A stretch of DNA of 63,175 bases, counting the filler, from Octopus bimaculoides (Eukaryota): NCBI RefSeq assembly GCF_001194135.2. It is 6 parts of 6 records of this genome, joined end to end, with 100 filler letters (N's around TTAATTAATTAA, not from the genome) between each part and the next. Parts side by side here need not be neighbours in the genome. Positions count along the whole stretch, not along the records: positions 1 to 29,008 come from NC_068994.1; 5 more parts are not named here. One strand, written 5' to 3'. This document shows, piece after piece, positions 1 through 63,175 of this stretch. How positions within the stretch are numbered: position 1 is the stretch's first letter; each line of letters starts with the position of its first letter. The notes under the pieces are model-generated. The model did not search any database, was not told the DNA's origin, and worked only from the letters and a program-made list of their open reading frames with translations. The translations under genes were made by a program, and so were the position numbers.

Positions 1-35
<35 letters not shown>

Positions 36-100
36 AGTTGAAATTTACAGAAAAACAAAAGACGAAGACAGGTGCATAAACAACAAGAAGGTGCATTAGT

Positions 101-324
101 TTGACGCTCGGAAAAGTGAGAAAGTCTTTTACTTTTCAAGCCTACGCTCTTCAACAGAAAAGAACACGACGAAATAAACAGAGAGAATAAAAAACTTGTG
201 GAGTTAGCGGTCAAGCCGCTAAAGCTTTTTTTATTCTCTCTCTCTGTTTGTTTTCTCGTGTTCCTTTCTGTGGAAGAAGGTAGGCTCGAAACGTAAAATA
301 TTTTTTCACCTTCTCGAGCGTCAA
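101..324. repeat. Foldback palindrome of a Penelope-like terminal repeat
   Basis: Arms ~101-200 and ~225-324 are reverse complements; the central ttagcgg-tcaag-ccgctaa is itself a hairpin. The Penelope assignment rests on the acgtttcgagc...ctctt motif. Confidence 0.7.
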
Positions 325-429
325 TGGGTTTCGTGTAAAGAATACAATGTAGTGTTAGGTAACAAACCGATTATATAACTTTACACTCATCAAAATTTAC
401 CGATGAGGAAGTGAATATAGTGACTGCTA

Positions 430-725
430 TATATATCATGAGGTAGTGAGTTCGATCCCTGGACCAGGTTCTGTGTTGTGTTCTTGAACATGACATTTTA
501 CTTCACGTTGTTCCAATTCACTGAGCTGTAGGAATGAGTTGTGACATCACTGGGGGTTAATGTCCTTGTGTTCTTATCCCTTGGATAACATCGATGGTGT
601 GGAGAGGTTGCTATGCATGGGCGACTGCTGGTTTTCCATAAATAACCGTGCTCGGACCTGTGCCTCCGAAGGGAACTTTCTAGGTGCAATCTCATAGTCA
701 GTCATGACCGAAAGGGTCTTAACCT
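430..725 (+). mobile_element. tRNA-derived SINE with a conserved central domain (gtgttcttgaac/agcaa type)
   Basis: gagttcgatccc B-box followed by tgttgtgttcttgaac...cttcacgttg.tcca.ttcact.agctg. Related pieces at ~6060-6180, 27120-27290, 31880-32070, 35440-35580 and 44490-44610. Confidence 0.6.
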
Positions 726-1423
726 TTGTATGTATGTATGTAATTCGAAGCAAAAGCGGTGCCAAATCCCGATCCGCTTCAGTGATATAATTTTAGTTAT
801 GCGAATTCGCTGAAGTGTAACTGTTGACCAAACATGCAGCTCATAAACAAATGTAACAAAAAGGCTTCATCACGTGACAATGTCATGACAAGTTTGACGT
901 TCAATACTGCAAACAGGTTCAACAGTAAGTTAGGAGTGATAACAGCCATACTGCATTATGTAATCTTTAAAATATTGTTCATGCGTATCCACTCCTCGTT
1001 TTGATGTGTTTTGTACTTGTTTTTCTTTGAATTTTTTTTTTAGTGAAGTGACGATCTATCTCAAAAGAAAGAAAGCTGGTTACTTTACATCATATTCATA
1101 GCAATATATTTATACCTTCCGGATCTCTTTAATCATTGGCCGCTTGTCTTTGTTGGACTTAAACTAACAGCTGACTGAATTAATACGTTCAAAGAAGACA
1201 CCGCTTCACCATGTGCATGCATTACCTATAATGGCACCTTAATTATTTTAAAACTTTCCTTCAACTAACCATTGAAGTCATTGCGCGACACAAATTTGTC
1301 ACTTCCAAACAATCGACAATGGAGTTTCTTGTTGAATAAACACCAAAGATCTCTTGAGCATGTCAGCTTAACTATAACTTAAGAAGTATAAAGCTGATAT
1401 ATACAGTGAGAAATGTTCTTTTA

Positions 1424-1802
1424 GAGTAAAGATTGTTTGCCAACATAACATGGCAGTCCTGGTTTAGGACGAATGTAATTTATATATATATATAGTAACC
1501 TTCTAATTTATAGATCAGTGACTAGCTGTTACTTTGAAAACTATATATTTCGAGCGGGAATTTGGCAGCGCCACCTCTAGCCGAACAATTATTCTGTGCT
1601 GATGAAGGGAAATAACCTGGGAATCGCGATACAAAAATATTGTTTTGAGCTGAGTGGGGGTGCTAGATTCCTTTGTTCGAAAATGTAAGGAGACAGATCG
1701 TGCCGTATAGCCAGCTGGAGACGATGTCTCCTGGGGCTAAATTACAGCAACATTCGTCCTAAACCAGGACTGCTTTGTTATGTTGGCAAACAATCTTTAC
1801 TC
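1424..1802. mobile_element. MITE-like element with ~53 bp inverted arms
   Basis: 1424-1476 (gagtaaagattgtttgccaacataac..gcagtcctggtttaggacgaatgt) is the reverse complement of 1750-1802 with few mismatches. Confidence 0.75.
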
Positions 1803-3033
1803 CAAAGTACTGTTGCTGAATATCTCAAGTTGTGAGATTTAAAAATAGTAATTTTCTAAATGTTCTTTTATTCTTTTAACTTTTTTCAGNNNNNNNNNNN
1901 NNNNNNNNNNNNNNNNNNNNNNNNNNNNNNNNNNNNNNNNNNNNNNNNNNNNNNNNNNNNNNNNNNNNNNNNNNNNNNNNNNNNNNNNNNNNNNNNNNNN
2001 NNNNNNNNNNNNNNNNNNNNNNNNNNNNNNNNNNNNNNNNNNNNNNNNNNNNNNNNNNNNNNNNNNNNAACGAACGCAGGACTTGGAAATAGCCTCGAAA
2101 GTTTCTCAGAATTATGGTTCTACTGTTGAAGCAGAAAATAATGCTGCAGTGGCTCAACCATAGTAGCTACAGATGTATTTTTGAATGTTGAAATAAAACT
2201 AGCCCTGAAAAGTGATTTCTTTTGTGGAGCAGAGTCTCGTCGAGGTCTAGTATGTTATGTCTACGAAAATTTTCTGCGACATGATCGCACTCAAATGTCC
2301 AGGCTACGATGCTGCTTAATTCTGGTCTAATTAAGAAAAAAAAAAGGGGGGGGGGTACTTTTCAAAAGTACCTTTTTTTTTATTACGTTGAGTCAAGTTG
2401 AAAAGAATTAGTAAGCTCTTCTGTTTTGTCTGCGTTACTCACCAGTATCCTTTCTGCATTAATAGACTCTATCGTAGACTTACCCGTTCAAAAGACTTTT
2501 CTGAAATGGCTCTCTGTTTACACGGGTACAAATACTTCCGAAAATTATTTCGTAATCAGTTGTGTGTACTCTAAGGTTATTGTCTAAAGACTACAAAAAT
2601 ATGGTGTCGGTAGTTTCAATTAATTTCGCTGCGCCAATCAAAAGGTATAGTTAGCTTGAATTTAAGGTAAAAGACTACCCGAGCTGTCGACTACGTTTCC
2701 TCACCGAGCTTCATTGCTGAGCTAACACTATTCTTTGCATTTCTCCAAGAATACAATTCCTTTTCTGATTTAGTGTCCACTCACCGCTTTAACCGGTTTT
2801 TGGTGGTTTGTTTTCTAACCTTTCAAACATTCGATTCGCTCAGAATGCTTTCTATTCTGCATCCAGATTTTAAACTTGTGTTTACAAATCCACTCTACTT
2901 GATCGGTAATTAAACAGAATGCTCAAAGAAGACATTATTGGATTAATTGACTCACCCTGGCAAACTCAAATACACAGCGTTAATGGTAACAGCATAAGTT
3001 GATTGCACCGAACTTCGCAGAAATAATTGACGA

Positions 3034-3195
3034 GGCGCAGGAGTGGCTGTGTGATAAATAGCTTGCTTACCAACCACAAGGTTCCAGGTTCAGTTCCACT
3101 GCGTGACACCTTGGGCAAGTGTCTTCTACTATAGCCTCGGGCCGACCAAAACCTTGTTAGTGGATTTGGCAGACGAAAACTGAAACAAGTCCATC

Positions 3196-3200
<5 letters not shown>
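3034..3200 (+). mobile_element. SINE family A 5' half
   Basis: Same head sequence; truncated by a TA repeat and gap. Confidence 0.85.
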
Positions 3201-3231
<31 letters not shown>

Positions 3232-4314
3232 NNNNNNNNNNNNNNNNNNNNNNNNNNNNNNNNNNNNNNNNNNNNNNNNNNNNNNNNNNNNNNNNNNNNN
3301 NNNNNNNNNNNNNNNNNNNNNNNNNNNNNNNNNNNNNNNNNNNNNNNNNNNNNNNNNNNNNNNNNNNNNNNNNNNNNNNNNNNNNNNNNNNNNNNNNNNN
3401 NNNNNNNNNNNNNNNNNNNNNNNNNNNNNNNNNNNNNNNNNNNNNNNNNNNNNNNNNNNNNNNNNNNNNNNNNNNNNNNNNNNNNNNNNNNNNNNNNNNN
3501 NNNNNNNNNNNNNNNNNNNNNNNNNNNNNNNNNNNNNNNNNNNNNNNNNNNNNNNNNNNNNNNNNNNNNNNNNNNNNNNNNNNNNNNNNNNNNNNNNNNN
3601 NNNNNNNNNNNNNNNNNNNNNNNNNNNNNNNNNNNNNNNNNNNNNNNNNNNNNNNNNNNNNNNNNNNNNNNNNNNNNNNNNNNNNNNNNNNNNNNNNNNN
3701 NNNNNNNNNNNNNNNNNNNNNNNNNNNNNNNNNNNNNNNNNNNNNNNNNNNNNNNNNNNNNNNNNNNNNNNNNNNNNNNNNNNNNNNNNNNNNNNNNNNN
3801 NNNNNNNNNNNNNNNNNNNNNNNNNNNNNNNNNNNNNNNNNNNNNNNNNNNNNNNNNNNNNNNNNNNNNNNNNNNNNNNNNNNNNNNNNNNNNNNNNNNN
3901 NNNNNNNNNNNNNNNNNNNNNNNNNNNNNNNNNNNNNNGCTAACCTCTTGAACACTTCCATTCCTTCATCAGACTCTCATTTGGAAGGTAATTATGCAGG
4001 GCATATATTTACATTTCTGTCCTTGAAGCCAGGACACTCAATTCTCCGCAGTGAGAACTTACCTTCCAAAAGAAAGAAGTGATTTGGAGCTTAGCAAATA
4101 GTATCAAATTTAATTTTCAATATTTGCATGGTAATATTGTAATAGTTAGGAAAATGGTGATCTGGCAGAATCGTTGACATGCCGGGTAAAATGCTTAGCG
4201 GCATTTCGTCGGTCTTTGGTATCGGTGTCTGGTCTCTTTGCACGACATCAGTAGAAGCCCACTGGCTATTTGCGAAACCAGTGGTTTGATAATCACTGTT
4301 TTTCTTTATAAACA

Positions 4315-4605
4315 GAAGCAAAATTTATCTAAGCTTTCGATAGAGTCGACCATCAATACTTGGTGGCCGTTCTCACGGCGGCCGGTTTCGGTCCCGTTTT
4401 TCGTGATTGGATCACTGCAACATACAGCGACATTTTCTCGGTAGTTCGGGTGAATAGTGGCCAATCGGAACCATTCAACATCATGCATTCGGTCCGTCAA
4501 GTGTGTCGCCTCTCCTCTCTTCTGCTTGTACTGGCTCTTGACCCAATACTGTAGAAATTGGAGGCATTGAGAAGCATCCCGCGCGAACTAGGGCGAGGGA
4601 GCGGC
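4315..4605 (+). mobile_element. L1/Tx1-clade LINE reverse transcriptase fragment
   Basis: LSKAFDRVDHQYLVAVLTAAGFGPVFRDWI...VVRVN...SEPFNIMHSVRQ.C.LS.LL.VLALDP, across frameshifts. Confidence 0.8.
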
Positions 4606-4802
4606 GTTTCTTCCGGTTCTTTACGTTCCGAGTTCAAACTCCACTAAGGTCGATTTTTCGGATCTATAAAATAAGTACCAGTCGACTAGCCCCCACTGTG
4701 CTCAGTATAATTTACTGCCACTTGATTCGGTGGACCTGAAAAGAACCGGGGTTTGCACCCCTTACTCCTAATGGAGACTTATTAAAAACATAACTAACAA
4801 AA

Positions 4803-5178
4803 CAGGAGTGGCTGTGTGCTAAGTAGCTTGCTTACCAACCACATAGTTCCGGGTTCAGTCCCACTGCGTGGCACCTTGGGCAAGTGTCTTCTACTATAGC
4901 CTCGGGTCGACCAAAGCCTTGTGAGTGGATTTGGTAGACGGAAACTGAAAGAAGCCCGTCGTATATATGTATATATATATATGTATGTATGTGTGTATGC
5001 TTGTGTGTCTGTGTTTGTCTTCCTAGCATTGCTTGACAACCGATGCTGGTGTGTTTATGTCCCCGTTACTTAGCGGTTCGGCAAAAAGAGACCGACAGAA
5101 TAAGTACTAGGCTTACAAAGAATAAGTCCCGGGGTCGATTTGCTCGACTAAAGGCGGTGCTCCAGCATGGCTACAGTC
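4803..5178 (+). mobile_element. SINE family A copy
   Basis: Near-identical to 45954-46370. Confidence 0.85.
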
Positions 5179-6201
5179 NNNNNNNNNNNNNNNNNNNNNN
5201 NNNNNNNNNNNNNNNNNNNNNNNNNNNNNNNNNNNNNNNNNNNNNNNNNNNNNNNNNNNNNNNNNNNNNNNNNNNNNNNNNNNNNNNNNNNNNNNNNNNN
5301 NNNNNNNNNNNNNNNNNNNNNNNNNNNNNNNNNNNNNNNNNNNNNNNNNNNNNNNNNNNNNNNNNNNNNNNNNNNNNNNNNNNNNNNNNNNNNNNNNNNN
5401 NNNNNNNNNNNNNNNNNNNNNNNNNNNNNNNNNNNNNNNNNNNNNNNNNNNNNNNNNNNNNNNNNNNNNNNNNNNNNNNNNNNNNNNNNNNNNGGTCCTG
5501 CTTAGTTCTTAAAATGTTTAAATACCTCACCCTTGCAAGAAAAAAATAAAATGAAATAAAATGAAAATAGAAAAAAAATGGAAAGAAATAAAATTATAGT
5601 ACCGAGCCATTATGGTGCAATACAACCCTTAACACCACCACCGCCGCCACCACCACCACCACCACCAGCGCCTCCACCAACGCCTCCACCTCCAGTATCA
5701 AGACCACCATCACAACCATCGCCAGCATCATCACCGTCAACTCATATCTCTTATCATCCATTACAGTTACAAGGCTCACATGAAGTAATTTAATAATTAA
5801 AAAAAAATTAATAAACCTCAAATATGCAGAAAATGTATTTAATGCCAATTTAATTATTTAAAAACGCAATTTGAACAGAAATCCCAAAATTTTGCAGTGA
5901 TAAACACCTGACAAGCAAATCTGTGGTATTGAGCAGAATATTTGCTGAAGCCCATCTTTTATACCAAGACATATCATGTACATGATTTGTCTTGGTATAA
6001 AAGTTGGACTACAGCAAATATATATATATTCCCCGCCTGGATTGGACACCGGTCATTTTTGCCTCATTTTTAAACGTGAAATGAAGTTTTTGCTCAAGAA
6101 TACAATGCAGTGCCCGGTCCAGGAATCGAAACTACAATATTACGATCATGAGCCCAATACTCTAACCACTAAGCCACGCGCTTCCCGTATAATAATAATA
6201 A

Positions 6202-6738
6202 ATGTCCGGATGCAGTACCAGGCAGTGGCTCTCATGACTTCTCATCTTAACTGATTGGAAGTGTTATCATGTACATTGTTTTGTCTTGGTATAAAAGATG
6301 TGGACTATAGCAAAAATTCTGCTCAATACCACAGATTTGCTTGTCAGTTGTTTGACCTTAACCATTTGAGCATGTCCCTTAGTGGCTGACGATATGTCCA
6401 TCTCTGATCGCAAGCAGAAATTGTGGGGGAGCATCATAGCCATGTGTTGAGAGTAATTCTTTGTGGTTTGAATAATTCACCTTTGGAAACATCCTTAAAC
6501 AACCCTTATTCAAGGACCTTTTGAGCGGGATGGGCGACTCAACCTAAAGATAATTCTAACTGGGTCCCATCTGTAAGGTCTGTTCGTCTTGATATGAGAT
6601 CACTATGTCGCGCACATATAGTTGTGATGCATGTGCCTGGTGTACCCTTATCAGACGGGTAGTCATGATGGGTATACTGAGCTTCGTATATTTTACCCCA
6701 GTGTCACTTTGATGGCATACACTGTTCTCTCACTCAAT
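6202..6738 (+). mobile_element. ~540 bp interspersed repeat, copy 1 (AAT-flanked)
   Basis: Colinear and highly similar to 32975-33534 (ggatgcagtaccaggcagtggctctcatga ... ctctcactcaat); non-coding. Confidence 0.85.
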
Positions 6739-7014
6739 GACAGCAACAACAGCAACAACAACAACAATAATAATAATAATAAAAATAATGATAATTGTTT
6801 CAAACTTTGGCACAAGACCAGCAAATTCGGAGGAGGGGGCTAGTCGATTTCATCGATCCCAGAACTCAACTGGTACTTTTTATTATCGACCCAGAAAAGA
6901 TGAAAGGCAAAGCTGACGTCAGAAAAAAAATTTGAGCTCAGAACATAAAGACGGAAGAAATGCTTTTCGGCTTTTTATCCGGTGCAGTACCAAGTCTTCC
7001 CGCTTGATGTTCTC

Positions 7015-7076
<62 letters not shown>

Positions 7077-7090
7077 TAATAATAATAATA

Positions 7091-7523
7091 ACAGCAGATG
7101 CAATGATCCAGTGCGATCACCCGACCAGACATCGAAACCGGACATTGTTGTGTAGTGGAAAACAAAAAAGAGCACGTATGGTAATCGACAAAGCATGCCC
7201 CAGTGACAGCAGGATCAATGTGAAAGAAGAAGAAATAATAAACAACTATGACAGTTTAAAATGGGAAATACGAAGGTTGTGGACAATGAAGAGATTAGAT
7301 GCGATATCAACAGTAATTGGTGCATTTGGAAGCATCAGCACTCAGTTACCAACGTGGCTGTAAAAGATCGGAGCAAGTGTGAAGGTAGAACACCTACAAG
7401 AATCAGTATTGCTTGGAACTGTAAGAATTCTTCGCAGGGTTCTTGAAGCATTCCCAGTAACCAAGTGTCACATTAGTCTGCTGGCTGTGCCATCATACCC
7501 AGCAAAATAAGCTGTGAGGTTTC

Positions 7524-7526
<3 letters not shown>
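7091..7526 (+). mobile_element. R4/Dong-clade 3' end (RLE endonuclease), decayed
   Basis: IQCDH..., KPDIVV (shifted frame), VIDKACPSD...KEEE...YDSLKWEIRRLW...VIGAFG...LQESVLLGTVRILRRVL, with one stop and frameshifts. (AAT)n tracts on both sides. Confidence 0.85.
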
Positions 7527-7580
<54 letters not shown>

Positions 7581-8322
7581 TGATGATGGTAATGATGATG
7601 ATAATGATGGGGATGCACCTGATATAATATTCCATAAGAGTCAAATCTCAGTAACTGATGAAATCATAATAAAACGTAGACACACCTTTATAATANNNNN
7701 NNNNNNNNNNNNNNNNNNNNNNNNNNNNNNNNNNNNNNNNNNNNNNNNNNNNNNNNNNNNNNNNNNNNNNNNNNNNNNNNNNNNNNNNNNNNNNNNNNNN
7801 NNNNNNNNNNNNNNNNNNNNNNNNNNNNNNNNNNNNNNNNNNNNNNNNNNNNNNNNNNNNNNNNNNNNNNNNNNNNNNNNNNNNNNNNNNNNNNNNNNNN
7901 NNNNNNNNNNNNNNNNNNNNNNNNNNNNNNNNNNNNNNNNNNNNNNNNNNNNNNNNNNNNNNNNNNNNNNNNNNNNNNNNNNNNNNNNNNNNNNNNNNNN
8001 NNNNNNNNNNNNNNNNNNNNNNNNNNNNNNNNNNNNNNNNNNNNNNNNNNNNNNNNNNNNNNNNNNNNNNNNNNNNNNNNNNNNNNNNNNNNNNNNNNNN
8101 NNNNNNNNNNNNNNNNNNNNNNNNNNNNNNNNNNNNNNNNNNNNNNNNNNNNNNNNNNNNNNNNNNNNNNNNNNNNNNNNNNNNNNNNNNNNNNNNNNNN
8201 NNNNNNNNNNNNNNNNNNNNNNNNNNNNNNNNNNNNNNNNNCACACATACTTGCATACATACATATACATACATATAAATATATATATATATATGTATAT
8301 CTATACACTCATACATGCATAT

Positions 8323-8407
<85 letters not shown>

Positions 8408-8467
8408 ACATACCTGTGTGTCTGTGTGTCTGTGTGTATGTATATATATTTGTATGATACAGTCCCC

Positions 8468-9144
8468 TTATGTTGATGACGCTGCTGTCGCTGCTGTCGC
8501 TGCAGCTGTCCCTCCTGAGTCACCAGGACGACATGTGCAATGTGACCCTGGGCAGAAGCCAGCCTTGCAGTTGACATTACACCACATATCCATACCAGGA
8601 ACGACTTCGTATGTATCAACTGGATCACAAATCGGTTCTGGGGTTGTACTTTGCGTGGTACCCGGCGTTGTTGTTGGTGTTGTCGTTGGTGTTGTTGTTG
8701 GTGTAGTGGTCTGTGATGTTGTTGGTGTTGTTGTAGGTGCCGTCGTGGTTGTCGGGTAAGTTTTGCCGCTGCAATCGCAATGGGTATATGGACAAAATCC
8801 CCTGGCACAGTTGATGTCACACCAGTCTTCCATACCAGGTACCCCATAATACATTGGGGTAGTTATACAAGGAAATTCCATTTTTATATCTTGCAGGTTG
8901 TCGCACTTGCAATATTTTGAGAGGCAGTTGCCAGTTGAGCAGTGTTTTGTGCACCATTTGCTTATACCTGCTAAGTCAGTATAATTTCCGTTTCCGGTAC
9001 ATTTGATTTTGCTTTCATCAGTGACTTCTTTTCTCGATACAGGTGTTAAGTCAATATCGGTACGGGTGAATTTAGAACGTGCTTCTACGGTGATATTCAT
9101 ACATACAGCATAGTTTTTCGGGTTCGTGCTTGATGTGAAGTTCA
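8468..9144 (-). CDS. Terminal coding exon 3: end of LPMO-like domain (YAVCMNITV), three 6-Cys modules and a Thr/Pro-rich linker
   Basis: Long polypyrimidine acceptor ttctttcttttcattttctattctag|TG (phase 1, matching exon 2), 224 further codons, then TAA at 8468-8470. Three repeats of C-x14-WC-x3-C-x4-C-x4-C-x-C; PTTT-repeat linker between modules 2 and 3. Confidence 0.9.
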
Positions 9145-9280
9145 CTAGAATAGAAAATGAAAAGAAAGAAATAACCGGTAAAATTCATGCGTCTCACAGC
9201 ATTCTTATATTCGAGTGTTAGGCTTTAAACAACCTTCACTATGTAACGACATTGAGGACATAAGCCATATATTTAACATA

Positions 9281-9448
9281 GGTGCAGACCTGGCAGTGTG
9301 GCTAAGAAATTTGCTTCGTCACTAAACAAGCATGTTTCGTGTTCAATCACACTCGACAACACCTTGGGAAAGTGTCTTCCATTATAGCGACGGGAACTAA
9401 ACAATGATTGGTGAATAAATCTGGAGACAGAAACTGTGAGGAAGCCCG

Positions 9449-9496
<48 letters not shown>

Positions 9497-9520
9497 GTAT
9501 ATATATATATGTGTTTATAG

Positions 9521-9563
<43 letters not shown>

Positions 9564-9755
9564 GGCGCAGGCGTGGCCGTGTGGTAAGAGGCATGCTTCC
9601 CAACCATATGGTTCCGAATTCAGACCCACTGAATGTGGCTATGGTCGGTCCGAGGCTATAGTAGAAGACTTGCCCAAGGTGCCACGCAGTGGGACTGAAC
9701 CCGAAACCATGTGGCTGGTAAGCAAGCTACTTACCACACAGCCACTCCTTGTGCC
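9281..9755. mobile_element. Cluster of SINE family A pieces in intron 2 (9281-9450 +, 9564-9631 +, 9640-9755 -)
   Basis: Family A heads in both orientations, including an adjacent inverted pair. Confidence 0.8.
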
Positions 9756-10404
9756 TGTGTGGAGGAAGAGTAAACCATGTAAGTAAAGAACAAGAAACAT
9801 CGCCGGATTTTTCTTCTTTCAGTAGATTTGTTGAAACTTAAATATTTGAATTACCGTAACAGTTGCTATGGCAGAACCAATGTCGCTACTTAGAGTTTTG
9901 CGTAATGTTTATAAGTTAGGAATTAGAACTCATTGATGAAAAAAATAAACAAAAACAAACGATTATTACAATTATATAATTGTAAATTTGCTGAAATTGC
10001 AAAATTTATTTTGTAATAAAATAATACCGTTTGTTAAATTTGTATTAAGTATTCATAAATTGGGTCTACAAATTGTGTTATTAACCACAATAAAGAATCT
10101 CTGGTAATTTTTATCAAAATTTCCGATACATATTCTTCATGCAGATGAGGTTGGAGAAAAATGCTTTGGTACAAAGCAAAAAAAGAGAAAAAAAAAACAA
10201 AAAAACCGCACTTCAAGAAACGATAGCCACAGATTTCACAAACTTTATACATTTTAGCCCGTCCATTGGACATCTTTTTTTTTGTTTTTGCTTGTGTCCA
10301 GTGACACACCGATTCCAAAGGAATAGGTGTAAATTAATTAAGTTAAACTTCACAGTTTCGATACCTCATTGGTCCAGAACATCATATAAGAGAAGAGAAA
10401 TTTA

Positions 10405-10618
10405 TTTCAACTCTAGGGACAAGGCCTGAATTTTTTTTGGTGGGAGGGGGCCAGTCGATTAGATCGACGCCAGTACGCAACTGGTTCTTAATTTATCGAC
10501 CGCGAAAGGATAAAAGGCAAAGTCGACCTCGGCGGAATTTGAACTCAGAACGTAAAGACATACGAAATACCGCTAAGCATTTCGCCCGGCGTGCTAATGT
10601 TTCTGCCAGCTCGCCGCC
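10405..10618 (-). mobile_element. SINE family B copy in intron 2
   Basis: Reverse complement of the family B consensus. Confidence 0.85.
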
Positions 10619-10677
10619 TTATAATAAAAGAGAAACTTCGAAAGATATAACGGTGTGCGGTCAATACGTATATTTAC

Positions 10678-10966
10678 CTGGTTCGATGATCCATTGTACC
10701 ACGCAGTGTGAGCAGTCCATTTCTGATGGTAGAATTACTATGCCTATGAGAGCTTCAGTTGTGTATGTAACATGGGTCAGCTTCATTTGGTGTTTCATGA
10801 AACATTCTTGCGTGGCTGGTGTGCGGTCATCTTTCCTCGGACATATGTAATGTTCCAGAGTGAACAGAAAAGAGTCTTTCAGTGGGAAAGATGAAGTTAA
10901 TGTGTTTGTTACACTTGAGTAAATTATTGTGGAATTTTTCAGCATCACAGTTTGGTTCGAAAATAC
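10678..10966 (-). CDS. Coding exon 2: divergent AA15 LPMO-like (chitin-binding type-4) domain core
   Basis: Acceptor tgttctcttctag|GTA (phase 0) and donor CCAG|GTAAAT (phase 1); 289 nt with no stop. Contains ICPRKDDRTPATQECFMKHQMKL and ILPSEMDCSHCVVQW, matching remembered AA15 motifs LCPxN...TQECL..HxL and LPxxxxCxxCVLQW. Confidence 0.8.
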
Positions 10967-11663
10967 CTAGAAGAGAACAGACATACATGAATGGCTGAAA
11001 TACAGAAATATTTGCAATATTAAACTACGGACGACATTATCACATATACAAAGACCTGCAGTTAGCAAGACTATATGGACTGTGGCTCTGAAGTCATTTA
11101 ATAACATCTTGATAAATGGTGGTACTTAAAGAGATTGATAGTGCCTAATGGCGGATGACTTATAGATATGGCTTCTTAAATACGTCGCTTACATTAATTC
11201 TAATGAAGGTATGGACAGAAACCATAACTTCTTTATTCTGACATATATCGAGATATCTTTTAATAGGCGATACCGGTGCATTCGTATATATGCGCATGTA
11301 TGTATGTAAAGGGCAGATGGCGCTACGTAAGACCTTTTATATTTTATTCATTCCATAGGATTCACGACGTTATCATTTGACGGAATTTCCACTCAAGTAT
11401 TCTGTCATTCTATCATATTCTGTCGGGATCAGGAATTCATGTTTGGGATAAGTAGCACCTTCAAGCAGGTTTTGAATCGGGGATTTGTGTGTGTAGTTCT
11501 TTTCTCCGCCTTAATAATTCTTTCTACTGGAAGCTCAAGGCCTCACATTTTGGGAGAAGGGATTAAGTCGATTACATCGACCCAGTGCGCAACAGGTACT
11601 GCTTTTTTAATCGACCTCGAAAGGATGAAAGGAAAAGACGACCTCGGAGGAATGCACGCCGCC

Positions 11664-11718
<55 letters not shown>

Positions 11719-12422
11719 CAATAACAATAATAGTCCTTTCTACTAAAGACGCAAGGCCTGAAATTTTTTGTTTGGGGAGGAGTTAAGTCGATTATATCGA
11801 CCCAAGTACGCGACTNNNNNNNNNNNNNNNNNNNNNNNNNNNNNNNNNNNNNNNNNNNNNNNNNNNNNNNNNNNNNNNNNNNNNNNNNNNNNNNNNNNNN
11901 NNNNNNNNNNNNNNNNNNNNNNNNNNNNNNNNNNNNNNNNNNNNNNNNNNNNNNNNNNNNNNNNNNNNNNNNNNNNNNNNNNNNNNNNNNNNNNNNNNNN
12001 NNNNNNNNNNNNNNNNNNNNNNNNNNNNNNNNNNNNNNNNNNNNNNNNNNNNNNNNNNNNNNNNNNNNNNNNNNNNNNNNNNNNNNNNNNNNNNNNNNNN
12101 NNNNNNNNNNNNNNNNNNNNNNNNNNNNNNNNNNNNNNNNNNNNNNNNNNNNNNNNNNNNNNNNNNNNNNNNNNNNNNNNNNNNNNNNNNNNNNNNNNNN
12201 NNNNNNNNNNNNNNNNNNNNNNNNNNNNNNNNNNNNNNNNNNNNNNNNNNNNNNNNNNNNNNNNNNNNNNNNNNNNNNNNNNNNNNNNNNNNNNNNNNNN
12301 NNNNNNNNNNNNNNNNNNNNNNNNNNNNNNNNNNNNNNNNNNNNNNNNNNNNNNNNNNNNNNNNNNNNNNNNNNNNNNNNNNNNNNNNNNNNNNNNNNNN
12401 NNNNNNNNNNNNNNNNNNNNNN

Positions 12423-12460
12423 TTTGCCGTACGGAATTGCGTGTCGTTCTCCCGCTGGCG

Positions 12461-12503
<43 letters not shown>

Positions 12504-12665
12504 CGGCTCGATTGGTCTTTCGCCCCTACACCCGGTTCCGACGATCGATTTGCACGTCAGAGGCGCTTCGGACTTTCACCAGAGTTTCCTCTGGCTTCGT
12601 CCCGATCGGGCGTGGATCGCCATCTTTCGGGTCCCCGGCCGCCTGCTACACCTGAGTGCAGCTCC
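12423..12665 (-). rRNA. Isolated 28S (LSU) rRNA fragment, domain II region; probably a pseudogenic or dispersed copy inside intron 1
   Basis: Reverse complement contains universally conserved eukaryotic LSU strings GGGACCCGAAAGATGG, GAAGCCAGAGGAAACTCTGGTG, CTGACGTGCAAATCG and TAGTAGCTGGTTCCCTCCGAAGTTTCCCTCAGGATAGCTGG. Truncated by the N-gap on the left; similarity is lost beyond ~12665. Confidence 0.93.
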
Positions 12666-14114
12666 CTAGCCACTAGGCCACGCGAATTCACTTGAAAATT
12701 TACTGAAATGAGTAAAGCAACACTCTTCTCGGCCAATGCTTCACAGGATTCCACAGAAAGAAATGAAGCCAGAGTGAAAGTCAGCAATGGCCCAAAAGCT
12801 CTGGACTAAAATCAGAAATAAAAGTTTGATTTTAGTTGCACGGGGTTAATTATTTGCTAGAAATAATTACAAAAGTAAAATAATGCATGATACTAATACC
12901 GAATATAGATTAATTAGCCAGATTAATCAACAAGGAGATAATTAATTAGACCAATTCCTTTCCTCAATCCTTGCCAGTCCGACTGTCCCGCGGCCCACGT
13001 TGCTAAAGGATGGCTCAGGCTTGCCTCTCCACGTTCAGAGAGGGAAGGCAATGAACACGGACCAGTCTCTCTATTTGTCCCTCACACAATTTCGTAGTCC
13101 TTTTGACCAATGCCGATCACCTTTAATTCCGTTGTTTCAGACACCCTTACGGTGACGTCACTACGTATGTGAACACATCTCTCTGGGTCCTGGTTTGACC
13201 TGAGTGTTTCTGCTGCCGTAGTGAGCTTCAGATCCGTTATATGCAGAAGAAATGAGAGAGGATACTCCTGAACTGAACACCTGCGTGACTGGAATTGCTC
13301 ATTCCTCAATGAAATCCATACAAAAATATATATATTTACAAATGAAATAAAAATAAGGGGATATAAAGGGTACAAATATAACAAAAATTGTAACCGGGGT
13401 TACCCGAGACAAAAGTTTCTTACTAAATCGCAAAGAATACGTTGGAAAGACAAGTTTGATACTGTAGTTCTAAATGCCTGAAATGAAGAAAAAATACGCT
13501 ATAGTCACAATCAGAACACTTGAATACAAGTTAGCTTTTTCGCTCAGATTTCCAGATATAGATGTCGATATTTTCGTTTCTACTCATCTCAGGGGCACAA
13601 CGTCTTACTTAAACAAGACATTCTTTTGTTGAAGTTTCTTGGCAAGAGTTTTGTTCTAGAAATGTAATGTTAATGATCAAATCATAAATGTGTAACGGAT
13701 AATTTTAATATATGATAGTGCATACCGTTGGAAAAGAAATACAAATATAACAATGCATGTGCATTTTGAAACGACAAAATGACTCTACCAAAAAACAAAG
13801 ACGCAAAGTACAATTAACTCACTATGCTCTATTCACTCTAATACATCAGGTAGGTTTTAGATGAAGTTATCTAAGTTAGAGAAGGAGAAATAGATGGTTT
13901 TTGAAGAAATAGAAAAGACAGAGAAATGAAACGCCAATTCTACGAGTTATCGGTTATAGCGTTCTTCATGGCGAGAGAAATGTTGCTGATTAATAGAATG
14001 AACTTCCTTTGAATACCATATGGGGTGTTTTGACATGTGGCACCGTCGTCCAACATTAATAATAATCGTCCATATCGAATTGAGGTTAATGAAAAGTCTA
14101 AAAAAATTGCTTAC

Positions 14115-14237
14115 CTCACAAATAATATTTTGTTTGCCGACAGGCACTGCAATAGTTTCTTTGACAGAAAATACTATCACGAAAAATACCAAAAATGGAA
14201 ACAAGAAAATTCTGATATTTAACATTGGTTTTAACAT
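14115..14237 (-). CDS. Coding exon 1 (signal peptide) of a secreted AA15 LPMO-like / Cys-rich-module protein
   Basis: Encodes MLKPMLNIRIFLFPFLVFFVIVFSVKETIA/VPVGKQNIICE: basic N-terminus, hydrophobic core and a T-I-A cleavage-type site. Ends at a strong donor GAG|GTAAGC (phase 0), matching exon 2. A polypyrimidine-AG acceptor at 14257-14258 suggests an upstream non-coding exon. Linkage to exon 2 is inferred from phase and position. Confidence 0.72.
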
Positions 14238-14663
14238 AATGGCGCCTGTTTCTCTCCTTAAAAGTGAAAGAAAAATTGAATTAATTTCTTAAAATATTTT
14301 GATATTTAAGAAAAAAATAGTTATATAGTTCAATCGTGGTTGAGTTAAATTCAAATTCAAATTTTTCCAAACAATGTCATTAAGTTCTTTGAGATGTTCA
14401 GGTTTGGCACTACTGGAATTAATACTTATATATATACATATATATATTTCTGTTCAACGAAGAATTTCTGTTTTTCTTTTTCTTTTTCTGTGTCTTTGTT
14501 CTATGTTAAAGGAATTGTGCACAAACTCTGGGAAGCGAAAACCTCCTCACGTTCAAAGAAACATTTTGAAAATTTTCAAAGAATAATATCATATATATAT
14601 ATATATATATATTACATATATATATATACAATTATATATATATGTGTTTATGATTATATGTAT

Positions 14664-14736
<73 letters not shown>

Positions 14737-14949
14737 NNNNNNNNNNNNNNNNNNNNNNNNNNNNNNNNNNNNNNNNNNNNNNNNNNNNNNNNNNNNNNNN
14801 NNNNNNNNNNNNNNNNNNNNNNNNNNNNNNNNNNNNNNNNNNNNNNNNNNNNNNNNNNNNNNNNNNNNNNNNNNNNNNNNNNNNNNNNNNNNNNNNNNNN
14901 NNNNNNNNNNNNNNNNNNNNNNNNNNNNNNNNNNNNNNNNNTATATATA

Positions 14950-14985
<36 letters not shown>

Positions 14986-15570
14986 TGTATGTGTACACCT
15001 ACACACAGGAGCACACAAGACTTTGTTTTGAAGACCGAATTTTTTGAGCATAACGACCTGTAAAACCCACACATAGGAGGCGTTTTCCCCAGTTACGGGT
15101 CGATATGCATGTATACATATATAAACAAATATAAATATATGAATGTGGGTGTGTCTGCAGTAATTGTCAAAATTATGTCAGGAATTTACTTTGGACTCGG
15201 AAATTTCAATAGACTGACTCCCGTTTTAACGAATTTCTTCCATCCTCATCCCTCACCTCTTTCTCTATCACTCGACTTCCTCATTGTCATACTCATCCTA
15301 CCGTCATGTCGGGTCTTGCTTTACTTGGCGCCTCGTTTTTACTTCAAAGCTGGATATACAACATACACAACAAATATGCACACATACACGCGCGTACGTG
15401 CGTACGTGCGCGTACGTGCGCATGCGCATGTGCCTCCGGTGCAAGGTGGTACCGACCACCTTAAAACAGCGGGTGTTTAGGTGCAGTTATAATCCGTGCA
15501 TCGAGGGGCTAGCAGCCCACCTCGTAGGTGGATGGATTCACATTAAAGTGGTTCAGAGTCAAACTGTAAT

Positions 15571-15621
<51 letters not shown>

Positions 15622-15641
15622 GTCTAATTTCTATGTATCTA

Positions 15642-15692
<51 letters not shown>

Positions 15693-16129
15693 TTCTATCT
15701 ATCTATCCATCTATCCATCTATCTGTCTGTCTGTCTGTCGGTCAGTCGGTCAGTCTGTCTGTCGGTCTGTCTGTTCCTCTGTCTGTCAGTCAGTCTGTCT
15801 GTCTGCCTGCCTGTCTGTCTGCCTGTCTGTCTCTGTCTCCCTTTCCTAAAGGCACTCGACGTTATGCCCAGTTCTCAAAGGTCGCCATTTTGGTATTTAC
15901 CAACCACCACCTTATTACTCTAACGTCCAGCATCTACAGCCGTTATCTAATTTCATATCCCTTCCCGATGACCCCCAGTACATTTTGAGCCAAATCCAGC
16001 GAAGCGTTGCCCTCATACGTTACTAGCCAAAAAAGAACCTCTGTGAAGGCCATGTCGTTACTACCCTCGACAGAAACAAAGCTTTCCAATGTATTGTACG
16101 AGAAGTTCCTTTTTTTTCCCTTTTACTTA

Positions 16130-16345
16130 ACTTCAGTCGAAAGGTTTCATTCAGATGACCGACGAGAAATTTCTGGGAGGCGCCTTCAAGGGACCTTCTC
16201 CGACCCTTGTTCTATCAGCTTGTGTACCCAAAGTTTCGGCAATATCTTTCACACTCTTTCTCCTATGCATAGATGTCTTAACTGCTGTAGCTTTTAAAAG
16301 TACACACTGCTTCAGAAATTATACCTCTTTCCATTTCTCTATACC
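16130..16345 (+). mobile_element. Decayed L2/CR1-type RT fragment
   Basis: VPKVSAISFTLFLLCIDVLTAVAFKSTHCF resembles VPQGSVLSPTLFLLxINDLL..TSNxIHSF. A similar piece lies at ~18825-18920. Possible endonuclease remnants of the same LINE at ~15170-15920. Confidence 0.5.
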
Positions 16346-16557
16346 CTCGTGAATGTAATAATTATTCACACACAATCCACACATCTAGCGCCAGACAAGC
16401 ATATCTTTCATGAACAGAAACGCTGTAACCGTTCCTTAAAACGGACAGGACAATAAAGTCTCCTTTAACAGTACAAAGACACAATTACTTCAAATATTAA
16501 AGAGACGACCTTTCACTCCAGGCCCAATCCCGCTTGAACAAAATACGGAATTCTATA

Positions 16558-16790
16558 GGGCGGCGAGCTGGCAGAACAGTTAGCACGCCGGGCGAAATGC
16601 GTAACGGTATTTCGTCTGCTGTTACGTTCTGAGTTCAAATTCCGCTGAGGTCGACTTTGCCTTTAATCCTTTCGGGGTCGATTAAATAAGTACCAGTTAT
16701 GCACTGGGGTTGATGTAATCGACTTAATCCCTTTGTCTATCTTTGTTTGTCTCTTCTATGTTTAGCCCCCCTGTGGGCAATAAAGAAATA
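16558..16790 (+). mobile_element. tRNA-derived SINE family B, full copy
   Basis: ggcggcgagctggcagaa..gttagcacgccgggcgaaatgc...gagttcaaattccgc.gaggtcgactttgcc...ggggtcgat; repeated many times in the window. Confidence 0.85.
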
Positions 16791-16889
16791 AATATACTGA
16801 ATTCTGTTAAATCTGAAATATAAATTTTTTTTCTTTTCCTTCAGCGACAGAAAATACTTCAAAACTAATAAAATTCTGACTGACTAAAC

Positions 16890-17118
16890 GATTGGTTCTC
16901 CACCGAGGTTCTTTTGATGTTAAAGTTTATCTCCAATAAACTGGCTCTGCTCCCACAATACACAAAATGTTTTAGCAATTTTTTTGTACAAATCCTTATA
17001 AAATTTAATTATAAAAATATAATAGGACTTTTAAACATCGAACGGCTTTGAAAGTCCAGTTGAGTAAACATAGGAATCAAAGGGGTCCATGGATTAGAAA
17101 AAGGGTTGAGAAACACTG
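16890..17118. mobile_element. Old hAT (Charlie-like) MITE
   Basis: Ends GATTGGTTCTCCACC and GGTTGAGAAACACTG resemble the CAGTGGTTCTCAACC TIR; internal GGGGTCCAT. TSD not clear. Confidence 0.45.
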
Positions 17119-17326
17119 GCTTGGACAGTTCAAGTTAGATCCCTATTAGAATGCTGCTTACATACTAAGGATATTGTAGCTATATTTACACTCATGTATA
17201 CATCTCAGAACGCTAATCAGTCATTTGGCTGATTGGTAAAAACTCAAACACATCGTAACCCCTATCTCGCAGAAGTTGTAACCCTTGGCCCACAGAAGTC
17301 AAAACCGTAACCCCGTGGAAATATTG

Positions 17327-17372
<46 letters not shown>

Positions 17373-17759
17373 TCTCTCCTTCTCTGTATATTTATCTATC
17401 CTTCTCTGTAGTCTCTGTGTCTTCCACTGTTGCAATATCAGTGCCAACTTCTTTCGGGGGGGGGGGCGATAAATTAAGTACCAGTTGCGTACTGGAGTCG
17501 ATCTAATCGACTGCCCCGCCTCCCCACAAAGATTTCGGGCCTTGTGCCTAAAGTAGAAAAGAATATCAGTGCCAGCTTATGTAACGGTGATTTTATGGAT
17601 AACAAACAAACAAGGGAATTGGATTCCTGTTCGGATAATTATTCTTGGAGAATAAACAGAAATGAAACGAGGTTATGAAAAGACCTCTGACCGAAATTCC
17701 TCTGTGTATTGTACCGTGAATCGTCATGACTGCGATGATAGTAAAATACTTACATAACA

Positions 17760-17977
17760 CAGACATAAACATACATACACATACATACATATATACACTC
17801 ATGAATACATACATATAAAAATGCACACATGTATGCATACATACACGCAAACACTTATATACATACACACATACATGCAAGCATGCATACAAACATACAG
17901 ACGTTCATACACTCATAAGTAGAGGGAAACAAACACATATACATCATCCATACATAAGTATATACATAAATACATAC

Positions 17978-18044
<67 letters not shown>

Positions 18045-18458
18045 AGTAAAAATAAATACAAAAAAAGGGGTTTTGTATGATCGTGTATAGAGGAATATAT
18101 TATTTTATTTAATAGAATTCCAACTCTGTTTTTTATGTTTTATTTATATTCTTGTAAAATTAATGTGGGATATAGAATATGGAATATATAATATATAATA
18201 TAAACATGGATGGTACAATGAAATGAAGTATTGAATGTGTTATTGAATATATGGAATATGTCTTATTGAATATATGAAATATTGAGTGTTCAATATAAAG
18301 GATTAAATATATAAAGGCGACTACGTATTTTCTATACCTTGTGGTATTTCATCATGGCCGGTCTGTCATACCTACATACATACATATATACATACATATA
18401 TACATACATACACGCATACATACATACATACATACATACATACACATATATATATACA

Positions 18459-18536
<78 letters not shown>

Positions 18537-18790
18537 CATACATATATATACATATAATCATACATATATATATATATATACACACATACATACATATATA
18601 TATATATGCATACACACATACGTACACATATATATATATATACAAACATACATACACATACATACATAAAAACATACATATATCTACATATATATACAAC
18701 ACTCACACGTACATATATACATACATACATTCATATATACATACATATATATGTATATATACATACATACATACATACATACATACATAA
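17760..18790. repeat. Degenerate (TA)/(TACA)n tracts
   Basis: Direct inspection. Similar tracts at 8243-8450, 14590-14995 and 43312-43783. Confidence 0.9.
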
Positions 18791-18824
18791 ACCACGACCA
18801 AAATAAACGTTTTTTTGTTTTTTT

Positions 18825-18920
18825 TTTGAAATTCTTCCTTTTGTACAGCAATGACCTACTTGCCGTTACTTCAAATGATGTACACTCCTACAGAAATTAT
18901 ACCTGTTTCCATTCCACATT
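18825..18920 (+). mobile_element. Second decayed L2/CR1-type RT fragment
   Basis: FLLYSNDLLAVTSNDVHSY; nucleotide similarity to 16260-16345 (shared cagaaattatacct.tttccatt). Confidence 0.45.
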
Positions 18921-21721
18921 ATTCTCATGCGCGCAGGAATTATGAACGCGACGAAAAACCAGACGGCGAGAACGATAACAATAGTAGCGATAGAGTTGCC
19001 GCTATTAAATGGACACGCTTAGGAACAAGCATAAACGAGGCAATGAGACACCTTTAAAGCGAAACGCATGTAGGGGCAGGTAAACACACACACACACACA
19101 CACACATACACGCTTCCCTCCCACACACACACACACACACACAAACACAGATACATACACACACACACACAAACACAGATACATACACACACACACATGT
19201 ATATACAGGCTTATGCACGATGTATACATGGACACATGTACATCCGTGTATATGTATATATATATATATNNNNNNNNNNNNNNNNNNNNNNNNNNNNNNN
19301 NNNNNNNNNNNNNNNNNNNNNNNNNNNNNNNNNNNNNNNNNNNNNNNNNNNNNNNNNNNNNNNNNNNNNNNNNNNNNNNNNNNNNNNNNNNNNNNNNATA
19401 TATATTACGTATATATATGATATATATATATGCTATATATATATATATCATACACCCCGTATATATATATATATATATATATATATGTTATGATTTAGAA
19501 CAATCAGTAAAATGTTGTCATTACAGTACTCGGAGTTTCGAATGTTGGCTATTATTCATTTATCTTTTTCAATCTTTTACTTGTTTCAGTCATTTGACTG
19601 CGGCTATGCTGGAGCATCACATCTAGTCGAGCAAATCGACCCCTGGACTTATTCTTTGTAAGCCTTGTACTTATTTTATCGGTCTCTTTTGCCGAACCGC
19701 TAAGTTACGGTGACGTAGACACACCAGCATCTATTATTTAAAATGGTAAAAAGCAACTTCTTAAATCATTGATGCAGGGAGATGCGTGTAATATACAATA
19801 GAACAAACGATTTCATGATTGTTAATATTTTCATCATTTAGATTTCAGATTTACTTCGATAGTGAAGTAGTAAGGCTTCTCTCTCAGTTTATGTTGTGCG
19901 AATAGATATTAAATGGATTTTCAGTGAAGTCTATATAACCTTTTGCTTCTCTGTTATCATAGTTCGATAAATTAATGCTTTAGAAATGTACACACCACTG
20001 TAAGAGCAGAAATCGTGTTTATACTTTCAAAAGTTGCTTCTGTTTATGTCATCATCACCCCGGTATTCACGACTCACTTATCGTCATGTATAATCTCTCC
20101 TCTCCAGGACATCAATAACCACTACGCCTAGTGCTTTCTTTCCAGAATATCTTGTCTCTGAAATTCTCTAACTATACATGTTTTCTTGCAAATGTCGGAT
20201 TGAAACTTAAAATGGAACATTAAATTGCTTCGATGTCATCGGTCTTGGAGGTGTTGTGGAGACAAAAACCATTCAAATAAATTTAGAAAATCATATAACA
20301 TTGATTAATAGCTCTTGTGGTTTATTCTTTAAGAAGGTACACAAAACATACGTAAGCGCAGTCATATTTAACATGTTCGTGTATACTCGGATATGGAAAT
20401 GCATGCGTTGCAGAAATTGACCCGAGAGAAAAATTCTCTTTGTAGATCACGCAAGTTTGCTTGATTTTCTATGTTTAAATGTCAACATAACCTTTTAAAG
20501 CAATTTTTTTTACATTGATTTCAGATCTGTAATTAATTTGTCTCCATCCCGACTAGTTTTTTCTATAATAAAGCTTTTTTTTTTAAAGTATAATAGCATC
20601 AGAGAACCTAATGACTGATAATCTGATTTATTTTGCACAACAAAATAGATAAATAGATTGCTATAAACCAATACTGACTTAATATTAGTAAAGGTAAAAT
20701 AACAGCGAATATAAAGTTTATTAAAAAGTCTTTGGCAACTCTGTCAAACCACGTGACCTTGAAAAACTGGGTACACGATTGCTAACTGATGCTTTAATGT
20801 TGTTTTAGTAGTTCCAGAGATCAGTCGCTGGTGATATTTACTTATAAACTCAATTTAAGTGCATTAAAAATATATATTTAGTCAATAGGTGGGCCTACAT
20901 ACATTATTCATATCTTGTATGTTATTGTTCTAGTTATTTGTCCTTAATTTTTTTCATACTTTATTTAAGAATCTGTCACAGAAGGGAATGAATAACAAGA
21001 AAAATCACAATTTTGGCAGCCATTTGTGCAAAATTCATTTAAAAATGCAGACTTGTGTAATATATGTGCAAGACATGGCAATGGACTATTAATGTAGACA
21101 TCGGACAACAAGACGCGTGAGCTTCTTTGTCTTTGCGCGTCGACTATGGAAATAAAAGTGCTGTTTATTGTCATAACGTACTTAATTTCGCACGCACGAA
21201 TACATATTTTACAACTTACAATTTCTCTGAGTATTGTTTTGACTTCGTTTAATTGATGTTGCTCCGGGTGTTGTCTCGCGGCAACGCCCTTGTTTAATTC
21301 ATTTTGTTGTTCTTGTTTAGCCCCAGGTCAATCTTTACTGAGTAAGCCTATGATCAAAACCAACTCAACAACGACCATACAATTCTTTAAGAGTATCGAC
21401 CAATTACGTCTACGCTCTCCAATTTATTTTACTTTTATATTTAAATGATCTGAGAATATATCATGGCAGACTATTTCAAACCGGTCTCCTTTGATGCAAA
21501 TTTGAATTTAGATGACACTGTCACCAACATATTGTCAAAAGGAAGTCGATCACATCGACCCCGGTGCTCAACTGGTACTTATTTTATCGACCTCGAAAGG
21601 GATGAAAAGTACAGTCAACCTCGGTGCTATTTCAACTCAGAAAGTAAAGACGGATGAAATGCTGTTAAGCGTTTTGTTCGGAATGGTAACGATTCTGCCA
21701 GCTCGTCACCTTCATCACTGT

Positions 21722-21905
21722 AAGAACTGGAGACTGATTGAGCTGAAGAATTGAGAAAAATTCCTTTGGAAACAATTCAAACATTGTACGAGTCCATACC
21801 TCGTAGAATTCAAGCTGTAATAACTACCAAAAACAGTCCTACCCCAGCTTAAAGATGAATTTGTTCGAAATTTTAAGGTGTTTCCATTATTTTGTCGAAC
21901 TCCGT
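21722..21905 (+). mobile_element. Tc1-like transposase 3' remnant
   Basis: KIPLETIQTLYESIPRRIQAVITTKNSPTP*, followed by TIR-like ttccattattttgtcgaactccgtg. Confidence 0.7.
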
Positions 21906-22851
21906 GATCTACGTGATCAAAGCTCAACCGTTATTGAACAACAGTAACAATAACAACAAAGAATAAAACGAAACCCAACAACAATAACAATAATAGAAAA
22001 CAATAAATATTTTGCAGTAGATGTTTGTCTGTGATAGAGAGTTGCTTCGGGTTTATTGAGTGCCCGTTAAGTGAAGCTGTTATGGTTTGTCTTTTGTTAT
22101 TAGATATTGTCTGCATAGTTTTATAGCTCAGTTCAGAATGGAAACTTTCACAGGATCACTCCAGCGAGGACACACCCGATGATAATGAGAATAATTAATA
22201 ACAATTTCTAACTCAGGTACATAGTTGTACAGTTATGGGTGGGTGGATTTGTGAATATTGTCAAATCGGCTTCCAAATAATTGTCTGAGGTTCATTTTAA
22301 AGAAGCCCCCCCCCAAAAAAAAATGTTAGTTTTATGAATGATTCTTAACTCAAATAACCACAAATATGTGCTGGGCAGTGTATGAGTGTGGGTGTGTATG
22401 TATAAATGTGTGTGTGTGTGGTGTGTATGTATAAATGTGTAGGGGAATGTATGTATAAATGTGTGTGTGTGTGGTGTGTGTTTATGTGTATGAGGGCGGA
22501 TTTTCGATTAGGTTAACAATCTTGCTAGGCTGGTGTTATATTTGGTGGCAAGTCCTAGGATGGGAAAGTCAACTTGGTAGGGATTTGAACTCAGAACGTG
22601 AAGAAGACATAAAAGGCCCTTCAGCTACTTTTTTCTCTCTCACTCTCTCTCTTTTTTCTTCTCTCTCTCTCTCTCACTTTCACACACACACACACAAATA
22701 TATTCATACGTACAACTGTTGCATGCTTCCGTTAGCAGAAAAAAAAGGAGAAAAGAAAAAAGAAGAATGTAAAAGAAAAAAATGAAGGATACTTAAATTT
22801 AAGACGATGTACATCTATTTGAAGGGGAGAAATAACATGTCTTGTAAGCAT

Positions 22852-22923
<72 letters not shown>

Positions 22924-23601
22924 TGAGAAAGTTGGTATGTGAAAGCACGTGGCTGGATGTATAAAAGATAAACAAGAGTGAAAAAACTACAGAAGGCTTG
23001 TATTACATGGTTAAAATATATATTTAAATTGTTATGTCAGAAAAATGTTATAAAATTTTGGGTGTAGAAACATTGTATTTGGAGAAATAACCGGTTTCGC
23101 AACTAGTACTTAATTTATCAACCCTGAAAGGATGAAAAGCAAAGTCGACTTCGACGGAATTTGAACTCAGAACATAAAGACAGACGAAATACCGCTAAGC
23201 ATTTCGCACAGCGTGCTAACGATTCTGCCAGCTCACTGCCTTGTGGACGACATAATCATACAATGTCTGAACAGAAAACGGGATGGTCATTCTTAGAACG
23301 CCTTTCCACATACGCCTTCGTGCTCAAGGCTGGACTGGGACTAAACACACAGCAACAACAACTTCAATCCCGTATGACAAGTTCTAAACAATACTCGTGT
23401 TAAACAGTATAATTTTGTTGCAGACGGACGTCTGGGCCAGTGGGCTGCTTCCCGTCCGTTGACCGCCTCTCACAAGGGAACCTCAAGGGCGAGTTTGTTT
23501 TGTTGCTACAAGGCCGTTTGGACAATTGACATGCGGTTGATTAATTCATTTCACCTCAGGAAACGTACACATTTGAAACCATCCTAGTGAGGCACACCTG
23601 A

Positions 23602-23757
23602 TAATAACAATGATGATGATGATGAGGAGGAGGAGGAGGAAGTTGAGGACGATGATGGTGGTGATGATGATGATGATAAGAAGGAGAAGGATGATGATGA
23701 GAATGGTGGTGATGACGATGATAAAGACCACGATTGTGATGATGATTATGACGATGG

Positions 23758-23788
<31 letters not shown>

Positions 23789-23885
23789 AACGATGTTGAC
23801 GACAGCGTAGATGAAGACAACGATGATGACGATGACGATGACGACGACGACAGCAAAGAAGAAGATGACGACGACGATGATGAAG
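23602..23885. repeat. Compound (GAT/GAC/GAG)n trinucleotide tract
   Basis: Direct inspection; source of several spurious homopolymer ORFs. Confidence 0.95.
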
Positions 23886-24626
23886 AATTCTGAGACACAA
23901 GGATACGTATTTGGGGTCGGACGGAATTCAATCAACTCCCAAAATATGATTGATTGTAATTTTATAGACACCCGAATGAAAATCCATTGGTTCTGGGATC
24001 GATTTTTACCATGTCCAGGTTACAAATGTATGTACAGAAGTATACTTGTGTGTGTGTGTGTGTGTGTGTGTTGTCTGGTTGTGTTGCGTTTTATCCTTTC
24101 GGGATCGATAGATTAAGTACCAGTGCAACATTGGGGTCGATCTAATCGACTTGTCCCCTCCTTCAAAATGGCTGCCCTTGTTGTAAAATTTGTAACCATT
24201 ATTAATAATATTTAAGAATCAATATTTTGCGGTCGGTGTGCATCTGCGACAGGTGGTTGTTTCCCGTCTGCTGAACGACACCCACTCGAGGGGAAACCGC
24301 AGCGTGGCGTCGCTTCTCAAAAGAACTTGTTTTGGACAATTGACGTATAATCAACGAGTTCACTTATAAAGAATTGTCATTAGAAACACTAACACCGGCG
24401 TGGATGGTGAAAAACAATATGAAATGTCTGACGTCAGCACAAGGCCACACAGGTTCGACTAGAATTTGAAGTAGCTCCGATCAAATCGACTTCCGATATT
24501 AGATTTGTACTTTATTTTATAGAATCGGCAATACTGTGAAGCACAGTCTACATTCGTGGGATCGAAAAATAGAACGCAAACGGATGTAACAGGTGTCCAT
24601 TCAATTATTATAGAGAGCTATACACA

Positions 24627-24682
<56 letters not shown>

Positions 24683-25005
24683 CATCCCTCTCTGTCTATC
24701 TATCAATCTACACGCACACACACACACGTGCATATATATATATATATTTATATATATATCCGTCAAATGTAAATAATGTAAATAAAGTAATAATTCTTAC
24801 TATTATTGGCACAGGGGGCTAAACATAGAGGGGACAAACAATTCATATCTGCTCTCAGTCTGCTTGGGAGGTTGTTGTGTCCTAGCATATGTGCTGCTTC
24901 TTTTAGTTTTCGTATTTTCCAGTGGTGTTCTCTGTCTATTATTTTAACTTCATCCCACAGGGGGAGGTGGTCTCCATTTTTTCATACATGATCCAGCCAG
25001 TGACT

Positions 25006-25048
<43 letters not shown>

Positions 25049-25050
<2 letters not shown>

Positions 25051-25193
25051 TCGAAAAATACCTTAGGAATGAGAACCCAGGTTCGAAATTTCCCCAAGAC
25101 ACCTGATGAAGGCTGGAGGATACATCAGCCGAAATGCTTTGTTAACAACAAACAAGATGAGGACAAATATCCGTCAAATGTAAATAATGTAAA
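25049..25193 (+). mobile_element. Penelope-like terminal repeat fragment
   Basis: cacctgatgaaggctgg...cagccgaaa motif; its 27-nt tail atatccgtcaaatgtaaataatgtaaa is duplicated at 24756-24782. Confidence 0.5.
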
Positions 25194-28100
25194 CTGTTAA
25201 TATATGAAAGAGATAGTTGAATAACTGTAAACCTACTTTTGGTCCACCCTGTATGTATTTACATATTCTTCAGAATTTATAACTAATTATTATTATAATG
25301 TGCGATATCCGCGAAACTCTTAGTAATTACAGAGTATAATCCAAACTCTAAAATATATATAATTACATTCTAAATCAGTGTTAGATACTTTCCCCCCTCA
25401 TGTTTGTACATTAAAAAATAACAATAATTAATAACTGTTACGAGTTTTTTTCTTGTTAAACCATACAAAGCATTTTCTCCCGTCCGCAACGATATTTCTT
25501 GTTATTCGCTTTTCTTAGGATTGTCGCATTTTCTATTAATCTCTTGTTTTTCAGTAAATCACAATTGCATTGGGTGGAACCTTTATATCTTGCCTTTGTT
25601 CATGCGCTATTATTGTTCTTGTTTAGGCGCGAGTCATCTTTGATTGAACGAATCTATTATCAAAAATATTATCAAAAATATTTAGTTATAAAGTCTCCTC
25701 ATTTTTGGTTTATTTATGATCACGTTCCTTAATAATGTGTCGTTGTTTTTTTTTTTAAGTCGGCAGTGATTGATAATTGGAGACTCGTTGTTATTTCTAG
25801 CCGGTTGAGAGCCAAGGTACACGTAGCCTCGATGTTAATTTAGTTTTGAATGAAAACCACCAACGCAAGGTATTTTGTAGGCGAAATGTTGGTCTTAATT
25901 TCAAACACATTAAATAAAGAATATAGCAGCGATTAGCATATTCAGGTTCGAATTTTACGGAACGTATTACTAATGGACAGGTACATCATTATTTCGATTT
26001 TTGCTGTTCATCGTGTATTGACTATTTTATTCACGGCTTTGTAGACATCTATTTATCCCTGTCCGTTTATTCATAAGATATAATTGCCAACTAAATATGG
26101 CGGTCCTATAGAAGACGGTATTACTGTTGTTTTTAACCCCAGGAAGCCACATCTATCTTTTTAAACACATATCTATATGCTTATTGAATTTAAAATTTTG
26201 AAAACGTGGTTTCTTGCATATTCGGAATCTCTGTCATCTAAAACATAAGGGGAAAAAAATTTCGAAAAAGTTCAAAATTTTAGGGTGGGGTGGGGGTGGG
26301 TTTAAAATTTTTCTTTTTTGCATATTCGTAATCTCCGATATCTTAAACGTTGGAATCCGGAAAATTTTTTCCAGAAAGTGCATTTTTCAAGGAGAGGTGC
26401 GAAATTGCATTAGCCCCCCCCCCCACTTTCATGCGTCTGTTCGTTCAAGAGTGACCCAAAACAAAACAACAACATTAACAACAACAACATCAACAAGAAA
26501 TTTTAACGAAATTTAACGACAGAAAGAAGAAAGAAAAAACAATAAATATTTTATGATGGACGTGTGTCGGGGAGAGTGACTTGTTTGATGCTCGTTAAAC
26601 ACCTTTTGGATGAAACCGCAGTGGTTTTGTTTCTGTTACGAGTTGTTTGGGAAGTTTACAATTAATAAATTCGCTACACAAAGAAAACTTTCACAGAACC
26701 ATTGCGGCAGGACACACCCAACGACGGTGATTATGATGAGAATAATAGCAACAGTTTCTAATTTATACTCAAAGTCCGTGGGCAGGGCTATATGCGACTA
26801 AATAACCACCCTGTACCCGACCCACTTTCCATTTTATCAACGCCTTTTTTAATTTGGGTACAAGGCCACACACATTTATGTCTATAATCTGTGTGTGTGT
26901 GTGATTGTGTGTGTGATTGCGTGTGTTGGATTAAACGTATCTCACCGTTGCACTGGTGAGTTATTTTATCGTAACCAGAAGGATAAAAAGGGACCCATTA
27001 GCCTACATGGGATGTGAACTTAGAATGCAAAGGGATGTAACATTGGCCTGGATATTTACTAACACGTGAATATTTGTGTTCTCTTCTTTCAGAGAGACGT
27101 TATAATTAATGAGTTTCGTAAGGTGCGTGGACTAGTGGTTAAGATGTTGGTCGCACGATCGTAACATAGTAGGTTCGATTCTCGGACCTGGTGGCGCGTT
27201 GTGTCGTTGTTCAAGCTACTTCGTTTCACATTGATTGTCGCTGCCTTCCTCTCTCTCCTTCCAGCAGTCACAAACCCCAATGTTCCACTGAGCCAAGAGA
27301 GGGTGTTCCATCTTTGCTCATGACTATATTAGCAGCTATAAGAATTATAAAAAGCATGGTACCAGCTGCCAGATCATACTCGTTTATGAAAGCTTAACTT
27401 CAAAGGTCTGGCTTATTGCATAATTTATAAAGACTTATAATTTATAAATATCATCTCTCTTCTGATTAAAAGAAATCTAGATTACCGCTTTTTAAAAAAA
27501 ATTATAGTTCGTGCCAAGGTTCTTCCCTCCGACAGCCAACGCACTTCTCCATACAATAAAAGTTTACTGAAGTCGGATATCTTGAGTTGACACTCGATGT
27601 GTGACTTTTAATGAAGTTCATAATTTTGATCGCATCTTATATTACCACCCTTTACTTCCAAGAAAATGACCTAATTACTAAAGACGCTTGATGAATCACG
27701 CAATGAGTGAATAGTGTTACAAAATGCAATGCATTCAGATTTAACTTCAGTTTCAAACCTTTACATTTTGTTCCGTCTTTGCTGCATAAACACCAACACA
27801 ATTATTCTATTCCTCTAAAGGTCTACTTTGAAGAAAACGTCTTTAGTTGTACGGTTTTCTAATTATCGATAAAACAGTAAATCTTCATGCATACTGCTTT
27901 CAAACTAACATCTAACCAACAGCAACTGTTGAACCATGTTTGTAATCACGGTCGATTTGAATCGCAGATTTAAAACTTATATTTCTTTCAAGAAGTTGCA
28001 CAAATTGGCTATTGCAAATTTCTGCAATCCGTTTACGAATCGAAACATTTGACACTGGAATTATATTTTGTTTCATCTGCACAATCTTTCACTGAATAAT

Positions 28101-28427
28101 TCTGTGATTCTGTCTGTCGCAAGTAACGCAAGTTGTTTAATCAAGCATAACCGATTTCGTAACTTTTATAGGTGAATAAGAGTTCTCATATGATAGAGTC
28201 CAATAATCACCCTCCTCACCAAGCAGGCTTGATGGGGGTTGCCAGTTTAGTTGCCAATGATCCGACCATGCAACAGGTTGTACTGGGTTACATGCTACCA
28301 GTAGCGCTCAAGAGCAACCTGACTATAAAATACCTTTTGCACTCTCGGAAAATTTAGGAGTCATGCAAAAATAAAAATAAACTCTACATAGAATATATTT
28401 TTAGTATGAAGGTGTCCTGTTTAAATT

Positions 28428-28495
28428 AGCACGTACAAGCAAACATACGTACAAGCACACATACGTACAAGCACACAAACGTACAAGCACACATA
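28428..28495. repeat. 16-bp minisatellite (catacgtacaagcaca) x~4
   Basis: Direct inspection. Confidence 0.8.
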
Positions 28496-29008
28496 TATGC
28501 ATATATATCGACATAAGCATACATTGTTCCACACATACATACATACATACATACATGCATATATATAGAGAGAAAGCTAATTCGAAGACTACAGATCTAA
28601 TCCATCACTGGAACTGTAAAGATCTGTAAAACTTTCCAGAAGTTTATCATTTAAATATATATATGAGCATGCCTAGATATGTAACTATATGCACGAGAAT
28701 ATATAGATAAAACAAAACATACAAGTCTGCACATATGCATACATACATACATATATACAAAAATACCCTGGCGTTGGTGTTGAAATTCCAATGATGGAGC
28801 CTTGGATTCAGCCATCTCGCCACTTTAAGTATACCAGTAATAATGATGATGATCATCATCATAATCACGATCCCGTTAGTGATGGTGGTAATTATGAAAT
28901 CGTAATTAACTGATTTTCCTGTAGTTTCTTCTATTCAAAGCCGGGAACTTTTCAGCATCTTTTCGTATGTGCCCAACGGAAAAGAAACCGCACGACGACG
29001 ACCGCCGC

Positions 29009-29108
29009 NNNNNNNNNNNNNNNNNNNNNNNNNNNNNNNNNNNNNNNNNNNNTTAATTAATTAANNNNNNNNNNNNNNNNNNNNNNNNNNNNNNNNNNNN
29101 NNNNNNNN
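29009..29108. other. Artificial 100-bp scaffold linker N44-TTAATTAATTAA-N44
   Basis: Same 12-mer (stops in all six frames) between N-runs at 29053, 49634, 53579, 57136 and 61810. Confidence 0.95.
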
Positions 29109-29301
29109 TATATATATATGCACGTATATATATATATATACGTGCATACTTTTCGCCTGACTACCCGTTTCTTCCTCTGTTTTCTCTTTTCAGTACATGC
29201 TTTCACTATCCGACGAAGAGTAATGTGCGAAACATTATGGTTTTACTTTTAATTCTCCACCCAAAACTTTTACTTTAGTCGATGTATACATTCACATGAA
29301 C

Positions 29302-29336
<35 letters not shown>

Positions 29337-31148
29337 TGTATGTATGTATGTATGTATGTATGTATGTATGTATTATACATTCACTGTATTCGATTGACGC
29401 TCAGAGAAAGTTTAAGATGGATAAAAAAAGAGTGGGTGTGACGTTTCGAGCATGGCTCTTCGTCAGGAAGAGCAAAGAGGAAAAAAATCGAGGGAGAAGG
29501 AAAATAATCGTCCGAGAAAGCACGTGTGTGGTTACGTGGCGAAAAAATAATTATCTGGGAGTAGAGAGAAATAGAAAAAGAAGTTTTTGAAGACAGGAGA
29601 ATGTAAAGATGGCCAGTGTGTGTGTGTGTGAGTGTGTGAGTGTGTGAGTGTGTGAGTGGTAGTATGTGTGCATATGCGCCTGTGCTTATGTGAGTGATGT
29701 GAGTGTGTGGGGGTTAAGTGAATAGTTGAGTAGCAGTAGTGTGGTGGACGGATGTGAGGTCGAGAGGCGAGATGACTTGTGTGTGTACGTATGTGTTTGT
29801 GACTGCATGTGTACGGGTGTGTGCATGTATGTATTTTCGCGTGTGTATGTGTGTGTGTATGTGCGTGTGTATGTGTGTCGGTGTGAGTGAAGAATTTTGT
29901 ACATGCTAAGATATGAAAACGTGTATGTGTATGTGTGTGTGCGCGTGTGTATGTGGAAGATACGTATGTAGTGTGTGTGGGGTGTAAGTGATGTATACAG
30001 TTGTGTGGAAGCGTAGAAAATAAATTGAAAATAGAAAATAGAAAATATTAAAAATTAGGAAATTTAAAAAATAAAAATAAAATAATTAAAAAATAATAAA
30101 AAGATAAAAAATTAAAATTAAATCAAGAATTATTTAAAATTGAAATTAAAAAGAGTGAAAAGGAATAAAATGATTTTAAAAAAATGAGAAATGAAGGCAG
30201 AAACTATTACAAGAAGGAGACATGGCGTCAGGTCCAAATGGTGTATGAGTTCGTAATGTGAAAATGTAGTCCTGTTCTTGGCAACATCTAGTCGTGGTGG
30301 TTCCATGGTGTAAGGCCAGGTTGAAAACAGTGAGTTGTTTTTCGGTGGTATGGTTGGTCGAACAAAAATGACAAGGCGTCAGAGGTATTTTTTGAGGCGG
30401 ACATCATGCAAACATCCTGTAAATCTCTCGGCTAGACGACGGCTGGACTGTCCGACATCTTAGGAGCCTCAAAATGTGAATTTGAGGCATTAAATGATGC
30501 TGGAAGAAATACAAGAGAAAGAGTCCCGGAAGTGAGTAGTGTGTTGGGTGGTTCCCGTTAGGGAGGTGGTGCTGGTGATGAGCGGTCAGGTGCAGCAACG
30601 GGGCCTGGATCAAAGGAAAGATCCAGGATGGGTATAAGTGGGAGAGGGCAGGTAGCGACACACATACACAGACATACACACATATGCATACACACACACA
30701 TGTGCATACATACACACATACATACTCGCATACTTACATACAACATACATTCACACACACATATATATATATATGTATAAATATATGTATATATATATAT
30801 GTGTGTGTATGTGTATGTATGTATATATATATATNNNNNNNNNNNNNNNNNNNNNNNNNNNNNNNNNNNNNNNNNNNNNNNNNNNNNNNNNNNNNNNNNN
30901 NNNNNNNNNNNNNNNNNNNNNNNNNNNNNNNNNNNNNNNNNNNNNNNNNNNNNNNNNNNNNNNNNNNNNNNNNNNNNNNNNNNNNNNNNNNNNNNNNNNN
31001 NNNNNNNNNNNNNNNNNNNNNNNNNNNNNNNNNNNNNNNNNNNNNNNNNNNNNNNNNNNNNNNNNNNNNNNNNNNNNNNNNNNNNNNNNNNNNNNNNNNN
31101 NNNNNNNNNNNNNNNNNNNNNNNNNNNNNNNNNNNNNNNNNNNNNNNN

Positions 31149-31191
<43 letters not shown>

Positions 31192-32135
31192 CTAATTATT
31201 TGTATTTACTGTCTACAGCCTTATCTCTATCTCTGAAATCCGAGATTATATCAGATTTATATATTTCCTTTCCTAGAAAATCCGTTAATAATATCTGTAT
31301 GCCAATTTAATAAGCAAAATGGCTGCTACCGCTCGAGAAGCCAGTGTAACAACGTAACAGATATCAAGGCAATCAGCAACGCATCTGCAGCTCATTACGT
31401 CATACCGTGTTATTAATATATGGTGTTCCATTGTCATTGGTTTAGCTCCTGTAGCTAGCTGCAAATAAGCTCGGTGATCTGGTATTGGTCATGAATGAAA
31501 CCTGCAGGAGTATTCTGTTAATTAGGGAAGTTATAATTTGTTAGATTTTGCGTGCGGAGTTCAAGGATCTTCATAAAGTTGTGTGTGGATAGCAGGACAT
31601 CAGCACTGTTTCTCTTTTCTCGGTGGAGATTCTGAATTCAACAGCGTCATTAGCAGTTCGTTTCGGCGATAAATTCAATGACTTAAAATGGTTGAGAAGA
31701 TAATAAAGACGAGGCGAAATAGCGCAATTATAGCAACAACAACAACAACAACAATGATAATAATACTAATTATAATGATGGACTCTCTTGATGGACGATG
31801 GACGACATATAATAGTGTAGCTTTTGCCAAACGGCCTGCACAAACGATTTGTTTATAGTGACCAAATGCATGTGCCGCATATTAAGCTCCACCCCTTCCA
31901 TCAAATCGACGTTACCTGAGCAGGTGCACGTTGTGCCACGCGTCAGGTGTCGCAGTGATTGCAGAGCAACGTGATATGAAGTGCTTTGCTCAAGAACACA
32001 TCGCACCATTCGGTCTAGGAATTGAAACCACAATCTTGTGATCGTGAGGGCAGCGTCCTAACCACTAGACTATGCATGATAATGATAATAATGATAATGA
32101 TAGTAGTAGTAATAGTAGTAATAATAGCAATAATA

Positions 32136-32520
32136 GGCCTCTGGCTTGAAATCAGAAACAGAGGGGTTTATCATAGCAGCCCAAGATCAATGCCTACCTA
32201 CAAAGAACTACCAGGCCAACATATTAAAGAACGGCAGCTCCCCATTATGTCGTATATGCCAACAACAAAATGAGACCATCGATCATGTTGTCTCCATGTG
32301 CAGTCTGCTTGCGCCTACAGAGTATCTCAACAGGCATGATAGAGCTGCACAATATATTCACTGGGTAATATGCAAAAACCTGGACTTGCCCCATGATAAA
32401 AACTGGTGGGAACACAAACCACCCCCAGTACTTGAAAATGATCACATTGCACTCCTCTGGAACTTCACCATTCAAACTGACAGAAAGATAGACGCAAATA
32501 GGCCAGACATCATATTGAAA
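32136..32520 (+). mobile_element. R4/Dong-clade non-LTR retrotransposon 3' fragment (CCHC zinc knuckle and RLE endonuclease start)
   Basis: GLKSETEGFIIAAQDQ...CRICQQQNETIDHVVSMC...RHD...LWNFTIQTDRKIDANRPDII. Runs into a 380-N gap followed by (AAT)n; preceded by a degenerate AAT/AGT tract. Confidence 0.9.
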
Positions 32521-32900
32521 NNNNNNNNNNNNNNNNNNNNNNNNNNNNNNNNNNNNNNNNNNNNNNNNNNNNNNNNNNNNNNNNNNNNNNNNNNNNNNNN
32601 NNNNNNNNNNNNNNNNNNNNNNNNNNNNNNNNNNNNNNNNNNNNNNNNNNNNNNNNNNNNNNNNNNNNNNNNNNNNNNNNNNNNNNNNNNNNNNNNNNNN
32701 NNNNNNNNNNNNNNNNNNNNNNNNNNNNNNNNNNNNNNNNNNNNNNNNNNNNNNNNNNNNNNNNNNNNNNNNNNNNNNNNNNNNNNNNNNNNNNNNNNNN
32801 NNNNNNNNNNNNNNNNNNNNNNNNNNNNNNNNNNNNNNNNNNNNNNNNNNNNNNNNNNNNNNNNNNNNNNNNNNNNNNNNNNNNNNNNNNNNNNNNNNNN

Positions 32901-32955
<55 letters not shown>

Positions 32956-32974
32956 GTAATAATAATAATAATAA

Positions 32975-33534
32975 ACGCTCGGATGCAGTACCAGGCAGTG
33001 GCTCTCATGACCTCTGATCTTAATTGATTGGAAGTGTTATCATGTACATTGTTTTGTCTTGGTATAAAAGAGGGTTTACAGCAAATATTCTGCTTAATAC
33101 CACAGATTTGCTTGTTAGGTGTTTGACCTTAACTAGTTGAGCATGTCCCCTGGTGGCTGACGATATGTGCATCTCTGATCATGAGCAGAATTATTGGGTG
33201 AGCATCATAGCCATGGGTTAAATGGAATTCTTTGGGGTTTGAATAATTCACCTTTGGAAACATGGATGTTTTGCTCAACATCCTTAAACAAACTTTATTC
33301 AGGGACCTTTTGAGCGGGATGGGCTACTCGACCTGAAGAAAATTATAACTGGGCCCCACCTGCAAGGTCATATGCTGCTTACATTGATATGAGATCACCA
33401 TGTCGCGCACATATGGTTGTGATGCATGTGCCTGGTGTACCCTTATCAGACAAATAGTCATGATGGGTATAATGGGCTTCGTATAATTGTACCCCAGTGT
33501 CACTTTGATGGCATGCATTACTCTCTCACTCAAT
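32975..33534 (+). mobile_element. ~540 bp interspersed repeat, copy 2 (AAT-flanked)
   Basis: Same family as 6202-6738; (AAT)n on both sides. Confidence 0.85.
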
Positions 33535-34119
33535 AATAATAATAATAATAATCTTTTCTACTCTAGGCACAAGGCCCGAAATTTTTGGAGAGGTCCAGTC
33601 GATTAGATCGATCCCAGTATGCAACTGGTACTTACTTTATCGACCTCGAAAGGATGAAAGGCAAAGTCAACCTCGGCGGAATTTGAACTCAGAACGTAAA
33701 GACGACGAAATACCGCTAAGCATTTCGCCNNNNNNNNNNAAAGACGACGAAATACCGCTAAGCATTTCGCCCGGCGTGCTAACGTTTCGTATTTCTTTAT
33801 TACCCACAAGGGGCTAAACACAGAGGAGACAAACAAGGACAGCAACGATGGAAATGGCTGTAACATGATAGATATGTCGGGTTGTTCTGCTTAAAGAACG
33901 TTCCAGAGAGTGACGAATAAGGTCGAGCCAATATTGAAATATAAAGATTTTGAAGCTGCAATAAAGGACGGTATGAAAGTAGACAATAAGGGTAATAGTT
34001 GGAGCAGATCGTATGATAAAGGAGCGAAAATCTAAAGAGTATATCAGAGCTGGACATTGACAGAATGTCCCATAAATAAACCAGCTTGCCATAATTCATA
34101 CAGTAAATTCTTTTTTATC

Positions 34120-34437
34120 TTTTACTTGTTTATGTCATTGGAATGCGGCCATGTTGGGGGCACCGCATCGAAAGAATTTAACCGATTGAATCAACCCCAA
34201 TTATTATTTTTTTAAAGCTTGGCACTTATTCAATCAGGGACGTAAACAAAGCAACACCGGTTGCTAAGATGGGGAGAAACATACACACACCGTATATACA
34301 ACGAGCTTCTTTCAGTTTCCGTCTACCAAATCCACTCACAAGGCTTTGGTCGGCCGCACATGCATAATGTGCTACGCGGTGGGACTGAACCTGGAACCAT
34401 GTGGTTGGGAAGCAAGCTTCTTACCACACAGCCACGC
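34120..34437 (-). mobile_element. SINE family A copy (decayed)
   Basis: Reverse complement of the family A head and tail. Other decayed copies at ~19565-19730, 35858-36010, 52600-52925, 58140-58447 and 59275-59600. Confidence 0.75.
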
Positions 34438-34789
34438 TTAAACAACTCGCACTCCATACATTTAACACGCCATAAAATAACACAGCCCACACAACGTTGT
34501 ACTCTATATTGTAGAGTACGCTTTTATTTTTCTGCTCGTGGATCTCTTTGATTCCTGTTTTAATCTCCTAGACATCCAGAGCCGTTTTTGAAGTTTAAAA
34601 AAAAATCCCATTATATTTTCACAATTAAATATTACTAAGAATTGTATTAAAAAATTCGTTGAAGTAGTTTGTGTATTGTTGAACTTTTTATTGCACATGA
34701 ACTTTAACAACAAAAGTTTATGTGAAACGACAAGGGCCAAATGAACCCCGGCTGAGAGTCACTGCACTTACGCAACACCAAAAATGAAT

Positions 34790-35040
34790 AGATCAGTTGT
34801 TTGGATCTTATTATATCCTGGCGCCTTCCAGTTTTTTGTTTTCTTTTGGCAGAGTCTGGGATGGCTCTCGTGTTGTAAATTCACCGTGTCCCACCATTGT
34901 TCTAATGCTGAGTTTATTGTTTTGTACAACTTCGTCTACGGTGACTCCATCTCTTCTCCATCCCCATACTCCTCCCTCATAATTCTTCTACTTTGTCTCG
35001 TGGTTACTACTTGCATTGATTTCGATTCTATTTTTATTTA
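34790..35040 (-). mobile_element. Highly decayed RLE-type (R4-like) reverse transcriptase N-terminal fragment
   Basis: Minus-strand translation KKTKNWKAPGYNKIQ resembles the NWK(A/S)PGPDxI motif at the start of R4/Dong RT domains. Confidence 0.5.
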
Positions 35041-36949
35041 GTTCTTGATAAAAATCGTTTTGGACTGGAGCCGAACTGCTTGACTTTATTCAAAGAATCA
35101 TTATAACTTTTCATACCGACCGATACTTTGGGATTTAGCGAGGATCTCCTGTTTCAGCTTTTCTTTGATTTCGGATAATTCTCTCTCTAATTTATATTTT
35201 CGTAATTATATTTTTATATTATATTTCTGTCTCTCTATGTTTCACTTGTGTCATTTCCTTATTGATTTTTATCAAGGCATGAGAATTTTCTTACATTTCT
35301 TCAGTATATCTATTTTCCATATTATTTTGAATATTTTTATTTGACTATATATGAGGAAGTTTCCACTTTGTAACAACGCTGGTAGCTGCATACATTATTT
35401 CGTTTCCTTTTGTATCTCGAGACCTACTGCTTACAATGTTGTAAGATCAGGTTTTCGATTTCCGGGCTGGGCGAGGCGTGTTCTTGAACAAAACACTTCA
35501 TTTCTCCGTTACCTCAGTTCACTCAACTGCAAATGAGTTCAAGCAGTAGCTGGAAATTTAACCCTGCGACGGACCAGCGTCCTGTCCAAGGCGAAGTGTC
35601 ATTATCTTAGTCATCTATGCGCCTTAAAAACCGCGTTAAGTTCTGGTTTAATAACCTCCAAGGAACACGACAGATCTAAGCTAAGCTAATAATAAAAACA
35701 TTCGTATCCATTTTCTTGAAACCTTGAAATAATCATTATCGTTGTTTTATACCCGTGAGAAACTTTGGTTGGACAGTTGAAAGATCTTTTATTACTTTTG
35801 AAAGCTTTCGAATTTTGATTTGGAATTTCCTGTTTCAAATATTCTTTATAGGTTCAAATATGGCTGTGTGGTTAAGAAACTCGCTTTACAGCCGTGTGGT
35901 TTCGAGTTCGGTCCCACTGCGCAGAATATTGAACGAAAGTGTCTTCTACTATTGCGCTGGACCGTACACTTTGCCCCGTGAGTGAATTTGGTGGAGGGAA
36001 TCCGTTTGAAACCCGTTACGATTTATGACATTTTTACTATGGGAAATTATCGCTCTGCTTTACGAGTTTTCGCTTTACAAGTGACCTCCGGGAACAAATT
36101 AACTCGTATATCGTCGAGGCATTATAGATATATGTATGTGAATATGTATATGTATATATATATATATATNNNNNNNNNNNNNNNNNNNNNNNNNNNNNNN
36201 NNNNNNNNNNNNNNNNNNNNNNNNNNNNNNNNNNNNNNNNNNNNNNNNNNNNNNNNNNNNNNNNNNNNNNNNNNNNNNNNNNNNNNNNNNNNNNNNNNNN
36301 NNNNNNNNNNNNNNNNNNNNNNNNNNNNNNNNNNNTATATACATATATATATATATATATATATAAAACAGTAATGCCTCTATATACGAGTTAATTTGTT
36401 CCTGGAGGCCACTCTTAAAGCGAAAACTCGTAAAGCAGAGCGATAATTTCCCATAGTAGCAATGTCATAAATCGTACTTCGTTCCCAGATAAATATTTTA
36501 CCTAGAAAATTCATAACACTCGTTAATAAATGGTAAAGTAAAAAGAATGTGAAGATCATTTGTAATTAAAAAAATTATTATTATAATCGTTTTCTGAATC
36601 ACTTCCACTCACACTAGACTTGCACACCCCATCATCAGACTTGCCACACGTATTTTGATGAACGTACCAGATTTAGCAAAATCAAAGTACCATATTTTGC
36701 TCAAAAAGTACCAAAATTTTAATTTGTAATATTTCGCCTATAAATCAACTGAATTGCATAATATATATTATTTATAACATACAGAGCTTTATTTTAAAGT
36801 GACCTACACTATCTAATGTACTTACTTTATAATAAGAAAGTTGTATCGTCAATAGGGTGAGGTTCCTCTCTGTACCAATGTCCTTGTCTTTCTTTTAATT
36901 TAGCAAAAAGCTCCGCATCAGGTGTATAAGGTGAGCAGTTTACACCATG

Positions 36950-38780
36950 AAGAAGACTTTTTGAATGTAGCAGAGCATTGATTGTTTGGGCTTGCAGTTT
37001 AGACCTATTCTTGACTTTAATGTTATTTTGGACTGAAAATATTCTCTCGGCTGCAACTGAAGGATGTAATAATGATAAGAGCTGAAATATACACCATGAT
37101 AGGACCGGATAAGGAGCTTCATCTCCACATTTTTCCTTAGAAATTTTATATCAATAATCTTCTGGTTTGGTAGCTTCAGTTATGTCATAGTTTTCTTGAA
37201 GTTTAAGTTTTCTCCATTCTTTATTAAGAGCTTCAACCTGATTCTCCTGAATCATATTTTGTAATTTGCATGCCAGAGGAACAATTGAACTTGGACCATT
37301 GGGTCTAGTGCTTCTAGAAGCTTCGGATTACGGAAGAGATCATGTGCAAAGAAGCGCTGAAAAAGTTCCTTCCCAAGATACACATAAAAATTTAATGTTT
37401 CCATATGAAATTTTTCGATTCAGTTGAATTAATAGATGAAGCTTTCTTTATGTAGATGCTTTCAACTTTTGCTCCTCTGTAAATTTCAGTTATCGGAAGA
37501 TACACTGATGGATCATTGATGTTAATTTCAAGTAGCTCTTTATTTTTCGCAATTTCTTTTTTAATAAAATTGCCAAGTATTCCCTTAACAGTGCATGCAA
37601 TAGATTTGTGCAGTTTGTGCATTCTATAGCTTACTGATTGGAAATATAAGTTTAACTTAATAATATCTGGCAAAATATATGCTAAAAATACATAATAGAT
37701 CTCTGTGGTTGGATTTGTTAATGGATTCAGCACATTTGAAGCTGCACTGTTGTTATCTTCAATAGCAGCAGTAGTAAAGAATAACACCAGAGCAGGCCAC
37801 AGTTCTAGTATTCTTTTGACAACTTGTTTTAAAGATAACCATCTTGTACAACTTACATGTAATAATTGATGAGGATTTGTTTGAGTAAATGCCTGAAATT
37901 CTTCATATTCCTGCAGTCTCTTTGGGCTATTTGAGAGGAATGAATATATGCTTCTAGCAAGTTCTAAATATGAAGGTAATTCTGGACATGCCTTTGATGC
38001 ACAGATATGCATAGAGTGACAGACAAAACCCTGAATAAAGGGAGAGGGAACTTTATTCTTCAGTAATGCCCGCACACCTCCCTTCTGTCCCATCATTACA
38101 CTAGCATTGTCACTGGCAAATCCTATTTTCAAAAGGAATATCAATGTAAGGTGAAGAATCTTTCAATAGAGGAAGAAATTCCATTAGCAGAGCAACCCTT
38201 GGCTTCCAAAACAATTAAATAACTATCAATAATAAGCTGGGGGGTTTTTTGTACTTACATCAGTAATTTCATCAAAAATTAATGAAAACTTGCATTCTTT
38301 GAACAGTTTAATGAGGTTTTCAAAGTAATAAGGGCCTAAAGCATTTTTTATATATTTGAGTAGTTTTGATTCTTGCACTTTTAATATGTTTAGCTATTTT
38401 GGAATCAGGACATGCATTCTGAATTAGTCCAGGTAAATGATCCATAAGTTATGTTCTACAATGAAAGAACAAAGCTTAAGCTCCGCTGCTGCTACGTTTC
38501 TAATATGAACAGAAGTTGTCGGCTGCAAAAAGTCAGTCAATTTTCCACTTTTATTTTCTGAATTAACATTTTAAATATGTTTATCCGTTTTTCCGTGCCT
38601 CTCCAGATGAGTTACACCGAATTTCACGACCATATTTACTGTATGATCTTTCGATATTTGTTTTACTTGGTTCTGACCATGATGAAAATCGAGAATCCAA
38701 TAAAAGTTTGTTCGATAATTTACGATTATATTGTTTAATTCTTTTCTTTGGAGGAGTTAAACCTGTAGCAGAAGGGATTT
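36950..38780 (-). pseudogene. hAT transposase pseudogene
   Basis: Motifs recoverable across frameshifts and stops: HLERHGKTDKH (zinc finger end), FSLIFDEITDVS (D1), IGFASDNASVMMGQKGGV (D2), CHSMH, TRWLS, and PSVAAERIFSVQNNIKVKNRSKL (catalytic E / dimerisation domain). The 37392-38144 ORF is the longest open piece. Confidence 0.9.
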
Positions 38781-38784
38781 ATAT

Positions 38785-39500
38785 TGTCATTATGTGCGAG
38801 ATGTTTTCGTTGTGGGTTGTTCAGGCTTAAATACTTGGATATCGGTTCCACAAGCCTTTTCGTTCCAGCAGGTCACATGACCTTGTGATTAGCCGAACTT
38901 GTTGTTCATATTGGTCGGTTTCCAGCCGTCCAATCGTGTTGGCGCAACAGTTGGCGTTTTTCTTTATGCGGGAAATTAATCACCAACTTTGGGAAGCCTC
39001 CTGATCTTTATAAAAACGACAGTTCTCGACTTCTCTAGGCCTTTGGCACACGCCTTTGACCACACGTAACTCGTCTCTGACAACGATGTATCTGACACCA
39101 ACCGGTCTACGCTTTCACCTCTACCAGACGCCTGCCTACAGTGTTGCTGTTAAACACCACACGACCAACAGAGCAACGGTTGCCTCTACACACCATCAAA
39201 CAGTACGTCAACTTTGTCTACAAATCAACAGTCCAGCCTAATCACGAAGTCTCTCACACATATTTGTTGTAACCTGTTATATTAATTTATTTCATGTGTG
39301 GCGATCATTGTATTTTACAACGGAGAATAAATCGTCGCTTACCACTTCATTTTCATTTCACATCGTATATCATTTTCATATTTCCTTATTTACTCATCTT
39401 TGTTATAGACCCAAGTCAATTTCATCACTGCTTTTATCTTTCGTATTCTTGTTCATCACGAGGGTTATAAATCACTCGTAATTGATAAAAGATTAACGAG
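38785..39500 (+). mobile_element. Possible solo-LTR-like insertion nested in the hAT element
   Basis: Composition shift with more CpG, start at TGTCA, TATA-like TTTATAAAA at ~39007 and AATAAA at ~39326. Right boundary and TSD not resolved. Confidence 0.3.
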
Positions 39501-40425
39501 ATAGTAAGGAAGCACTTGTCACTTATGTATAAAACATGCCATTGACTGGCATCAGAGGCGGCAAACCGATGATGTTGGATGGTACGTACGATACACATAT
39601 TGAACACGTTCTATATCAAGTAGCTACCAATTAGCTATAAACTGCCTCGTTATAAAATGTCGCAAAATATACTTTGATATAAAATAGTCCAATAGTAATG
39701 TAATGTATTTATTGTTACATTGTTCACTTACATACGCTGCAAACTTATTTTTACATAAAGCGAAAAAATTTGGAAAAATACCAAATTATTGTAGCGTACT
39801 ACCAAAAGTACTACCGCATACCAAAAGTACCAAATTTGGTACAATAGTACCAGGTTCGGCAAGCTTGACCATCATCTGGAGACGCAATCGCCGATTCACA
39901 AGCACTCGTGGTCGGGCTTGCAGATTTCTTTTTAAAAAACAAATCAAGAGTTGTTTGCTGAGAAGAAGCTTTCTTACGCTCTCTNNNNNNNNNNNNNNNN
40001 NNNNNNNNNNNNNNNNNNNNNNNNNNNNNNNNNNNNNNNNNNNNNNNNNNNNNNNNNNNNNNNNNNNNNNNNNNNNNNNNNNNNNNNNNNNNNNNNNNNN
40101 NNNNNNNNNNNNNNNNNNNNNNNNNNNNNNNNNNNNNNNNNNNNNNNNNNNNNNNNNNNNNNNNNNNNNNNNNNNNNNNNNNNNNNNNNNNNNNNNNNNN
40201 NNNNNNNNNNNNNNNNNNNNNNNNNNNNNNNNNNNNNNNNNNNNNNNNNNNNNNNNNNNNNNNNNNNNNNNNNNNNNNNNNNNNNNNNNNNNNNNNNNNN
40301 NNNNNNNNNNNNNNNNNNNNNNNNNNNNNNNNNNNNNNNNNNNNNNNNNNNNNNNNNNNNNNNNNNNNNNNNNNNNNNNNNNNNNNNNNNNNNNNNNNNN
40401 NNNNNNNNNNNNNNNNNNNNNNNNA

Positions 40426-40479
<54 letters not shown>

Positions 40480-40480
40480 A

Positions 40481-40975
40481 TATATACCAAACATAAATTG
40501 AAAACAGAACACAAAAGATATCACGTTACACGTGTTTCAAGCTTTATAAACTATCTGTTATTACATCACCATAGGTATATATTGATATAAAAGATGGTTT
40601 AAAGCTCTCTTCAGCTGCAAACATTGTTAGTCCAAAGATTACATCACAAAAGAAAAAGTACACGTAGTATTACCGATTATAATAGGTTTATCACATCCCT
40701 TTGTAAAGGTATATTTGTATAAAGATTCGTTGGATTTCAAAAATCTGCCCATACTGTACCACTATTCAGCATAGAGTAAATGCTAAATAGATTGGATTGA
40801 GTTTATATTTAACTAGCGTGTATAAGATAGAAAGAAAAGATAAAAGGTAAAAATAAAGTAAAAAATAAGATAACAGTAATAGAAGTAAAAACAAGAGAAA
40901 TAAAAGTAAAAATAAGTAAAAACACATGTACCGCGATATCCTTTGTGTTCTGTTTTCAATTTATGTTTGATATAT
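40481..40975. mobile_element. ~495 bp MITE-like element with ~56 bp inverted arms
   Basis: 40481-40537 versus reverse complement of 40920-40975 (caaacataaattgaaaacagaacacaaa.gatatc.cg.tac.tgtgttt); ends lie in TA. Confidence 0.75.
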
Positions 40976-42389
40976 TCTCTCACCTCTGCCACTCTCCGGC
41001 ATATACAGGTGCTTACACTTATCAAGTATTCCCTCTAAANNNNNNNNNNNNNNNNNNNNNNNNNNNNNNNNNNNNNNNNNNNNNNNNNNNNNNNNNNNNN
41101 NNNNNNNNNNNNNNNNNNNNNNNNNNNNNNNNNNNNNNNNNNNNNNNNNNNNNNNNNNNNNNNNNNNNNNNNNNNNNNNNNNNNNNNNNNNNNNNNNNNN
41201 NNNNNNNNNNNNNNNNNNNNNNNNNNNNNNNNNNNNNNNNNNNNNNNNNNNNNNNNNNNNNNNNNNNNNNNNNNNNNNNNNNNNNNNNNNNNNNNNNNNN
41301 NNNNNNNNNNNNNNNNNNNNNNNNNNNNNNNNNNNNNNNNNNNNNNNNNNNNNNNNNNNNNNNNNNNNNNNNNNNNNNNNNNNNNNNNNNNNNNNNNNNN
41401 NNNNNNNNNNNNNNNNNNNNNNNNNNNNNNNNNNNNNNNNNNNNNNNNNNNNNNNNNNNNNNNNNNNNNNNNNNNNNNNNNNNNNNNNNNNNNNNNNNNN
41501 NNNNNNNNNNNNNNNNNNNNNNNNNNNNNNNNNNNNNNNNNNNNNNNNNNNNNNNNNNNNNNNNNNNNNNNNNNNNNNNNNNNNNNNNNNNNNNNNNNNN
41601 NNNNNNNNNNNNNNNNNNNNNNNNNNNNNNNNNNNNNNNNNNNNNNNNNNNNNNNNNNNNNNNNNNNNNNNNNNNNNNNNNNNNNNNNNNNNNNNNNNNN
41701 NNNNNNNNNNNNNNNNNNNNNNNNNNNNNNNNNNNNNNNNNNNNNNNNNNNNNNNNNNNNNNNNNNNNNNNNNNNNNNNNNNNNNNNNNNNNNNNNNNNN
41801 NNNNNNNNNNNNNNNNNNNNNNNNNNNNNNNNNNNNNNNNNNNNNNNNNNNNNNNNNNNNNNNNNNNNNNNNNNNNNNNNNNNNNGTGGCTAGTGTTATT
41901 GATTCTGAATCAAAATTTGAATTAACTTACTATTAAGGAAAGACAGTTTTTTTTTTCTGGAGACGAGAAGACATCCGCAAAGGTTTCTTTCTACCCCAAT
42001 AAGCATCATTAGCACAGCATTGTCCAAATATACAAATCACCGTTTATTTACTTAGTTTTGCGCGTGAAGGATCTGCCTTCATGGATTACGTTCTCAATGT
42101 TTTATTGTTATTGTTGTTTGTTTTGTCTGTTCGTTATTTGCCATCTATGTATCATACTCAACGCATATACACCGTTGAGGGGCATAATGCTGTGGATTTT
42201 TGTTTGAGAGAACACTGTTTTCAAAGATGTGCTGCGTTAAAAACAATACATATCGGACAAAAATCGCCCCGTCAGTGATTTATAAGAAAGCCAGGTTCAT
42301 TTCGTCCTCCTTGGGCCTTGGCAATGGCGTGTACTCGCTACTCACAAGTCGATATGAAATATATCCCCTCTAACACAGACACACACACA

Positions 42390-42439
<50 letters not shown>

Positions 42440-43311
42440 NNNNNNNNNNNNNNNNNNNNNNNNNNNNNNNNNNNNNNNNNNNNNNNNNNNNNNNNNNNNN
42501 NNNNNNNNNNNNNNNNNNNNNNNNNNNNNNNNNNNNNNNNNNNNNNNNNNNNNNNNNNNNNNNNNNNNNNNNNNNNNNNNNNNNNNNNNNNNNNNNNNNN
42601 NNNNNNNNNNNNNNNNNNNNNNNNNNNNNNNNNNNNNNNNNNNNNNNNNNNNNNNNNNNNNNNNNNNNNNNNNNNNNNNNNNNNNNNNNNNNNNNNNNNN
42701 NNNNNNNNNNNNNNNNNNNNNNNNNNNNNNNNNNNNNNNNNNNNNNNNNNNNNNNNNNNNNNNNNNNNNNNNNNNNNNNNNNNNNNNNNNNNNNNNNNNN
42801 NNNNNNNNNNNNNNNNNNNNNNNNNNNNNNNNNNNNNNNNNNNNNNNNNNNNNNNNNNNNNNNNNNNNNNNNNNNNNNNNNNNNNNNNNNNNNNNNNNNN
42901 NNNNNNNNNNNNNNNNNNNNNNNNNNNNNNNNNNNNNNNNNNNNNNNNNNNNNNNNNNNNNNNNNNNNNNNNNNNNNNNNNNNNNNNNNNNNNNNNNNNN
43001 NNNNNNNNNNNNNNNNNNNNNNNNNNNNNNNNNNNNNNNNNNNNNNNNNNNNNNNNNNNNNNNNNNNNNNNNNNNNNNNNNNNNNNNNNNNNNNNNNNNN
43101 NNNNNNNNNNNNNNNNNNNNNNNNNNNNNNNNNNNNNNNNNNNNNNNNNNNNNNNNNNNNNNNNNNNNNNNNNNNNNNNNNNNNNNNNNNNNNNNNNNNN
43201 NNNNNNNNNNNNNNNNNNNNNNNNNNNNNNNNNNNNNNNNNNNNNNNNNNNNNNNNNNNNNNNNNNNNNNNNNNNNNNNNNNNNNNNNNNNNNNNNNNNN
43301 NNNNNNNNNNN

Positions 43312-43348
<37 letters not shown>

Positions 43349-43588
43349 TATATATATTATATATATATAAATGCTTATACATATATATATATATGCATAT
43401 ATATATTATATATATATAAATGCTTATACATATATATATATATTATATATATTTTTTATATACATATACATATATATGTACTTATATAAACACACATACG
43501 TAGATATATATATTATATATATATATGTATATATATGTATGTATGTATATATATAATATATAATATATATATATAATATGAACGTGTA

Positions 43589-43643
<55 letters not shown>

Positions 43644-43748
43644 TGCACATAAGTACATAACTATATACGTACGTACATACATACATACATGCATATATGT
43701 AAATTGTATACATACACGCATACACACACACATTCACACATATATAAA

Positions 43749-43784
<36 letters not shown>

Positions 43785-44343
43785 TTGTAAAACTGTCTGC
43801 CGCAGCAACAGTAACATGCGGCTTTTAAACAATTAGTTTCGAATTTATAGCGATAAATAATTGAATGGAAATCTATTTGGGATTTTTCTAATAGCATTTT
43901 CGGTTTTACTTAAATGGCACCACAGGGAATTAATTTCATTAAAATTGTCCATTTCTCACCAAGTTCGTTGGTTGCAGCAAACGACATGGGCGCAATGCGA
44001 GATTTAAGATTAAAAACGAAACTATTTCTCTCTAAACAACCAATGAAATAACCAGGAAAATAAAGGATACGTATCGAACACGTAATTGAATAAATGCAAT
44101 ACTTTAGTACTTCACCTGAAATATAGTTATATCGAATCCATTTTATAAAAGCGGTAAATAAATTGGATCCATAATGTATGGACGTCACTAGCGAGCGAGT
44201 TTGGTTTGGTTATTTTGTGCGAAGTCTTACGCTAATTGTTCTTGGAGTGTGTGCAGTCAAGAGCGGACATAGAGATCTTGTCGAATCTCACCCGTTGACT
44301 TAGCGGAACATAAAGAATGTGACAATCGGCGGTAGAAGGGAGG

Positions 44344-44420
<77 letters not shown>

Positions 44421-45409
44421 GAGACAGAGAGACAGAGAGACAGACACAGAGAGACAGCTGCAACAGCACTTCGGCTGTTACTCATTATAGTTGAGTATAC
44501 TGGAACAACGTGAAATGAATTGCCTTACTCAAGGACTCAACACAGCACCTAGTCCAGAAATTGACCCCATGACACTATGGTTGTGAGTCGATCATCGTAA
44601 CCACTAGGTCATGGGCAACCTTCTTCAGGAATCGGACTGCATGAGATATGACTCACCATCAGGCGAGTCGCACAACTAAAAATAGGAAGTCCAGCGGGCG
44701 GTAATTTTTCCAAGACTGCTGTAGTCCAAAGTTTAAGCAAACCCTTTTTTTAGGGGCAGATCGGGTGGAAAATGTTGCAACGTTCCACGTATTAACGAAA
44801 CTGTGATCACCCAAAGCTACAAAAACAGGGAATTCAACTGGAAATTAAAGGTCTGCCGAACATAAAATGACCGTACAGTGTTGTTAAGAGTCAAATATTA
44901 TAATCGCAAAGGCTATTTTGAGAGAAAAATCAACCAGCCACCGATTTTTTACTTCAAGAATAAATACTACAGCAAAAACAAAATATTGCTATTTAAGGGC
45001 AAACAAATATAAAATTTTCTGCACGTCAGACTTCAGAAAGCGTTCAAATTTAAAAGAAAAAAATATTTCCGTTTCAGCTAAAAACGCTGGTTTCAATGAT
45101 TTAGAAAAACAAGAAAGAAATTTCCAGAATGGAAAAGAAAAAAATCATTGTTTCTATTTTTTTTAAAATTATACTCTCGCAAAAGACGTTTAATTATATT
45201 TTTGTTTGTTTTGTTTTGGATTTCTCCCTTGTTTAGAATAGAGGGCAGCTAATATCTTCCGGTGTGTTTGTTTAAGATAACGGATGTCTTCTTTCTTGTC
45301 TTCAACTTGCTGGCTTCCTTCCCTTTGTTTCAGCTCAGTTTTGCCATTTTTTTAAAACGCGACCGTTGCAAAATGTTAATACTACATAATGCTACATCCA
45401 TTGCCACAA

Positions 45410-45780
45410 CTATTACCACCATGCCACCACCATCACCACCACCACCACCACCGCCACCACCACCACCACCACCATCACCCTCACCACCATAATCCCCCAC
45501 CACAGCCAACACCACCGCCGCCGCTGCCACCACCAATTGCACCACCATTATCACAATCACCACAACTACCACAACTACAACCGTCACCATCGTCACCACC
45601 ACTGTAATTGCCGCCACCAACACTTCCCCACCACCATAATCATCAACACCAACCACCTCCGTATCACCCCCATCATCACCAACATCACCATCACCATCAC
45701 CAATACACAACCACCACCAACCATCATTACTAACACATCTACCACTACAACGACTACTACCACTGTAACCACAATCACCA
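45410..45780. repeat. Degenerate (ACC/ATC)n tract
   Basis: Direct inspection. Similar tracts at 5630-5735, 61866-62100 and 62335-62438. Confidence 0.9.
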
Positions 45781-45953
45781 TCCTTCGCACAGAATCAGCA
45801 TAGGCCATGGATTACCTAGGGTTAAATAACAACAACAACAACAAGGAGTGACACATAAAAGGGTCATAGATGTATTGTTAGGGAAACATGCGCACACCTG
45901 TCTGTCTGTGTATGTATATATGTATGTAATAATATAAATAATATACATATATA

Positions 45954-46124
45954 GGCGCAGGAGTGGCTGTGTGGTAAGTAGCTTGCTTACCAACCACATG
46001 GTTCCGGGTTCATTCCCACTGCGTGGCACCTTGGGCAAGTGTCTTCTACTATAGCCTCGGGCCGACCAAAGCCTTGTGAGTGGATTTGGTAGACGGAAAC
46101 TGAAAGAAGCCCGTCGTATATACG

Positions 46125-46157
<33 letters not shown>

Positions 46158-46370
46158 ATGTTTGTGTCTGTGTTTGTCCCCCAACATCACTTGACAATCG
46201 ATGCTGGTGTGTTTACGTCCGCGTAACTTAGCGGTTCGGCAAAAGAGATCGATAGAATAAGTACTAGGCTTCCAAAGAATAGATCCTGGGGTCGATTTGC
46301 TCGACTAAAAGGCGGTGCTCCAGCATGGCCGCAGTCAAATGACTGAAACAAGTAAAAGAGTAAAAGAGTA
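45954..46370 (+). mobile_element. tRNA-derived SINE family A (octopus OK/OR-type), full copy
   Basis: Head ggcgcaggagtggctgtgtggtaag...ggttccgggttca.tccc with A/B-box-like motifs, internal TA/TG microsatellite and gtaaaaga tail. Many copies in the window. Confidence 0.85.
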
Positions 46371-46436
46371 ATATATGCATATATACATACATATGTATAC
46401 ATATATATACATATATGCATATATGTATATACGTAC

Positions 46437-46467
<31 letters not shown>

Positions 46468-46959
46468 TATGCATACATATATTTATACATGTATGCATAT
46501 ATGGGTACAAGACGTCGCAAAGCGTAAACAACATGAAATACGAAAACAAGGTTGGGTACACAAACAACGAGATAAACAAATGGAAAACAAGACAAGTAAC
46601 ATAAAGAACGACCCTTCATCAGTTGTCGTCTGTTCCATCTCCTCCTCATTTCGAGCATTGAACGACAATATGAGACTTCGAAAGGCAGTTGTTCCTGAGA
46701 ACCAAAATAGAATTTGGGATTTGCGGAGGGTCAAAGTTGGTAACAAAAACAGGACTGTGGAGAGATACAAGGAGACCGAAGGAAAACAAACATGGAGGGT
46801 CGTTTGACCAGACGAGCTACAGTAGCGAACGGAGGAGAAATATTGTCTTTGACAAGAGAGAAGATAGAAGAGGAGAGAGATAAGAATACGTTGTAGTCTG
46901 CACGACAGCACTGAAGGAAATGAAAGATGATCACGTGCGGAAAAGAAAGATGGACGATG

Positions 46960-47420
46960 GTCACGTCAGGTCACTTGTGAGGTCTCTCACGAATGCTACG
47001 GGTAACATGGAATCTAGTACAACCTGTTGAATGGTCGGGTCGTCAGCAACTAAAGTGGTGCCTTCACTAGTCTTACCTAGTGTCGAGGGTTGCAGGACTA
47101 AAAGATAAGTCTTGTCAAAAGGACGGATGGCTAGGTTGAATGACTCTCTGGCAATAGCACGGGCCCTCAGAAATTCCAGGTTGGCGTCCGATGTGCTGGA
47201 AGACCACTGGGAGCGAGGTACCTGATAGCTTTTGCTAAAGTATGTCCTTAGGAGAAGGTCACTCTGATTTAAAACAGGAAATGCAAGGAATGTCATTGGG
47301 TATTTTTGGAGTCCCTTTTGCTTGAGCTTGTGATGATGGTGCTCCCAGATTCTTGAATTTGAGACCCATATTGGCACTGGACATCTTTCCCTTGCTTGTC
47401 TCTGGATCATGTCAACAAGG
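46960..47420 (-). mobile_element. Decayed CR1-like LINE fragment
   Basis: TLVADDPTIQQVVLDSMLPVA around the RT (F)ADD motif. A homologous copy lies at 28240-28330 (+): SLVANDPTMQQVVLGYMLPVA. Confidence 0.45.
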
Positions 47421-48135
47421 TGGAGGGGTCTATGAGGTATCGTTCAAGCATTTTGGACCTAAAAAGTTTGCACAGGCATTGCTTTGACAGCGATGGTCAT
47501 ACTCGTGTACGAGTTGACAGGCATCAAATAAATATGTATTTACATAAGCGGCCAATGGCATAATTTTGAACAACAACACGAAAAAAAAAGAAAAAGGCAA
47601 TCTGAATAATTTTCGCTTCGAGAGAAGATAAACAAGTACCAAGTGGCGAGTGTTATTGATTCTGAATCAAAATTTGAATTAACTTACTATTAAGGAAAGA
47701 CAGTCTTTTTTTTTCTGGAGACGAGAAGACATCCGCAAAGGTTTCTTTCTACCCCAATAAGCATCATTAGCACAGCATTGTCCTATATTGATTGGAGCCA
47801 GACATAAATAGAAAACATATTCGAAAAGAGTAGAGGATATTTATATCTAGAATAATTGGCACGAAAAACGGTATATTAAATAATAGTGGTTTCAAATTTT
47901 GGCACAAGGCCAGTAATTTCGAGGAAGGGGTAAATGGATTATATCGACCCCAGTGCGTAACTGGTACTTATTTTATCGACCCCGAAGGGATGAAAGGCAA
48001 AGTTGACCTCGGCGGAATTTGAACTCAGAACGTAAAGTCGGACGAAATGTCGATAAGCATTTGGTCTGGCGGGGTAATGATTCTTCCAGCCTGTCGCCTT
48101 TAAATAATAATAAATAATATTAAAAATGAATTCTT

Positions 48136-48207
<72 letters not shown>

Positions 48208-48700
48208 AAGAGGAGGAAAGAGGCAGATGGATAGACATATGCATATATTATAATTTTTCAAAACAGGTTTCTCAATCCCGTCTCAAAATGTTGAAACAAC
48301 CCAAATATCTGTCGCCAGACATGAATCGAAATCCTAACGCCTGACTAAATTAATGGCCTAAAACAACTTTATATCTCAATATCTGAAAGTGCTCTATATA
48401 ATAAATATTCATTATATTGAGTACTTAGCAGTGTCACATGCATTCGGCTCAATTCTATATACGCATGTATGTATGTGTGTATGTATTTGTGTGTGTGTGT
48501 GTGTGTGTGTATGCATTACTTTGACCCTTTGTCTGAGGTGATGAGCATGGTTGACGTTAATACGTTGTAAAATTACAAATTCATTTACGATAACAATCAT
48601 TTTAACATCATTATTCAAGAAACGTATATTCCATGTATAGTATCGAAACAAGCGTAACTATAGAATTAAATGTAATACCATAAACTCCAGTCTTCGACTT

Positions 48701-48765
<65 letters not shown>

Positions 48766-49060
48766 GTGTGTATATATATATATCTTCATATATGTGTGTG
48801 TGTGTGTGTGTTTGTGTGTAAGTATATTTACACAGAGATACAGACAGTCACGGAGGTGGGGTACTAGAGACAATTTCAGCGTAATATATACCCGAGTTCT
48901 CTCTCTTTCCCATACGGACCATATTGGCTTTACCTATCCCGCTGGCTCTTTATCGTATTTCCTTCTGCTTTAATTATCCCAAATAGTCTCTACACAGAGA
49001 TCAACAAAGTGACACAGAATTACATAATCACTCTGTAACGTCTTCCTCTCTCTCTCTTTC

Positions 49061-49119
<59 letters not shown>

Positions 49120-49241
49120 GTCTATTTGTCTGTCTGTCTGTCTATCTGTCTGTCTGTCTATCAATTTACTTGTCCATAAATATTATTCGTATTTATATGT
49201 ATACGTGTATGTATGTGTGCATATATATATATATACATATG

Positions 49242-49280
<39 letters not shown>

Positions 49281-50105
49281 ATCATGGACGGACGGTAGAC
49301 ACATCGGCTCCCATGTAAGTTGCATTTTTCACCTCTTAAAAGACCTATTTTGTTTTAAAATTTTGTATAAGTTGTGTATAACACAAAATACTTCGTGAAC
49401 ATATATTTTTCAAATCGGAAATAGCTCTATTTAGAGCCTTATTTCCAAAAATTCAAACATATCTTCCTCGTTCCTAGCCATATTCTTTAAAACGAATATG
49501 GCTAAGGTTTTCAACGAGGCCGACTTCCCGCTCCTAATGCCAGAGGCGAAAACACTTAATGCCGTTCCGCATGAACGCAGACAAGTGATNNNNNNNNNNN
49601 NNNNNNNNNNNNNNNNNNNNNNNNNNNNNNNNNTTAATTAATTAANNNNNNNNNNNNNNNNNNNNNNNNNNNNNNNNNNNNNNNNNNNNATATATATATA
49701 TATATACACTTCATTCTTGTATCTGGTTTGCAAGATTCTTTATGTGAATTCGTGTGTTGAAACAAGTTTTGCTGTGTCTAGAGGGAGTCATTATGCCAAT
49801 ATTATTAACAGACGCATTGGTTCAATTCCACTCCTTTATTATTGGTCCATTGGTTAAACATCCTACTAACTAATCGATTGTTTGTTTAGTTTAGTTAAAT
49901 TGTCATTTGTTTGTTTTTGCTTGTCAAAGCTCTTTCGTTGCTACTTGCAACCTTTTCACTGACTTTTGACTTTTGACCGTTACAAACAAAAACAAAACAA
50001 ATGACTTTCTGTTTAACCAAATTAAATAATCGATTAGTTAGCTATTTAACTAACTGGCTGATAATAAATGAGGAGTGGAACTGAACCAATGCGTGTGTTA
50101 ATAAT

Positions 50106-50317
50106 CTTTTCTACTCTAGGCACAAGACCCGAAATTTTGTGGGGAGGAGGCCAGTCGATTAGAGCGATCCCAGTACGCAACCGGTACTTAATATATCGGC
50201 CCCGAAAGGATGAAAGGCAAAGTCGACCTCAGCGGAATTTGAACTTAGAACGTAAAGACAGACGAAATACCGCTAAGCATTTCGCCCTGCGCGCTAACGT
50301 TTCTGCCAGCTCGCCGC
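50106..50317 (-). mobile_element. SINE family B copy
   Basis: Reverse complement of family B. Further copies or fragments at ~6797-6980, 11518-11815, 17448-17565, 21535-21712, 23090-23238, 24085-24170, 33553-33830, 47890-48100, 53055-53365, 58917-59110 and 62450-62830. Confidence 0.85.
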
Positions 50318-50564
50318 GTTGCAAAAATAGTTTTTGAAAATAACGCATTTGGCCAAATTTGGACATACAACAGTTTAACATAACAGCAACGATATGATTT
50401 CGTATATTGGTTTATGTGGAACGAATGAGAAAGGACTGCTCAATTTATATTATAGAGGACGTGATTTTTTTTATTGAAACTAAAACTGAGAATTTGTCTC
50501 GGAGACAAACACCATTGCGATGTTAAATACGAAAAGTCCCTGGCTTTGAGTAAAAGAAAATATA

Positions 50565-50735
50565 GGAGAATCAATTAATTAGGATTTTATTCAACATATT
50601 CTCCTCTCAGATTCACACATTTATTGCAGCAGTCCTTCAGTTTTTTCTAATCCCTGTAAAAGAACTAGGAAAGTTGGACCTTCCACCAAACCTTTTCCGA
50701 TACCCTGAAAGCCAGGAACCTTTCAGCAATCCCCT
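50565..50735 (-). mobile_element. C-terminal fragment of a second mariner family
   Basis: GLEKLKDCCNKCVNLRGEYVE* matches the mariner C-terminal KL..RW.KC....G.YVE motif. Confidence 0.7.
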
Positions 50736-50744
50736 TGTATATAA

Positions 50745-51430
50745 TGATTGGGAACAAAAGCTCGTACCGTTTTTCAGCTAAAATTCAATACCTGTACAAA
50801 CCTTTATTCAACCACAAATGTTTCAGTTTGTTCCACTACATCTCGTCATCTTTGGGGCAGCTTCATAATCTCATGCTCCCAAAGCTTGCCATTTTTCTGA
50901 GTCATGAACTGGTCTAAATGGTTTTTACAATTTTCCAAAGAATTGAATTCCTTCCCATTTAAACAATTTTCCAGGGATCGAAATAGTTTAAATAAATGTA
51001 CAAGGTCATGCGAGTATGGTGGGTGTGGTAGGACATCCCAGTCAAGCTGTGTCTACAAGGAAACATGTAGTCTAGCGTTGTCCTGAACGATTGACCAATT
51101 CTGAACTTCTTTCATCGATTGCTTCCTTTAATCGATCTAATTGGGGACAATAATTGTCTGAATTCAACGTCTGATTTTTGCGGAAGGAGCTCGTAGAACA
51201 CAATATCCTTCCAATCACGCCAGATACAGAACATCACCTTCTTCGGATACTAATCGGCTTTTGGAGAGATTAAGGTGGTTCATTTCGTTTTCTCCAATAA
51301 CTTTTTCACTCCACATTGATCGTCCTTTCCACAAATAAGTCACCTTTGTCGTGTTTGAACTGAGAATCGTAGATGGAAATGCGCTCCATTATTTTTTTTA
51401 ATTATGAGGCACTCAAACGTCATAGTGATC
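50745..51430 (-). mobile_element. Mariner transposase relic with 3' terminal region
   Basis: VPH motif, KKVMFCIWRDWKDIVFYELLP and QLDWDVLPHPPYSHDL; C-terminus ending ...VVE*. Multiple frameshifts. Confidence 0.85.
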
Positions 51431-53634
51431 ATGTATCCAATTGCTTTTTAAATGCGTTGTGACGTTCATATGAGACGTGTGGTGTGTCTCTACAATGTCT
51501 CGTGTCATGTAACCGGATTATTTTTTATTAGCATTTCGATTTGGTTATTGACAACTGTAGGCCTGCCGGAACATAACAGCCTTCCAGATAAAAAAAAATT
51601 CATTCATAAACCTAGCAACCTACTTAGAAACAAACTTCTTATCTATGGCGCTATTTCCATAAACAACACATATTCTTTTTTTTTTTTTTTTTTNNNNNNN
51701 NNNNNNNNNNNNNNNNNNNNNNNNNNNNNNNNNNNNNNNNNNNNNNNNNNNNNNNNNNNNNNNNNNNNNNNNNNNNNNNNNNNNNNNNNNNNNNNNNNNN
51801 NNNNNNNNNNNNNNNNNNNNNNNNNNNNNNNNNNNNNNNNNNNNNNNNNNNNNNNNNNNNNNNNNNNNNNNNNNNNNNNNNNNNNNNNNNNNNNNNNNNN
51901 NNNNNNNNNNNNNNNNNNNNNNNNNNNNNNNNNNNNNNNNNNNNNNNNNNNNNNNNNNNNNNNNNNNNNNNNNNNNNNNNNNNNNNNNNNNNNNNNNNNN
52001 NNNNNNNNNNNNNNNNNNNNNNNNNNNNNNNNNNNNNNNNNNNNNNNNNNNNNNNNNNNNNNNNNNNNNNNNNNNNNNNNNNNNNNNNNNNNNNNNNNNN
52101 NNNNNNNNNNNNNNNNNNNNNNNNNNNNNNNNNNNNNNNNNNNNNNNNNNNNNNNNNNNNNNNNNNNNNNNNNNNNNNNNNNNNNNNNNNNNNNNNNNNN
52201 NNNNNNNNNNNNNNNNNNNNNNNNNNNNNNNNNNNACACACACACACACACACACAATATTTGTCTATACAGTATGTGATATATACCAGTTATTGTTTTA
52301 TTCACCAGAAAATATATATTATTTTCCATTTCAGCTTGCAAACATTTTCCATTTTTAACCGAAAAATTGAAGTTTTTCCAACCAAAATAATTTTCTTACT
52401 TTTTTATTTTCATGGAAAAGTGTTTTCAAATTTAAAAAAGAAAACATACATTTCAAAATTTTTAAAATTGAAATATTAAAACCTTTCCCCACGGAAATAA
52501 TAGTTGAGTTTTTATTTATTTTTTTTTGAAAAATGCAATTATTAAACATTTGCTAAATTCAATTACAAGTATTTTCCGATTTATGGGCAGAGAATGCTGT
52601 TTAGGTGCAGTCATGGCTCAATGGTAAAATGTTTGTTCCCTAACCACATGGATCCGGGTTCAGTTCCACTGCGTGTCTCTTGGACCAATGCTTTTTATTA
52701 TAGACCCGAGTTGGCCAAAGCCACGTGAATGGATTTGGTAAGTAGAAACATACATATGTATGTGTGTTTGTTCTTGACTACCGGTGTTAGTTTGTTTATT
52801 TCCCCGTAATTCAGTGATTCGGCAAAAAGCGACCTATTAAACATGTTTCAGTCTTTAAACAAAATAAGTACTGCAGTCGATTTGTTTGACTAAAACGCTT
52901 CAAAGCAGTGCTCTAGCATAGCCGGTCCAAGTGAAAGGGGATAAAATATATACAGTCGAGTTAGTCATATTCTTCACTTTTTTTTTTCCCCCCCTGTCAT
53001 CGTCTTGTTCTGCCTCCTTATGTTTTATCAATTACATCTCGTTTATATTGGTTTTAAATTTTTCGCACGAAGCTGGCAGGTTTCGGAAGGGGCTAAGTCG
53101 GTTATATTGACCCCAGTGTTCAACTGGTACTTATTTTATCGACCCCGAAAGAATGAAAAGCAAAGTCGACTTCAGTAGAATTTGAACTCAAAACATGAAG
53201 GCGGACGAAATGCCGCTAAGCATTTTGCCCGGCGTGCTAACGATTCCGCCAGCTCACCGACTTATCGCTCGTTAATCTTGAGTGTGTTTAAAAGCGATAA
53301 GCTGGCAGAATCGTTAGCACGCCGAGCATTCGTCCGTCTGTACGTTCTGAGTTCAAATTCTATCGATGTCGTGTATTGAACTCTTAACCAATATATAACG
53401 AATGTTGTACATTTGTTTAAATAATTAAAAACCGCCAGTCACATGGCATGCATGAATTCTATGTTAACTTGTACGTTTTTGCAATTAAAATAAACGGGGA
53501 AGTGTAATTCTGTTTTAAGTCCTCATTAATAACANNNNNNNNNNNNNNNNNNNNNNNNNNNNNNNNNNNNNNNNNNNNTTAATTAATTAANNNNNNNNNN
53601 NNNNNNNNNNNNNNNNNNNNNNNNNNNNNNNNNN

Positions 53635-53978
53635 CGGTCATAGGATCGCGGTTTCGATTCCCAGACCGGGCGTTGTGAGTGTTTATTGAGCGAAAACACC
53701 TAAAGTTCCACAAGGCTCCGGCAGGGGATGGTGGTGAACCCTGCTTTATTCTTTAACCAAATCTTTCTCTCACTCTTTCTTCTTGTTTCTCTTGTACCTG
53801 TATTTGAAAGGGCCAGCCTTGTCACACTGTGTCACGCTGAATATCCCCGAGAACTACGTTAAGGGTACACGTGTCTGTGGAATGCTCAGCCACTTGCACG
53901 TTAATTTCACGAGCAGGCTGTTCCGTTGATCGGATCAACTGGAACCCTCGACGTCGTAAGCGACGGAGTGCCAACAAC
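53635..53978 (+). mobile_element. tRNA-derived SINE family D
   Basis: gtcataggatcgcggtttcgattcccagacc.ggcgtt.tgagtgtttattgagcgaa head shared with 63073-63175. Confidence 0.75.
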
Positions 53979-54344
53979 ATAATAAAATTTACTGATAGAG
54001 AATTAAGCAGAAAAATTATCCAAAAATATATTATCATATAATTAGCATATCGTTAACTAACATATTTTTCATTAATTTGCATACAATTGGTATGTTTCTG
54101 ACTAATCCTCGTGAAAATACTTGCGCTTCCCAGCCGAGGTTCTGTGGCTGGAAAGCACCGATCTACATTGATCAAAGCTGTTTTGCTCAAGTGAATATTA
54201 CCAGCTCGGGCAAGCTGATCAGTAAGATGTTTGACCAGCTCGGAGTGTGTGTGTGTGTGCGTTCATGCCTGTGTGTGTGCGTTCATGCCTGTGTGTGTGT
54301 GTGTGCGCGCGTTCATATATGCGTGCGTTCATGCCTGTGTGTGT

Positions 54345-54900
54345 GTGAAAGAGAGAGGGAGAAAAGAAAGAGAACGAGAAAAAAAGAGGGGGAGAAANNN
54401 NNNNNNNNNNNNNNNNNNNNNNNNNNNNNNNNNNNNNNNNNNNNNNNNNNNNNNNNNNNNNNNNNNNNNNNNNNNNNNNNNNNNAAAGAGAGAGAAAGAA
54501 AGAGAGTGAGAAAGAGAGAGAGTGAGAGAGAGTGAGAAAGAGAGAGAGAGTGAGAAAGTGAGAGTGAGAAAGAGAGAGAGAGTGAGAAAGAGAGAGAGAG
54601 AGAGAGTGAGAAAGAGAGAGTGAGTGAGAAAGAGAGAGTGAGTGAGAAAGTAAGAGAGAGAGCAGTAATCAGACACAGAAACAGTCTGGCATACAGTAAT
54701 ATTTTAGAGAAAAGAAAAGACTTTGTGTATGTGTGTATGAGAGAGAGAGAGAGAGACTGACAGAGACTGACAGAGACAGCCAGAGAGAAGACAGACAGAC
54801 AGACAGACAGGCAGACAGACAGGCAGGCAGGCAGCCAGGCACACAGACAGACAAAGACAGAAACTGAGACAGCGAATGTATAACACAAACAAAGAAAGAG

Positions 54901-54931
<31 letters not shown>

Positions 54932-54955
54932 GGTGAGAGAGAGGGAGGGAGTGAC
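54345..54955. repeat. Degenerate (GA)n / (GACA)n tract
   Basis: Direct inspection. Confidence 0.9.
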
Positions 54956-54999
54956 AGAAGTAGTGTCTGTCACCACGTATTTATATTAGAAAGTTTGTT

Positions 55000-55590
55000 G
55001 TCGCTTAGCCCAGGAGGGCAGGGATCAAGCAGAGCCTTTTCAGCAAGCAGAGTTTACCTTGGACAATGCTATTTCACGAGTTCCTATTTCTAAGATGATC
55101 CAATATGAATCGAGGGAGGACATTTGACTGCTATTTCTAACAGAACACGTCGCCACAGACGTTTCCTGCATTGGTTCGGAGATGTTACTGTTGCTGGTTG
55201 CTGCTGCTGCTGCTGCTGCTGCTTTTCTTCTCTCTCTTGTTGCTACTTTTGTGTTGCCTCTAGTCAGGACTGATTAAGCAGACCTAAGGTCAACAGCGTT
55301 TCCAGCTGTGCTTGTGATTTGAGGAAGATTTGGCTGTTGTTGCTGGCAAGTTGACTGACAGTGTTAAGGAAAGAGAGAGGGAAAGTGTCTGCGAGATAGA
55401 GTGACAGAGGGGGAAGAAATAGAGAGAGAGAGAGAGTGGGAGGGAAAGAGAGGGAAGAGAAAGGGAGGGAGGGGAGAAACTGAAAGAAAGCTGAAGATTT
55501 AGCTGCTATTTCTAGAAAGCTGAGCGACCACATACAGGCTTCCCTGTTGACTTGTGAGAATAAAAAGAGAAGGTGCAGAGGTTAAAGTGA

Positions 55591-55678
<88 letters not shown>

Positions 55679-55699
55679 GTAGGTAGGTAGGTAGGTAGG

Positions 55700-55730
<31 letters not shown>

Positions 55731-55731
55731 G

Positions 55732-55792
<61 letters not shown>

Positions 55793-56030
55793 GGGGAAGA
55801 GAGAGAGAGAGACTGTGTATAGGTGTGTATGTTATTTCTAATTCAAGGTTAGCCCTGATCGAGCAGAACTATAATGAAAAGCATCCTAGCTATGACCATC
55901 TCATCACATTTTAGGGCTGTTTACTACTACATCAAAGAATATGTCCTTTCTTTAATTAAGACGGCAGAGTTTCTAATAGGAAATATATTTGGCTGTTATT
56001 TCTAGCCAGCAGATCGAACGACTTCATAGA
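55000..56030 (+). mobile_element. Cluster of fragments of another interspersed repeat family (ttagccccagg / gatttggctgctatttctagc motifs)
   Basis: Motifs recur at 21310-21370, 55000-55150, 55290-55530, 55830-56030, 59640-59880 (-) and 62110-62310. Confidence 0.55.
55592..55792. repeat. (GATA/GGTA)n tetranucleotide microsatellite
   Basis: Direct inspection. Related tracts at 15571-15838, 24627-24680 and 49060-49160. Confidence 0.95.
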
Positions 56031-57384
56031 GGTTCTTTCATGTGTATTATGCTTGAGGTGTGTGTATGTGTGTGTATGTGTGTGTATCTGTATGTGTGTG
56101 TATGTTACGTATCTATTTGTTGCGAGATTATATGTGTATGTGTACATAATATGAGTGTGATTTGCTATGATATCGCTTGAGTTGTATACGTATGAAAACG
56201 CACGTGTGCGTGTGTATGCGTGAGTGCATGTGCGTGTGTTGGGTATTTATTTGATAGAAACTGTGCGTGTATGTGTTAATAGAAAGTATATATGCATGTG
56301 TGCGTATTTGATAGAAAGTATGAGAGTGTGTGTGTGTGTGTGTGTGTGTGAGTGTCTGTGAGTGTGTGTGTATTAGAGAGATCTAAATATCTGTGCATAA
56401 GATAGAAAGTATGTATATGTGTGTGTATTTGAAAGTATATGCGCGTGTGTTTATGTGTGTGTACATATTTGATACAAAGTGTATGCGCATGTGTGTGCTT
56501 GTGTGTGTGTGTCGGCGGGAGCGAATACATATATGCACACCAGAGGGATAGAGAGAGAGAAATAGAGAGTAACAGGAGAAAGTCGGAGTGAGAGAGGAAG
56601 TCTATGCAGTAGTGTCCAGTAATAGAGTTAGCCAACGTCCGAAGATCAGCACATTAGCGACATCAGTGATCTTTTTATTCAATGGCCCCAGAAAAACATA
56701 ATAAAAACAAAACTCGCCATTATTGTTTGTTTGCATGTGTGTGTGTATGTATGTATGGATGTGTGTGTGTGTGTTACATATATAATAAATATATACACAT
56801 ACTCACATATATACGTATATGAATGCATTATATATATGAGTATGTGTGCATGCATATTAGAGTTTCTGTGTGTGTGTGTGTGTGTGTTTAAGTGTGCGCG
56901 CGTGCGTGTGTGCATGCTTCTGTATGTGCACAAACAAATGTATGAACAAATGTATAAATAAAATAGATAGATAGGTTTCTTTATTAGCCACACAGGGCTC
57001 AACACAGAGGGGACAAAATACAAATGTAGAGTTTTTTTCTTTTCGAGGGGGGCGAAAACAAAGCAGAAAAAAAACAAAAGTGGGGACAACGNNNNNNNNN
57101 NNNNNNNNNNNNNNNNNNNNNNNNNNNNNNNNNNNTTAATTAATTAANNNNNNNNNNNNNNNNNNNNNNNNNNNNNNNNNNNNNNNNNNNNCTATGATGA
57201 TGATGATAATAAAGAAGTTAATGTGTTCTAAATTTTGGATACAATAAAACTGGAATATGCCTCTGTTATACGGACCAACTTCTATAATTCGATCTGTTGT
57301 GAATTACTGATAGTTGATTAAAGACTGTAATTGAAGAACAAAAATCATCCGTTCTAATATTCATTCTAGGACTTGTATCACTTC

Positions 57385-57575
57385 TGATACCCGCGCAGTT
57401 GTCGAGTGGTACCCGCGCGAGCGGTAACGGCCACTCGGAAGGCCTCCACGACGGTGGAGTAACGATTTTAGGAGGGCGATTGGGACCACGTGGATGAGGA
57501 AGGCGCGATCCAGAGAGGAGTGGACAGCGTGCTGTGACCAGCGGTGTCAAATGGACGCCCGACGGACTGGTTGGT
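57385..57575 (+). mobile_element. RTE-clade LINE 3' end fragment
   Basis: Translation EWYPRER*RPLGRPPRRWSNDFRRAIGTTWMRKARSREEW matches the RTE C-terminal WxPxxxKRPxGRPPxRWxDD...W...A..R..W motif. Confidence 0.8.
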
Positions 57576-60500
57576 CAAGGTGATCAAGATGTTATTCTGA
57601 TATTCAGTTACTTGGGGCTACCTTAGCATGCGGTCTACCGTAGTGCCGGTAGTCTAACCTGTGAAACGACTGATCTGAGTTAAACTACCAGGTGCGTCAA
57701 CTACGCAATAGAAGAGTCGTCAGTTTTAAGTTGACCTTAATCCGGCTCAGGATCAATGTTGCTGACTAAAACATTTGTAAACAGTATCCTAATATGACTT
57801 CAGTCCATTGGTTGCAACTAGTAAAAGAATAGTTGCATGCAAATGTGGCATTGTACACACTGTATTGTATATAATTTCTCTTTAGGTCAATTATGAATAT
57901 TTGATATCAGCCCTTTGAAACGTGAGGTCAATGTTTTTATTCGCTTAACGAAGATAAAGTGAAGCTAAAGATAATGAACAGGCATAAAACGAAAGGTCAC
58001 TCAAACTATATTTTTCTGATTAATTGCCTCGGGTCCTGCTGTTTAATTTGTTTGTATATTTTCCCCTTAAGTTTTTGACAACAAAGCAAAATTGCTGAAA
58101 GATTAAGAAATATATTTTACTTTTCTTAACTATCTTATTTCAGTCATTGGACTGCGGACATGCTGGGGCATCGCCTTGAAGGTTTCTCAATGAAATCGAT
58201 CCCAATACTTTTTTTTTTCAGTTTGTCGGTCTTTTGCCGAACTATGAAGACGTAAATAAATCAACACTGGTTGTCAAGCGGTGGTGGTCACACACACACG
58301 CACACACTACACAGCAGGCTTCTTTCAGTTTCCGTCTACCAAATCCACTGACAAGTCTGGGGCTGTAATAGAAGACTCTTGCCCAAGGTACCGTGCAGTG
58401 GGACTGAACCATGTGGTTGGAAAGCAAACTTCTTACCACTCAGTCACGCCTCTTATTATTTTTACAAATATGAAGTTGCAGGTGCGTAAACTAGAACGAA
58501 ATCGTTTAGTTACGATGCTTACATATGTAATATAGTGAGTCGTTGAAGGACCGTAAATAACTGAGATTATCCTTGCAATTAGATTACAAAACCTCCCTGC
58601 AGATAACTCCATTAATATAAGCTAATTAAGATTTCCGGAGAATAAAATAATGCAGCTAGGCGTGCATCACACATTCTTAAAGTACATGGCGAAATAACGG
58701 AGATGTTTCGACCTTTATAGCGCTCGTCAGCGAAATATTCCAACAAATTGGTTAGACCTAGAAGTTATCAGTATATACTGAAATAGAGGAAAAGTGGTAG
58801 TTGATTTTAAAGTTCTTATCTAATCAGAAGATTACGAAGTTAGACTCAGTTTAATCTAAGTCTTTCAACTCAGTATTTTATACACGCCAGATTACTATAT
58901 TTATTACATTAGAATAAGGCGGTGAGCTGGTCGAATTGTTAGCACGCCGGAAAAATGCTCAGCAGCATTTTGTCCATGTTTATGTTCTGAGCTCAAATTC
59001 CGCCGAGATTGACTTGGCTATTCATCCTTTCAGGGTCGATGAAATAAGTATCCGTTGAGCATGGGTCGATGTAATCGACTGTACCCCTCCCCCAAAATTT
59101 CAGGCCCTCTGAATGGATAGCGCTCTGACTGAGGTGTTTTACATTAGCCTTGATGTTGGTATTCATAATCAGCGTCACTGCTTCCCATTGTATACTGCTG
59201 ATCACTCGATATATTTAATTTCGTTGGAATATATTATTATATCGAGCTTTCCGCTTTTGTTGCTTTTTTTAACACTTGACTCAGTCATTGAATCACGATT
59301 ATGCCGGGGCACTGTTTTGCCTTGAAGGGCTTAGTCGAACAAATCGATCCCAGCACTTATTTTTAAGTATGGCATTTATTCTAGCAATATTTTGCCCAAT
59401 CGCTGAGTTACTAAAACGTAAACAATCCAACACCGGTTGTCAAGCGGCGATGGGACACACACACACAAAGACACAATTACAGCTATCTATCCATACTTCC
59501 ACAATGGTCTTCAACACAGTTTCCATCTACTAAATTTACTTACAGCATTGGTCGGTCCGGGGCTATAGTAGAGGACAAGGTGTCGCGCAGTGCGACTGAA
59601 CCCGAAATCACGTAGATTTCTATTGTATAACATTGTGCGGTCTAAATGTAGCACGTCGTGTAAATGTTTACATGACTTCTTGAGGTCGTTGACCTTCTAA
59701 AAATAGCACCCCAAATCTTTCTTAAATTACATCTTATCGTCTTTAGGAGGGAAAAGAGGGGGAAAAACACATCGATAGAGTTCTGGATACGCTATCTCTG
59801 AAAATAGGAAGAAATGGTCACGACCGCAATGTCTTGGATCATAGGTCTGTTTGATCAAGACTTAGGGCTAAACAACTACAGCTCTTAAAGCAAACCAAAT
59901 ACGAAAAGGGAGTTACTTTCACTGACAGTGCAATTTCTGTTGTTACGAGTTTTTGAACTTAGTTGACAACAATTTCTCAAGTTATCTCGTGACATCCTCC
60001 AAGTTATAAGTAGGCAACAATAAATATTACTTTACATTTTGGTCTATGTTTGCTGAAATGTTTGCTAGTCAGCATGTGCCATGAAATTGGGTTAGTGGAA
60101 TTGTGTGAAGTCTGGTAAAAGCCTTAATGAATTACAACTGATTTAATTTTTTTTATTTGCAAGAAAATATTGAATAAAACGCTATTTCTCCCCCGCCTCC
60201 CAAATACGTGTAATACTATCGTATAAATGAAGTTCTCATTGTGCATATGAATTCATAATATCCGGGTATTTCTGACCAAAATGATAGCTACGGGTAAAGG
60301 AAGACTTATATAAGATTAAAATGCTTAAGTGTGTAATCCATTACCCAAGTATTTCGGATAATTGGAGAGAATACTTAGGTAACGATAGTCTGTGATCTCG
60401 GCAGACAAAATAGTGAATAAATTGCTTGGAAGAATGGAGAGGGAGCTGCACTGGAAAGGCATTTCTGCGGATGGTCATCTTAAATCCGATCTGAGTCGGC

Positions 60501-62400
60501 AGATGCGGAAACTAGGACTTTTTTTTTTATCCCTTCAGGTTTAAAAAGAAATCTATCGGAGGACAGCCGATACCTGTCAGCTTGCGATCCTTGTCGGGTG
60601 AACAAACCTTGGTCTGATGCCGCTATTACAGGTTGCCGTCAGTGAAATTATCGTTGCAAGTTGCTTCGGAAGGGAAAGATTGTGGTATACACGAGGTCTT
60701 TTAGTGTACCGAAGTGAACTCTGTTGTGTGAATGAAAAATAATTACTGTAATCCCGAATGTGAATTTGATTTATCTATTTCATGGTATTTTAATAAAATA
60801 TGACTTTTCTCTTAACTAAAATTGTGACTAGTAACTATTTCCGCTCACCAGTTGACCTATACCTGTTGTTCGAGGGCCACCATTGATTTATATTGTGTCT
60901 TGATGATTCTGCTTCCTGAGAAATACGTCAAGAATACACGTGTCTGTGGAATACTTAGCCTTTTACACGATGCTACAATGAGTTGGGTGTGAGAACATCG
61001 GCAATACGCATCGTCGAAACTGACGGAGGATCGATTTATAACTCCGTGCATTTTTTCACTTTTCACTATCTTTTATGTTCATGATGTATTCGTCAATGAT
61101 GTTGCTCGATCGAAAGAATGCCGTATTTTGTATATTACTGACTATAAGAAGCCCTTTCCTAATTTGTGGCATTGTGCCAATGTGAAAATTGTTCTAGTTG
61201 AAAATAGGTTGACCCTGTTACGTATCTCAAACACTTGTTTGAGTATTGTTGTTTTGTACTTATAATCTTAGCTGTTTATAATTAGCACACGCCTCGATGT
61301 TCTATATTATACATTCATATAAACGTGTGTGCGTGTGTGTTGGCGTTCATAGTTGTTGACGATCATAACACAAACATATGCGATGACTTGTTATTTTAGT
61401 GAACGTAAACAAGCTTATTTTTCGTTGAAAACTTCTCCCTCACAAAAACACATTTCAAGGAGCTTTTATCTCGATGTAACTCTACAATATCACTCTTTAC
61501 GTTGATAGTACAGATAGACTGTACTATCAACTATCTTCGCTAATTATGGTAGTGATATTGACGAAACATAATTTGACACACAAAATATATTTTTTCCTAT
61601 TCTTTTTTTCTTTTTGTAATAAACATGATTTTAACCCCAATGATAAAAGTATCTCTCTTAAAAAAAAAAATTAAATCTGGTATCGATCTGATTGTTTATT
61701 TTTTCGTAGTAAAGCTAAAATTGTGTGCCGAGATGAAAAATTTGTGACAAAAATAAAAAAAAAATNNNNNNNNNNNNNNNNNNNNNNNNNNNNNNNNNNN
61801 NNNNNNNNNTTAATTAATTAANNNNNNNNNNNNNNNNNNNNNNNNNNNNNNNNNNNNNNNNNNNNGAAGTGGGTTGTAGAAGTGGCGGTGGTGCTACTGG
61901 TGAAAGCAGTAGTAGTGGTAGTGGTGGTGGTGGTGAAGGTGGTGGTGGTGGATGTGGTGGTGAAGGTGGTGGTGGTGGTTGTGAAATGACCGGTGACAAT
62001 GTTGTTGTTGTTATTTTTTATTATTGTTGCAATTTTTATTCTTCTTGTTCTTGTTTTTGTTGCTATTTCGGCGGTTGTTGTTTTCGTTGCTGTCATTTTT
62101 GTATGTTTTTAGTCTCCAGATCAGTCTTTAGTCAGCAAACTACAATAGAAGACATCCCAGCCTCGACCACCCTGCCTGTTAATCAGTTGCAGTATATCTA
62201 GGACAACGTTGTCTAATGTGTCCTTCCGTTCTTTGTACATGTGTGTTTGATTTCGCTGAGATTTGGCCACTATCTCTAGCTGGATGCGTGACCACATAGA
62301 AGGCTACCTGCCCCTCATTTGTTACAATCTACCTTCTTCTACTACTGCTCCTCCTCCTCCTCCTCCTACTACTACTACTATTACAACTACTACTATTACA

Positions 62401-62437
<37 letters not shown>

Positions 62438-63072
62438 AGCCAATGGATTGGCGGAATCAGTAGAGTGTCAGACAAAATACTTTGTAGTATATACTTACGT
62501 CTGGTCGCATCCTGAGCTCAAATCTCACCGAAGTCACTTTTACTTTTTTATTTTTCCCAGCGGCCAAAGGGGGATCAAATGGCGAAGGCGTTAGAACATC
62601 GAAGAGAACCTCACGTTGTATACCTGTTGCGTCACTCTATGTCTTGTGTTCAAATCCCACCAACGTGAATGTTGTCTTTCTCTCCGGAGTCGATGAATTA
62701 AGTCATCAACCCGGGTTGATGAGTTGACGGAATTGCCAAGGCATAGGATAAGGACGGGATTGCTTTGTAGTCATTACTCCGGTTCAGTTCTGTACGTTCT
62801 AACTTGAAATACCACAGATGACCTCGGTGGCTTGTCACCGGTGGCTTGTCGCTGTCGTCGTCGACATCATCATCATCATCGTCGTCATTATTATTGTTAA
62901 GGCGGAATCGTAAGCACACCGGATAAGACGCTTAGTGGCACTAATTGGGAAAGACGTAACGGGTGGAGGGGGATTGTGAACCCTCCGTTACTGTTACAGA
63001 CTCCCTCTGGCGATGATGATCACGGTGGCTGGAATGCGTCTTATCGGTTATATCTGTCCTCTCTGTGGAGTG

Positions 63073-63175
63073 GAGGCGCAGTGGTTAGGGCAACGGACTC
63101 GCAGTCATAGGATCGCGGTTTCGATTCCCAGACCAGGCGTTATGAGTGTTTATTGAGCGAAGACACCTAAAAAAG
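63073..63175 (+). mobile_element. SINE family D 5' end (truncated by window edge)
   Basis: ggaggcgcagtggttagg (A-box-like) ... ggtttcgattccc (B-box-like); matches 53635 onward. Confidence 0.75.

Follow-up and report, generated by a model that had tools for sequence, protein, structure and literature searches.

The copper histidine brace of LPMOs needs an N-terminal histidine together with a second histidine. In the AA15 LPMOs, as represented by TdAA15A (PDB 5msz) and insect LPMO15-1, the domain has a core of the form FEF.[IL]C....TQEC, LP...C..CV.QW and [FY]..C...., and in insect LPMO15-1 it is followed by C-terminal tandem 6-Cys repeats with Thr/Pro linkers between them. An LPMO-family protein whose brace is gone is known from fungi: LsAA9B, an AA9 protein, is treated as an LPMO-like non-LPMO (2019, cited in PMC10354095). 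Small cysteine-rich modules of oomycetes, X473 and X474 (fewer than 40 residues, with six conserved cysteines in X473 and four in X474), sit on AA15 LPMOs and on GH18 and GH19 chitinases, are proposed to be chitin binders and are reported to be restricted to Saprolegniales; their likeness to the animal 6-Cys module is by description only (PMC8393829). By examining a window of 63,175 nucleotides (filler included) from the genome of Octopus bimaculoides, together with related octopod loci, we hypothesize, with a probability of roughly 0.6, that one of its genes encodes a pseudo-LPMO of group-I-type AA15 descent that is non-catalytic and chitin-associated.

The gene is an intact, three-exon octopod gene on the minus strand; the 362-residue reading frame proposed in the initial annotation, with GT-AG introns of compatible phases (0 and 1), was reproduced exactly, all three exons being open and all four splice sites canonical. 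Exon 1 (14237-14115; 123 nt, 41 residues, ATG at 14237) ends at a phase-0 donor (GAG/GTAAGC) and encodes a predicted signal peptide (residues 1-30, 14148-14237) whose hydrophobic core has a mean Kyte-Doolittle value of 3.1 over 12 residues, followed by the short mature N-terminus VPVGKQNIICE. Intron 1 (10967-14114, GT..AG) holds a (TAA)n microsatellite (11665-11732) and wholly encloses an assembly gap (11816-12422, 607 N), which no reading frame spans. Exon 2 (10966-10678; 289 nt, residues 42-137) encodes the AA15-like beta-sandwich core, lies between the acceptor TCTTCTAG and the donor CAG/GTAAAT, and ends in phase 1. Intron 2 (9145-10677, GTAAAT..TTCTAG) contains SINE-like repeats and CA/AT microsatellites, and exon 3 (9144-8468; 677 nt, of which the last three, 8468-8470, are the TAA stop; acceptor TTCTAG) opens with the last AA15-like strand (NPKNYAVCMNITV), after which come a linker, the first two Cys modules, a second linker rich in Thr and Pro, the third Cys module and a short tail rich in Ala and Thr. 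A recount gave the same five N-x-T sequons (NQT45, NST52, NFT139, NIT154 and NYT191) and the even number of cysteines (24) noted earlier. As in AA15 LPMOs a signal peptide is present, and we infer that the protein is secreted.

The descent of the domain from AA15 LPMOs, which the initial annotation had claimed from motifs, is borne out by profile, alignment and structural comparisons that all point to TdAA15A. A phmmer search of the PDB with the window protein returned a single match, 5msz_A (E 0.005), which a profile of the octopod subfamily recovered at E 1.2e-9, and hhalign against a canonical AA15 profile gave a probability of 97.95% (E 3e-13). The exon 2 core carries the motifs FTLEHYICPRKDDRTPATQEC and LPSEMDCSHCVVQW and is homologous to the core of TdAA15A and insect LPMO15-1. 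In an AlphaFold (AF2) model built from a 60-row alignment (mean pLDDT 78, with 76-93 in the N-domain), Foldseek against the PDB again found 5msz as the best match (E 2.8e-4), with AA10 LPMOs further down the list. The Pfam comparison suggested earlier turned out otherwise: unlike AA15 LPMOs, the window domain gives no match to LPMO_10. On these sequence and model comparisons, homology to AA15 is solid.

The copper site, by contrast with AA15 LPMOs, is almost entirely missing. Because the first histidine of the window protein is residue 80, no signal-peptide cleavage can yield an N-terminal histidine. The second ligand of TdAA15A, His91 (numbering checked against PMC5823890), aligns with Phe74 (codon 10868-10870, minus strand), and Ala89 with Asp72; each of 20 canonical AA15 domains has both His1 and His91, and the orthologue from Argonauta hians also has Phe at the His91 position (ESFLFMLEHYIC). 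The axial aromatic is retained as Tyr149 (codon 9110-9112, minus strand; Tyr184 in TdAA15A), in a column of alignment A6 that is F in 26 of 32 rows and Y in 4, the Argonauta orthologue having Phe. Absent from the alignments, in addition, are the N-terminal ~50 residues of the AA15 domain and a protrusion of ~15-20 residues (GN.WG..C.GCG.QE), in whose place the window protein has EPVNFTSSTNPKNY; in all, roughly one third of the catalytic domain has gone, and six domain cysteines remain, as against ten in AA15 LPMOs. Tyr24 and Tyr166, the aromatics that flank the binding face of TdAA15A, both lie within the deleted segments, which comprise most of the flat substrate-binding face. The loss of both brace histidines, the shortened N-terminus and the replaced segment, all claimed at the outset, are thus upheld. 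With these histidines lost the brace cannot form, and from established LPMO chemistry we strongly infer that catalysis has been lost and that the protein is a pseudo-LPMO.

Loss of the brace alone is not peculiar to octopods. LsAA9B resembles the window protein in being an LPMO-family member that has lost it, but no truncation is reported for LsAA9B, while in the octopod protein entire structural segments are missing as well; nor is LsAA9B known to bear the octopod 6-Cys module. Other counterparts are brace-less AA15-like proteins of bivalves (Mytilus, Pinctada and Ylistrum: ...SNLLGYFEFRLC...) and Lingula XP_013390934.1 (QG.. for HG.., ITHGQ for TANH), which are AA15-derived, carry C-terminal 6-Cys module(s) and, as in the window protein, have one or both brace histidines replaced, but which unlike it keep the complete domain (PPSRSS, CGG, GKCGxCGD, GCGxQE). 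Judged from these sequences, the bivalve and Lingula brace losses are independent, in other lophotrochozoan lineages.

The orthologue search and dN/dS comparison that had been proposed led to an unannotated Argonauta hians orthologue on a gap-free locus (L003 2986-6262), 59% identical and with the same three exons (120/289/587 nt, exon 2 being 289 nt in both species). All 24 cysteines are conserved between the two, and the signal-peptide cleavage motif T-x-A/VPV corresponds to S-x-A/VPV. At the DNA level only exon 2 aligns (73% over 274 nt), and the introns no longer do. With dS saturated, so that omega is imprecise, pN and pS are 0.161 and 0.731 for exon 2, 0.25 and 0.92 for the Cys modules, and 0.52 and 0.76 for the inter-domain linker; conservation is highest in the beta-sandwich remnant. 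Since pN in exon 2 is well below pS, the comparison indicates purifying selection on a conserved gene. More distant relatives, Octopus sinensis XP_029645183.1 and XP_036364626.1 and Argonauta hians GAB1603672.1 and GAB1603675.1, are all annotated as uncharacterized or hypothetical and, being only 23-33% identical to the window protein, are paralogues and not orthologues. They share with it a signal peptide, a short N-terminus ending in ..IC[EQN] at the splice site (exon 1 of P0008 and P0025 ends at the identical ..IC(E)/GT position), a shortened brace-less AA15-like domain, 2-4 Cys modules, three exons with identical intron positions and phases, and tandem clustering; the same six domain cysteines and Trp133 are kept. 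By sequence and gene structure, the window gene is a member of a small, tandemly arrayed octopod family.

Two readings would deny that such a protein exists as described, and both are highly improbable. One holds that the locus encodes a normal, competent AA15 LPMO, with exon 1 spurious and a histidine-bearing exon in the gap or farther upstream. The gap does fall within intron 1, the first exon is short, hydrophobic reading frames arise readily in T-rich DNA, and an extra exon of length divisible by three would suit the phase-0 intron. The Argonauta locus, however, agrees with the window in order and orientation across the gap; its exon 1 is recognisable (MLKP...AVPV.K.N.ICE/GTAAG), sits 1.5 kb upstream of exon 2, and is separated from it by a gap-free intron (L003 3106-4634) with no coding exon and nothing AA15-like. 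The O. sinensis RefSeq model XP_029645183.1 likewise joins the equivalent exons directly, over an 11-kb intron free of N, a canonical AA15 N-terminal profile found no match in six frames of the readable window and of four related loci, and the second histidine is missing in exon 2 itself. A His-initiated exon at 11816-12422, which the initial annotation had named among the findings that would refute its proposal, is therefore very unlikely. The other reading, a decaying pseudogene or chance assembly of open frames without function, could appeal to the loss of both catalytic residues and to the absence of the gene and its Argonauta orthologue from the annotations of every protein set searched. 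It is hard to reconcile with open exons, canonical splice sites, the paralogues' shared cysteines and Trp133, and complete cysteine conservation with pN far under pS against an orthologue too distant for intron alignment; the earlier view of a maintained protein stands.

The presence of three Cys-rich modules, on the other hand, is not the novelty it was first taken for. Modules 1 (residues 186-218, 8903-9001, CTGNGNYTDLAGISKWCTKHCSTGNCLSKYCKC), 2 (residues 230-262, 8771-8869, CITTPMYYGVPGMEDWCDINCARGFCPYTHCDC) and 3 (residues 310-342, 8531-8629, CDPVDTYEVVPGMDMWCNVNCKAGFCPGSHCTC), all on the minus strand, match the 6-Cys repeat known from insect group I LPMO15-1, with a spacing of C-X15-C-X3-C-X4-C-X4-C-X-C as against C-X15-C-X3-C-X6-9-C-X4-C-X-C in the insect protein, and number three where the AA15 LPMO comparator has two. 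LPMO_10 stands alongside in 43 of 105 module relatives and GH18 in 2 of 105 (a GH18 fragment, P0011, bears the module), and the AA15 plus 6-Cys architecture also occurs in spider, tick, gastropods, bivalves and Lingula. By these sequence comparisons, all three are copies of an accessory module that protostome AA15 LPMOs, and some GH18 chitinases, ordinarily carry. Between modules 2 and 3 lies a mucin-like Thr/Pro-rich linker (residues 268-306, 8639-8755, minus strand), shorter in the Argonauta orthologue, which is likely an O-glycosylated spacer.

What the protein does is a more even contest. It may be functional but unrelated to chitin, as an antimicrobial, toxin-like or mucus-organising secretion of saliva, skin mucus or egg coat, and this we consider a minority possibility that deserves weight. 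The modules show the C..CxxxC..GxC..CxC signature of cysteine-stabilised alpha/beta proteins (defensin/scorpion-toxin type); module 1 is modelled as strand-helix-strand (pLDDT 81-88), where the helix contains CxxxC and the last strand CxC; the beta-sandwich could bind protein; and the LPMO binding face has been dismantled. The mucin-like linker fits as well, and the Argonauta cluster adjoins a gene of 7868 residues whose DNA matches the Thr/Pro-linker DNA of the window many times. None of the matches to CS-alpha/beta toxins is significant, however (Pfam PF14866, E 0.099; PDB 7lgl and 7lgv, E 0.2-1.1), the fold is compatible with carbohydrate binding, and the domains that accompany the module in protostomes at large are overwhelmingly chitin-active. 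That the remnant has instead acquired a new metal or redox site built from different residues, and remains some kind of enzyme, seems improbable. All four domain histidines (H80, H100, H106 and H128) are kept in the Argonauta orthologue and position 149 is aromatic in both, but at ~70% domain identity the conservation of all four histidines is unremarkable, none of the four is kept in paralogues P0008, P0009, P0010 and P0025, and we know of no LPMO-fold protein that binds copper without the N-terminal amine.

We therefore return to a non-catalytic, chitin-associated pseudo-LPMO. Its ancestor would have been a group-I-type AA15 LPMO, with 6-Cys modules placed after the catalytic domain, in which that domain was pared down to a beta-sandwich of ~120 residues with three disulfides, losing the N-terminal ~50 residues (His1 and L2-type loops included), the second ligand His91 (now Phe74) and the GN.WG..GCG.QE protrusion, and keeping the axial Tyr as the sole copper-site residue. 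The protein would be N-glycosylated, probably also O-glycosylated, and would most likely act non-catalytically on or near chitin; both chitin binding and the tissue of action are deductions from sequence. To our knowledge, no study has demonstrated that the 6-Cys module binds chitin; the three probably anchor this protein to it, the modules elsewhere occurring almost exclusively on AA15 LPMOs and GH18 chitinases. Because most of the flat binding face is gone, the modules are a likelier source of any chitin binding than the LPMO remnant is. The conserved beta-sandwich may have a separate role, in binding or in structure, within a chitinous or mucous extracellular matrix.

The window consists of AT-rich, repeat-rich metazoan DNA with eight runs of N, and the three minus-strand exons described in the initial annotation splice into one open reading frame with the joins, phases and product reported there. 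Exon 1 (14237-14115, 123 nt) ends at the donor GAG/GTAAGC, exon 2 (10966-10678, 289 nt) lies between the acceptor TCTTCTAG and the donor CAG/GTAAAT, and exon 3 (9144-8468, 677 nt including TAA) follows the acceptor TTCTAG. The two introns have phases 0 and 1. The product of 362 aa contains 24 cysteines and five N-x-T sequons, and histidine occurs in it only at residues 80, 100, 106, 128, 205, 259 and 339. A typical signal peptide leads the protein: MLKPMLNIR is followed by 14 hydrophobic core residues (Kyte-Doolittle mean of 3.1 over 12 aa) and then by ..ETIA/VPV. The AA15-like N-domain is followed by three modules of 33 residues with six cysteines each (residues 186-218, 230-262 and 310-342), with a Thr/Pro-rich linker at residues 268-306. 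A GPI anchor at the Ala/Thr-rich C-terminus was considered and ruled out because no hydrophobic tail is present. An Rfam scan of the window returned no matches.

When the PDB was searched with phmmer, the sole real sequence match of the window protein was TdAA15A, the AA15 LPMO of Thermobia domestica (5msz_A; E 0.005, residues 63-135 against 80-160 of the chain), and a profile of the octopod subfamily (five sequences) matched the same chain at E 1.2e-9. Against a canonical profile of 20 lophotrochozoan AA15 domains, hhalign gave a probability of 97.95% (E 3e-13), covering only columns 71-160 of 190. An AlphaFold2 model from a 60-row alignment had a mean pLDDT of 78 (76-93 in the N-domain, 81-88 for the first of the Cys modules), while prediction from the single sequence reached 33 and was not usable. 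Foldseek ranked 5msz first among PDB structures for this model (E 2.8e-4, 114 columns); the same list holds the AA10 LPMOs 7zjb, 8c5n, 6if7 and 7okr amid generic Ig-like sandwiches, and the viral library yielded generic Ig-like matches only. Pfam found no family at E<=10 in the window model or its parts, LPMO_10 (PF03067) included, and likewise none in the orthologue from Argonauta hians, whereas 43 of 105 relatives do match LPMO_10. A protein homology search was dominated by Thr/Pro linker matches when queried with the full-length protein, and returned no matches for a linker-free query or for the subfamily alignment. The initial annotation had seen AA15 motifs in the middle region and had suggested Pfam LPMO_10, and AlphaFold with Foldseek, as checks; the former came out negative and the latter positive against the AA15 structure. 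Because the PDB, profile, AlphaFold2 and Foldseek tests all lead to 5msz and AA15 despite the silence of Pfam, the N-domain does descend from the AA15 fold.

LPMOs are defined by their copper histidine brace. In TdAA15A the copper is held by His1 and His91 and the site is completed by Ala89 and Tyr184, while the flat binding face is flanked by Tyr24 and Tyr166 (PMC5823890; PMC9156745). Both histidines are invariant across the 20 canonical AA15 domains, and both are absent from the window protein, as had been claimed. An N-terminal histidine is impossible since the first His is residue 80, the predicted mature N-terminus being VPVGKQ.., and His91 (of the T-A-N-H motif) aligns with Phe74, as Ala89 does with Asp72. 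The axial site, ahead of the last conserved Cys, is kept: Tyr149 (in NPKNYAVC) aligns with Tyr184, and 30 of the 32 rows have F or Y in that column. Multiple alignments also bear out the N-terminal shortening and the replacement of the GN.WG.C..G..GCG.QE segment. The stretch from His1 up to GKCGxCGD, some 50 residues including Tyr24, is absent; the first cysteine of GKCGxCGD persists as Cys40 and the second is Phe; and the GN.WG..C.GCG.QE protrusion, which carries Tyr166, is replaced by EPVNFTSSTNPKNY. A core sandwich is predicted, without the N-terminal strands, L2 loop and beta8-beta9 protrusion of a complete LPMO sandwich with its flat face, and most of that face is gone. Six of the ten canonical cysteines are retained (C40, C83, C96, C126, C129 and C152), which would fit the loss of entire disulfides rather than random decay. 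We infer that the window protein is unable to bind copper in a histidine brace, and would therefore not be an oxidase.

An exhaustive HMMER search found 136 relatives, four of which have the same short layout, beginning with the signal peptide: P0008 (XP_029645183.1) and P0025 (XP_036364626.1) of O. sinensis, 100 kb apart on one chromosome, and GAB1603672.1 and GAB1603675.1 of Argonauta hians, on one contig. All four are labelled uncharacterized or hypothetical in the databases, and searches of the literature for the octopod paralogue accessions and for cephalopod LPMOs found nothing relevant. In its locus (L002, free of N), P0008 has an exon 1 of 111 nt ending ATTTGCGAG/GT (..ICE, phase 0), an exon 2 of 283 nt starting ..TCGAACCAA (LSSNQ) with a phase-1 end after ..WVLKQ, and an exon 3 extending to the stop codon, so that its intron positions and phases are those of the window gene. 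The RefSeq model of P0025 (184 aa; 21636-22055 of its locus, L001, on CM016872.1) reads through the exon 2 donor (..QWILRQ/GKYSQMRS...) and ends early; about 6 kb downstream, shortly after a 100-N gap (27749-27848), two more 6-Cys modules stand in an open frame at 27979-28200 and are probably its true last exon. The window gene, itself unannotated, belongs to this octopod brace-less family, and no further members were found elsewhere in the window.

A gene in the flank of the Argonauta locus (L003, BAAFZT010000032.1), with plus-strand exons at 2986-3105, 4635-4923 and 5676-6262 (120, 289 and 587 nt), is by its sequence clearly the orthologue of the window gene. Exon 2 has the identical length of 289 nt in both, and the 331-aa product shares 193 of 328 aligned positions with the window protein (59% identity), keeping 24 of 24 cysteines and all seven histidines. 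The mature chain begins with AVPVTKSNDICE in the orthologue and with AVPVGKQNIICE in the window protein (VPVTKS.. against VPVGKQ..), and the lost-ligand motif, with Phe at the second-His position, is kept as well (ESFLFMLEHYIC). The orthologue lies about 4 kb upstream of GAB1603675.1 and is absent from the called genes of the locus, so that the Argonauta assembly apparently has no annotation for it.

The three gaps nearest the window gene (7696-8241, 11816-12422 and 14737-14941) have microsatellites within about 85 bases, and the assembly probably broke there because of them. Microsatellites (ACAT, AC, AT and TAA) occur at 8245-8413, 9450-9560, 11665-11732, 14586-14736 and 14944-14992, the CA/AT array at 9450-9560 being adjacent to no gap. 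SINE-like repeats at 3033-3231, 4803-5178, 9637-9750 and 10390-10628 have many matches in the two O. sinensis loci L001 and L002 at 82-95% identity, a similarity that hints at an Octopus-like source for the window. A plus-strand open frame at 4333-4551 weakly matches the reverse-transcriptase family RVT_1 (Pfam E 8.6e-4, under the gathering score) and probably derives from a LINE.

The initial annotation had itself named a case that would overturn its reading, namely that exon 2 is spliced to a His-bearing upstream exon in 11816-12422, so that the protein would be catalytic after all. This gap lies wholly within intron 1 (14114-10967) and therefore interrupts no reading frame, and the scaffold join across it is consistent since the orthologous order in Argonauta agrees. 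The Argonauta contig is gap-free, and intron 1 of the orthologue, 1.5 kb long, holds no AA15-like sequence. A canonical N-terminal profile of 72 columns had no match in six frames of the window and the related loci L001-L004 (all E>5), the full-length canonical profile matched only exon 2 of each gene, and no HG.L.EPP.R-type exon was found in the readable window or the related loci. A concealed His-bearing exon is thus very unlikely. The reading of the gene as a decaying pseudogene must be weighed against Nei-Gojobori counts between the window gene and its Argonauta orthologue: pN and pS are 0.161 and 0.731 in exon 2, 0.19 and 0.73 in the whole N-domain, 0.25 and 0.92 in the three Cys modules, and 0.52 and 0.76 in the inter-domain linker. 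Because synonymous sites are saturated, only bounds can be put on omega; its value for the folded parts is clearly far below 1. At the DNA level, exon 2 alone can be aligned between the two genes (73% over 274 nt), with no alignment left for the introns. The LPMO remnant is under the strongest constraint within the protein, which speaks against decay; together with the conservation of all 24 cysteines, this favours the maintained protein that had been claimed and makes a pseudogene highly improbable. A new metal site might also have been formed by the four histidines of the remnant (80, 100, 106 and 128, all in exon 2), each of which is kept in the Argonauta orthologue; none of them is conserved in the paralogues, however, so we give this idea scant credence, and their retention is probably mere conservation between orthologues.

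The three Cys-rich modules share the spacing C-X15-C-X3-C-X4-C-X4-C-X-C. Insect group I LPMO15-1 proteins carry two tandem C-terminal repeats of about 33-38 aa with the pattern C-X15-C-X3-C-X6-9-C-X4-C-X1-C, which that study sets apart from CBM14 and whose function it gives as untested (PMC9156745). Taken against this published pattern only, the window modules match it except in the third spacing, which is 4 and not 6-9. Across 34 aligned copies the module has six invariant cysteines and a Trp shared by 90% of rows or more; its consensus is C...G.....PGM..WC..NC..G.CP..HC.C. No Pfam model exists for it, and an hhalign comparison with the AA15-like domain was, as expected, negative. Among 105 relatives its partners are LPMO_10 in 43 and GH18 in two, with no other recurrent domain, and brace-bearing canonical AA15s have the module in gastropods and bivalves as well as in Lingula, an annelid, a spider and a tick. 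Since canonical AA15s across protostomes and insect LPMO15-1 carry the same layout, the combination that had been called a fusion is the ancestral AA15 architecture. In the CS-alpha/beta fold, with the signature C..CxxxC..GxC..CxC, a helix contains CxxxC, a strand contains CxC, and cysteines pair as C1-C4, C2-C5 and C3-C6. The module consensus fits this signature, and AlphaFold2 predicts strand-helix-strand, in which the helix spans CxxxC and CxC falls on a strand. Scorpion CS-alpha/beta toxins are matched as well, at sub-significant scores only. Together these features hint at a possible cysteine-stabilised alpha/beta fold for the module.

Pseudoenzymes are common. Brace-less members of LPMO families are, to our knowledge, rare, and no description of a brace-less AA15 member was found in the searchable literature. 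The closest characterised concept is LsAA9B, a studied fungal protein without the brace (PMC10354095): the brace is lost in both, but LsAA9B belongs to AA9 and the window protein derives from AA15. In the bivalve proteins P0028, P0018, P0042, P0012, P0019 and P0034, which are full-length and AA15-like, SNLLGYFEF replaces TANH.GxFEF, and in P0064 of Lingula anatina, also full-length, ITHGQ replaces TANH and Gln replaces His1; these appear to be independent brace losses in other lophotrochozoans. The AA15-like P0015 of the nemertean Lineus longissimus (XP_064622860.1) lacks the N-terminal ~50 residues and seems to keep a histidine at the second-ligand position (AAGSHK), which would reflect either a truncation of its own or a faulty gene model. 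At the level of alignment, the matches show several independent losses: in bivalves, in Lingula, in the truncated Lineus protein and in the octopod family.

The window gene is intact and conserved, and its module associates with chitin-active enzymes. The protein would be secreted and glycosylated, the 6-Cys modules would be its putative tether to chitin, and the sandwich remnant would serve in a new binding or structural role. A further, tentative proposal, with a probability of about 0.3, is that the octopod genes form a tandem family of minimised LPMO relics (a three-disulfide sandwich of ~120 residues) with a new, selected, non-oxidative role, and that the modules belong to an unrecognised protostome-wide carbohydrate-binding family of defensin-like CS-alpha/beta fold. 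The relic may, for example, organise or cap the chitin fibrils of beak, radula or sucker cuticle, or compete with or regulate true LPMOs and chitinases. The main rival, which we consider rather unlikely, holds that the role is unrelated to chitin and that the secretion is defensin-like, toxin-like or related to mucus; the CS-alpha/beta-like signature of the modules would suit it, as would a neighbouring Argonauta gene with a 7868-residue product and many DNA matches to the window's Thr/Pro-linker DNA. That gene (L003 14498-22723, plus strand), presumably a giant mucin-like gene, has more than 20 matches to window 8639-8752 at 73-78% identity.

The results point to an animal AA15 lineage in which both ligands and roughly one third of the domain are lost, but which is still under purifying selection and has duplicated in octopods. 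Across protostomes, AA15 LPMOs and GH18 chitinases are accompanied by a module without a Pfam entry, and annotation gaps are exposed, in that the gene is missing in Argonauta and XP_036364626.1 is shortened by splice-donor read-through. What becomes of the LPMO fold once it is no longer an enzyme can thereby be tested in an animal whose chitinous structures are prominent.
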